Below are positions 1-64,000 of a stretch of DNA of 64,000 nt, piece by piece. The DNA comes from Squalus acanthias. Its lineage: Eukaryota. Within the stretch, counting starts at the first letter, position 1. Each line of letters starts with the position of its first letter. The DNA is taken from contig CM059437.1 in the NCBI GenBank assembly GCA_030390025.1, forward strand, positions 20,336,001-20,400,000, written 5' to 3'. Both the position numbers and the translations under genes were made by a program. The notes under the pieces were generated by a model that was given only the letters and a program-made list of their open reading frames with translations, was not told the DNA's origin and did no database searches.

Positions 1-16
1 CACTAGACAGCCCTAT

Positions 17-226
17 AAATGAAAACAGAAAATGCTGGAAACACTCAGCTGGTCAGGCAGCATTTCTGGAGAGAGAAACAGAGTTAACGTTTTAGGTTGA
101 TGACCTTTCGAAAGGTCAACGTTAACTCTGTGTCTTTCTCCATGGATGCTGCCTGACCTGCTGAGTATTTCCAGCATTTTCTGTTTTTATTTCAGACTTC
201 CAGCATCTGCAGTATTTTGCTTTTGT
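17..226. mobile_element. Penelope-like terminal-repeat (pLTR) fold-back mini-insertion
   Basis: Large imperfect inverted repeat centred near 108. Arms match the 3' end of the GIY-YIG element at 62876-63633. 15-bp TSD ACTAGACAGCCCTAT at 2-16 and 227-241. Confidence 0.85.
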
Positions 227-932
227 ACTAGACAGCCCTATGATGGGAGTAAGCATATTGTAGCAATTACACTCCAAGATCACTCTTGTATTGTTTGTGT
301 TATTCTTTGACCGGAATGTTCAATAGGTTTTGAAATTAAAATCTGTTAATTTTTTCCACACAAATGCGAGTGTTTATTCGGATATAACAAGTATTTTATT
401 CCCTTCCCAATAAATATTTTCTTTCCCTCTAGTTCTGTCTATCCAATTACATTTGCTGATTTCTAACTATCTCTCTTATTCATGGGTGATGAATCCTCCC
501 TATTTCTGTTTCCATTCTTGCTGGTGAATTAGCCCTGTCCTGATATCGATTTCAGACCAGGATGTTTAGTCAGTATTCCATTATTTATTAGATTTCATTT
601 ACCCCACTTCTACCCCCATGAAATATAGTGTAGATACTTTTTCAGCCTTCATACTCTCATTGCTCTTCCAGGCAAGTCCTAGCTTCAAGAGCAGCTTCAC
701 TAGCCTTGTTTTTTTAGATGAGATTTCACTAACATGCCCAAAGAGAATGAACTGAATGCCCTTCCCATTAATTATTTTTAGCTACTGGACTCATCTTATT
801 CCTCTCTTTGATCGTACTCTCCCATCTGCAATGAGAGAGAGAGCATCGCAACTTCACACCTCATTTTAAGGTTAAATTAGTAAGTAAGTTGGTTTTACGA
901 AAGACGAACAAGTTAATAAATAAAGTGATATA

Positions 933-1051
933 CAGGTTGAGCGTCCAAAATCCGGACTTCCGGAATGTTCCGGGACGATTGGTGGCAGGGTCACCCGGAA
1001 TCCGTAAAATGTTCGAGAATCCGGAACTCCGGATTTTGGACACTCAACCTG
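933..1051. mobile_element. Tc1/mariner (pogo/Tigger-like) MITE, 119 bp
   Basis: 24-bp TIRs CAGGTTGAGYGTCCAAAATCCGGA with 1 mismatch; TA on both sides (931-932, 1052-1053). Confidence 0.85.
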
Positions 1052-1324
1052 TACTTCAAAAAGCCATTAACTTTTGTTGTCTTTTTTTGAAAAATCCTAT
1101 GAAAAATGCAAGTGATGCAATAAAACTTTAGTGTTGTGTTTTATCCTCCTTAATCTGCACAGCTCCACTAAGTGTTTCCGCCAGGCTGCGGCCATGGCAC
1201 CACACCGCCCTGGTGGCCTAGTGTAGGCCATCGGATGCTCTGCAGAGCTCGCAGCGTAACCTCCCCTTTAACAGAAGGGGAGGGGCGGAGAAACGCGTCA
1301 GCGCTACGCGGAGCGGCCCAGGCA

Positions 1325-1478
1325 TTTCCGGACTCGGAACATGTTTCTGATGTCCGAAAACGCCCGAGCCCAGGTTGCAATATTTCCGGACATCAGAAAC
1401 ACGTTCCGAAGTCCGGAAAAACACGAAAACCGGCTCGGCCTCGGTCCCAAGGTTGCCGGATTCAGGACGCTCAACCTG
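1325..1478. mobile_element. Right end of a related Tigger-like element
   Basis: Ends GGACGCTCAACCTG followed by TA (1479-1480); repeated TCCGGA/CCGAA motifs as in 933-1051. Confidence 0.65.
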
Positions 1479-1670
1479 TATTACACTAATATTACTGTAG
1501 AATACCTAGCTGGTTGAAAAGAATAGAAAATTATCACAATCTAGTATATTGGTTTGTAGAATACTTTTACATGCACAATGTTTCTTTTCTTGTATTTTTT
1601 AAGACTGTGGGAGCTGATTTTGGTGTGAACTATTGTCTAGAAAATTCCAAACAAACTCTCAGATAATAGA

Positions 1671-1791
1671 ATAGCAAAATACTGCGGATGCTGGAAATCC
1701 AAAATAACAACAGAAAACGCTGGAAAAACTCAGCAGGCCAGGCAGCATCCGTGGAGAGAGAAAGAGAGTTAACGTTTCAGGTCGATGACCT
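1671..1791 (-). mobile_element. Penelope-like pLTR fragment
   Basis: Same family as 17-226 and 62876-63633. 15-bp TSD CTCTCAGATAATAGA at 1656-1670 and 1792-1806. Confidence 0.85.
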
Positions 1792-2289
1792 CTCTCAGAT
1801 AATAGATATAGCTTCGTAAATATCCTTGAAAACAGTGACCAGGATTTCTTGGATTGAGGAACTGTCAACCGCATTTGAAATGAACTGGTTGTCATACATT
1901 AACTAAACAGTCATACTGTCTGTGCTTGTTCAAAAGTACCTTAATTCCACAACTTTTGCACACAACTGAACAAAACTTGAAACGCAAGTTAAGCTTGGTT
2001 CAAGATTCTAGTTGCAGCCTTCAGGTAAAATGTCTGCAGGGATTCCCTGATCGCTCGCCATAATTTTAGCAAATCGAGCAAATCGGGGGAAACCCTGGAG
2101 AACAGAGGGCTCTTTCCATGTGGGGTCATGCTCTGAAAACATTTCTAGATCTAGATTTATTTCACACAGGAATCTAACCCACACCACAAGTGACCGTGCA
2201 ATACTTCCATTCACCTACAAATGGGATTGGGGGGTGGGGGGGGGGGAGAAATTTGACCAAACTTGCTAGCTAATAGAGGCATGCACCAA

Positions 2290-2890
2290 AATACAGGAAG
2301 ACATAAGCAGGCTTGCAGAGTGGGCGGATAAATGACAAGTGAAATTCAATATAGCGAAGTGTGAGGTGATTCATTTTGGTAGAAGTAAGGTGGTCATTTA
2401 TTGCTGGGAAGACAACAACCTAAATGGGGTAGATGAGCAGAGATATGGGATTACAGATACATAAATCGCTAAAAGTAGCAACGCAAGTTGATGAGGCTAT
2501 AAAGAGTGCAAACAAAGTGGGTGGGGTTCATTTCTAGTGGAATCGAATACAAAAGTGGGATGTAATGTTAAAATGATATAGAACCTTGGTTAGACCACAT
2601 TTGGAGTAATGTGTGCAGTTCTGGTCTCCATATTATGAAAAAGGATATTGAACAACTGGAAAGATTTACAAGGATGTTACCAGAATTGAGAGATTGCAAC
2701 TGTCAGGAAAGATTGTGCAGGCTCTTTTCCCTGCAAAAGAGAAGACTACGAGACCTGACAGAGGTCTTTAAAATTAGGAAGGGGTTTAGTAGGGTGGAGA
2801 AGCTGTTTCCACTTGAGGGTGAGTCTCAAATAAGGACGCATAAATATAACATAGTCACCAACAGATTAAATTAAGAATTTAGGATGCATC
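2290..2890 (+). mobile_element. Degraded CR1 LINE, RT C-terminal fragment
   Basis: KCEVIHFG, LVRPHLE and SLQKRRLRDLTEVFKI motifs with stops and frameshifts. Confidence 0.85.
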
Positions 2891-3450
2891 TGACATCATT
2901 GGACTCTGACAGTGCTTTTAACTTTGGACTGATTGGGAAAGACAGGTGAAGAGGATCAGGAAGTTGAAGAGGCCCCCCCAGGCAAGCAGAAATTCTCCTC
3001 TGGGCCCCATAACTAAAATTTAGAATTCTTCTGATGTGGAATGCCCCCAACACTAGACCCAACTGAACGCCCGTCCCTACACTTACCTGAGTGCTGGCAG
3101 GCGGTCTAGGGCCGCCTGATTTTCCAGAGGCCAGCAGCCCCTTCCATCCATTCCAGCCAGGAAGTGCACCAACCTGACAGTTAAAATTGCCGTGGCCTCA
3201 TACTTTCAGAGGCAGGCGGGACACTAACTGAAATCAGTGGTTTTCTGCTAGCAGTTTAAAATATCCCCCTTGGAGTGTAATTTCACCCCGTTCTTTGTAA
3301 ATGAGAGAAAATTTTGCCCCTGCCATCCAAAATAAACCTCACCTGCAGAAGTCCTGTGCAGTTGTGATCCTGAAAAACACAGCTGTTTCTGCAATCTTCC
3401 CTGCATCCTCTCGCCCCAAAAGTGACTAGAAATAAAAACCCAGACATGCG

Positions 3451-3793
3451 GGGAGTGATTTTGCCAATGGGAAGCTTTTGGAGGCGGGACTCCCACTTGT
3501 CAGGTTTCAGTCCCGCCTCCAACAACTTCTGGCCAACCCACGCTATTTTCCCTTGATTGAACTTGTTAAGCCCGCCCAGCGGGCTTAGCAGGCCAATTAA
3601 GGGAAAGCCGGTTGCAGAGAACGTCAACGTATGACGTTTCATCTGTCAAAAATTCTTGACCGATGAATTGTCATCGTTTGACAGCTCTGTGAAGCTGTCA
3701 AACACTGACAATCTCTGTAGTCCCCAAATTCTACCATTTTCCCGGCAGTCCCGATTCCATACCCGCCTCCCCAGCGCTGGCAAAATCGCCCCC
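3451..3793. mobile_element. Harbinger-like MITE, internally deleted and inverted relative of 7718-8579
   Basis: Ends GGGAGTGATTTTGCCA / TGGCAAAATCGCCCCC. About 280 bp match the reverse complement of ~8330-8579. Flanks GCG/GTG. Confidence 0.75.
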
Positions 3794-5968
3794 GTGGTTT
3801 CAGAATCGCAGCGACATGTTTGCAGAATCTCTGTGCCGGCTGTGTTTCAATACTAAACAATTTGGGTAGGAAAAAAATGTAAACTTGAGCCAAGCCGCAA
3901 AGATTCAGGTTTGGGCCTGGTCAATTTGGATGCATCAAGTATGCCAGTCTTTAGTTTCAGTGTTTCCTTATCAAAATAAACCAGTTGTCCTGGTGTGAAC
4001 CTATAGTAAAGCCTATTGTAAATGCATGACAAGTAACGAACACATTTATTGTTCAGCAAATTTTACAGTAATCAGTGGATTGCCCATGGTGTTGCTCACA
4101 GATAACACAGGAGGACATGGGAGCTGGTGGGCCAGGAACGTTGTTTTGTCCGTTTCTCTGGATTTGATTGGTCTGTACTAACGAATAGTTATGACGGACC
4201 AATTGTCAATGCTCCAGGGACTGTCTAATCCCACAGTTTTACAGGCCGAGAACTTTTAATTAGATAGAAGTAAGAAACGTGTGTAAATTGGTGCCAAAAT
4301 GTTGAAAGTTACCACAGTTAGAATTCTTAGATGCAGATGTGATATTTTGTTAATTTTCATTTTGAGAACATTGCCGGTGTAAGTGAGTTTGCAGCTGTTA
4401 TCTTGTTCCATTATAGGCTCAGTGATGTGCAAAATAGAAGACCTGAACATTGTGTTAGTGGGGCCTGTAAGTCTTTTCAGGCTCCATTAAAAAGGAAATT
4501 GTTGTGGCCGCAGTTCTGGGCTCAACTTGACACTGTTGAATTGGATGTCATTTTTTGTGCTGTGAACTTGTGGCTTTTCTATTAGCGACATAGTTAACAC
4601 TGCCAGAACTCAATTCAGTGATGACCTGCAGTAATTGTGCTAGAAAGCTTTCACTTCGCCAGACTGATAGAATTCAGTACCCAGCTACGTCTTTGCTTCA
4701 ACAAAGTAGTTTCGAAAGGTGAAGCTCAGTGTGCCAAAATTTCCAGCTCATATGTGGATGTCCACATCAGAAGTGAGCATTTGTGACTCGAGAGCACCCA
4801 TGTAAAAGCACATTTTCCTATTTCAAGATCTTTCTTCTCAAAACGACTGAGAAAACAATTTAAGACACAAAGATTTGAATCTCGAATCTTTTCCAAACAA
4901 AGCTCAGTTTTGCCTGGACTGTTTACAACAGTAAAATACAGATTGGTCCTGTTTACACAAAGATGCCAGTAAGCAACATTCCCCCAGTGATCATTATTAC
5001 ATCCTCTCAAATTTTCTGCACTAGCTCCTACATCACAAAATAGTGTGGCGTAATATTATAACTGGATGACAAGTATCTGGGCATCTGGCAGGATTTATGG
5101 CTGCAAATCTGACCTTGCTGTATAGTTAGCCAAGATGGAGTGAACAGAGGACTGCAATTCATAACCAAATGTCTGGACTACACAGACAGAAGTGCTTTTC
5201 TGTTATGTGTGTCTTGGGGGTTATTAACACCACATGAAAAGCAACTCAAATAAATTGTTCTTCTTTAACATGTGTTAAAGAATTCTGGAACAGCGGAATC
5301 CGAAGCAAGCAAAATATGTGGGATTGTGTAGTATTAAAAAGATACATCTTCAATTAGTGCCTTATCACTAATGTATCATAGAATCAAATAGTACAGGACA
5401 GAAGAAGTCCATTCGGCCCATCGAGTCTGTGCCTGCTCTTTCGAAGAGCAATCCAGTTAGTCCCACTCCCCCGCTCTTTCCCCATATCCCTGCAATTTTT
5501 TCTCCTTCAAGTATTTATCCAATTCCCTTTTGAATGCTACTATTGAATCTGAATCCACCACCCTATCAGGCAGTGCATTCCAAATCCTAACCACTCGTTG
5601 CATAAAACAGTTTTTCCTCATGTCGCCTCTGGTTCTTTTGCCAATCATCTGTGCCCTCTGGTTATCGACCCTTCAGCCATTGGAAACTCTATTTATTTAC
5701 TCTATCTAAAGCCCTTTATCAAATCGCCCATTGTAACCTTCTCTGCTCTAAGGAGAACAACCCTAGTTTCTCCAGTCTATCCACTTAACTGTAATCCCTC
5801 ATCCCTGGAACCATTCTAGTAAATCTCTTCTGTACCCTCTCCAAAGCCTTCAGGTCCTTCCTAAAGTGTGGTGCCCAGAATTGGACACACCAGCTGGGAC
5901 TGAACCAGTGTTTTATATAGGATTAGCATAACTTCCTGGCTTTTGTATTCTATGCCTCTGTTTATAAA

Positions 5969-6115
5969 ATTGAGAGGTCGCACAACACCAGGTTATAGTC
6001 CAACAGTTTTATTTGAAATCACAAGCTTTCGGAGCTTACTACTCCTTCGTCGGGTGAAGTAAAAAGATACAGAATCGCCAAAGCATATATAGATAGAGAA
6101 CAATGCATGTGTACC
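5969..6115 (-). mobile_element. Penelope-like 3' fragment (second family) inserted in CR1
   Basis: 8-bp TSD TTTATAAA at 5961-5968 and 6116-6123 restores the CR1. Contains a hammerhead-like motif and AATAAA on the minus strand. Confidence 0.75.
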
Positions 6116-7173
6116 TTTATAAAGCCCAGGATCCCATAGGCTTTGTTAACTGCTTTGTTAACCTGTCCTGCCACCTTCAAAGATTTGTGCACAAACACCC
6201 CCAGGTGTCTCTGTTCTAGCACTGCCTTTAAAATTGTATAATTTAGTGTGTATTGTCTCTCCTCATTCTTCCTACTAAAATGTATCACCTCACACTTTTC
6301 TGTGCTGAATTTTATCTGCTGTGTGTCCACCCATTCCACTAGGAATGCCTATGTCCTCTTGAAGTCTATTACTATCTTCCTCACTGTTTACTACACTTCC
6401 AAGGTCGTGTCATCTGCAAATTTTGAAGTTGTGGCCTGTACCCTCAAGTCCAAGTCATTAATGTATATCAAAAACCACAGTGGTCCAAGTACTGAACCCT
6501 GGGGAACACCACTGTATACCTCCCTCCAGTTCGACAAACAGCCATTCACAACAACTCTTTTTTATCACTTAGTCAATTTTGTATCCATGCTGCTACTGCC
6601 CATTTTATCCCATGAGCTTCAGTTTTGCTAACAAGCCAATGTGTGGTACTTTATACACCTTCTCTGTTACTCCATCAAAAAACTCAATCAAGTTAATCAA
6701 GCAAGTTTGCCCTGAACAAATCCGTGCTGGCTCGTCTTTATTAGTCCAAATGGTTGCTAATTTTCTCCTGAATTATTGTTTCTAAAAGCTTACCCACCAC
6801 CGACGTTAAACTGACTGGCCTATAATTGCCAGGTTTATCCTTCTCCCCTTTTTTGAATAAAGGTGTAACATTTGCAATCCTCCAGTCCTCTGGCACCACC
6901 CCTGTATCTAAGGAGGATTGGAAGATTGTGGCCAGCACCTCCGCAATTTCCACCCTTATTTCCCTCCGCAACCTAGGATGCATCCCATCCGAATTGGATG
7001 ACTTATCCATTTTAAGTACTGCCAGCATTTCTAGTACCTCTTCTTTATCTATTTTTATCTGATCCAATATCCTGACAACCTTCTCGTTTACTGTAGTGCC
7101 TCCACCAATAGATCTCCATTTTGGTCGATAATCAGCCTCACAGCAACCCTAATAACCCTTTTACTGTTAATAT

Positions 7174-9111
7174 CATAGAATCAGAATGGTTACAGCACAG
7201 AAGGAGGCCATTTGGCCCGTCGAGCCCGTGCCGGCTCTCTGCAAGAGCACTTCAGCTGGTCCCACTCCCCCCGTCCTTTACCCGTAGCCCTGCACATGTT
7301 TTTCCTTCAGGCACTTATCCAATTCCCATTTGAAAGCCATGATTGATTCTGCCTCTACCACCCTTACAGGCAGTACATTCCAGATCCTAACCACTCGCTG
7401 TGTAAAAACGTTTTTCCTCATGTCGCCTTTGGTTCTTCTGCCAATCACCTTAAATCTGTGTCCTCTGGTTGTCGACCTTTCTGCCAATGGGAACAGTTTC
7501 TCTCTATCTACTCTGTCTCGACCCCTCATGATTTTGAGCACCTCTATCAAATCTCCTCTCAACTTTCTCTGCTCTAAGGAGAACAACCCCAGATTCTACA
7601 GTCTATCGACGTAACTGAAGTCCCTCATCCCTGGAACCACTCTTGTAAATCTTTTCTGCACCCTCTATAAGGCCTTCACATCCTTCCTAAAGTGCGGTGC
7701 CCAGAATTAGACACAATGGGGGCGATTTTCTCAGCCCCGAGGAGGCGGGGATGGAGGCAGGACTGCCGAGAAAATGGCAGAATTTGGGGGTGGGTGGCAA
7801 ACCCGCCCCCAACCCGCCTCCATGCCATCTTCCCAGGAGGCGGGTTGCCGTCCCGCACCGGGTCCCGTCTTCTGGGAGGCGGGAAGGGATTAAAGCCTAT
7901 TAACTGCCTATTAACAGTCCGAGGAACTGCCTAAGAAGAACAGGTAGTTAACAGGCAGAAAATAGGATTATCCCATTTTTGCCCTCACAAGTGCGGGCTT
8001 CCCGAAGAGTCCAAAAACACCAGCTCAGCGAGGCGAGTACTGGGTCTGCGGGGGTTGCAAAAGTGTGGTGTGAAGGTAAGTGATGGGTGAAAGAGTGTAG
8101 AGGTGAGTATCTGAGGTAAGTCCTAAGTGTTTTTAAAAGTGTACTTACCTTTGTTTCTTCCTGCAGGCTTCAGCCGGTGTCTATACGAAGAGTCTCACAC
8201 CTCCGTGTTGCAGATGAGAGATGTCCGTTGCATTCTCATATGCAACAAACATCTCATTTCTGTAAAAGAAAGAAGGTTGATGAGTTCTTGTATGCAAGAC
8301 CTCATCAAACTACACAGAATGTTACTGTTTGACAGCTTCACAGAGCTGTTAAACGATGACATTTCTTCTTTCAAAAATTCTTGACAGATGACACGTCATA
8401 CGTTGATGTACTCTGCAACCGACTTCCCCCTAATTGGCCTGCTAAGCCCGCCGGGCGGGCTTAACAAGGTCAATCAGGGGAAAATCCCGCTGGTTGGCCA
8501 GAAGCTGATGGAGGCGGGACTGAAACCCGACAAGTGGGAGTCCCGCCTCCAAAAGCTTCCCATTGAGAAAATCACCCCCAATACTCCAGTTGAGGCTGAA
8601 CCAGTGTTTTATAAAGGTTCATCATTATTTCCTTGCTTTTGTACTCTATACCTCTATTTATGAAGCCCAGGATCCTGTATGCTTTTTTAACCGCTTTCTC
8701 AACCTGCCCTGCCACCTTCAATGATTTGTGCACTTGTACCCCCAGGTGTCTCTGTTCATGCACCCCCTTTAGAATTGTACCCTTTAGTTTATATTGCCGC
8801 TCCTCGTTCTTCCTACCAAAATGTATCACTTCGCACTTTTCTGCGTTAAATTTCATCTGCCACGTGTCCGCCCATTCCACCAGCCAGTCTATGTCCTCTT
8901 GAAGTCTATCACTATCCTCCTCACTGTTCACTATACTACCAAGTTTTGTGTCATATGCAAATTTTGCTCTGTACACCCAAGTCCAAGTCATTAATATATA
9001 TCAAGAAAAGCAGTGGTCCGAGTACCGATCCCTGGGGAACATCACTGTATACTTTCCTCCAGTCCAATAAACAACCGTTCATCACTACTCGGTTTCCTGT
9101 CACTTAGCCAA
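7174..9111 (-). mobile_element. Second CR1 LINE 3' portion nested in the first
   Basis: New 3' tail near 7174; RT ORFs 7278-7586 and 8572-8991. TSD TTAATAT at 7167-7173 and 9112-9118. Confidence 0.85.
7718..8579. mobile_element. PIF/Harbinger-like non-autonomous element, 862 bp
   Basis: 16-bp TIRs GGGGGYGATTTTCTCA. 3-bp TSD AAT (7715-7717, 8580-8582); removal restores the CR1 sequence GACACAATACTCCAG. Confidence 0.85.
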
Positions 9112-10054
9112 TTAATATGCCTATAGAAGACCTTTGGATTCCCTTTTATGTTGGCCACCAATCTATTCTCGTACTGTCTCTTTGCTCCTCTTATTTCCTT
9201 TTTCACTTCTCCTCTGTACATTGTATATTCAGCTTGATTTTCCCTTGTATTATCAAGCTGACATCTGACATCAAGCTTCTTCATCCTACTCTCTAACTCT
9301 CATCATCCAGGGAGCTCTGGTTTTGGTTGTACTGCTTTACCCCTTGTGGGAATGTACCTAGACTGTATCCGAACCATCTCCTCTTTAAAGGCCGGCCATT
9401 GCTCCATTACATTTCTGCCTGCCAGTCTTTAACTCCAGCTTACCTGGGCCAGATCCCTCCTCAATTCGCTGAAATTAGCCCTCCTGCAGTTAAGTATTTT
9501 TATTCTGGATTGCTCCTTGTCCTTCTCCATAACTAATCTAAACCTTATGATACTGTGATCACTATTCCTGAGATGCTCCCCCACTGTGACATTCTCCACT
9601 TGATCCACTTCATTTCCCAGGACTAGATCCAGCAATGCCTCCTTCCTTGTTGGGCAGGAAACATACTGATCAAGAAAATTCTCCTGAACACACTTCAGAA
9701 ATTCCTCCCCTTCTCTGCCCTTAACACAATCACTGCCCCATTCAATATTGGGGTAGTTAAAGTCTCCTGTTGTCACTACTCTATAGTTCATGCACCTCTC
9801 AGTAATTTCCTTGCAAATCTGCTCCTCTATCTCCTTCCCACTATTTGGTGGCCTATAAAATACATCAAGTAGCATAATAGCTCCTCTATTGTTTCTTAAC
9901 TCCAACCAAATCGACCCATCAAGGACATTCTTTCTTTCTAGCCCTGTAATATTTTCCTTAATCAAAACTGCTACCCCTCCTCCTTTTCCTTCCCTATCTT
10001 TCCTGACTACCTTGTACCGAGGAATATTAAGCATCCAGTCCTCCCCTTCCTCTC

Positions 10055-11040
10055 AGAAACTTCTCAAAGTGCTTCACATACAACAATTTATTTGAAACAC
10101 AGCAACTGTTATATAGGCAAATCGACAGTTAATCTGTTATTTGGTTGAAGGGGGAATGTTGGCCAGAATATAGAGAGAATTGTCCAATGCAACAGGCAGT
10201 TGGATCTTGATTTAATGTTTCATCCAAAATACTGCACTCCTGATAATGCTGCAGGTGTACTGTACTAGATTTCTGTAGTTTACAATATATCCTCAAATCC
10301 TGTAGCTTGAACCCATAGGGGGAAAAATTGAGTCGCGCCCCCCTTTGGGGCGCTAACTTCGCCGGGGCGCTACATTTAGCTCCCCGAAAAAATTAGCGCC
10401 CCCGCAGCTGAAATTCATCGGTAGCACCCCAAGAGGGAAGCGGTGCACTACTAGAAGTGCCCCGCCTCCCTCTTGGGGCGCTGCAAGGGAATATCGCGGT
10501 GCTACGTGCCGTGGTACTTCAGGCCTTCCTCCCCTTCTTAAAGGGGAGGGGCCTTGTGCAGTGTGACCCGGGGCCACCAGGGATCAGGAGTGCTGGAAAA
10601 AGAGCCCGTGGGGGGGCCTTCAGAGGAGGCTGGGGACGGCAACGGGGGCATGTGCTGGCAGGCAGCCAGCAACAAAAATGGCCTGCCCGGCACCTCTCCT
10701 TTAATTAGCGCCGCCCCAGCCGCAGGTAGGTCTCCCGACCCCGTCGGACATCGCGTCCAGTGGCAAGTCGGGGCGCTACCGAAGATCGCGGCCGGGGCGC
10801 GAGCGGGTTGCTGTGCATGGTGATGACGTAATCGCCGGTGGCGCAGCGCCGTGGGGCACTAACGGTTACCGCCACCGCTAACCTCCTGCTGAATTTCGAG
10901 GGAGGCGTTGGCGGCGCCGCACCCGAGCACTAGTTGCTTTGCGCCCCATTAACGGGAGGCACAAAGCAACCGAATTTTTCCCCATAATCTATCGACTCAG
11001 AGGCAAAAGTGCTACCAACTGAGCAAAACTGCCATCACTA
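10055..11040 (-). mobile_element. Degraded Deu-domain tRNA SINE interrupted by a MITE
   Basis: Similar to 18731-19158 and 32609-33070. Head (TTGAACCCA...GACTCAGAGG...CTGAGC) is split by 10318-10983. Confidence 0.65.
10318..10983. mobile_element. GC/CpG-rich Harbinger-like MITE
   Basis: TIR GGGGAAAAATT / AATTTTTCCCC; TSD ATA (10315-10317, 10984-10986). Confidence 0.8.
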
Positions 11041-11524
11041 ATATTTTGGCACCAACTTACGTGTAAGGGAAAATGGACACTGAAACAAGGAAGGGAAGAT
11101 TCGGAAGAGGTACCAAAAGAGTTGAATTTTAAGGACGGGCTTAAAGGAGGAGAGGTGGAGGGATTTAGGGAGGGAATCCAGAGCGTGGGCCATAGGCAGC
11201 GACAGCAAGATCCTGGATGGAGCAAAGGGAGGGGCAGATGTCCAAGTAGCTGGGATGTGGGATTCAGTGAACTGAATTGGTTGGGTTTTGGCTCTATTTA
11301 TTATTTTTATAACTTGCTGTGTATTCCAAAAGGTCATAAAATTGAACAAGAACTTCAGTTTGAATCAATCGAATTTACTTTGCAGTCGATATTGTAGTAA
11401 CATCGCAAGAGTAGTTTTTATTTAAACATTACTTACCCTTAAATCTTTCAATTCATTTGTGTTCTTGCTTTGATTTATAAATTTTATTTGGCCCTTGGTA
11501 ATACTGAGATGCTCAACTAAGTAA

Positions 11525-11598
11525 GTAAGAAAGAAAGACAGAAAGCCTTGCATTTATATAGCGTCTTTCATGACCTCAGGACATCCCAAAGCGCTTTA
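11525..11598 (-). mobile_element. Deu-SINE 3' end, resuming at ~16225-16280 after the CR1 insertion
   Basis: TTGCATTTATATAGCG...CCCAAAGCGCTTTA resumes as CCAATGAAGTACTTTT at 16225, matching the SINE at 18731-19158. Confidence 0.75.
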
Positions 11599-11715
11599 AG
11601 AACATAAGAAATAGGAGCAGGAGTAGGCCATTCGGCCCTTCGAGCCTGCTCCACCATTCAATGAGATCATGGCTCATCTTCTGCCTCAACTCCATTCACC
11701 GGCCCTATCGCCATA

Positions 11716-14605
11716 TCACTTGATGCCTTTACTAGTCAGAAATCTATCAACTTCTGTTTTGAATATACCCAATGACTGAGTCTCCACAGCCCTCTGGGGT
11801 AGAGTATTCCAAAGATTCACCACCCTCTGTGTGAAGAAATTTCTTCTCATCTCAGTCCTGAATGGCCTACCCTTTATCCTGAGGCTGTGGCTCCTGATTC
11901 TAGACTCCCCAGTCAAGGGAAACATTCTCCCAGCATCCACCCTATCGAGCCCTGTAATAATTTTGTATGCTTCAATGAGATCCCCTCTCATTCTTCTGAA
12001 TTCAAGAGAATACAGGCCTAGTTTACTCAATGTCTTCTCATATGACAGTCCTGCCATCCCAGGAATCAATCTCATGAACCTTCGTTGCACTCCCTCTATG
12101 GCAAGTATATCCTTCCTTAGGTTAGGAGACCAAAATTGTACACAGTACTCCAGGTGTGGTCTCACCAAGGCCATATATAATTGGAGTAAGACTTCTTTAC
12201 TCCTGTACTCAAATCCTCTTGTAATGTAGGTCAGCATACCATTTGCCTTCCTAATGGCTTGCTGCACCTGCACATTCACTTTCAGTGACTCATGTACAAG
12301 GACACTCAGGTCCCTTTTGAGCATCTGCATTCCCCAATCTTTCACCATTTAGGAAATACTCTGCCTTTCTGTTTTTTCTACCAAAGTGGATAACTTCACA
12401 TTTATCCACATTATATTCCATCTGCCATGTTCTCGCCCACTCACTGAGCCTGTCGAGATCCCCTTGAAGCCTCTTCACATCCTCTTCACAACTGACACTG
12501 CCACCTAGCTTTGTATCATCAGCAAATTTGGAAATGTTACATTTAGTCCCCTCATCCAAATCATTGATATAGATTGTGAATAGCTGGGGCCCAAGCACCG
12601 ATCCTTGCGGTACCCCACTAGTCACAGCCTGCCATCCTGAAAAAGACCCATTTAGCCCTACTCTTTGTTTTCTGTCTGTTAACCAATTCTCAATTCATGC
12701 TAGTATATTACTCCCAATTCCATGTGCCCTAATTTTGTTCACCAACCTCTTGTGTGGGACCTTATTAAAGGCCTTCTGAAAATCCAGATACACCACATCT
12801 ACCGGTTCCCCTTTGTCTACTCCACTAGGTACATCCTCAAAGAACTCCAATAGGTTTGTCAAACAGGATTTCCCTTTCATAAATCCATGTTGACTCTGCC
12901 CAATCTTATTATTAGTTTCTAAGTGCCCAGTTACTGCATCCTTTATAATAGATTCCAGCATTTTCCCAACTACTGATGTGAGGCTAACAGGTCTGTAGTT
13001 CCCCGTTTTCTCTCACCCTTCTTTCTTAAATAGCAGGGTTACATTTACTATCCTCCAATCTGCAGGAACCGTTCCAGAATCTATAGAATTTTGGAAGATG
13101 ACAACCAATGCGTCCACTATCCCAATGGCCACCTCTTTCAAAACCCGAGGATGTAGGTCATCCGGTCCTTGGGATTTATCGACTTTTAGTCCCATTAATT
13201 TTGCTAGTACTGTTTTTTTACTAGTAATAATTTCTTTAAGTTCCTCATTCTTGCCTCACCCTTGGTTTTCTCGTATTTCTGGGAGGTTTTTTGTGTCTTC
13301 CTCCGTGAAGACAGAAACAAAGTATTTATTTAATTTCTCGACCATTTCCTCATTCCCCATTATAAATTCTCCCGTCTCTGACTGCAAAGGACCTACATTT
13401 ACCTTCGCCAGTCTTTTCTTTTTCACATACCTATAGAAGCTTTTACAATCCATTTTTATATTTTTTGCTAGTTTGTGCTCATATTCCATTTTCCCTTTCT
13501 TTATCAATTTCTTGGTCCCCCTTTGCTGATGTCTAAAAAGATCCCAATCCTCAGGCTGACTGCTTTTTCTGGCAACTTTATAAGCTTCCTCCTTTGACTT
13601 AATACTAGCTTTAATTTCTTTTGTTAGCCATGGTTGAATCACTTTTCCTTTTGGTTTTTTAAGCCCTAGAGGAATATATGTTTGTTGCAAATTATGCATT
13701 ATTTCCTTGAATGTTAGCCATTGTATGTCCACCTTCATACCTTTTAGCGTAGTCTCCCAATCTACCATGGCCAACTTGGCCCTCAGACCCTTGTAGTTTC
13801 CTCTGTTTAGATTGAAGACCTTAGTTTCAGGTTGGACTACATCACTCTCAAACTTAATGTAAAATTCAATCATATTATGGTCACTTGTCCCTAAAGGCCC
13901 CTTTACCACAAGATTATTGATTAGCCCTTTCTCATTACACAGTACCAGATCCAGAATATCCTGTTCCCTGGTTGGTTCCTCCACATACTGATCCAGGAAA
14001 CCATCTCGCATGCTTTTCAAGAATTCGTCCTCCACACCATTAGTGGTAATTTGATTTGCCCAGTCAATATGTAGATTAAAGTCCCCCATGATTACCGTAT
14101 TGCCCTTGTTACATGCGCTTCTAATTTCTTGATTGATACTGTGCCCTACATTACCACTACTGTTTGGTGGTCTATACACAACTCCCACCAATGTTTTCCA
14201 CCCTTTGCTGTTTCTTAGCTCCACCCAAACTGATTCCAGTTCTACATCACGATCTGCCGAGCCAAGATCTTTTATCTCTACCATACCGATCTCATCCCTT
14301 ATTAACAGCGCTATGTCACCTCCTTTTCCTTTTTGCCTGTCCTTCCTAAATGTTGAGTACCCTGGAACATTCAGTTCCCAGCTTTGGTTACCCTGCAACC
14401 ATGTCTCTGTAATGGCAATTACATCATACCCATTTACTTCTATTTGTGCCATTAATTCATCCACCTTGTTGCAAATGCTACGTGCATTTAGATAAAGTGC
14501 CTTTAACTTTGCTTGTTTAATATTTTTCTGCACTTTGACCCTCTTTACTGTTGGCCTTTGTTTCTGCTCCCTACTAGTTTTGCTGACTACTTTTCTAACT
14601 TGCAC
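11716..14605 (-). pseudogene. CR1 ORF2 (APE endonuclease + reverse transcriptase), inactivated
   Basis: [30 protein letters not shown] and KFADD motifs. ORF-track pieces 13256-14605, 13013-13195, 12695-12961 and 12290-12625 share one frame separated by single stops; one frameshift near 12320. Confidence 0.92.
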
Positions 14606-14689
14606 TTCCAGCTTTGTTTCTCTCAGTTCTGGGCCAACACTTCGGTTCCCAGCCTCCTGACAAACTAGTTTAAATCCTTCCCAACAGCA

Positions 14690-15613
14690 CTAGCAAACCC
14701 CCCCTGTGAGGATATTGGTCCCGGTTCTGCCGAGGTGTAACCCGTCCAGCTTGTACAGGTCCCACCTACCCCAGAATCGATCCCAATGCCTCAGGAATTT
14801 AAATCCCTCCCTCCTACACCATCTCTCCAGCCACGCATTCAACTGGTCTATTCTCCTATTTCTGTTCTCGCTAGCACGTGGCACTGGGAGTAATCCTGAG
14901 ATTACTACCTTTGAGGTCCTGCTTTTTAATTTATTTCTTAGCTCCCTATATTCTGCTTGCAGAGCCTCGTCCCTCTTTCTACCTATATCGTTGGTACTGA
15001 CATGGACCACAACCTCTGGCTGTTCACCCTCCCCCTTCAGAATGTCCTGCAGCCGCTCAGTGACATCCTTGACCCTGGCACCAGGGAGGCAACATACCAT
15101 CCTGGAGTCACGTCTGCGGCCACAGAAACGTCTATCTGTCCCCTTACGATAGAATCCCCTATCACTATTGCTCTCCCACTCTTTTTCTCCCCTCCTGTGC
15201 AGCTGAGCCACTCGTAGTGCCACGGACTTGGCTCTTGCTGCATTCCCCTGAGAAACCATCTCCCCCAGCATATCCAAAACAGAATATCTGTTGGAGAGGG
15301 AGATGGACCCAGGGGACTCCTGCACTACCTTCCTAGTTCTTTTACTCTGTCTGGTGGTCACCCATTCCCTTTCTGCCGGTGCACTCTTTACCCGCAGTGT
15401 GACCACCTCGTTAAACGTGCTATCCACGTAGATCTCATCCTCGTGGATGCTCCACAGTGACTCCAGCCGCAGCTCCAGATCCAAAATGCGGATTTTGAGT
15501 AGCTGCAGCTGGAGACACTTCCTGCACATGTGTTTGCCCTGGACACCGAAAGTGTCCCTGACTTCCCACATAGCACAGGAGGAGCACTCCACGCTGCTGA
15601 GCTGCCCTGTCAT
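14690..15613 (-). pseudogene. CR1 ORF1 (CxxC...CxxC zinc finger, coiled coil, SGNH/GDSL esterase domain)
   Basis: CSSC...CRKC, VVVHVSTNDI and DGLHL motifs. The IVIGDSIVRG motif lies in another frame (ORF 15037-15243), implying compensating frameshifts. Confidence 0.88.
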
Positions 15614-16759
15614 GTTCTACCCTTAATTTACTCCCTTTACTTCCTCTAAATTAAAGAATATTAAATACACTAGGGACCTTACTTCACTTTAAACACTACT
15701 TACTCTAAACTAGAGACCTTACTTTTACTTTTAACGACTGGACTGTAGAAATACTCACCAGGTCCTACTTACCAATCAGCTCCTTCCCTGGTTGTGATGT
15801 CACTTTAGCGGTTTTGCAGTTGTTGTTGTTGTTGTTTGACTGCTCCCGCTCTCGGACTCTTTCCTGGGTGTAAAGTAAGAACTAATTGCTACAGGGTGAA
15901 AAGTTAGGGAAAGCAAAGGCGAATCAAGGGAGCTCCTCCTTCCACTCCTCACCTAACTCCCTCCCTCACTCACTCACCCAACTCCCAGCACTCTAATCAA
16001 ACTGCACTGTGAAGCCTGTTTTTATAGGCCCTTAAACAAGGGAGCTGGCTGAGCCCTGCTACAGGAAAACCAGTTTAATCTAGTTTCCCTAATTAACTGC
16101 CTTCAGCTGCTCTGAATTATCCTCTGCCTTCTCCAGTGCTGCCGACTCCTCTCAGGTCCGCTGTCCTCGGCCTCCCGCTCTCTTTATCCACTGCCTTCTC
16201 CGGGGCTGCCGACTCCTTTAGGGTCCAATGAAGTACTTTTAAAGTGTAGTCATTGTTGTAACATAGGAAACTAAGGAAAATGCGATAACATTTCTAAACA
16301 GTGGGTAAATGTCACATGATCAAATGTCACATGATCAAAATTTTACCTGAACAAGCCACAGCCAACCAGAGTTGGCAAACCTAAATGTATGTCTGGGGTT
16401 ATTTGTAATATTGACCCTGTTTATGGGCTTGATCGATTACTGTGGCTGTTATGGAACTCCAGAATTAGCCAATGTTCAGATATTGCACGTTATTTAGTGC
16501 CCAAAATACCCATACAGGGTCTATTAATGACTATTCACACCGCCCTCCAGGCAGCAATTTAGGTGGCATTAATGCACCCAGGCTCTTGGTTATCTATCTT
16601 TCGCACATTTTGCTGGCATTTGCATGTGATTAGGAATAAATTAAGTGCCTGCATTATCCTTGAAACTGCTCCGAGTCATGCATACATGTGCTTAAGACTT
16701 TGTTTGGACTGGAAAGCTGGATGGGCCTCTGCTTCCATTTCCCATGAGATTGAAACAGT

Positions 16760-17423
16760 GGGCTCGGTTTTAATGCCTCCCCCCCTCCACCACCATCCCA
16801 GCCTGGTGGAAACCGAGCGGGGCGGGTGCAGTTAAGATGAGGGCAATCACTTACCCGCTCTGATCCCGCTGCCTTTCTACTCGTTTGAGCAGGCAAGCGG
16901 GTCACCCGCAGGAAGGAAGTGGGGCCCTACTTTAAATATGCAGTTCGGAGGCCGAAAATGTCACTGGCAACCGACTGCGCTATTAGTCGGAGGTCTGAGC
17001 AGGGGAGCAGTGACGGCTTCATGGGCCAGAAGAGGCTAAGCAGGTTAGTTTTGTTTAAAAAAAAAATAATAATTTCAGGTTTCTTTGTGGGCCTGGATGA
17101 GCAGAAGCCCTCAGAAGAAAGTCTTGGGCCTCCCTTGCTCCGCGGAGGCTATCCCCCCCCCCCAATCACGGGCAGAAAGCTCCCCCAGATCGCCTTCAGG
17201 GCCCCCCGCAATGGACGGCAGGGGACCGTTCCCATGGGTCCCTTGCTGTGTCACTGAATTCCCACTCACGGCAGCCGAGCAGGTGGTTCTGACCCAGACT
17301 CTTGGAATATCTATTCAAATGAGGCCCGGCTGTTAAGGCCTCCACGTCCCCAGAAACCCCGGGTTGACCGCCCGCTTCGGGGATCGTGCGCTCCGTTCCC
17401 ATTCCCACTTTAAAATCGGGGCT
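16760..17423. mobile_element. Harbinger-like MITE
   Basis: Imperfect TIRs GGGCTCGGTTTTAA / TTAAAATCGGGGCT; flanks AGT/GGT; GC-rich interior. Confidence 0.65.
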
Positions 17424-17548
17424 GGTACTTGTGATCATTGTGGGACTGATCTTAGATTGATGAGGGCACCTGACGGCCATGAGGTTCACGGTAGTTCATG
17501 CAATGTTGCTTGTGATGTAAGGGAAATTCACAGTTCTAGTGAATCTTA

Positions 17549-18414
17549 GGCCGCAATTTTTTCAATGGAGGCGGTTGGGTGCGGGTCAGGTGGTTTCCGG
17601 CTTCCAGTCCCGCCCCCAACTGCATCCGGCCCACGGACGTGATTTTACGTTGATTGACCTTGTTAAGCCCGCCCTGCGAGCTCGCCGGCCAATTAAGAGG
17701 AAGCCGGTCAGATGACGTAATTTGATGATGCGTCATCTGCCAGTTTTCTTAAAGGGACCACGCACAATTTTTTTTGACAGCTGATTTCTCAGTGTTTGAC
17801 AGCATTGAGGTGCTGAAAACACTGACAATCACTGTACAAAGGTGACCTCTTGTACCCAGGCTCTCCAATGACTCCCTCCATAGGCTGGAATAGATGGTAG
17901 CTGCAGGTGAGGTGACAAAAGCGATCTATCACTGGTGAGAGAGGTTCTCCCAATGAGGTGGCACTGGACATGGAGTTCAAAACTTGTAACCTAAAGAAAT
18001 GTGTAAATGCATTAAAAATGCATTGCCCAACATTTTCTCACCTCTGAGACTCACCAGCGCACCATTGGATCCTTCACACCACTTCTGCAGCTGTCATCAA
18101 TCCAGAAACATTACAGCAGACTCACAACACGCCACACTTACCTGGCATGGTGTCGGGAAACCTGAGGCAGAAGCGGCAAAATTCAAAAATAGCCTGTGAA
18201 CTACTAGCAACTACCTGTTAATAGGCAGGTAATTGTCTTTAATCCTCTTCCCGCCACTAGGTGTAGGGTCCATGCGCAAATCGGGGACCCGACACTTGGG
18301 AAAATTGTTTGGAGGCGGGTTGATGGTGGGTTCATAACCCGCCGTCAATCAAAATGATTTTAACCGTTGACCTGCCTCCAAACCCGCCCTCTGAGCGCCG
18401 GCAAAATCCAGCCC
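17549..18414. mobile_element. Harbinger-like MITE, same family as 28903-30338 in inverted orientation
   Basis: Ends GGCCGCAATTTT / AAAATCCAGCCC; collinear with the reverse complement of 28903-29363 plus 29945-30338. Confidence 0.8.
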
Positions 18415-18730
18415 ATAGTGTTCAGTCTGGGACGTATGTATCAGTGCGTCATAATTAGGCACCTGACAGTAACGAATTACTTCTCAAAGGAGTTTTTGTT
18501 TTACTAAATTTGACATTTCAGTCCCTGCCTCGCCCCTAACCCATCATGCGACAGCTGTGTTGAGTTTTGTCTGTTTATAGTAGGTACATCTATGTCCAGT
18601 CACAGCTGATAATCTAACTCCAGTAAGGATGCCCACAACTACAGTGTACAGAGAGTCATCAACTGTGTAGAAGGCCTTGGTTTATTCATTTACCATTCCA
18701 GAAGAACATGGGGATGGAGGGGGAATGAAA

Positions 18731-19158
18731 TAAAGAAAGAAAAACTTCCATTTATAAAGCGCCTTTCACGTCTCAAAGCGCTTTACAGCCAATTAAGTAC
18801 TTTTGGAATGTAGTCACTGTTCTAACGTGAGAAATGCAGTAGCCAATTTGCGCACAGCAAGCTCCCACAAACAGCAATGTGATAATGACCAGATAATCTG
18901 TTTTTGCTATGTTGATTGAGGGATAAATATTGGCCAGGACACCAGGGATAACTCCCCTGCTCCTCTTCGAAATAGTGCCATGGGATCTTTTACGTCCATC
19001 TGAGAGAACAGACGGCACCTCCGACAGTGCAGCACTCCCTCAGCACTGCACTGGAGTGTCAGCCTAGATGTATGTGCTCAAGTCCCTGGAGTGGGACTTG
19101 AACCCACAACCTTCTGACTCAGAGGCGAGTGTACTACCCACTGAGCCACAGCTGACAC
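18731..19158 (-). mobile_element. tRNA-derived Deu-domain SINE (SacSINE1/AmnSINE1-like)
   Basis: Pol III A and B boxes on the minus strand, Deu core AAAGATCCCATGGCAC...GTGTCCTGGCCAA, and L2-like tail. Confidence 0.85.
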
Positions 19159-21243
19159 TGAAGGTTTGGTGGGCACACATCAAGGAAATCAACTGTGGAA
19201 AAATAACAGTCGGAATGAGAAAAAAAAAATCACAAGAACTGGAAATTTGAAATAAAATGGAATATTTTGGAAATACAGAGCAAGTCGATCAGCATCTGAA
19301 GGAACCAAATCGGTTAAAATGGTTCAGGCATTACTCTTCATCAGAATAGAGTTCACATTAAGGAGCGCATCCAAATCTTTTCTTTCTGTTTCACATTTGC
19401 GCGTCCTTTGCATGAGCATTTTATGTGAGTGTATGCTTTCCTGCTTATGGCATTCTCTCACACCATCCCTGTTTCTCCTGATTTGTTCTCTTTAATTTAT
19501 TCTTTCCTTCCTCCTCTCATTCTCTGTCTCTGTTTGTCTTGTCCCCTCTTCCCCTTTCACTCTTTCTTTCTCTCTCATGCCTTCCCCATCTTCAATTCCC
19601 ATTTTCATTCCTGTCCGCTCCCTCTTTCTCTTACTTCTCTCTCGATTTGAAAATTTGCATTATGATTGGTGTTTTTAAAAAATAGTAAATTCACAAAATA
19701 TCCGCACCTGCTCCATTATAACTTCATAGATGGTTATTTCCAACTCGAACTTCTATCGTTTACTTCATGTGGGGTGTGGTATAAATGAATATCAGTCTTA
19801 AGGTAGTTTATTAGGAAAATCAGTAAAGATCAAGATCGAACTGCCAAGCAAACCATTTTTCCAATTGTTAAGTAATGAGTTATACTACAGTAAGATTACT
19901 CTCCATTCTTCAAATTTAAACTGAGGTTGAAATACAGCCTGAATATATTGGTGAAATTGAAATCTGATTTGCTTTCGAGTACTTCTGCACAATCACTGTC
20001 CAATACACACACTGTGCTCTGCATCTAACATCAAATCAGCAGATTACAAAAGACTATGGTTTGCAAAAGGAAATCATTTTTCATATTTGATAATGTAACA
20101 GATATCAGAATTCATGCAGAAATGAGATGAGGTCTAAATGAGCTCTCACTTTTGTGCCTGAAATGCTCTGTTTAACCAGCCACCCACCAGCCTGCTCCTA
20201 TGTAATGCTTTAATCTTTTTTAACCATCACTTCACATTGGGACTGAGTGCATGGACGGGGCAGCATTCAAAAACCACACTCCAGCAGCAGAAGAGCCGGA
20301 AGCAGCTTGCAGGAGGTGGCCACTCCTGGTATAGATCATAGCAATTACAGCTGATCGATATGATAAACAACAGCTTTGCATTTTCCTAGGGTGCAGATGT
20401 TGCAGTCAAGCTGAGGAAAGGAAATGTGCCCCATTATTAAACAAGTGATTGGAATGATTTGGACCTGTGATTCCCCGCATAGCGAGTTCCTAATCTTAAC
20501 TGAGAGAAGCAAAACTACAGAAGAAGGGAGAGAAGATCAGTAACAGGGAACTGCTCTTGCACACTGCTTGGGGCAGAATTTCCTGATCCTATACTAGGTA
20601 TATTGGATTGCCTGGGTACAGCACCGAGAGGAAAATTAGGCAGAGTGGATTGCATGCTTGTAAAGGATCTCACCCAATTTTCTGTCTCTTCATTTAAATG
20701 GATAGAAAATTAGGTGGGCTGCCTTATTGGCATGCAACTTTTTCACCCAATGGGTGGGTTAATCCATCCTGAAGGTGTGTTTCTAATCTTCTGGATAGTG
20801 ATGCTGGCCAAGGTGTAAAAGGAAATAGTGCAGACACTTTGCTCTGTATATATAGAAACAGTAGAAAGAAATGATAGCATTGCTGATCACATAGAATTAT
20901 AGAAATGTCTGCATCTGCCATGGCAAATTTTAAAATGTGTTCTAGAGAATTGAAGACAAAATATTGCTTTGAAATAGTTTATGCTCCAACATGGTTATTC
21001 TCTGCTTCAGTGTGCACTGTAGCCAAAAGGAAGTCATAAAACCCAAATAAGCTATTCCAGAAACTGAGACTATCCAATCTCACCCCGAGGTGATCACTCC
21101 CTTTTAATCACTAGATTGGGAAGCAATTCTGGCTAAAACAGTCATTATCTCTTCCCACCTAAACCCTGCTTACTCCTCCAAGCTGTATTGGACTGTGTTC
21201 GCCATAGACCGAGCTCTGAAGTAAAACTGGTGATGCAAGCTGT

Positions 21244-21977
21244 GGGCCAGAACTTGCTGTCAAAATAACGGCAAATCTAATGGCGCTCCCTGATATTTAT
21301 GGGTAAATGGTATAGCAAGTTTAGGCGAGGAGCAGATGAGCGGTTAAATATAAATATGAAAAAGTTCCTGTCAGAGTTGCGCATTTCACACTTAGCCTCC
21401 CTGGTTTTTTTGGAACTTGCAGTATTTGCCCATTAATTGCCCATTAAACTCGCCACAGAAAGTTAAGTTTTGTCATTACAAGCATAAGTACCCTTTTAAC
21501 GATGTGATAAGTGTTAATGACTGCCAATCAACATCCCTGGCACCGAAAAGTAACTCTTACAAGTGTGGTGTCTCACTCCTTCAGGTTTTTAATTTTTTGC
21601 GGGAGATTTAAAAAATATAATTTAAAATTTTTTCTTACTTCTCCTTTCTGTCTTTTTATTTTATCTCTCTTAATCCAATCTTTCTTTCCCTCTCTATTTC
21701 TCTTTCTGAACCTGATTCGACATTTAATTCACCCACCCTAATTTACCTTCCTTCTCAGTCCTTCCTGTGATTATTTCTCAATCCTTCAATCTCATTGGTT
21801 AGGGAGATACCCTGTTGGCTGCCCTGTTCTCTCAGGTCCCAGATGCCCTGATTCCGTCGCTGTGCCATTATCAGCACACATTTTCAGCAGATTTTTTGGG
21901 CAAACCATTTTTGAGCCGAAGGGTGCAGAGGCAAGTCTAACTAACGTTGGATGCTCTGCTGCAGCGAAATCTGGCCC
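21244..21977. mobile_element. Harbinger-like MITE, older
   Basis: Imperfect TIRs GGGCCAGAACTTGCTG / CAGCGAAATCTGGCCC; TSD not preserved. Confidence 0.6.
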
Positions 21978-22537
21978 ATTGTTTTGTTTATTTGACAAAC
22001 GCAGGGATAGGTAAAGACTCATAGTGCAGAACACCACCTGGGCTGAAAAGAGTAGGAGAAGAGGCAAGAATAACTCATGATTACGTGGCACTAAGCTTGA
22101 GTTTTAAGCCTGTAGATTGAAGGAGAAATGGAAGACCTGCAAGATGTAAGAGGTATTGGGGAAGAAAGATTAGGGGTGCGTCACTCCAAAGTGGCAAACA
22201 GGCAGATTGCTCCGAAGGATACAGGAGTATAAACTCAGCCCATGTAAGCTCGAATGAGATCCTGCAGAGGCAGATGAAAGAATTCTGCAAGAGAGAGAAG
22301 ATCCAATCAGAAGTTCAGGATTAGCATTCCATTTTTCAAACCTCCCTAATCCAAAATTGGAATCCTATTGCTCCAATGTTCTGTATATCATAGCTTTAGT
22401 TCATTTTTTCCCTTTAAGATTTTGTGCTCATCAAGGAAAAGGATATTGGTGCTTGGACTAGAGAACTCTTCCAATATCAGCCACCCAGGGTCAGGTACAA
22501 ACACTCCAAAGTTATGTACAGCACAACCATCTGTAGA

Positions 22538-24561
22538 ATATCCCTCACTCTACCATACCGTCAAGCCAGGGAACGAACCCTGGTTCAATAAGGAGAGCAG
22601 AAGAGCATGCCAGGAGCAGCACCAGGCGTACCTAAAAATGAGGTGCCAACCTGGGGAAGCTGCAACACAGGACTACATGCATCCTAAACAATGGGAGCAG
22701 CATGCTATAGACAGAACAAAGCGATCCCGCAATCAGCGGATCAGATCAAAGCACTGCAATCCTGCCATATCCAGTCGTGAATGGTGGTGGACAATTAAAC
22801 AACTAACGGGAGGAGGAGGCTCCGTGAATATCCCCATCCTCAATGATGGTGGAGCCCAGCATGTGAGTGCAAAAGACAAGGCTGAAGCGTTTGCAAGCAT
22901 CTTCAGCCAGAAGTGCCGAGTGGATGATCCATCTCGGCCTCCTCCTGAGGTCCCCACCATCACAGAAGCCAGTCTTCAGCCAATTCGATTCACTCCATGC
23001 GATATCAAGAAATGGCTGAGCGCACTGGATACAGCAAAGGCTGCGGACCCCAACAACATCCCGGCTATCGTGCTGAAGATTTGTGCTCCAGAACTAGCTG
23101 CACCTCTAGCCAAGCTGTTCCAGTACAGCTACAACACTGGCATCTACCTGACAATGTAGAAAACTGCCCAGGTATGTCCTGTCCACAAAAAGCAGGACAA
23201 ATCCAATCCATCCAATTACCGCCCCATCATGGAAGGTGTCATCGACAGTACTATCAAGTGGCACTTACTAATAACCTGCTCACCGATGCTCAGTTTGGGT
23301 TCCACCAGGACCACTCAGCTCCAGACCTCATTACAGCCTTGGTCGAAACATGGACAAAAGAGCTGAATTCCAGAGGTGGGGTGAGAGTGACTGCCCTTGA
23401 CATCAAGGCAGCATTTGACCGAATGTGGCATCAAGGAGCCCTAGTAAAACTGAAGTCAATAGGAATCGGGGAAAACTCTCCACTGGCTGGAGTCATACCT
23501 AACACAAAGGAAGATGGTTGTGGTTGTTGGAGGTCAATCATCACAGCCCCAGGACATCGCTGCAAGAGTTCCTCAGGGCAGAGTCCTAGGTCCAACCATC
23601 TTCAGCTGCTTTATCAATGACCATCCCTCCATCATAAGGTCAGAAGTAGGGATGTTCACTGATGACTGCACAGTGTTCAGTGCCATTCACAACTCCTCAG
23701 ATGATGAAGCAGCCCATGCCCACATGCAGCGAGACCTGGATCACATTCAGGCTTAGGCTGATAAGTGGCAAGTAACATTCGCACCCCACAAGTGCAAGGC
23801 AATGACTATCTCCAACAAGAGAGAGTCTAACCACCGCCCCTTGACATTCAACGGTATTACCATCGCCAAATCCCCCACCATCAACATCCTGGGGGTCACC
23901 ATTGACCAGAAACTTAACTGGACCAGCCACATAAATACTGTGGTAACAAGAACAGGTCAGAGGCTGGGTATTCTGCGGCGAGTGTCTCATCTCCTGACTC
24001 CCCAAAGCCTTTCCACCATCTACAAGGCACAAATCAGGAGTGTGATGGAATACTCTCCACTTGCCTGGATGAGTGCAGCTCCAACAACACTCAAGAAGCT
24101 CGACACCATCCAGGACAAAGCATCCCGCTTGATTGGCACCCCATCCACCACCTTAAACATTCACTCCCTCCACCACCGGCGCACCGTGGCTGCAGTGTGT
24201 ACCATCTACAAGATGCACCGCAGCTACTCGCCAAGACTTCTTCGGCAGCACCTCCCAAACCCGTGACCTCTACTGCCTAGAAGGACAAGGGCAGCAGGCG
24301 CATGGGAACACCACCACCTCCAAGTTCCCCTCCCAGTCACACACCATCCTGACTTGGAAGTATATCGCCGCTCCCTCATCGTCGCTGGGTCAAAATCCTG
24401 GAACTCCCTCCCTAACAGCACTGTGGGAGTACCTTCACCACACGGACTGCAGCGATTCAAGAAGGCAGCCCACCACCACCTTCTCAAGGGCAATTAGGGA
24501 TGGGCAATAAATGCTGGCCTTGCCAGCGACGCCCACATTCCATGAACGAATAAAAAAAAAA
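22538..24561 (+). mobile_element. 5'-truncated CR1/L2-group non-LTR retrotransposon, a different family from the HER1-like CR1s
   Basis: RT fragments PELAAPLAKLF, ALDIKAAFD, VPQGRVLGP, MFTDD and IYKAQIRSVMEY with stops and frameshifts; ends AATAAAAAAAAAA. Confidence 0.9.
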
Positions 24562-25784
24562 GTTGCCTCAACTCTGTCCAACAATAGGGTTTAGTCCCAA
24601 TCTCACAAGAGTGTTGCCCACTGGACCAGTGTGACATTTTTTTCCATTTCCAACACCTGTCATGCTATGAGATTAGCAATTAGTGCTGAATTAGGAAGAG
24701 ATTACTACTGTAGGTCCATCCTCACTAGAATTTGAATTGAGACTGCTCAAATTCTTTTTACGAAGGTCAGATAAGACTTTCATCCCATTAGCCTGGGTTT
24801 CATTTGAACCCCATTCCCAGAGGTGCAAGGCCACTGCACCACCGAGTTTTGGTTTAGATTTTTTATACCTCGGTGCTCAATAGTTTGGCCACTTTGTATT
24901 TCAACTGGCCATTTATGTTGTCCAGGTCTGAGTGGAATTGATTCCAGAATGCTGCAGTCCCTCCGAACTGTTTAAATGATGCCTGTGAAGGAAAATGTAA
25001 ATCTTGTCCAGTGAAAGTTGTGCATGTTTTTAAAGGTTTATTTTATTGTAATTATAATGGTTTTCAAATTGGCTGTTAAGAGATAATTTTACAAGGCTTT
25101 GCTGCCAGCACAAAGGTCACTTCCAAGAATCAAAAAAAGTCAGTGCCAGACGATGTTTTATAGAAACTTTGCACAAGACGGTTTTTGTTTATCAAAGTTC
25201 TTCTCTGGACTAGAACAGAAATTGGAAAAGGAAAAATTGAACATCTTATTGCACATTATTCCAGTAAATGTTGCATGGTGTTTTATTTGTTAATTCTGCT
25301 GCTTGACTGTTTGATTTGTAAGTAATTCTTGTCGTGATTTTAGCCTGCAATTCTTGCCTTATGTTTGATATCTCTAGTATTTGGTGAAAGTAGTGACACA
25401 AGTACATGGTAACAAAGTCTAGCGTTCAATTTCATTTGAATCAATTTTAGTCAGGACTTGAACCACAAGACTTCCGTGAGGGCTGAACACATGTGAAATG
25501 CACAAAGTTAGCTCAGGGCAAATGTGGAACCAGTAAAAAGGAAAACCACATTTTAAAAGCATGATCCTTTCCAAGTACATTTGGATTCTGGTTGTAAGTG
25601 TAGTCCATTAAATGTGCGTGGGCATTTATAGTCATTCCCTTAGTTGAGTAAGTATCAATATTTCATATCAGTTTGAGTATGTAATTTAGAAACATTCCCT
25701 TAACTATCAATACCTGATAATGTATCAGTTAGACAACTGATGTGAGACAGACTGCTCTAATCAGAGTTGAATTACAGAGAACTA

Positions 25785-26220
25785 TACAGAAACAGGCCAT
25801 TCGGCCCAACTGGTCTATGCCAGTGTTTATGCTCCACACGAGCCTCTGCCCACCCTAATTCATCTAACCCTATCAGCATATCCTTTTGCCCTCATGTACT
25901 TATCTAGTTTCCCCTTAAATGCATCTATGCTATTCATCTCAACCACTCCATGTGTTAGCAAGTTCCACATTCTAACCGCCCTCTGGGGAAAGAAGTTTCT
26001 CCTGAATTCCTTATTCGATTTATTAGAGACTACCTTATATTTGTAATCCCTAGTTTCAAATTCACCCACAAGTGGAAACATCTTCTCTACACCGACCCTA
26101 TCCAACCCTTTCATAATTTTAAAGATCTCTATTGGGATACCCCTCGGCCTTCACTTTTCTAGAGAAAAGAGCCCCAGCCTGTTCAATCTTTTCTGATCTT
26201 TATAACCTCTCAGTTCTGGT
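25785..26220 (-). mobile_element. CR1 3' fragment
   Basis: ORF 25860-26114 (RRNFFPQRAVRMWN...FKGKLD) and 3' hairpin. Confidence 0.85.
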
Positions 26221-26256
26221 TTAGTGTCACCTTTCAGTCAATTCTCTGGAAGACAA

Positions 26257-26690
26257 GGGCCTCAAAATTTGATTGTGCCCAAAAACGGGTGTTTGGGGTG
26301 TGTGGCGAGAATTGCACGTGCCTGTTCACGTGCTCCCAGTGAGCAGGTTAAATTGGTGCTGGGACCTCATTAAAATGATACAGGCGTGCAGTCAGTGCCA
26401 CTCGCGCTATTCATTGGCTGGGCGCCTGTTTTTTTGTGGGGAGGGGCTGTAAATTGGGTATCTCTGATGCCACTTAAAGGCAGCCAGCACCCCTTAAAGG
26501 GGAGTGGCACTCTGGCTGCAGACAACAGGGAAAGCTTCTGAAGCAAGAATTGGCTGGAAGAAGCACTGACAGGGTACCCAGATTATCTGATGCTGCTTTG
26601 GAGGCCCTGGTCCAGGCAGTGGACAGGAGAAGGAAGATACTGTTACCCCAGGGGGCAGAATGCCCTCCAGACAACACCTCTGCTACCAAT
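26257..26690 (+). mobile_element. Harbinger remnant with start of the Myb/SANT-like ORF
   Basis: GGGCCTCAAAATT end. 26571-26654 translates RVPRLSDAALEALVQAVDRRRKILLPQG, resembling the first helix of Harbinger Myb/SANT-like proteins. Confidence 0.65.
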
Positions 26691-27424
26691 GTACTGAAGA
26701 TGGAGGCTTCCTAGTAGTGGCTGAATGCTGCTGTGTATAATGTTTTAAACTTTTAAAAACGGTTTTCCCTTTGTATTCAATCATGGGTCACACAGAATCG
26801 TGAAACAAGTCCAAAATAAGAACATTACTAAGTACAGCTTTTATTTTTTGAGAGAGCCTATTAGAATTTGGAAACACCCACATGACAGCTCATTCTAACT
26901 TCCTGTCAACAGGAAATGCTTATTGCTGGATATGCAGACCTACAATTACATCATCATTATCTGAAGAAACCACCCTAGCTTTTTAATGGTTGCAGGACAG
27001 GGGAGGGGTGGGGCAATATGTGTGCATTGTAGTGTGGTAATAATTCTGTTAACTTTCCAGATTTTAGGAATGATTCCATTCTGTTGACTGCCATTATTGA
27101 GTGCTTAAGTCTATTTCAATGCTTTAATGGTTGCAAATAATTGTCTGTAATAATAACTTGAATATTTAAATCAGCATAAATTTAAGAGATTACATCTAAA
27201 TGACAAGGCCATATGTTATTGTTATAAAAGGCAAAATAATGAGGCTGTCACAATTAGGACTTTCTCTTAACACTCTTTATTCATATTCACCATTAAAAGC
27301 AGCTTCAATAGACAGACTTGTGTTTGCCATGAACTGAAATTTAATCTCATCAGTGAAGTGATTGGTATAATGTGCCTCAGGATTAACTAATTGACTTTGC
27401 AATTGCTGGGGTATATATTTAAAG

Positions 27425-27630
27425 TCAGAGAGTGGTGACCCTGTGGAATTCTCTACCACAGAAGGCAGTTGAGGCCAATTCATTAAATATATTCAAGAAG
27501 GAGTTAGATATATTTCTTAAGGCTAAAGGGATCAAGGGATATGGGGAGAAAGCAGGGACAGGGTACTGAATTTGAATGATCAGCTCGAGGGGCTGAATGG
27601 CCTACTCCTGCTCCTATCTTCTATGTTTCT
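27425..27630 (+). mobile_element. CR1 3' end fragment
   Basis: RVVTLWNSLPQKAVEA...KGIKGYGE and GGCCTACTCCTGCTCCTAT tail. Confidence 0.85.
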
Positions 27631-28902
27631 CTGTTTACTCTCCTGACTTCTCCAATAGATGAAGAAACACTGTACTGATGTACTATATCATTTGGGCTAA
27701 ACTACAAAAATGGTTTATTGTAAGATGTGAATTTATACCAAAGTAAGATACGTGGGCAGATAAACAGTAACCTCAGATATAACTTGTGCACACATTGTGA
27801 ACCACTTTATGAAGCCAAAGTAATCAATTATTTCAAAATTCTTGGTGTCCTTTTTCAGAGTCCTTGAACTGTGTCTTGGTCTACATAATATCAGCCTTCC
27901 AGCTCCATGGCGTTCTATTTCACTAGTATAACATGAGTTAAACAGTGAAGACCATTGAACTGAAGGCAGCACTAAATTCATTTGGTCCAGTTAGTTACTG
28001 ATACTTCTGATCAAAAGCAAACCTTTCACAATAGGCAAATGTCTTGGAGGAAATGCTTAATCCTTTCTCAACAGCACAGTAATAGGAACATAGGAACAGC
28101 AGTAGGCCATTTAGCCCCTCAAACCTGTTCCGCCATTCAGTGAGATCATGGCGGATCTGTGACCTAACTCCATATACCCGCCTTTGCCCCATGACCCTTC
28201 ATACCTTTAGTTAACAAAAATCTATCATTCACAGATTTAAAATTAACAATTGACCCAGCATCAACTGCTGTTTGAGGAAGACCTTCCCTGCTTCTAGCTT
28301 TTCACCATTTAGAAAGTACTCCGATCTATCCTTTTTAGGTCCAAAGTGGATGACCTCACACTTGCCTATATTGAAATCCATTTGCCACAGTTTTGACCTT
28401 TCACTATATTAATATCTCTGTAATTTTATGCTTCCATCTGCACTGCTTAGAATGCTGCCTGTTTTTGTGTCATCGGTAAACTTGGATATGTGGCTCTCTA
28501 TCCCGACATCTAAGTCGTTAATAAATACAGTGAAGAGTTGAGGCCCCAATGCAGACCCCTGCGGGACACCACTAGTCACATCCTGCCAATTAGAGTACCT
28601 GCCCATTATCCCTACTCTCTGTCTCCTGCCGCACAGCCAATCTCCTAACCAGGTCAATAATTTGCCCTCAATTCCATGAGTTTCAACTTTAGCTTAATCT
28701 CTTATGAGAGACTTTATCAAATGCCTTCTGGAAGACCATATAAATAACATCCATAGACATTCCCCTGTCCACTACTTTAGTCACCTCTTCAAAAAATTCA
28801 ATCAGTTTCGTCAGGCATGACCTACCTTTCACAAATCCATGCTGGCTCTGTCTGATCAGCTGAAAATTTTCAAGGTGTTCAGTCACTGCATCCTTAATTA
28901 TA

Positions 28903-30338
28903 GGCCAGAATTTTGCCGGCGCTCAGGGGGTGGGTTTGGAGGCGGGACATCTGGCAAAATCGCAAAGATTGACCGGGTCGGAAACCTGCTGTCAACCCGC
29001 CTCGAATCAATCTTCCCAAGTGTCGGGTCCCTGATTTGCGCATGGACCCGACACCTAGCGGTGGGAAGAGGATTATAGCTACTTAACTGGTTGTTAACAG
29101 GCAGTTAACAAGGCTCTTTCCAATGTTGACACTTCTACTGTGGGCTTCCCGACATTCAGACACCACGCCAGGTAAGTGTGGCGTGTTGTGAGTCTGCTGT
29201 AATGTTTAAGCATTGATGACAGCTGCAGTAGTGGTGTGAAGGATCCAATGGTGCACTGGTGAGTTTCAGAGGGAAGAAAATGTTGGGAAATTCATTTTTA
29301 ATGCATTTAGACTTTTATGTAGGTAACAAGTTTTGATTTGTATGTATAGTCCCACCTCATTGGGTAGATTGGGACTCTACTCATTGGAGTTCAGAAGAAT
29401 GAGAGGCGATCTTATTGAAACATATAAGATTGTGAAGGGGTTGGATCGGGTGGATGCGGGGAGGATGTTCCCGATGACGGGTGAGACGAGAACTAGGGGA
29501 CATAGTCTTAGAATAAGGGGCTGCTCTTTCAAAACTGAGATGAGGAGGAACTACTTCACTCAGAGGGTGGTAGGTCCATGGAATATGCTGCCACAAAAAG
29601 CTGTAGAAGCTACAACATTAATTAAATTTAAAACAGAAATAGACAGTTTCCTAGAAGTAAAGGGCATTAAGGGTTACGGGGAGCGGGCAGGAATTTGGAC
29701 ATGAGTCTAGGTTCGGATCGGTCATGGCCCTGTGGGTAGTGGAGCGGGCCCAGGGACTGTGTAGCCTGATTCTGCTCCTATTTCGTGTGTGCAATTCTGT
29801 TAGATGCAGGAGATGGTTCTGTGATAGATAGTAGATTGGCGGTTAGGATCAGATCAGCCATGATCTTATTGAATGGCGGAGCAGGCTCGAGGGGCCGATT
29901 GGCCTACTCCTGCTCCTATTTCTTATGTTCTTATGTTCTTATGTTCACCAGTGACAGATTGCTTCTGTAACCTCACCTGCAGCTGCCATCTGTTCTAGCC
30001 TAAGGAGGGAGTCACTGGTAAGCCTGGGTGCAAGAGTTCACCTTTGTACAGTGATTGTCAGTGTTTGCAGCACCTCAATGCTGTCAAACACTGAGAAATC
30101 AGCTGTCAAAAAAAAATGTGTGTGGCCCCTTTTAAGAAAACCGGCAGATGTCGCATCATTCAATGACGTCATCTGACACCGGCTTCCTCCTAATTGGCCG
30201 GCAAGCCTGCAGGGCAGGCTTAACAAGGCCAATTGACGCAAAATCACGTCCGTGGGCCAGATGTCGTTGCGGACAGGACTGAAACCCGGAAGCCACCTGA
30301 CCCGCTCCCAAGCCGCATCAATCGATAAAATCGCGGCC
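28903..30338. mobile_element. Harbinger-like MITE containing a CR1 insertion
   Basis: Ends GGCCAGAATTTT / AAAATCGCGGCC; flanks ATA/ATG; homologous to 17549-18414. Confidence 0.8.
29364..29944 (+). mobile_element. CR1 3' fragment with duplicated 3'UTR
   Basis: LGLYSLEFRRMRGDLIETYKI...KGIKGYGE; (CTTATGTT)x3 tail; absent from the sister MITE at 17549. Confidence 0.9.
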
Positions 30339-32608
30339 ATGGACTCTAGTAATTTACCGTCAACAGAAGTTAGGCTAACCGGTCTATAATACCCTGGTTT
30401 CCCTCGCTTACCTTTCTTAAATAGCAGATGACGTGCAATTTTCCAATCTAAAGGAATGGTTCCTGAATCGAGAGAACTTTGGAAGATCAGTGTTTGGGCA
30501 TCTGCAATGTTCTCATCTACTTCCTTTAAAACCCTGGATGAAAACCATCTGGTCCTGGGGATTTGTCACTCTTTAGTGCCATTATTTTCTTCATTACTGT
30601 TATTTTGCTTGCATTAATTTTGGTGAGTCCCCATCCCTGATTCAATACTAGTTTCCTTGGCATGTCGGGGATGCCATCCTCTTCCTCTACTGTAAATACT
30701 GACGCAAAGTAATTATTTAACATGTCCGTCATTTCCTTATTTTCAATTATAATATCACTATTGTCAGTTTTTATGGGGCCTACATTGCTCTTAGCCACCC
30801 TCTTTTTCCTAACATCATTGTAAAAGTGTTTTGTGTTGATTTTGATATCCTTGCAAGTTTCTTTTCATACTCCCTTTTTGTAGCTCTTACTATCTGTTTT
30901 GTCGCCCTTTGTTGTTCTTTGTATCTCTCCCATTCGCTAGGATCTGTGCTATTTTTTTGCATTCTAGTATGCTTTTTCTTTTAATTTATGTTGTCTCATA
31001 CCTCTTTAGTCGTCCATGACTGTTTTTTGTGGCAAGTAAAGCTCTTTGCTCTGGGGTATAAACTGGTTCTGTGTCATGTTAAATTCTTTTTTGAACACCT
31101 ACCACTTCTGTCATTTTACCCAATAACAGATTTGCCCAGTTTACTGTGTCTGATCCTGTTGAAGTTGGCCTTACCTAAATCTATATTAATTATTTCTGAT
31201 TGGAAGCTGTCTTAACCAATTCGGACCTGAAACTAAGCCGATATTGGAATTTTATTTCTGGCATGCAACTGGCTTTTGTGAAGGACTATGGGACTGATAA
31301 TGAAGTCCCCACACAGCAGATATTCGGACACTCCATGCGCCGGCAGAGGAATGAGTTGATCTCGCTTCATAAAACTTAGGTCAACTCATTATTCTAATTT
31401 GGCGCACTCCATTGATAGCGCATGATGTGCGCAAAGCGTCAGTGGGGAGGGAGCAGAACTTAAGGCGCCAACAGCTAATCCAGGAATACTGGCTGCCTGT
31501 TGAGTGCTGGCATGATTTCCTAGTTGAGGGGGTGGCGGGGGGGGAAGACAGGGCATGGGACTAATTGGGATATCTCTTTCAATGTTTATTTCAAATACTT
31601 TATGTGTGGCTGTGAGTCTCCCTGGTTTAATTTTTTTTTTTACAGGGTCTGATGAGCCCTTGCACATGGTTTGTGGCCAGGCTCCAAACATGCTTCATGT
31701 TGGCTGGCTGCACTGGGGCATGGTAAACCGCCCTGGAGATGTTTCAAGCCTCTGCAACCAGTCATAGGGGTGCAAGTGCTACCCATTGCATTATCAGCTT
31801 GTATGTGTCAGCAAGCGATCGCATAGCGCCAAATGACACACAGCCCAGGGGAGAATTTCTGTACCATTAACATGTAATGCATCCAGACAGAATTGTATGT
31901 TCACTTAACCTACAGCTCTCAAAACAAAGGAAATCTTATCAGAAATAGCAGTGCTGACTTCCATTCTGAATAACCAGATCCCCATGCCTAGTTAAAATTT
32001 AGATTTAAAACAACCTTTAAAATATAAATAATTAATATGACGCAGGATGAAGCCCACATGCATTGTAGTTGCATCAGGAAGAAATGCCATTAATTAATAT
32101 GGCTAACAAATTGTGTCACACTACTAACACTGTATGATTGAGTTTGTAGTAAAGGATAATTGCTTTAGTGGCATAGTATGATGGACTGGTTGATACAGTT
32201 AGATAAGAATACTTTCCTTTTGCTTCTGGGACTGCAGAACAAACAGATAGGGTAAAAACATGAGCACTGGCTCTGGCACTGCCATTAACAAAATATCTTG
32301 CAGGAAGCGTACACATTTTTGAGAGTGTGGGTGGTAAGAAAACCATGAAAGAATGCTTCTGCCCACACAATTATTTAAAAAATCAGAACTATTTTTGGTG
32401 CACATTTTATTGAGCTATATACTGCATGTAGCCATCATTGTCCTTGAGAGTCTTTTAAATTGGTCAAGAAATGTGAAGACATCCAGTAATGGACAGGTTG
32501 TCTTCCTGTGTTGTAATGGGATAGTTCAACTTGAAAGGATCATGAGCAGAGATTTCCAATATTAATGATTCTGTCTGTGAAAATTTGTAAAACATTATTA
32601 AAAATTAG

Positions 32609-33070
32609 GTGTCAGCCTTGGCTCAGTTGGGAGCACACTCAGCTCTGAGTCAGAAGGTCGTGGGTTCAAGTCTCACTCCAGAGACTTGAGCACAAAAATC
32701 GAGGCCGACACTTCAGTACAGTACTGAGAAAGCGCTGCACTGTTGGAGGTGCCGTCTTTCATATGAGGCGTTAAACCGGGGCCCCGTCTACCCTCTCAAG
32801 TGGATGTAAAAGATCCCATGACACTATATTGGAGATGAGCGGGGAGTTCTCCTCAGTGTCCTGGCCAATATTTATCTCTCAACCAGCATCACTAAAACAG
32901 ATGGTCTGGTCATTATCTCATTGCTGTTTGTGGAACCTTGCTGTGTGCAAATTGGCTGCTGCATTTCATACATTACAACAGTGACTGCACTTCAAAAGTA
33001 CTTAATTTGCTGTAAAGCTGTTTGGGACTCCCTGAGGCCATGAAAGGTGTTATATAAATGGAAGACCTAT
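32609..33070 (+). mobile_element. Full-length tRNA-derived Deu-domain SINE (SacSINE1-like)
   Basis: A box TGGCTCAGTTGG at 32619-32630, B box GGTTCAAGTCT at 32663-32673, Deu core and L2-like 3' tail. Confidence 0.88.
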
Positions 33071-34566
33071 GTTTTCCTTTCTTAAGTTTTATTTTTAACT
33101 CTCTGAATTTTAATATAAAGATGACCAAATCTTCAGATCCATGTCATGGACTGTGTGCAGGGTTGTCAGGGTAGGTTTTAAACTGAGGTAAGCTATTTTG
33201 GGTTTAAGCGCAACTATCTGAACGTTGTCTGTACCACATCCTGTTGGGTTTTGTTGTTCCCTGTGTGGTACCCACACTCAGCGGGACTAGTGTTTCAATG
33301 TCTTTCCATTGGTTTTTGACATTGAGGTAGAACTGGTTTCTGTGCTGAAGTTGTCACATCAATAGTAGATTTTCTTTTAAATTGCATTGTTAAATCAGTT
33401 AAAGTCTTATTCCTGGTTGCCTAAAAGAAAAAGGTTGACCCAAATCAGTCAACGTCCAAAAGAAATCACAGCTCACATAATTCAAGCAATTGGTCTGATT
33501 AGTCGCCTAAGCAAAATAATGATATTTTGAGGAATAACAATGATAGCATTCAGAGATATGAGCAAGATTACTACAAGGCAAATTGAGACAAAAGATGCGA
33601 TTGTGTGCCTGTAGCTACTGATTGAGAAGACAATAGCACTTGATGGGAAAATCTTTACTGCGTTCATCAATTACTCTGAACCGTTTAAATCTATTTATAA
33701 TTTTTTAAAGTGCTGGTTCAGGTGGACTTCGCAACACATGGTAGCTCTATAGCAGACACTTAATATTCACCAGGAATTTGAGTTAGTCTGGGGATGTGTC
33801 AGAGTGGTTGAGGATTTTCTAAAAGAGTTTGATAAGCTTGTAAGCTCTTCAGTTACATAGCAAAGCTGAGATGAGAGGACTCGCTAGTGTTGGAGTAGTA
33901 GTGGGAGGAATACAAATTAACAGCTGTCAGTGGATAGATAATTGTCTGCTACACAGGAATGTAGAAAGTATGTACAGAGGCTTCAGGCATAAGTTAATGA
34001 GTGAAAAAAATTGTTGTCAATGGACTTGGTGTTTGAAGTGTGGACTTGTAGATATCTATTAAGAGTGTTAAAGACTGAGTTTAAAAACAAATGTCTAGAA
34101 GAACTAGCTGTAGAAAGGGGATTGATGAAGAGTGGTAATGGCCAAGTAAGGATATTTTGCTCGTGTAAAAACAATGTACTGATGAATTTCCAAATATGTT
34201 GCTAGAATAATTCAGTGTAAAAGAGGTCTCCATGGAATGGTATCAACAATTAGGCAGGTGTATGCTAGAGACTGCAAATGAGCTCAACTGACTTTTGGTG
34301 GAGGAAGATATGAGACATGATGTAGACTTCAATCTTATCGGGAGGGAAGAACGTTGATGATAACCTGTCTGTATGCTAATTCCCATATACACAGCTCTGG
34401 GAAATGATAGAATTTTTATTGTTGTGTACAAGATAAGACCGCTCCTCTCGCTTTTCTTCTCATTTATTCAACAACAACCAGCAGAGATCTCTACAATGTG
34501 CAAATCACCCTGAAAATGGGCTTCTCTTTAGAGCCTAGATATAACTGTTGCAGGAACACTTAGTAT

Positions 34567-35078
34567 TGTTGTGAGATTTCTCTCTGCCCCAAACCAGACG
34601 GAGACGAGCGTGTACTGGTTCCAAGCGATCTTTATTCAAGCACGTGCAGGGAGAGGCCCTCTCAGTCTGAGCTGAGACGGGAGTCTAATTTTTACATTCG
34701 AGCAGTTGGCTTATATACAATCTTACATCTTGTTTCCTTCACATCTTCGGGACTTGGCCAATTAATTGTCCAAGTCACGTACACTTAATCACATCTCCAC
34801 AAAACACATCTTGTTTATCTCATTTGCCCTGTTTCCACATCTGCCATTGTTCTACTCTTTAGCTCTTATCCAATTTCGTACACTTAACCACATCTTCGCA
34901 AATCACATTGGCGGCCCATTGTTCAATGAATGGCCTCTTCACCTTCTTTCGCTCTGCCAATCATCATGTAATATGCTTTTTCCAACAGTCAGCAACTGTC
35001 TTTGTTCTGCCAGACTTATCCTTTATTACATCAGCCAGGTAGTCAGTTAAGCTGCTAATCTAACTTTTAACCCCTTCA
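34567..35078 (-). repeat. 3' LTR
   Basis: Direct repeat of 39324-39835 with ~22 substitutions and no indels seen. Minus-strand TATA near 34711-34717 and AATAAA at 34631-34636. Confidence 0.97.
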
Positions 35079-36882
35079 GTTCCCCCTTTTGGTCCTTGGT
35101 GATAGCCAAGATGGCCAACTAACTTCACCTGCCCGTGCTCCTCGCCCCATCACTGCTGGCCAGGCAGGTGGTTGGATTTGCATGGGTGTGGCTACTGAAA
35201 CTACCTCTAACATTCCCTGCTTCTCTCCCAATCTATATTGTGTTTTAACAACTGTTTTAGCAATGGTTCGGTTACGGCGTCGTTTACATTGAGTACAATA
35301 CTCAAACATAAGGATGATGACAATTAGCAACTGCACCACCACCAATACATCAGATGCAATTCTGATCCAGGGGTGTATGTTCACCCTAATACCCCAGTAC
35401 CAAAGTGTCTGCCACCATGAGGCATCTTCCAGCTTGGCCTCCACATCCTTCCCCAGTTGTTTGACCTCTTGCTCAATTCGGTGATACTGCTTAATTATCG
35501 CCCCGGCCTCTTTCCTCAGTTCCAGTAGGTGTTCTGGTAGTTTCGGGATGCCCTTCCCCTCAGGGAGCACATATTCGAGCATGCTGTCCTTTATGTCCTC
35601 AGTTGGACTCACCCGTTCCTCGCGGGGCGACCGTAGGTAGGTTATGGTTGCATGTCCGATCGTTGTTGGGGCCCGGGGGCGGAAGCAGAAACTTGAGCTG
35701 GACAGTGGGCACTGGATGTTACCATACTGGTATTGAGATTCACTGGTGGTCACACAGTATTCTCCTTTTCCCCGGTGTGCTGCTCGCGTTGGCTCATGGC
35801 GGGTGCTGAAAATTCCAAGGGTACAGTTTAGGGTGGTGTTGAAGCCGCACATGGCTCCTGGCCCCGTCCCCACGGGATGTGGGCAGACTACGTTACTCCC
35901 CCTTTCTCTGCATCCCTCTAGCGAGATCCCTGTCAAGAAGGAACCTTTCTGGGTTGCATAACTGGGTGTGTGGTGGTACCTGAGCCAATTGCCATCTCTC
36001 ATGATCCCGACATTCTCTACCTCGTAGAGGGGCTTGGATTCCCATTCCTGCAGACTGGGTACATCTAATATCATTCCTATCAGCCTGAGGTGAGTGGTAA
36101 CACAATGTTTAGTTGTCGGGTAGACCCTTATAAGTCCTCGTACGGTGCAAGAAGAGCAATTGCCGCTCTCTGGCGCCCAGTCTTGAAGTGCACTATCCGT
36201 AAACCAATCCGGCACATCTCCATTGTGGAGCTGTGCTAGATTATGTCGCACCTCCCCCACTAGCATGCACCGTAGACCACACACATTCGTTCCCTAAAGG
36301 CCTGATTGGTTACGTTATGCAGGGTGGCGATGATGCGGTTAACTGTATGGGCATGGTTTTCCAAAACTTGCACGGACTCTAATAGGGTTTTGGCCAAATC
36401 TTCTCCGGTCTGTCCCTGTTGTCCCTCCAACTTATTTGCCTTTAACATGAGGTCCCTTAGTTTGGATGTTAGATGATTCACCTTGCTATCAATTTCCACT
36501 ATATCCAGGGAATTAACTGTGGATGTCCCTGCACTGTAAGCAGTGGCTATGTCATCTACCAGGTTCCTCCCTGTACGCATGTCAATGTATCATCACTCTG
36601 CTTCCCGAAGCATACCGTGCTCATGTTTGTCCATTTAACAACCATCCCCATGTTACCCCTATCCCCTGTAACACCTGGCTTGTTGTCAGATATGCTTACG
36701 CCCGTTAACCCGGAGCTACAATTTAAATACACTGTTTTATCAACCATGACAGTTAACGCCCCACGTTTGTGATCGCATCTGACGTCGCTCGAGTTCTTGT
36801 AATACAGGCCTCATTACTCCCTTCGGTCAACTGATGTGGTTCATTCTGTGGTCGCCGTGGCCAGGCATATCAGTAAGGTCAT
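35076..36882 (-). pseudogene. env: env-like class I fusion glycoprotein (~600 aa reconstructed), disrupted
   Basis: Signal-peptide-like MTLLICLATATT at 36882; RTGR/NLVDDIATAYSAG putative cleavage site; heptad region; Cys-rich domain; second heptad; Trp-rich segment; TM VLVVVQLLIVIILMF; basic tail. Split over ORFs 36556-36747, 36260-36580 and 35076-36284. Confidence 0.85.
35079..35090 (-). promoter_or_regulatory. Polypurine tract
   Basis: AAAAGGGGGAAC immediately before the TG of the 3' LTR. Confidence 0.9.
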
Positions 36883-36895
36883 CCATATCTGAGTC

Positions 36896-36915
36896 CTGTA
36901 GAGGGAGATAAACAG
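36896..36915 (-). promoter_or_regulatory. env splice acceptor
   Basis: Minus strand CTGTTTATCTCCCTCTACAG|G between the integrase stop (36937) and the env ATG (36882). Confidence 0.75.
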
Positions 36916-36936
36916 TGGACGCCGGTCGTCACCGGT

Positions 36937-38223
36937 TTAGTCCCAATTATTTACTGTGCTTTCGGATTTCTTAAGTTGCGTCCAGTGTTTCCACCGACCT
37001 TTTCCTTTCATATTTACGCATACGCAAGTGTCGCTGGTCATTAGGACCTCATAGGGTCCCTGCCAGTGAGGTGCCCATCCTGGTCTGGTGGGTAAGACTC
37101 TTACCATCACCCTGTCCCCTACTACTGGTAAATTTTGTTTTTCCTCCAATTCCATATCCCTGACTATTTGTTGGTCCCTGACTTCCTGTCTCAGATCATG
37201 CAGTTGTTTGCATAGTTCCTTAATAAACCATCTAATCCTGTCCTGAGCTGGTCCCACGTCTTCACTACCCGTGATCGTGCCCTCGGGCAGTCTCATGGCC
37301 TGCACAGTCATTAGTTCAAACGGGGTTAGTCCGGTGTGCGAGTGGGTGTAGCCCTCAACCTCATTAGGATGCTAGGTAGTAGGTCCGCCCATCCCCTGCT
37401 GGTCTTGGCAATGGCCTTTGCGAGTGACGCCTTTAAGGTTCTATTCATTATCTCTACCATTCCCGAGCTCTGTGGGTGGTATGGTATGTGAAGCCTCTGT
37501 TTTACTCCTAATAGGGCGCATGTCTGCTTGATAACTTTGCCAGTGAAGTGTGTTCCCTGATCTGAGTCTATTTGCAATGGCACCCCCCATCGGGGTAATA
37601 TTTCCTCGGCGAGAAGCTTTGCGACGGTGGTAGCAGCGCAATCCCTTGTGGCGACTGCTTCTACCCATCGTGTGAATTGGTCTATCACCACAAGGCAATA
37701 CGTTTTACCTCAGCTAGGGGGCAGAGGTCCGGTGAAGTCTATCTGGACCTGCTCCCAAGGCCCCTTAGGCCGAGGCTGGTGGGACAATCTGATCTTTATG
37801 GCCTTGCCGGTATTGTACTGGGCACAGGTAATACATCTGTGGTAATATTTTGCTACGTCCCGGCCCATCCCGGCCACCACCAGCACCATTCTATACTCCA
37901 GTGCATAGTATTTCTTCCAGAGTGTTGATTCCCATGATAGATTTTGAGCAGGTTTTGCCGTATGCATTCAGGGGCTACTACTCGTCCCTCCTTTTTCCAA
38001 ATCCCATGCTCATCCTTGTCTGCCCCTTTCCTTTTCCACCCTTCCTTCTCTGTTTCAGTTGTTTCCTCATGTAATTTTTGCACATTTACTTCATCTGGAC
38101 CGATGGCACAAGCTGCCACCGGCTCCAGGGTCTCCATCTCCACAGCCCCCTTTGCTGCCTCGTCTGCCCACTGATTTCCCCTTCGGATATCATCCTGGAC
38201 TTCTGGTGTGCCTTGACCTTTAT
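36937..38223 (-). pseudogene. pol: pol remnant: RNase H C-terminus + integrase
   Basis: IKVKAH and GNQWADEAAK (RNase H); HGNQH...CITC zinc finger; QIDFTGPLP, IDSDQGTHF and PQSSGMVE (DDE core); WQGPYEV. Several frameshifts. Confidence 0.92.
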
Positions 38224-39052
38224 TCTGGGTTAGTCCCACCACCACTGACCAGTTAGATCGGGCTTCCCCTAGACCTCCCTTTACCAATCGCTTAAAACGG
38301 TTTTATCTTCCTAGCTGATTCAATCCCTGTGCATCCTTCCAATTTCCACTAAGGATTAAGTTGGGCATCCCTAGCCAGGTTTGCTGGGGTACCTTGGACT
38401 TTACGAGGACGTGTATATCTTCCGGGTGAAGTGAGTGTACATCTATCATCTCCTCTAACTTATTCCAAAAGTCGGTGTTTGCATGGTTTGTTTTAGGGGT
38501 CGGGAGGTCTCTCGTCATCATCTGTTTCTTGGCTGGGGTGAAGGGACATATCGTACTGTAGTCTGAGCCTGCCCATTTCCCACTTGTCTAATCTCCATCG
38601 TAATAAGGGCCATGGCCATTACGCCCTTCATCTCGGTTTCGGCCAGTGGCGGGGCTGATGGTCCCTCTGCGTCATATTTAGGTGGGGGCTCCCAACCCCC
38701 GTCATCGTCCTGTCTGTCGTAATCTGCGGCTTCCTTCTCTAATTCTCCCCAGTCATTATCGTCTGTCGCTCTAAACCTTGGTCCCGGTGCCCGCACCACA
38801 CTGACCTTAACCTTTTCCTTTTCTATATAACTTTGTACATGTTTACTGAGTCCTAAGTAGCTACTAATAATTATAAGTATTCCCTTCTCTTCCTTACCCT
38901 TACACTGGGCGCCCCACCATTCCCTTTGCCTGTCCGGACTGTCGTTCGGACTGCAGCCTTGTTTTTAATTTTCTCGATTAGTTTCTTATTTTTTCTGTTA
39001 TAAATTTGGTTATGGACCCTTCCGGTCCCCAATCATCCCCTCCTGTGGCCAT
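38217..39052 (-). pseudogene. gag: gag remnant, N-terminal ~280 codons, frameshifted
   Basis: ATG at 39052 (MATGGDDWGPEG) downstream of the PBS; PPPKY and PSAPP motifs; capsid-like FWNKLEEMIDVHSLHPEDIHVLV. Confidence 0.7.
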
Positions 39053-39249
39053 TTTTTTTATTCCTCTGGCCTGCGCAAACGGTAACTCGGACCTTCCTGC
39101 TACAACGCGGTTCTGGTTACCTACGGCGGCTCGCGGTTCTACTGCGAAGAGATCACTCCAGTACCCGCTAGTCTCCTGTTCTGATTCCCTACAGTCTCAC
39201 ATCCAGCCTTCTGGGGTTCTGCACCTAACTATGGGTGGTAATATAAGGT

Positions 39250-39258
39250 ACTCACCCG
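39250..39258 (-). promoter_or_regulatory. Proviral major splice donor
   Basis: CGG|GTGAGT in the leader between the PBS and the gag ATG. Confidence 0.7.
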
Positions 39259-39302
39259 ACTTGTGGTCCCATTATGGTTGGTCATTCGACTGCGTCCTGG
39301 GA

Positions 39303-39320
39303 ATCCTGCCGACTACGCCA
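39303..39320 (-). promoter_or_regulatory. Primer-binding site, tRNA-Ser
   Basis: TGGCGTAGTCGGCAGGAT, 3 nt after the 5' LTR. Complementary to the 3' end of vertebrate tRNA-Ser(AGA/TGA), ...ATCCTGCCGACTACG-CCA. Confidence 0.92.
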
Positions 39321-39323
39321 AGT

Positions 39324-39835
39324 TGTTGTGGGATTTCTCTCTGCCCCAAAGCAGACGGAGACGAGCGTGTACTGGTTCCAAGTGATCTTTATTCAAGCAC
39401 GTGCAGGGAGAGGCCCTCTCAGTCTGAGCTGAGACGGGAGTCTAATTTTTACATTCGAGCAGTTGGCTTATATACAATCTTACATCTTGTTTCCTTCACA
39501 TCTTCGGGACTTGGTCAATTAATTGTCCAAGTCACGTACACTTAATCACATCTCCACAAAATACATCTTGTTTATCTCATTTGCCCTGTTTCCACATCTG
39601 CCATTGTTCTACTCTTTAGCTCTTATCCAAATTCGTACACTTAACCACATCTTCGCAAATCACATTGGGGGCCCATTGTTCAATGCATGGCCTCTTCGCC
39701 TTCTTTCACTCCCCCAATCATCGTGTAATGTGCTCTTTCCAGCTGTCAGCAACTGTCTTTGTTCTGCCAGACTTCTCCTCTATTACATCAGCCAGCTAGT
39801 CAGTTAAGCCGCTAATCTAACTTTAAACCCCTTCA
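39324..39835 (-). repeat. 5' LTR
   Basis: TGAAGGGG...CACAACA on the minus strand; TATATAA at 39468-39474; AATAAA at 39388-39393. Confidence 0.97.
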
Positions 39836-40489
39836 GTATTTTCACATGATATTCCTTCGTTGGCTATTTTAGTAGAAGCACCCTCACCAGCTCAAAAGAA
39901 GGCTTTTGTTGAAATGGTGTTAAACATTCATAAGTTAATATCATAGTCATTTTTATGCTTGTGTCTTGAATAAAGTTTTAGCCATTATAAAAATGGGAGA
40001 CAAATTGTAGATGTATAGCAAGACTACAGTTTAGCAATGCATTGGAAGGTAAAAGAATGTGAGTGGGAGGGTAGTAAAATATGAACTGGCAATTTGCCAC
40101 AATATTGGTGGAGCCGAGTGGTTTGGGAAACCACTGTTCACCTCTGAAAGACCTGAGTCAGGATTCATTTATTTTACATTTGAAGAGAGTAAAGAGCTAC
40201 ATGAGACATTCATTCTGACAATCTAAATCCATAATGGAAAAAGAAATGCCTTTAATTTACACCTTTTATATTTGAAGGAGGCATGATCATGATGTGTACA
40301 ATGGAAAATTTTCTTGAAACACGACAAGTCTTCTGAGGTTATGTTTCCCCCTGAGTGGGTGGTCACACGTAAAATATTAATAGATTTATTATAGTCAGTA
40401 GATCCAATTGACAGAAACAGCAAGCATTAATGTGAGGTAAAACCTACTCTTGGAATGATTTCAATAGTTAAAGCACAATATGGCTTTAT

Positions 40490-42400
40490 AGCCCAGATTT
40501 CGTGGGGCCTTACTGACACCTGGCACAGCTGGTAAAATCAGGCACCCAACCTTGTGCAATCAATGCGTGGGCGCTCGATTTTATGATGGGTAATTTGGAT
40601 AAATACTGCGATGGCACGACAACCTCATGACAGTATTTAAACAACCTGTTAAATCTTTTGAGCAAGACTGTGCCCATAGCGCAAGCCTCAATCATAAACA
40701 GTTTGCCATGCAATGAGCTGCAGGATGTGGCCTGCTGAAGTAGGCTTCTTAAAGGTGGATGGTAATTTTTTTTTACATCTTCAAATATACTTTCCAGCAT
40801 TCAACTTCATGCCTTAATTGGTTTTGCTGGATAGTCTTTCATTTTTGTTTGATTCTCTTTCAGTATTTTCCTTCATTATTTTTGGTGGCTGCTGGCATAT
40901 AATTCACACCCTACAAAGAGGTGAGGAGAGATATTCCTTTGGGGGGGTTCTGAACAGGCTGCATAATTGAGATGAGAAGTGAAGTTTGTGAGGGGCCAAC
41001 AAATGCATGTGTAATGACACTTTAGGTATTTTGCCACACCTGCCACTACCTCAGGATCTGTGTGTATGGACTTCTCTACATGTACCTGGGCATGTCAGCA
41101 GTGACCTGACTTCATTACCATTGCTTCACAAGACTGGCTGCCGCATCTGCTAAACAGTGACCTGTGACAACATCTGCACCAGGAGTGGCTCTTCCCATTG
41201 AAGTGAGGGTTACCCCAGCATGAAGCTTTCATACTACCAGACTCTTCCAAGTGACTTCAGGAGACAACTGCCATATCAGACAGTCTGCAGTGCACATATG
41301 TATCAGAGAAGTGACATATGCTGTCTTTTTAAGGAGCAACACTGTCATCACTTTACCCATGAAAAGGAGGCATCATCTGGACAAGATGCAGAGCTTTGAC
41401 TGAGTGGCAGGGTTCCCCCGAATATAAAATACCACACGTGGTGCCCTTGTGGGCATCAGGGCTTTTTGTATCAACCCTGTGGCCTTCATGAAAGGGTTTG
41501 AACTCAATTACTGTTCAGGTGATAGCTGACCAAAGAAAACATCAGTGTGTGTGTGTCAGTGGCTGTCATTTAGGAAGCAGCCATGACGCCTTGATTGTGT
41601 GCAGTCCCTGGTGTCTGCATTACTTGAAGGAGAAGAAACACTTAAGAGAACAGGACTATCTTCTGCATCCAAGGCTGCTGATCCCACTGACGAAGCCCTT
41701 AAAAACCAAAGGAAGACTTTGGCAATGATGCCACAGCACCTGTTCCTCAACTGCCATCTCCATCTTCAAGAAAAGTGTGACCTGGAGCATTGGCACAATT
41801 AAAAAGCAGGTGCAAAAAGGCAATGTCTGTGTACAGTGCTACTTCCCAGAGGGTGTGGTAGTTCCCAACTTAGCTCTGTGCTAAGGTTGATGGGCCCCAT
41901 AAGAAATGTGTGCATCAAACTATTTCCTCCTTTGCAGCCAAGGACCAGAGTGACTGTATTGGCTCAGTTGACAGCCTCTCTCCATGCATTTGCACGTGTA
42001 TGTTATTCCCAAATGGAGCCACCCCACTCTCCCTTGGTTCACCTCCTGCAGCAGGATCTCAACTCTTCCACACCAAACAGAACAATGTTGCCCAATTTTT
42101 TCTGCTGTGCCATTATAAACAATTTTTCCAGTGTTTTGACCAACACAATAACTTCCCCTTTAATGGTGAGCTGCATCCCTTTTTAGGAGCTGCTGCTTCA
42201 TTGGATTTAAGACTCCCCAACCATGCCATAGGCCAAGTTCTCTGAACAAGCTTTTCATGTGCCAGTAACCTATTAAAATGAAGGGGTGGGAGCTTCCTTT
42301 GCAGAATTTGGCATGGCTGGCACCCTGAGTTGATGGTGTGGGCATCTCCACGCCACAGCCCAACTCAGACCCAGTTGTGCTAAAATTGCAAAATCAGACC
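40490..42400 (+). mobile_element. Degraded Harbinger transposon with HARBI1-type DDE transposase remnant
   Basis: ALPIEVRVT (41188), GDNCHIRQSAVHICIREVT (41260), VAGFPRI (41404), KGLNSITVQVIAD (41492), GSSHD and DYLLHPRLLIP occur in the expected order. Ends approximate. Confidence 0.8.
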
Positions 42401-42808
42401 TTATTATACATTGTCAAGTTTTCAAGAAAATACACAAAACATTCATTTTCTGTCGGCTTCCCCTGTATTTAATCATCAATAAGTCCGCTCTTTCTTCCAC
42501 AGTAATTGTGAACTTATTTTCAATTTTATATTTGTATCATTCAGGCAGGTTTACACTTTGGTCCTATCCAATGTATTGCCTCTCTCCCCTAGAGGTCACA
42601 ATGAATTGTCCTATGCATTACATGAGATGCATTTTATGATTTATCACGGCCACCCCCCTTACCCGCCCAGTGCAGAACTTAACACAGTAGGAGTCATATT
42701 TGGTATTCAAGTGCACAGATCAGCACACCCGACGATGTTATAATGAAGACCCATCAACTAAAATCCATAAATGGTGAGGGCACATACCCCGCTTGCCTTT
42801 GCCTAGGC

Positions 42809-43003
42809 CAGCGGTTCCCAACCTCTTCCTTTATGCGGACCACTACATCGTCATCAAAAGCTTTTGCGGACCACTAGCCATTTAAAACATTTTTAACATC
42901 ACCTATGGCTGCCTATTACATTATCATCATTTTTTTTCACGGACCACCTGCAGTACCCTCGTGGACCACTGGTGGTCTGCGGATCACAGGTTGGGAACCG
43001 CTG
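42809..43003. mobile_element. hAT (Charlie-type) MITE, 195 bp
   Basis: Perfect 16-bp TIR CAGCGGTTCCCAACCT; 8-bp TSD GCCTAGGC (42801-42808, 43004-43011). Confidence 0.93.
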
Positions 43004-43168
43004 GCCTAGGCCATATTGAAACTCCTGGATCCTTGCGGGGCTTGCATGTTGCAGTTTTTTTTTCACACTGCCCTTTCACATCTGGAACCAGGGTTTGACC
43101 CAGGGGTGAAAATATAGTAAATGCGATAAGCTTGGGCCGTCTTAACTACATGCCTAGTGGGTGTTCGC

Positions 43169-43415
43169 CAACAACAACAACAGTTTGTATTTATATAGCG
43201 CCTTTCATGTAGTAAAATGTCCCAAGGTGCTTTACAGGAGCATAATCAAACAAAAGTTGCCACCGAGCCACAAAAGGAGATATTAGGATAGATGACCTAA
43301 AGCTTGGTCAAAGAGGTAGGTTTTAAGGAGCGTCTTAAAGGAGGAAAGAGAGGTAGAGAGGTGGAGAGGTTTAGGGAGGGATTTCCAGAGCTAAGGGCCT
43401 TGGCAGCTGAAGGTG
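43169..43415 (-). mobile_element. L2-like LINE 3' end
   Basis: (AAC)n tail and TATTTATATAGCGCCTTT; matches 49545-49800. Confidence 0.8.
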
Positions 43416-43725
43416 TGAAAGGCAGGTGTTCCTTTATTTTATGTCATCTTTACGAGGTTTAAATTAGAACAATTTATCCAGGGTGAACCATTGTTTTTGT
43501 TCCCAAAGGTCAGCCTGTCGGAGCCCTTCACCTTCTGTTTCAATAAGGTTATTTATTCAGGGTCAACAACTGTCTTATCTCAATAGCCAGAATTCTTTCA
43601 TAGCTATTTCATAGTTAGGTTTCTAAATTTCCAAACCCAGTTTGTCATGTTTTAATAAGGCCAGAATTCTTTCATAAGATAGTGTATTTTTCTGAATAGG
43701 TTATATGGCTTATTCCTTCACACAT

Positions 43726-44407
43726 CAACATCCTGGGAGTCAGCATTGACCAGAAACTTAACTGGACCAACCACATAAATATTGTGGCTACAAGAGCTGG
43801 TTAGAGGCTGGGTATTCTGTGGCGAGTGCCTCACCTCCTGACTCCCCAGAGTCTATCCACCTTCTACAAGGCACAAGTCAGGAGTGTGATGGAATACTCT
43901 CCACTTGCCTGGATGAGTGCAGCTCCAACAACACGCAAGAAGCTCAACATCATCCAGGAAAAAGCAGCCCGCTTGATTGGCACCCCATCCATCACCTTAA
44001 ACATTCACTCCCTCCACCACCGGCGCCCTGTGGCTGCAGTGTGTACCATCTACAAGATGCACTGCAGCTACTCGCCAAGGCTTCTTCGACAACACCTCCC
44101 AAACCCGCGACCTTTACCACCTAGAAGGACAAGGGCAGCAGGCGCATGGCAACACCACCACCTGCAAGTTCCCATCCAAGTTACACACCATCCTGACTTG
44201 GAAGTATATCGCCGTTCCTTCATCGTCGCTGGGTCAAAATCCTGGAACTCCCTCCCTAACAGCACTGTGGGAGTACCTGCACCTCACGGACTGCAGCAGT
44301 TCAAGAAGGCGGCTCACCACCACCTTCTCGAGGGCAACTAGGGATGGACAATAAATGCTGGCCTTGTCAGCAACACCCACATCATAGGAACGAATAATTA
44401 AAAAAAA
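43726..44407 (+). mobile_element. 3' fragment of the same LINE family as 22538-24561
   Basis: Highly similar to ~23880-24561; poly(A) end; possible TSD ACACAT. Confidence 0.9.
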
Positions 44408-44451
44408 ACACATGCATATCTTTGCATATGCCATGCAATTAAAAAAGCATT

Positions 44452-45401
44452 GACCCTGATATTAACGGGGAGCTGGGCGGGAGGGTGAGGGGGAGCGCTT
44501 AATCGGCCGAGGCACCTGGCAAGTCTGGGGTCGTGGAGGCCCTGCTGATCTTAACGGCAGGGCCTCATTAGAATATACTTAGGTCATCTCCTGCCCGGTA
44601 GCTGGTCAAATGGACAGCCTGGCCAGTGGGCGGGAGGAGACACTAGCAGTAGGAAGCCTCAGCAGGGGAACCATAAGAACATAAGACACAGGAGCAGGAG
44701 TAGGCCAATCGGCCCCTCGAGCCTGCTCCGCCATTCAATAAATCATGGCTGATCTGATCTTGGCCTCAACACCACTTTCCCGCTCTCTCCCCATACCCCT
44801 TGACTCCCTTGTAATTCAAGGGGTATGGGGAGGGACGGACACTCGGAAGGGAGCATCAGCTCCAGGCTCGGATGGGGAGGAGTGGGGAGGCTGGCGATCA
44901 GGGTCAGGGACTGGTTGGGGGGGGTGGAGAGCAGAAGGCTCCAGGTAATGATCATGGGGCGGTGGGGGGGGGGGTTGTCTGCGATCGGGGGAGGGGAGTA
45001 GCCCGGTACAACGGAGGCCCAAGGCTTCCTTGTGAAGCCGGAGGCTCCAAGCCCACAATAAAATCTGAAAAATAAATTTTAACCTTCCTTGCTCGGCCTC
45101 TTCTGGACCAGGAACCAGCTCCTGGCAGGTTTTACCTGACGGGGGAGCCGGCGCTGCCCCACCGCTCAGGCCTCTGGTTGATATTGCAGATTGGGCCCTG
45201 AAGACATCATCAGACCCGATCCTCATATTTAAATCAGGACCCCGCTTCATTTCTGCGGTGTCCTGCTCACCTGCTCAAAGAGCAGGTCAATATGGGGACA
45301 CGCCGGGATGGAAGCGGGATCAGTGGGGGGAACTGACAGCCGCTTTATTAACTGTCCCCCTGCTCGGTTGTCGGCAGGTGGGGACAGTTAAAATCGGGCT
45401 C
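44452..45401. mobile_element. Harbinger-like MITE with a CR1 3' tip inserted at ~44672-44820 (-)
   Basis: Imperfect TIRs GACCCTGATATTAAC / GTTAAAATCGGGCTC; TSD ATT (44449-44451, 45402-45404). Confidence 0.72.
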
Positions 45402-45765
45402 ATTGGTTTTACAAAAGATTTAAAACTTTTTTTTTTAAAAAGGGAAAATGTATGTATTTTAGTTTGCCAACTGAATTTAGCTGGAATGAAAATCTTTTCC
45501 GTTGTACTTCTGACAAAGCCAACGAAGCCTTCCACTGAACATGGACCCATCACAAAGCTGTGAGGTTAAATGTATTCAGCTCACCAATTACTGGATGCTT
45601 CTGGTTCTGCTTCAGTGTTTCACTTTGAATTTTGCCTGGGATAAGTTGAGGACAATATCTATTCATTCCTTTGCTTTAACTGTCCTTGCCCACAGATGGT
45701 AGAGTTCGACATCTGAAATTGTCATTCAGTTGCAGTGGTTCTTAAAGAAGTGAATGAAACACCCT

Positions 45766-46427
45766 GGCCTCGAATTTTACTGGGGGAACGCGTTCAGGAC
45801 GGGCAGGGGTGCGTGCGGGACAGAACCCCCCCCAACAGGGATCTCAGCGTGAGGCCCAAGCCATTTTAACTCCCGGGCCTCATTTAAATATTGATGTTAG
45901 CGGCGGCGGGCGGGAGCCAAAAATCAAGTCGGGAGCCTTCGGATGCTGGGGACCCAAGAGAATGGTCCTTGGCATCAAGTTAGTGCTGGGCAAAGTCTTT
46001 GGAAGCTGATGCCAGCGCGGAGAGGGAAATGCAAGGCCAGGCTAGGGAGGCCCAAGGACGCCTTGGGGCCTTGGGGGCACACTCTCCTCCTTGCCCACAA
46101 GAAGTTCACGGCAAAGTTATTTTTAAAACTTACCGTGGCCTTTTCTGGCCTCCCGTCCGGTTTCTCTGGTGGGGTTGACACCGGGCGGGCCTCCCCCTGA
46201 CTTGTCATTAAAATCATGTTGCGGCACTGATGACGTGATCGTGCCATGACTTTTTAAAATTTAAGTTAGCCCCTCTCTTGTCTGCAACTTGGCCGACTTC
46301 AAAGTTGGAGAAGATATGATGTCGCCAGGTGGGAACGGTGCGGCCTCAGGCTGGTAAGTGGACTCGGCCAAATCTTAACCTCACCCACGCACCATTCTCG
46401 CTGGGCAAAGGGGTTAAAATTGAGGCC
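45766..46427. mobile_element. Harbinger-like MITE
   Basis: TIRs GGCCTCGAATTTT / AAAATTGAGGCC; TSD not preserved. Confidence 0.68.
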
Positions 46428-48709
46428 ATTGTTACTGTTATGGGCAAACTATGAATCACACAAACAGTCCAGTGGAATAATACATTAATGCATCAATGCA
46501 TTGCACTGCGAAAGGATCAAACTTGAGTTGATGCTCATGAATCCTGACCTTGCAAGCTCCAATTAAATCTTGGCCAGGAAGTCAAGGGGAAGCAGTAATC
46601 TAGGTACTTTGCCAGAAGGGGACAGATGGGATATTGAATTCTATCGCACACCTTTTAGCAGCCAGGTCCAGAGAGGCATTGGCTCAGCTTTGTGATCTGT
46701 TGCCTTCACAGTCCATCGGCCCGGAAACCTGTTGGGATGAGAGGAAAAACCCAAAATATGGAGTGAATCGATCCATTAATCAAATTGACTTAAAAAAAAA
46801 TAAACTGCAGTGGGGTGGAAAGCCACAATTATTTCAGATATTCAAACTAAGCTAAGGCGGCACATATAATGCAACTACCTAAGAATTTACAGAGGAATTT
46901 TGCGAATGGGGGTCGGAGCTGTTGAAAACATGTGGATCCTGACTACTACATTTTCCTGCTTTTTACTTGCACACGGTGCATAAAATTAGCAGAGTGGAGG
47001 CCAGTGGGGAATCTGCTTACTGTAGCATTGCTGTCAGAATTCCCACACAATGCTCAATATTCAGCAACGAATGATACCCACAATTAACTGAATTGAGTGG
47101 GATTAGTACTGTGGCTGTACTTGGTTATTGTGCTCTGTTTATTTTTGTAACCTCTTGGCGACCGGTTTTGATTATGCAAAAATTTTATTACAGCATAAAT
47201 ATGCAAGTTACTGTGAGAAAATATGTTATTGTGATACTTTTTTTTAATGTGTTTTCTGTGCGAGAGCATAGAGAAAGCAATGCAGTTTGGTAACTTCACT
47301 GCACACAAATCAATTTGTTTAATCCTAAAATATGTGTATGTACATAATATATATTAATATGTGTTCCTGTAAATTGGACAAGAATGTTTTAACAAGTTTT
47401 TTTTTCAAGCCCAAATGGTAGAATTGTTTGATTCCATGTCCCGAACAAAGACCTGCCCTTTAATCAACTATAGACTACTGTACTTAGTAATAGATTTTTA
47501 GTAAGGACTTTGCTATGTGTGAAGCTCGTTCCCTCCCGGTTGAACACTCTGCATTGGCAGCTGCTTTCAGCTCAATAGTTAACCTGAACAGGTTTCATAC
47601 ACCTTTCCACTGGAATTATAGCCCATTCGTCCTGAGGCAGTGCTCCCGATTTCTGTTTATTCCTTCAGGTGACTGGTGGGTTAGAGGGCAGACACAGTCC
47701 CATTCACTTTAACAATGATGTGCCATAATCGTGTTTCCAACCACTTGATTACAATTTTTCTCTGCGGTGTGGCCTGCTATCATCTTCAGACATCATATCA
47801 CCATCACAACAGGGTGGAAAAGAGTTTGGCGTGTCACTTTATTTTGAAGATCCATGACTTGTTGTAACAATACCTGCTTTTATATAACACCTTATAATTT
47901 GAAACAACTCAAAGCAATTCACACAATGAATTACTGTTCGAAGTGTGGTGACTCTTGCATAGGGAAGCACAGTAGCAATTCTGCTAGGCATTGTACTCAA
48001 CATTGCTTTTATTATATGCAGATATGTAGCCATCGGATTTCCCGGGAATCAACAGCAAAATTAATCATTCATAAACTTGCAGTAATGATGTCCAGGTGTT
48101 AATTTTTCAGTTTTTACGTTATCACATATTAACAGAGTACCCTGAGTTTCGGTGTCTCCAATGTTAAGACAAGAACAGACCAAATATGGAATAAAATCAT
48201 CGATAAACTTTTCAGTGTGTATTAGAAAGAAATCTCTGTACCCTGGAGTGACCACTGGATAACTAACAGTCAATCACAGATAGTAATCTAATCAAGGCGC
48301 TGTAATGGAATCTGAAAACATGTTGATGAACCACAAGCAGTTCATCATCAAACTCTTGAGATTTGATGATTATCAGTAATCCTCCCGTAATGTTATATGT
48401 GGTTAAAATGGCTTTTTTTTAATGCATCAGATAGGGCAATGATAAAGGACCTTTCAGTACATGGGATGATTTATAGGACCTCACAGGATATCAGGTTGTA
48501 GATGCTGAATGGAATAAAAAATCACCTTCCTTTCCATAAAGCAGTAATCCCATCCTGGGGTTCAGATAAGGATTATGCATCACTCAAGCTTTGCTTTTGT
48601 GGTTTTTGACATCTGAACCTTAAATTAGAATGTGGTTTTGTAATCCATTATTCTTTGAAGATCAATATATATGTACAAGGCTGAAAGTGATTTACAGCAA
48701 CGTAGAGCA

Positions 48710-49150
48710 AAGCTTGTATTTATACAGTGCCTTATATCATGCCCCTTACAAACGTCTCAGGGCACTTCAAATACAATGAATGACTTTGAAGTTCAGTGAC
48801 TTGCTATGCTTGCAAATGCAGCAGGCACTATGCCTCTAGTAATATCTTGCAGACTTCAATGAGATTACAAAACAGTTAATTTGTTTTTGGTGCTGTTGGT
48901 CGAGGGAAGAGTATTGGCCAGGATACTGGAAGGTCTCCTGGTTCTCCACATACTGCCATACAATCTTTTAACAACCAGGAACCAGGCAGACATTTCATCC
49001 GAAACACAGCACCTCCAACAATGCAGCACTCCCTCAGTATGTCACTGAAGTGTCAGCCTAGCTTGAGTTCAAGCCCTGACGAGGAGCTTCAACCTGCGCA
49101 AGCTTCTAACTCAGAGGCAAGGGTGCTACCAATCGAGCCAAACTGACATT
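48710..49150 (-). mobile_element. Degraded Deu-domain SINE
   Basis: TTGGCCAGGA, TGCAGCACTCCCTCAGT and CTCAGAGGCAAGGGTGCTACC blocks are collinear with 18731-19158. Confidence 0.72.
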
Positions 49151-49544
49151 CAAATCTGATGATGTTAAAAGGGTTAGAATTTGTACGTTGGTTTTGAGTT
49201 GTATCGAAGCATGCATAAAATACACACTCGCTGTGAATATTCACAGGTATTTACTTGGAGTTCTGTGACACTAATGTGACAACACAACTCTCCATCTGCG
49301 AGGAGTCTGACCCCACCACTAGCCCTCGGTACACTCTGCTGATGTTGTCAGACCATTTTAGATTCTTCTCGTTTTAAAATTACACTGCCTGGGAACCAAT
49401 TAAAAATCATATTCTAATCTTCGGTTCAGGTAATGCAGGTTTTGCTGTGTTAGCTACATTGCTTAATTCAGATTATTGGATAATTCTGTTTTTTAGTGTA
49501 AAAATGACTGATGTATCAGAGTAAGTTGTATACATGAGCAAGCT

Positions 49545-51870
49545 AACAACGACGACAACTTGCATTTACATTACACCTTTAACGTTATCAGACCACATTT
49601 GACACCGAGCCACATAAGATATTAGGACAGGTGAACAAAGGCTTGTCAAAGAGGTAGGTTTTAAGGAGCGTCTTAAAGGAGAAGAGAAAGGTAGAGGCGG
49701 AGAGGTTTAGGGATAGAATTCTGGAGCTTGGGGCCTAGACAGCTGAAGACACGGCCCCCTATGTTAGGGGATGCAGAAGAGGCCAGATTTGGAGGAATGT
49801 AGGGGGAAAAATTGGTGAGTGCCAGCAAAGCAGTCGGTCTCACCGTTAACGGCCACCCGATTCAATACATTTTTCAGCCCTTTCTGTCTTTTTACAAATA
49901 TTCAATATTTAGAAGAAGTTCCAAATGTGATTATTTAGCTCTTAAAGCTGAATTACCTCCCTAAACTGCACATCTGGGAAAACTGCCTCAGCACTAACAC
50001 AAATGGCTCAGCAAGCCAGGGAAGGGGCACCCAGGATCTCGCACGCAGCACTACAGCTTTGTGCAGGGGGTCAACACTGCAAGACTGGCCCTCTACCCAC
50101 AATGTGGGAGGACATTACCAAGGCCGTCACTGCCAGAAGTGTTGCCCCCACCACCTAGCTCCCGTGCCCAAAGAAACATCATGAACTCAGACCACTGGTC
50201 AAGGTCAGTGAATGTATCTTCAAAAGCCTGTCACCTACCAACTGCACCACTAGCCTCGCACACTGCTCAATGCAGGACCCCCAATCACTCACCGACCAAC
50301 AATCTGCACCAATGACAAGGCAAATCTCCCATTCCTAGCCTCACCTCACCCCCTTGGAGGAGATGGTGCAGGCCATTCTTGGCAGGGGCATGGCTGAGCC
50401 CTTGGCCAGTGGCAGGGCTGAAAGGATACAAGATGCGGGTATCCTCGTATGTTATCCCCTTCTGGCATGAACCGCTAGGTTTCCCGCCCTCCCGTCAGCA
50501 CAACTCCACCCTTGTGCCTTCCTCATTTCACACACCCAAGAAATGCAGCCTGCCCAGCCAGTGGGTCAGCAAGAAGAGGTAGCCTGCCCAGCCAGTGGGA
50601 CAACAGGCGGATGATTCCATCCCAGATATCCCGGTCACAAAGGGGCTGTCTGGGTTGCATCCTTCTGTCTGATTCCTCCTCTTCTGCGTCTTGCTCTTAT
50701 GCATCTTCCTCTTCCCTCTGCAAGCGGATGCTGTAAATGTGAAATGACAGCATAAGATGCTGCAAATACTCAGTTGGTCAGGCAGCATGTCGACCTGAGA
50801 TGTGAACTCCACGGATGTAGCGTGACCTGCTGACTATTCACAGCATGTTCTGTCTTCTCAAAGGCGTTCACTTACCATCCAAGCCCTTGCAAGCGTCCAG
50901 CAGCACTCCCAAAACACTTTAAAAAAAAAAACTTTTCACATATATTGCAGCAAGCCACCACTTCAATAAAATCGAAAAAAACAAGGCCAAACCCTTCCAT
51001 TCAAACTTAGCTGATTGATGTGTGTGTCCCTTTAACAGCTGCAGATATCGCCCCTGTCAGCGTCTGTCAGCCTGCTTGCACGGCAGGTTAACCGGGCGTG
51101 CTTAGGACCCAGTGCTGAATTGAGCACTAGGGTCGAAGTTCGCATAGGTGACATTAAGTCGGTGTTGCACGAATATGGCGGCCCCCGCGGGGACCGCCTC
51201 CAGCTGGTGCAAGAGCGGCGGCCGCCATTTTTTCGAGAATCGCTGGCACTAACAGGTGGCGGTAAGTATCTGAATTTCTCGCCCAAAGACTTCTAGGAGG
51301 GTTGTAGGGCTGGAGGAGGTTACACAGATAGTGAGGGGCGAGGCCATGGAGGCGTTTGAATACAAGAATGGGAATTTTACATTTGAGGAGTTGCTGAAAT
51401 GGGAGCCAGTGTAAGTCAGTGAGCACAGGGGTGATGGGAGAACGGGACTTGGTGCGAGTTAGTGTGCGAGCAGCAGAGTATTGGATGAGCTTAAGTTTAC
51501 CCAGGGTAGAAGATGGGAGGCTGGCCAGGAGAGCATTGGAGTCTGGAGGTAACAAAGGCATGAATGAGGGTTTCAGCAGCAGATGGGCTGAGGCAGGGGC
51601 GGAGACAGCGCTATTACAGAGGTGAACGTAGCTGGTCTTGGTGATGGTGCGGATATAGGGTCGGAAGCTCAGCTCAGGGTCAAATAGGAGGCAGAGTCTG
51701 CAAAAAGTCTGGTTCAGCCTGAGACATTGGCCAGGGAGGGGGATGGAATCGACGTCAAGGGAACGGAATTGGTGGCTGGGGCCAAAGACAATGGCTTTGG
51801 TCTTTCCAATATTTAATTGCAGGAAATTTTTGCTAATCCAATACTGGATGTCAGACAAGCAGCATGATAA
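49545..51870 (-). mobile_element. L2-like LINE 3' portion, interrupted at ~49802-51284
   Basis: ORF 51154-51858 with NFLQLNIGKTK, SPITPVLTDLHWLP and LHGLAPHYL (L2 RT C-terminus); tail near 49545. Confidence 0.85.
49802..51284 (+). mobile_element. Harbinger-derived element with degraded Myb/SANT-like segment and a Penelope pLTR relic at ~50750-50855
   Basis: Ends GGGGGAAAAATT / AATTTCTCGCCC; GAPRISHAAL near 50025; L2 sequence is continuous across it. Confidence 0.62.
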
Positions 51871-53859
51871 AACATAGAAGTTATCTTGCCAAAATACTTC
51901 TATGCCTTAATTGGCTGCAAAACTAGCCTCAGGAGCTTTTTTCCAGCCAATCCCAAACCATTTTGTTAAAAAAACAAAATTCATGTACAATCTCCAAAAT
52001 AGAAAGGTATGTAAAGTGCAAAAATAAATTTTAAGCATGACTTGTGGATTGCTGTCATCGTTTATGGGAAGTTGGAGGATAAATTTGCTAGGAAAAGGAG
52101 GATGTAATGGACAATGTTTTACTGTGGTGATACATTTTAGTTGTAGTTTGGAATAACGTAAAGGTTAAAACTCAAGAAAAGAATGTAAAATAGATAAAGT
52201 GTTGTAGAAATTGAAATTAATATAATTAAATGAAAGTTAAGATGTATATTGCATGTTTTTGTAGTGTGGCTTTTGAAGGGAATGGGAGTTAAAATAAATT
52301 AATGTGAAATATGACAGTGCATTAAAATGTGTATGTCTGTAATTTGTATACATATTGCGTTAGTGTGTACAATTTGTGTAGAGCAAATATTTTCCTCTGA
52401 TATATGTATCTGAGAATTTGTATGAAGTATTTTGTGTATAGATGTAAAAATTATTTATAGATGTGACTGTCGGTTGCGTTCTGGGTGGAAGGCTGGTTTG
52501 TGTTGGTGAGTGTCTGGAGGCAGAGAATTGGGGCATAGTGTTTAAGTGTTTCTGGGGCATGGGAGGATTAAGTACAGGAGTCATGGGATACGTGAGGAGT
52601 GGGAGGTGAGATCCTGAAATCTGGTAATGGTTTATGGGAGTGTGGTAGTGATAGTGATGAGGGGAGGGGTTAAGAAGTGTGGCAATGCTTGGAAGACGGT
52701 ACCAAGATGTTGGGAGTGGAATGGAGTGGAGGTCTCCAGGAATAATGAGGTGGTTTGATGAAATGGGAGCAATTGAGGGGTGGGAATTCAGGGGACAGTG
52801 GGGTGTGGGTTTAATGGGGTTTATGCTTGTGGGGGGAGAAGGGGTGGTACCCAGGTTATAATACTAGTGAGAGGGCAGTTCAGAGATTGAGAGTACTGGG
52901 AGAAGGACGCGAGCGTGTAGGAGCACTGAGACAGTGGTTCTACAGTGTGGGAATAATGGGAGGAGGTTCTCGGGATGTGGTTAATAGAGGGGAGGCAGTA
53001 TTGGAGAATTAGGAAAGCAGTTTGTACGTTTTTGGAAGATTGAGGAGAGGAATCTTGAGGTGTAGGAGCATTGAGCAGCTCAGAAGTGATCATATTAAGG
53101 GGCCTGGGGTGTGACAGTATAGGGAGAATGTGTATGATTGTATTGAGAAGGTGGTGGCCCAGGAGAATGTGAGTTCATTCCCTTGGGCCCCTTTGGGGCC
53201 ATTAGCTGCTGTGACACTGTAGATCCCAGTGAGACTCACTGACAGGTTTAGTGCCCAATATGTGTCACCCTTGTGTTCCCATCTGTGAGCTGCTTGTTCG
53301 AACATTGCACCAGTGACAAAACAGATACTCTTTTTATAGTGGGTAGAGAAAGTATCAGGCAGAGAGGGAACACCTGAGATCAGCCTCAGTCAATCTCTCC
53401 CATGAAAGCTACTAAAGATGGTTACCCCCAATCCCCCCTATTTTCCGCAAAATCAATTATTATAGCAGTGGGAGGTCGGAGCAAACCACCCTGTAGATCT
53501 GAGAATCGCAGGAGGCCAACAATGGATATCTGATTGTGATTTGAGCCCCATGCAATGGCAGGTATCCTGCTTAATGACCTGGCTTTTTCTCATTAACCTT
53601 GTTCCAGAAATTATGTGTGTACTTTTGGCAATTTTGAAATTGCTTACTGTCTAAATAGTTTGCTTTTTATGGTATTTTGCAGCATTACATTTCTTGTAGT
53701 CTGTCGAGGTTGTTAAACCAGCATGGATATTTATCCGACAGACTATCAAGGAACTGGGGCAATTGCACTAAATATACCCTCTCTATCAGGCAATTGAAGT
53801 GAATGTATCATGTAAAATGCTTTTCCCCATACTTCTCCCGATGGACTATTATTAGAGAG

Positions 53860-54480
53860 AGACCATACGTCCCCGTTTTCCGGGGTTCAGGAAACTCCTC
53901 CCCGAATAGGCGCGGGTTCAAATCACGAGTCACATGACCCCCGAGCGGCCCTGCGGTCGGTCAATAAAGTGGGCGGGGCTGTGCGGGTTCCGATTGGTGG
54001 GAGGGATGTCAATCTCCTGTTTTCAACCAGTAGAAGGGATGGACTCACTGAGGGAATTTAATCTATGCAGAGATCGCGCTCTGTGGCCGCATGCTCCTCC
54101 CCCCCGCCCCCCCCCCCCCCCCCCATCCCCTATCCCAACCACCCCCCCACCCCCCGCCAACTGAATCCACGGATAGTCCTGTGAAGTTCGGTTAACGAGA
54201 AATCGGCCCCGGATGCCAAAATGTCCACATAACAGGGGCCGCTGGTGAATGAGCGGTGACTGGAGCCAAGGCATGTGGATGTCCCGGGAGACAGCGGGCT
54301 CGGATGCTGTGGGTGAGTGTCGGGCTGTGAGGAGGGGAGAGGGGAGAGGGGCCGCTGTGAACAGCGGCCGCGTTATTCAGGCGGCAAGTTCTGGCGCTGC
54401 TTTTTGCGGATTCGGTTTGCATCAAAATAGCAAAATGTTTTTGCCTCGCTACGCTGTGCTGCGACCTACATCTTCCGTCC
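53860..54480 (+). promoter_or_regulatory. CpG-rich promoter with probable first exon of an unidentified gene
   Basis: CpG cluster not resembling any repeat in the window. GTCACATGAC E-box at 53929-53938, GC box at 53971-53978, ATTGG at 53993-53997, donor TGG|GTGAGT after 54312. Confidence 0.6.
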
Positions 54481-55119
54481 TGGCTTCTTTGCTGTGCTTC
54501 CCACCCTGAATATCCCCAGATTCAGTTTAGAAAATATGATCACCCTACTATTATAGAATGAGGCAACATTCAATCAGATCTGTCAATGAATTGCTACCAT
54601 CCAATTAACTAGCAGGAAAGCCAGATGCATCTGTCCACTAAGCTGCTTGGGATGTCAGGAAAATATTGAAATTGTGTGGCGGGGGGTGGGGGGGGCGCCT
54701 AGAAATTTGATCATTGGCCTGAATCAATTGCTATCTGGAACTACCAAAGGAAGGAAATTTAGCGCAAAAGCTAGGAAGATGGGATCGCAGACACACAATG
54801 AGAAGCTCCAGGTCAGACCGTGTTATCTTCTACTAGGAGACCACATAGTGATGTCTGGGGCACCATGAAAAACCGTTGGGAGGGAAAATGGATAGGGATT
54901 AAAATAAGAAGGTCACTAATTCAAAATGGATGTTCGGTACTCTAAGGGTTATTTAAACTATAAGAGAAAATTTACAATTGCTGCCTATCAGATTACTTTG
55001 GGCAGGGGTGGATAACGGAAGGAACCTGTGTAGTGAACATACAATAGAGCTAAAGGAGCTGATATCAACTGCATCAGCTCCCATATCACCTCCCATTTGA
55101 GAATTCAGGCCAATTCGAG

Positions 55120-55120
<1 letters not shown>

Positions 55121-55156
<36 letters not shown>
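55121..55156 (+). repeat. (TG)18 microsatellite
   Basis: Perfect dinucleotide run. Confidence 0.97.
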
Positions 55157-55157
<1 letters not shown>

Positions 55158-57421
55158 AAAAAGCCGGGCTTGGAGCACTTAGCTGGACAGAAGCCACGGA
55201 GGGGGACCCTATGCACATTAAACTGTTTGCTCAGTCAAAGATAAAATGTGCCAGACTCTCTTCTCATTGATGAACTCTGTAGTAGCCAGCTGGCATGTAG
55301 CCTGTTTGACCTCCTGAAGTGGAAAGAGGGCCACGGGAGCCTATACGTTTACCACAGACAGCAGAGGCAGAAAGATATTCTCGAGCTTAAGTAAAGCCCA
55401 GCATGGCTAATGGTCAGCCACACAGCACCTCATTAGAAGTGGGTTCTTTAGCATCATTTGAAGGAACTGAGTCAAACCAGAGTGAAGGAGGTAAGATTTC
55501 TCTCATCAATGAGCTATTTGGATCGTAATTATCATCACACTGTTCGCTGTAATGAGGATTTCGTTGTTGTTTTCAAGGTTATGGTTGGTACATTACTGTC
55601 AATGCATAGCACTCTTGTATATGTAACTCTGTTCAGCATTTTATGTAAGAATTAGGCTGAAATGAAAGCTTTGTTCCAACCATCATGCATGTTTTGCTAG
55701 ATTCACTTGAATAATTGTACCTTCTTTTTACTCTACTTTATTCCTTTTAAATGATAAAGAAAACAGTGACAGAACGAGAACAGTAAGGAATACTTGGAGA
55801 ATTGCTATTCAAGACAATTCTACTTAGTTACAGAAGCAGGCACCAAGTGTCAAATCTAGGTGCAGTAAAAAGGCTGACATTAACTTGTCGTGACATAACC
55901 ATACAGGGTAGAGCGTGTAAAATATTTTACCTTTTCATGTTCGTGTCACCTCGTGAAGCTTTGGAAGAGCAAAGCCTTCGCCAGGCTACACACATACTGT
56001 GTGTGAGCAGAGAGGATTTGCATTTAAATCAGTCTGCTGCTGTCTGAGCATTAATTAAAGATGAGCTAACTGTTTGAGTTGTCCTTTCTGAGACCAATTG
56101 TTGGCAAAAAAATTACTTGATGCTGCTCGTCGTTTTTTTAAAAACTTTTCTTTAGTTGCGGTGTTTTGCAAAATTACAGCGTGGAGAGTAAATTCCTTCA
56201 CTCCATTGCCTGGAAATTACTGCAGCCATGTTATCGTGCAGATGCTCAATGCATTTGTATCAAACTCCCTTTCTTGCTGTTGCAACGGAGGTGTTAACCC
56301 ATTTACAATAAACAGGCAAAAAATAGCGGAGAATGGAATTTGAGCACATTAAGTGATCGTGCGACTACATTGGCAACCATCATTTTTAGCTTTGTTTTTC
56401 CCCCCCCCCGAAGTTTTAAGCTGCAATTTTTGCTACCTGAAGGTACTTTTATGTGACGCCATGAACCTGCCAAAAATTGTCATTTAAAATATCTTAAAAG
56501 GAGAAGGTGTAGAGAAATTGGTAACAAAAGTAAACAAGAATTGAAACAGAGCGCCTAGAAGAAGGATAGTTTGCTCTTGCTTTCGATCAGTTCCTCCAAC
56601 TGAACGCCGCCTGTGTGTTTTAAAAAAAAAATTATTTCCAAAGTTCATGATTTTTGTGAATAAACCATAAGTAGTGTCAGATCTGTATATGAATATCTCG
56701 AGATGATGATTTTGGAATGGGTTTCCAGTTGTTGCAGTTCTGCATAGCGGCTGACTTAGTGAGGAACCCACAGGTGCTCGTTCAGCAGATGTTTGTTATG
56801 CAGTGTTATAATCTCCTCTCTGGAGGAGAAAGTGACGAGGAAATAGATAGAGGTCCTGGAAAGTAGTTCTGTTGGATCGGCTTTGAGAGTTCGGAGATGC
56901 GGTTCAAAATTAAGGAAATTTAGGCAACAAATGTTTCGTAAAAGGGCACTAGAATTGTGGAACAGATTACTGACGGTAGGTGGAACAGAAAACCATTATA
57001 GGGTTTAAACCTATTAGTTTATTATTTATTCCTCTTAATTAAGGGTCTACATGGCTCTTAGATCATGGTAAGAAAACTGATGGGGGGTTTGAAAGGGTAG
57101 ACTAGATGGACCAATGTCTCATGCCCAAAACATTACTATGTATGTATGTATATATGGATGTATATATGTGCGTGTATATTTATTTATATATATTATGTAT
57201 TATATTATATATATATATCTATAATATAGCACTGAGATATAAAAAGGGATACATTTTACATTGAAAGTAGCTCTTATTAGAGTAGCTTCTCTCAGTCAGT
57301 AGTGGATATCAAAATAAACAGACTTCTATTTAGCTGGCAGAGCTCAAGTTCAGAGAAACCCCAAGCTGTTTCTTGAGCTTCCAGTTAGACTAGTAAGAAT
57401 AAACTAGCAAAGGAATGGCAT

Positions 57422-57584
57422 AAAAAGAGAAAATGCTGGACATACTCAGCAGGTCAGGCAGCATCTGTGGAGAGAGAAACAGAGTTAATGTTTCAGGTCG
57501 ATGCTGCCTGACCCGCTGAGTATTTCCAGCATTTTCTCTTTTTATTTCAGATTTCCAGCATCCACAGTATTTTGCTTTTGTATT
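57422..57584. mobile_element. Penelope-like fold-back mini-insertion
   Basis: Inverted arms as in 17-226; 13-bp TSD AAAGGAATGGCAT (57409-57421, 57585-57597). Confidence 0.85.
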
Positions 57585-59304
57585 AAAGGAATGGCATCTT
57601 GTCTTTACACGAAGTTTAGACTAAACCAGTTTTTTTTTGACAAAACAGAGTACTTATTGATTCTGAATGTAGTGGTAAGAATTTCTCTCGTCACTGTCAA
57701 GTAGCACGATACATTCTTGTTTACAATTTTACGAGATATACCAAGCAAAGGAAACCTTCATGAACACATGCACACCAGTGCCACGCATAGCAACCAGAGA
57801 AATTGTTACCTTGTGATGCTGTAAATGTTCAGCTCCTGGAAACCTCTTTAAATCTGGTGTGATTTTCTATTGCATGAACGCTGAATATGGATTTTTAGCT
57901 GAATATTTGGGCCAGAATTAGAATATATTTTACTGTTAAGTGCACTACGCTCTAGTGAACAGTGTCTTTGAGAATCTTATAAGTAGCAGTTTATTGTGAT
58001 GAGTGTGTTAACAGGGGAACTTTGATATACTTCCTCTATTCATGGAAGGTATAAACCTTGTATTTTATATTGTTTGTCTTGGTTTCTCAGAGAGTGTCAG
58101 AGTAGGAGACTTAAGTAAATATTAAACAATCACAACTTGCCTTTAACATAGTAAATGTCCCAAGGCACTTTGCTAAATCTGCAATGGATGCTCAGCAGTA
58201 GTAGACAATCGAACGGAGGTGACTGAAGGCATAGCCGAAAAGCTACCGAGCAGAACTGTTAAATCAACTGATTTCTTTTGATTTCCAAACACCATATACT
58301 CCTCTTATTTTCAAATGTAAAATGCTGTAAACTAATTAGTGCTAATTAATTGGATCCCAAGTTCATTAAATACTAACGACCCTCTTAATCTTAATGCAAC
58401 ATTTCAATGCATGCAAGTTGCATATGTATGTTACAAAACTATATAGTGATAATGTTGCGCACTTAATAGAATAAGTATTGAGAAAAGTAAATAGGAGGAA
58501 ATACTGGCTTTTTAAAAGTGGTACATTAGAATAGGGTATGTACATGGGTGGGAGAGGGTAACTTTACAAGGCTGCACTCCCAGCAGTAAACCTCGCCCAT
58601 CAGAAATGCATATCAGAAATTCAGGCTTGTACTGCCCACAATATTAAAATCATTCATTTTAATAGTCGGAAAATTTTGGCTAGTGTGTGCCCAAATTTCC
58701 AATATATTATCCCGGCAGGCAAGACTTCCCACTAGGAGCCCTAAAATTACCTCCAAGATGCATACTTCTTGGCACAGATGTTCCAAAGAAAATGTTCAAT
58801 TGTTTTTCTGAATTTATTTTTATGGTGAAATAAGTTGTCATTTGCAGATTCTCTGCAGATTTTGTGACGGGAGGAACAGCAAATTGTTAACTCCTTTGTG
58901 TATTCACTAGGTAGTGTGACATGCCAATGAATCAATGTGTTGAGCTGTAACATGTTAGAACACGGATTTGTGCCAATAACAGTTTCATTTCCAAGTGGGT
59001 GTCTCAGTTTTCTATGGTGCCAGTAGTGACGTCTGTTGAGGTATTCTGAAGAATTCACTTCTGACAGCGATGATGCTGAAACAGTGCTGCCTTTAGCCTG
59101 GAGCTGGGCAATCATCTTGTTAAAAATGGAGTTTGAAATTGTAAAAATGTAGGGACAGAGAATCAGATACTCTGTAGAACACTTAGAGCCAAGAAACGTC
59201 ATCTGTGGCATGTCACTGGATCAGGATAATATAGATTGTAATGTTTAGACTAACATTCTGGAGTCTTTACTCAATTACCTTCAGTGGCCAAGAAGAGTTC
59301 TTGG

Positions 59305-59403
59305 AATAACAACAGAAAACGCTGGAAAAACTCAGCAGACCAGGCAGCATCCGTGGAGAGAGAAACAGAGTTAACGTTTCAGGTCGAAGACCTTTCGTCA
59401 GAA
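59305..59403 (-). mobile_element. Penelope-like pLTR fragment with hammerhead core
   Basis: Near-identical to ~62876-62974; ends just beyond CTGACGA. Confidence 0.85.
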
Positions 59404-59849
59404 GTTGTCTTTGTGATTATTTTCTTTCCTCAATGGATTAAAAAAGTATGGGAGAGTATGACCAGTGCAACTTATTATTGCAGTGAACATTCTTGGTGAG
59501 CTGAATGACATAATATCATCCATGTTTTTATTTCTTGCAGTAATATCATGTACTTTCCATTTCCCCCTCCCCCCGACAAGGACACAGCAGGAACCCATGG
59601 GTGATTACAAATATAAGATTCGAGTGCCATCTGAAGAAATCTTTTGCAGCAGAAAGAAAACCAGATATGAGTTTGAGAAATGAAGCTACAGGCTGTCACA
59701 ATCCGATTCGGAATGTCTTGAACTTGGTGCCTCGGGATCAGACGCAGTTATTGCTAAATTTAGGAACTTGAACGTGGTAGCATCAGAGTTGTCTCAGGAT
59801 CTACTGACGGGCTCTGCATGAGTGAATGTTTTGGAAAAAAAATTAACTA

Positions 59850-60590
59850 TTAATTGAGAAGGCTTCTTCCAAGGTTTTGCAGGATTGCATTAGCGAGTTG
59901 CAAGGGCATTGAATGCAAATGCAAAAAAGTGATCAATTTGTACAAGACATTGATTAATTCAAGATTAGAGTATTACATGTAACTGTGGATGCCCCATTAA
60001 TATTAAAACCATGGATAGGACACAGTAAAGATTCACTAGAAAGATAGCAGGATTGAGAGATCATAGTTTTCCAAAAAATGCTGGGAAAAATTGGGATTTT
60101 GTTTTCACTAGAACAGAGAAGCTTAAGGGGATTCAATAGAGTTTCCAAAATTATGAAAGGTTTTGAGAAGGTAAATAGCGAAAGATTGTTTCCACTGATT
60201 GACAAATCACTAACAAGTGGCATTGACTCAGGATTATCATGAGGGGAGAAGTTAAAATAAATGAATTTACACAAAGGATTATCTGACCATGGAATGCTTT
60301 ACCACGAGTGGCTATTTCTGAGTTTGCTTTGCTGGCGAGAGCTTTGCATTGCCCACTATTTCCCAACGTGCATGGCCGGCTGATGAGGCTCCCTGCCCGG
60401 AAGGACAAACTTGGAAAATTATCCCAGAGAATATAACCGAATTTAAAAGGAAATTTGATAAATATATGAAAAGGAAGAACATAGAGGGATGAGAGAGGAA
60501 AATAGGATTAAAGTAGAAAGCTCCAATTAAAGACCTTGCACTGGCATCAGGCACAACGTGCTGAGTGCTGGTCTCTTGTGCTTCTATGCA
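59850..60590 (+). mobile_element. Old CR1 3' fragment with a ~105-bp insertion (~60316-60424)
   Basis: FSLEQRSLRG...KIMKGFEKV and FKRKFDKYM motifs; left boundary uncertain. Confidence 0.7.
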
Positions 60591-61854
60591 GATGTGTCAT
60601 AGGCTAGATTTTAGACTGTGCTTCTGACTCGGAACCCATTGGATAACATCTGTCAGATGTGATTTTTTTTTTAAACATTACCAGTTTAATTCCAAATATG
60701 GAAAATGCAAGTTCAATTAAGAACCCTTGAGATTACACTAATGGCTCCTGACACATGTTCAAGACCAGCCTGCCACATTCGCGCATATTCTCACATATCA
60801 TTACCTCCCTTTTCATTTAGAAATGCTGTCGGTGTCTGGTTCTACACAGTCTTTCTCCATTTTCTCATTCTTGCTCGGGCTTTCTCCTGCACTTTTTTCT
60901 TGACAGACCCAGCCAAGCCTACCAGAATAGTTGGTAATTCATCCAGCATTGCTCAGATCCTGCTATGAACTACAAGGTACACCTATAACTCAACCCAATC
61001 ACATTTGAAAATGAATTCTCCATTATGGATAAGTTTTTTTCATATTTACCACAGTGACCTGGCCAGAGCCATGGTACAAAGGGAACACGCAGTGAATGCA
61101 GTGTTTATTTTAATTACTTCATCACTCATGTGATCTGCATGCTCTCTTCATTGCATACATACCATAGGTACAGGTGTACAGTTAGAAGTGAAGTTTGCTG
61201 AGGTGACAAGTGTATGGTTTTGATTAAACTATGACTGACTGTCCTGAAGCAATATTTGATGTTTTGTTCATTCATAAATTAGCTCATTCAAAATGGTGTA
61301 TCCGGTTGTTGAATGAGAATGCCACTGCTATGGGTATCCTGTTACATTCTCTTAGAGCGTTGATGTGAATGGTTTTGATGTTGAACTGGGGAGTGTTGGA
61401 ACAGATCAAATTCTTTGCACAGCCAGGAATAGCACAAACCAGTTAGTACTACTTCAAAATGGATGGAAAGGTCTGGGGAGGGGGAGGCCTTAAGAGTACA
61501 AATGAGATGAATTCACACTGTAGCAGATGTAGCTGCAGCATTAAACTTTGCTGTAAGCTTCCCATTCCCCAACTGCGGTAAGGTCCTGTTTTCCCCCTCT
61601 ATCCTCCCCGCCCCCCAGCAATTTGACAATTAAAAGAACATACTCTAGACACAATGATACTGTCATGTTAACCAATTCCAAGACACTTCACCAGGTAGTG
61701 CTTTTTCAAAGGGAAGTAAGGGCCAGGGCAAGGGGAGCACTTTCAGTGCTTCCATCTCCTGTATGTATTGACTCTTTTCTCACTAATTTTCCCACTGACC
61801 CCCTGTCCGGAAGGCATTGTTTTCTTGTGTACAGTTCCACCCACCACGGCCGGA

Positions 61855-62120
61855 CCCCCCCACCTCCCCAATGAGGACTCCGACCACCGACGACCTCCCG
61901 CCACCTCTCCCCCCCCCGCCCCAGAGGCCTCCGATTCTCCCCCACAAGGCCTCTGACCTCCCCCCTCCCCCGAGGCCTCTGATTTCCCCCCTCCCCTGCC
62001 CCCACCAAGAGGCCTCCGATTGCCTTCCCGGCCTCCCCTCTCTGGCCCCGATCATCCTCTGCCCCCGACCAGCTCCCCCGATCCTCCTCCGGCCCCGATT
62101 CATCCTCCTCCAGTTCCCCC
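61855..62120 (+). repeat. C-rich degenerate tandem repeat (AGGCCTCCGAT..CCCC units)
   Basis: About 8 imperfect 25-35-bp units. Confidence 0.75.
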
Positions 62121-62875
62121 AATAGGGCTTTAAACTAAAAAAGGTGGGGGGAAGGATCAGGTGAGGGGAAATTTAGAAATCTAAAGAGAAAGGTCAAGTC
62201 AATAGAGCAGTGTAGCGATTTGGGTAAAAATAAGCAGAGTGTGACAGGAAGGGACAGAGAGTTTAATGGTAGCAGTGCAGCAGAGAATAAGGTCAAAACA
62301 GGGAATAATGGTAAAACATTTAAATTAAAGGCTCTTTATCTGAATGCATGAAGCAGTCGTAATAAGATAGACGAACTATTGGCACAATTAGAGATCAATG
62401 GGTTTGATCGAATAGCCATTACAGAGACATGGTTGCAAGGTGGCCAGGGTTGGGAACAAAATGTTCCAGGGTACTTGACGTTTCAAAAAGACAGGCAGAA
62501 TGGAAAAGGAGGTGGGGTTGCCCTGATAATAAAGGAGGACATAAGGACAGTAGCGAGAAAGGATCTCGGCTCGGAAGATCAGGAAGTAGAATCAGTATGG
62601 GTGGAGATAAGGAATAACAAGGGGCAGAAAACACTGGTAGGAGTAGTATATAGGCTCCCAAACAGTAGCTATACCGTTGGACAGAATATTAATCAAGAAA
62701 TAGTAGGAGCTTGCAACAATGGCAATGCAATAATCTTGGGGGACTTTAATCTTCATATAGACTGAACAAATCAAATTGGCAAAGGTAGTCTGGAGGACGA
62801 GTTCATGGAATGCATTCAAGACAGTTTCCTAGAACAGTATGTCATGGAACCAACCAGGGAACAGGTTATTTTAGA

Positions 62876-63633
62876 AATAACAACAGAAAACGCTGGAAAA
62901 ACTCAGCAGGCCAGGTAGCATCCATGGAGAGAGAAACAGAGTTAACGTTTCAGGTCGAAGACCCTTCGTCAGAACTGGAAAAAAGCAGGAAATGAAATAG
63001 ATTTAAAGCAAGTATAATGCTGGGAAAAGGGGGAGGGGATGAAAGAACAAAAGGGAAGGTCAGTGGTAGTATAGAAGGCAGGAGAGATTAAGAGACATTG
63101 AGAGACATTAAGAGATATTCAAGGCGAGAGGAGGTGGTAATGTGACAGGTTGAGGCTAGATGAGGTGTGAAATGCGCTGGCAGAATGAAGGACAGCTACC
63201 AGCTTCAGGGAGGGAAGAAAAAAAGGGGCCAAACAAAAGGGTGGATGAAAAAATAAAATATATATATATATATAATAGGGGCCGTGGTTATGATCGGAAA
63301 TTGTTGAACTCGATATTGAGTCCAGAGGGCTGTAGCGTGCCTAAACGAAAGATGAGGTGCTGTTCCTCTAGCTTACGCTGAGCTTCCGTGGAACAATGCA
63401 AGAGGCCGAGGACGGTGAGGTCAGAGTGGGAGTGGAGTGGAGAATTAAAGTGACAGGCCACCGGGAGCTCGGGGTCCCCCTTACGGACTGAACGGAGGTG
63501 TTCCGCAAAGCGGTCACCCAATCTGCATTTGGTCTCCCCAATGTAGAGGAGACCACAACGTAAGCAGTGAATACAGTATACTAAATTGCAGGAAGTACAC
63601 GTAAATCGCTGTTTCACCTGGAAGGGGTGTTTG
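62876..63633 (-). mobile_element. 5'-truncated Penelope-like element (GIY-YIG endonuclease + pLTR)
   Basis: ORF 63288-63617: NLVYCIHCLRCGLLYIGET...RFAEH...E...GLN. 12-bp TSD GGTTATTTTAGA (62864-62875, 63634-63645). Confidence 0.95.
62940..62976 (-). ncRNA. Minimal type I hammerhead ribozyme motif in the Penelope pLTR
   Basis: AGUU-CUGACGA-AG(G)GUC UUC GACCU-GAAAC-GUU-AACU. Intact core, 4-bp stem I, stem II hairpin, loop-less palindromic stem III (AACGUU). Confidence 0.75.
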
Positions 63634-64000
63634 GGTTATTTTAGATCTTCTTTTGTGTAATGAGACAGGGTTAATTAGCAATCTCATAGTAAAGGATCCT
63701 CTGGGGCAGAGTGATCATAATATGATAGAATTTCACGTTAATTTTGAGAGTGACTTGCCTAAGTCTGAAACTAGAGTCTTAAACTTAAATAAAGCCAATT
63801 ATATAGGTATGAGGGGCGAGTTGGCTAAGGCAGATTGGAAAAATAGATTAAAAGGTATGGCAGTAGATAAGCAGTGGCAAGCATTTAAAGAAATATTTCA
63901 TAATTCTCAACAAAAATACATTCCATTGAGAAACAAAAACTCCACGGGAAAAGTGATACAACCATGGCTAACTAAAGAAGTTAAGGATAGCATTAGATTG

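Follow-up and report, generated by a model that had tools for sequence, protein, structure and literature searches.

The broken env gene of a likely snakehead retrovirus-like provirus in Squalus acanthias is predicted to encode an F-type (class Ib) fusogen with an extra N-terminal head

An env-like region in the genome of the shark Squalus acanthias raised the question of whether its product has the architecture of the paramyxovirus and pneumovirus fusion (F) protein, and to which retrovirus it belonged. The region was analysed within a window of 64,000 nt (GCA_030390025.1, contig CM059437.1, positions 20,336,001 to 20,400,000). It is read here, with a probability of roughly 0.82, as the broken env of a dead, internally deleted endogenous retrovirus (ERV), likely of a branch like that of snakehead retrovirus (SnRV), whose protein, as predicted from structural models, would be a class Ib fusogen of the paramyxo/pneumovirus F type carrying an additional head at its N-terminus.

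The env feature was found to be part of a defective LTR provirus of 5,269 nt (5.27 kb) at 34,567-39,835 on the minus strand (table 1), which is a dead, internally deleted ERV. The deletion of about 2.8 kb took the rest of gag, the protease, RT, tether and most of RNase H; sister copies keep parts missing here, namely zinc knuckles, a protease-like stretch in frame past a stop, RT, tether and RNase H, and a complete element would be about 8.5 kb long. A donor-like site near 39,255, together with the acceptor ahead of env, suggests a spliced env message. The two LTRs are 4.4% apart, and two full LTRs were present in 9 of 20 fetched copies, with divergences of 0.025-0.049; at the rates of 2.2e-9 and 2.2e-10 per site per year quoted in the available text of PMC4422223, the provirus would be about 10 to 100 million years old, and the true rate for the host lineage may differ.

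Table 1. Features of the provirus, in window positions and in the order of its reading direction.
Feature	Positions	Strand	Basis or remark
4-bp target-site duplication	39836..39839, twin 34,563-34,566	.	sister copies 4-5 bp
5' LTR, 512 nt, TG...CA	39324..39835	-	K2P 0.044 vs 3' LTR
Primer-binding site, complementary to tRNA-Ser(AGA) 3' end	39301..39320	-	4/4 scanned pattern loci tRNA-Ser
ATG and splice-donor-like site of a predicted leader exon, in phase with env	39250..39272	-	donor motif in 16/20 copies
gag 5' part, broken	38224..39052	-	sequence comparison with sister copies
Junction of the ~2.8-kb internal deletion, 8-nt repeat	38217..38224	-	comparison with sister L039
RNase H end and integrase, frameshifted pieces	36937..38217	-	rve 5.9e-16, Integrase_H2C2 9e-4, MLVIN_C 3e-4
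Splice-acceptor-like site ahead of env	36895..36907 (36,896)	-	in 17/20 copies
env signal segment and first part of N-terminal head domain; three in-frame stops	36570..36882	-	head pLDDT <50, no atlas match
Junction of the 466-nt env deletion	36563..36569	-	source of false RTGR; common to L021 and L022
Fusion-peptide-like stretch and heptad repeat A	36260..36565	-	helices 212-325 in sister-copy model
Cys-rich beta domains I/II of F-like C-subunit	35600..36290	-	PF00523 E 0.069; fold comparisons of sister-copy model
Heptad repeat B and Trp-rich membrane-proximal stretch	35426..35540	-	sister-copy model and sequence
Transmembrane helix, then ~75-residue tail up to LTR edge	35304..35360	-	mean hydropathy 2.78
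Polypurine tract	35079..35095	-	sequence
3' LTR, 512 nt, TG...CA	34567..35078	-	LTR comparison

At least 40 copies of the family were counted in the genome. DNA searches gave 77 matches with env (from the best 40 scored of 152 candidates) and, with 5' gag, matches of at least 92% for every one of the best 40 scored of 110 candidates. With RT, 15 matches of at least 93% were obtained among 40 scored, the remainder (68-79%) being other families; most copies of the family therefore lack RT. Copies L021-L040 differ in their internal gag-pol deletions, which are numerous and often lie at short repeats, and target duplications of both 4 and 5 bp occur inside this one family. The nearest named relatives in RT and Env came from Mustelus, Heterodontus, Chiloscyllium, Pristiophorus and Scyliorhinus.

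Much of the anatomy described for env in an earlier note, made from the letters alone, was recovered: a hydrophobic signal segment from the ATG at 36,882, a small-residue stretch after 36,565 followed by a long heptad, a dense cluster of 7 Cys at 35,912-35,687 (14 lie within the 404-aa frame at 36,290-35,079), a second heptad and a transmembrane segment, with neither CX6CC nor an ISD-like motif in a sequence scan of env. The fusion-peptide stretch is only weakly hydrophobic (best 19-residue mean 0.52), which counts against the F-type reading. More than one frame is spanned by the region: it has in-frame stops at 36,843, 36,816 and 36,813, the deletion is out of frame, and the frame shifts again near 36,290-36,260.

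The motif RTGR, which the same note had taken for the cleavage site, proved to be an artefact. It lies at 36,577-36,566 and straddles a junction at which 466 nt are absent at a 7-nt overlap, GAGGAAC; only its last R comes from this repeat, R-T-G being read from upstream codons in another frame. In 11 of 11 measured sister copies, env aligned as two blocks with 442-466 nt between them and the same overlap. The distance from acceptor to cut is 330 nt in the window copy and, in the 17 of 20 fetched copies where it was measurable, 329-330 nt in 2, 761-802 nt in 14 and 1,361 nt in 1 (an insertion). Directly before NLV, 15 of the 20 have an R/K-rich site ending K-R, 2 the RTGR junction and 3 no exact motif, and in the longer copies R-x-K-R, or a decayed form of it, follows after about 265 codons.

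The deleted stretch comprises the rest of the head, a Thr/Pro stalk, the whole F2-like core and the basic cleavage site. In the modelled part of sister copy L006 it corresponds to residues 57-211, and the structural match to F starts there at residue 138; the window copy is therefore without the true F2-like core, and the roughly 100 residues that had been read as an N-terminal F2 belong to the extra head. The order of a short and then a long subunit holds, the N-subunit being about half of the C-subunit, but the F2/F1 argument drawn from it rested on the deletion. An identical out-of-frame junction was found at three loci (the window copy, L021 and L022), which points to an origin of the deletion in an ancestor that was still replicating. 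The deletion mutant, from which the window copy likely descends, was probably made by template switching between short repeats, an established process. Because three separate loci share the deletion, the mutant was likely copied by helper proviruses and so would have spread without an Env of its own.

For the fold, a naturally open 596-aa stretch of L006 was modelled using an alignment of 33 rows, including 32 homologs left from the 40 found in a HMMER library search with env after chimeric and very short ones were omitted; word-index homolog searches with env found nothing. The model had a mean pLDDT of 66 and a pTM of 0.49, with residues 1-124 unmodelled. In Foldseek against the PDB it matched hPIV3 F (1ztm, E 9.8e-11) and RSV F (2e-10), all 39 listed rows being paramyxo- or pneumovirus F, and BFVD matches were to lispivirus G, baculovirus F, parainfluenza F and feline foamy Env (9.5e-6). 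VIA-align gave Z 12.8 against 1ztm (rmsd 8.6, 327 aligned) and Z 11.7 against Nipah F (rmsd 4.6, 287 aligned). Residues 138-526 aligned to F, residue 138 meeting the F2 start, and domains I/II/III are predicted to be present, with core strands coming in part from the N-subunit. Gamma-type and gp41 structures were absent among the listed Foldseek and VIA-align rows, and TLV_coat gave no match for window or sister env while two control Envs matched it. The F-like class I fold proposed earlier is therefore supported by Foldseek, VIA-align and BFVD on a predicted model, and the best fold match was not to TLV_coat or gp41, which had been named beforehand as the outcome that would count against it.

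Sequence matches to F were individually insignificant. The window piece alone gave weak matches to parainfluenza F (E 0.14) and PF00523 (E 0.069), none of 25 env homologs matched PF00523 at E 0.05, one of the 25 matched Baculo_F at 0.001, and in a whole-env atlas search the leads stayed below 0.9 (Baculo_F 0.86, Fusion_gly 0.84). With the paramyxo- and pneumovirus F proteins (PF00523) the shark Env shares the predicted fold and the order of F2 core, furin site, fusion peptide, HRA, DI/DII, HRB and TM; it differs in an identity of 7-14%, in its additional head and stalk, and in having no separate attachment protein gene.

The retroviral lineage was addressed through the RT of sister copy L032, which is 65% identical to a Mustelus ERV protein, 44% to L045, 36-39% to epsilon-, 33-36% to foamy and 34-39% to gammaretroviral RTs. 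L045 carries the RT motifs of the SnRV row in the supplement of PMC7947760 and is 10,688 nt long, the length given for the SnRV GenBank sequence in the accessible part of PMC12193657; among named viruses, SnRV RT is thus nearest to the family. In an RT tree drawn with midpoint rooting, with gypsy-like rows included, rows of fewer than 150 aligned residues dropped and a long-branch warning for P0018, L032 grouped with shark ERV proteins in a starred clade (98/91). It lay outside both the class I+II clade (98/99, also starred) and the foamy clade of 5 rows (100/99), and the shark clade, L045 and a cyprinid clade formed an open polytomy; the RT trees hold no lokiretrovirus row and no named ERV-L row. 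A search of viral contigs with a single RT gave no locus. The provirus is likely to be related to SnRV, and SnRV-like ERVs are known from the elephant shark (PMC4422223, in the text available).

Of the known systems, SnRV and the SnRV-like ERVs of clade Huo (elephant-shark lineage I in the accessible text of PMC4422223) have the nearest named RT; like them, the family has gag and pro-pol read in a single frame that a stop interrupts, a zinc-knuckle Gag and a homologous Env core. SnRV differs in its Env of 1,134 codons, with about 500 residues ahead of the core and a long tail, and in a 3' ORF, whereas the env frame of the shark family reaches the 3' LTR with no such ORF and the element, of about 8.5 kb, is simple and has a tRNA-Ser PBS. 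A related family, L087 (G000:C12), has an RT 70% identical to that of the window family and an open 1,187-codon pol; with this frame and its many equal-scoring RT-DNA matches it is probably young, and the fetched part of its stretch gave no env profile match.

Relatives of Env came from sharks of five genera, a skate and a frog, the closest in sequence being ERV-like Envs. The Env profile A1 was compared by hhalign, in which the displayed reversed decoys reached at most 2.5%. SnRV-type Envs scored 94% (E 1e-7) and 91%, with a homologous core over 277 columns, while hmmsearch alone against SnRV Env was weak (E 0.02-0.05). A foamy profile of 11 scored 78% (single foamy rows 3-90%), and the Env of an exogenous epsilonretrovirus, L077 (probably WDSV), 72% over 204 columns covering the HRA end and the Cys region; L077 differs in its class I RT and 1,229-codon Env. 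A profile of 7 gamma-type Envs scored 4%, and the CX6CC and immunosuppressive domain carried by such Envs in a short TM are missing from the window env. When the shark bridge was left out, the foamy, SnRV and epsilon Envs aligned with one another at 0.1-0.5%. The core model of SnRV Env matched F at E 7e-5 (pLDDT 60), a result that is not independent, having been built with the shark alignment. The best PDB sequence match of profile A1 was foamy Env 8ozh (E 0.0015). Foamy Env, class Ib in the available text of PMC11468914, likewise has F-type domains I-III, but its receptor-binding domain is inserted between the subunits, whereas the extra domain of the shark Env is N-terminal, the coronavirus-like position in the scheme of that paper, and the RT of the shark family lies outside the foamy clade.

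These relatives bear on the possibility of a recombinant, in which a SnRV-like backbone did not inherit its F gene but acquired it recently, either from a negative-strand RNA virus or from a lokiretrovirus. Such a capture would suit the paramyxo-, pneumo- and lispivirus proteins at the top of the structural matches, and env swapping is common in retroviruses according to the accessible part of 10.1101/2021.11.23.469661. It is nevertheless improbable, as the closest sequence relatives are ERV-like Envs spread across sharks, a skate and a frog, SnRV itself carries a homologous Env, a second and distant SnRV-like provirus in the genome (RT 41% to the window family) has it as well, and identity to viral F is only 7-14%.

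A lokiretrovirus, which would be the first in cartilaginous fish, was the first lead and was dropped on RT comparison. An F-like Env with R-x-K-R and a dual RNase H are described as loki features in the available text of PMC7947760, and the shark family has both, the tether and RNase H of sister copies giving a dual RNase H that is common to all retroviruses; Loki-Bsp Env also shares core motifs by eye. The F-like Env and RXKR site are, however, not exclusive to loki, and an F-like env alone does not identify a lokiretrovirus. The RT appears to belong to another lineage, lacking the loki motif RCPFGYxNSPAEF, carrying the SnRV-type motif and agreeing by eye at about 70/133 positions with the SnRV row against 53/133 with Loki-Ame. 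Loki Env lacks a head and amounts to a minimal F, its F2 core starting right after the signal peptide where the shark Env has an addition of about 150 residues, and loki was present in 0 of the 6 chondrichthyan genomes screened, as reported in the accessible portion of PMC7947760. A loki assignment is accordingly quite improbable.

That the resemblance to F is superficial, a matter of long helices and beta domains in an unrelated class I fusogen, is very unlikely. Consistent with it are the low pTM, the high rmsd in VIA-align, the inflation of Z by helical proteins, whole-chain TM-scores of 0.2-0.4, and the PDB sequence matches of a second alignment, A3, which went to coiled coils and to the C-terminal heptad/TM of gp41 (E 0.03-0.7), with foamy only at 0.49. 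The structural matches nevertheless cover the beta domains and the F2 strands (138-526), the Cys positions align with those of parainfluenza F and foamy Env, and the result is the same in three independent libraries.

Under the preferred reading, an F-type Env with an extra head, the parent protein can be described from the longer copies. The signal peptide comes first, perhaps followed by a minimal R-x-x-R leader site; then come a Cys-rich head (about 120-130 residues), the Thr/Pro stalk, the F2-like core (about 80-95), a furin site and the F1-like subunit (about 500 with TM and tail), so that head, stalk and F2-like core make up an N-subunit of about 250 residues; furin site, fusion peptide, HRA, HRB and TM are all present as predicted from sequence and model. 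In the parent virus a spliced env mRNA would have yielded, after signal-peptide entry, a trimer cut by furin at R-x-K-R. Cell binding would fall to the head, carried on the Thr/Pro stalk; once the fusion peptide is freed, it and heptad A would extend, and the folding back of heptad B would merge the membranes. The mechanism of class I fusion is established; splicing, cleavage, trimer and the receptor role of the head are inferred for this virus. On the modular class Ib scheme given in the available text of PMC11468914, the head would by analogy be the likely attachment module. An atlas search with the N-terminal head gave no match, the head is poorly modelled, and distant relatives carry different heads. 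Full-length Env-like proteins with a common core and different heads were P0090, P0097 and P0106, from bamboo shark (739 aa), from a frog (723 aa) and a third of 749 aa, the head of P0106 giving a weak V-set match (E 0.045).

A search for intact copies under purifying selection had also been suggested, and a co-opted host fusogen (syncytin-like) or functional short-F2 variant, for which the deletion shared by three loci and the still open 404-codon frame might speak, is highly unlikely and for the window locus largely refuted, as the deletion is out of frame and preceded by three stops, 20 of 20 fetched copies have at least one stop and frameshifting indels, and pooled pN/pS is 0.82 (range 0.60-1.34; the pairs all share the window copy and are not independent). 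These 20 copies, the best env matches plus four more, are a subset of loci, and stops and indels were scored against the C-terminal frame of the window, so that some indels may be its own. An uninterrupted 784-codon env with a basic cleavage site was seen at L084 (G000:C4:121,881,432-121,886,423; flanks L090, L091), between repeats 90% alike. L084 belongs to a different SnRV-like family (RT 41% to the window family and about 50% to SnRV, pol in pieces), and its open env may reflect either co-option or chance.

The window locus is a fossil and its value is comparative. F-like Envs are published for loki and foamy viruses and gypsy-type elements (PMC7947760 for loki, PMC11468914 for foamy, each in its accessible text); for SnRV-like or epsilon viruses no published statement of one was found, subscription papers and bioRxiv supplements lying beyond the reach of the search. 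The hhalign results support an old, shared F-type Env in deep retroviruses, which fits inheritance and old swaps alike. It is tentatively proposed, at somewhat less than even odds, that the retroviral envelope was ancestrally an F-type (class Ib) fusogen, kept with different attachment modules on one core in loki-, foamy, SnRV-like and exogenous epsilonretroviruses, and that gamma- and beta-type Envs are later replacements; the shark family is the sequence bridge in this proposal because its profile reaches SnRV, foamy and epsilon Envs that fail to align mutually. As to how loki and retroviral Env originated, four scenarios are left standing in the available text of PMC7947760, and epsilonretrovirus Env is called a distinct, recent development in that of PMC9967133. 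Because SnRV-like and epsilon viruses, which sit within the ordinary retrovirus tree, share this predicted F-type core, the scenarios of PMC7947760 become testable, and SnRV is a cultured virus, so its Env structure is solvable.

F-like env families abound in the genome, which is 3.7 Gb in size: the best 61 scored of 11,727 candidates gave 83 matches, at 33-81% identity, to a bamboo-shark protein. On G000:C889, tRNA-Ser-like pattern matches form a large cluster, many of them about 1.7 kb apart. The window itself is filled with LINE and SINE remains, including a CR1/L2-type LINE at 11,716-15,616 (minus strand) with an esterase-like ORF1 (Lipase_GDSL_2, 3e-13) and an endonuclease, and further LINE pieces at 9,429-10,052 and 22,350-23,620. 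Several long inverted-repeat arms (71-206 nt, 77-90% alike) at 17,575-19,167 and 28,903-33,028 are perhaps two inverted copies of one mobile element.
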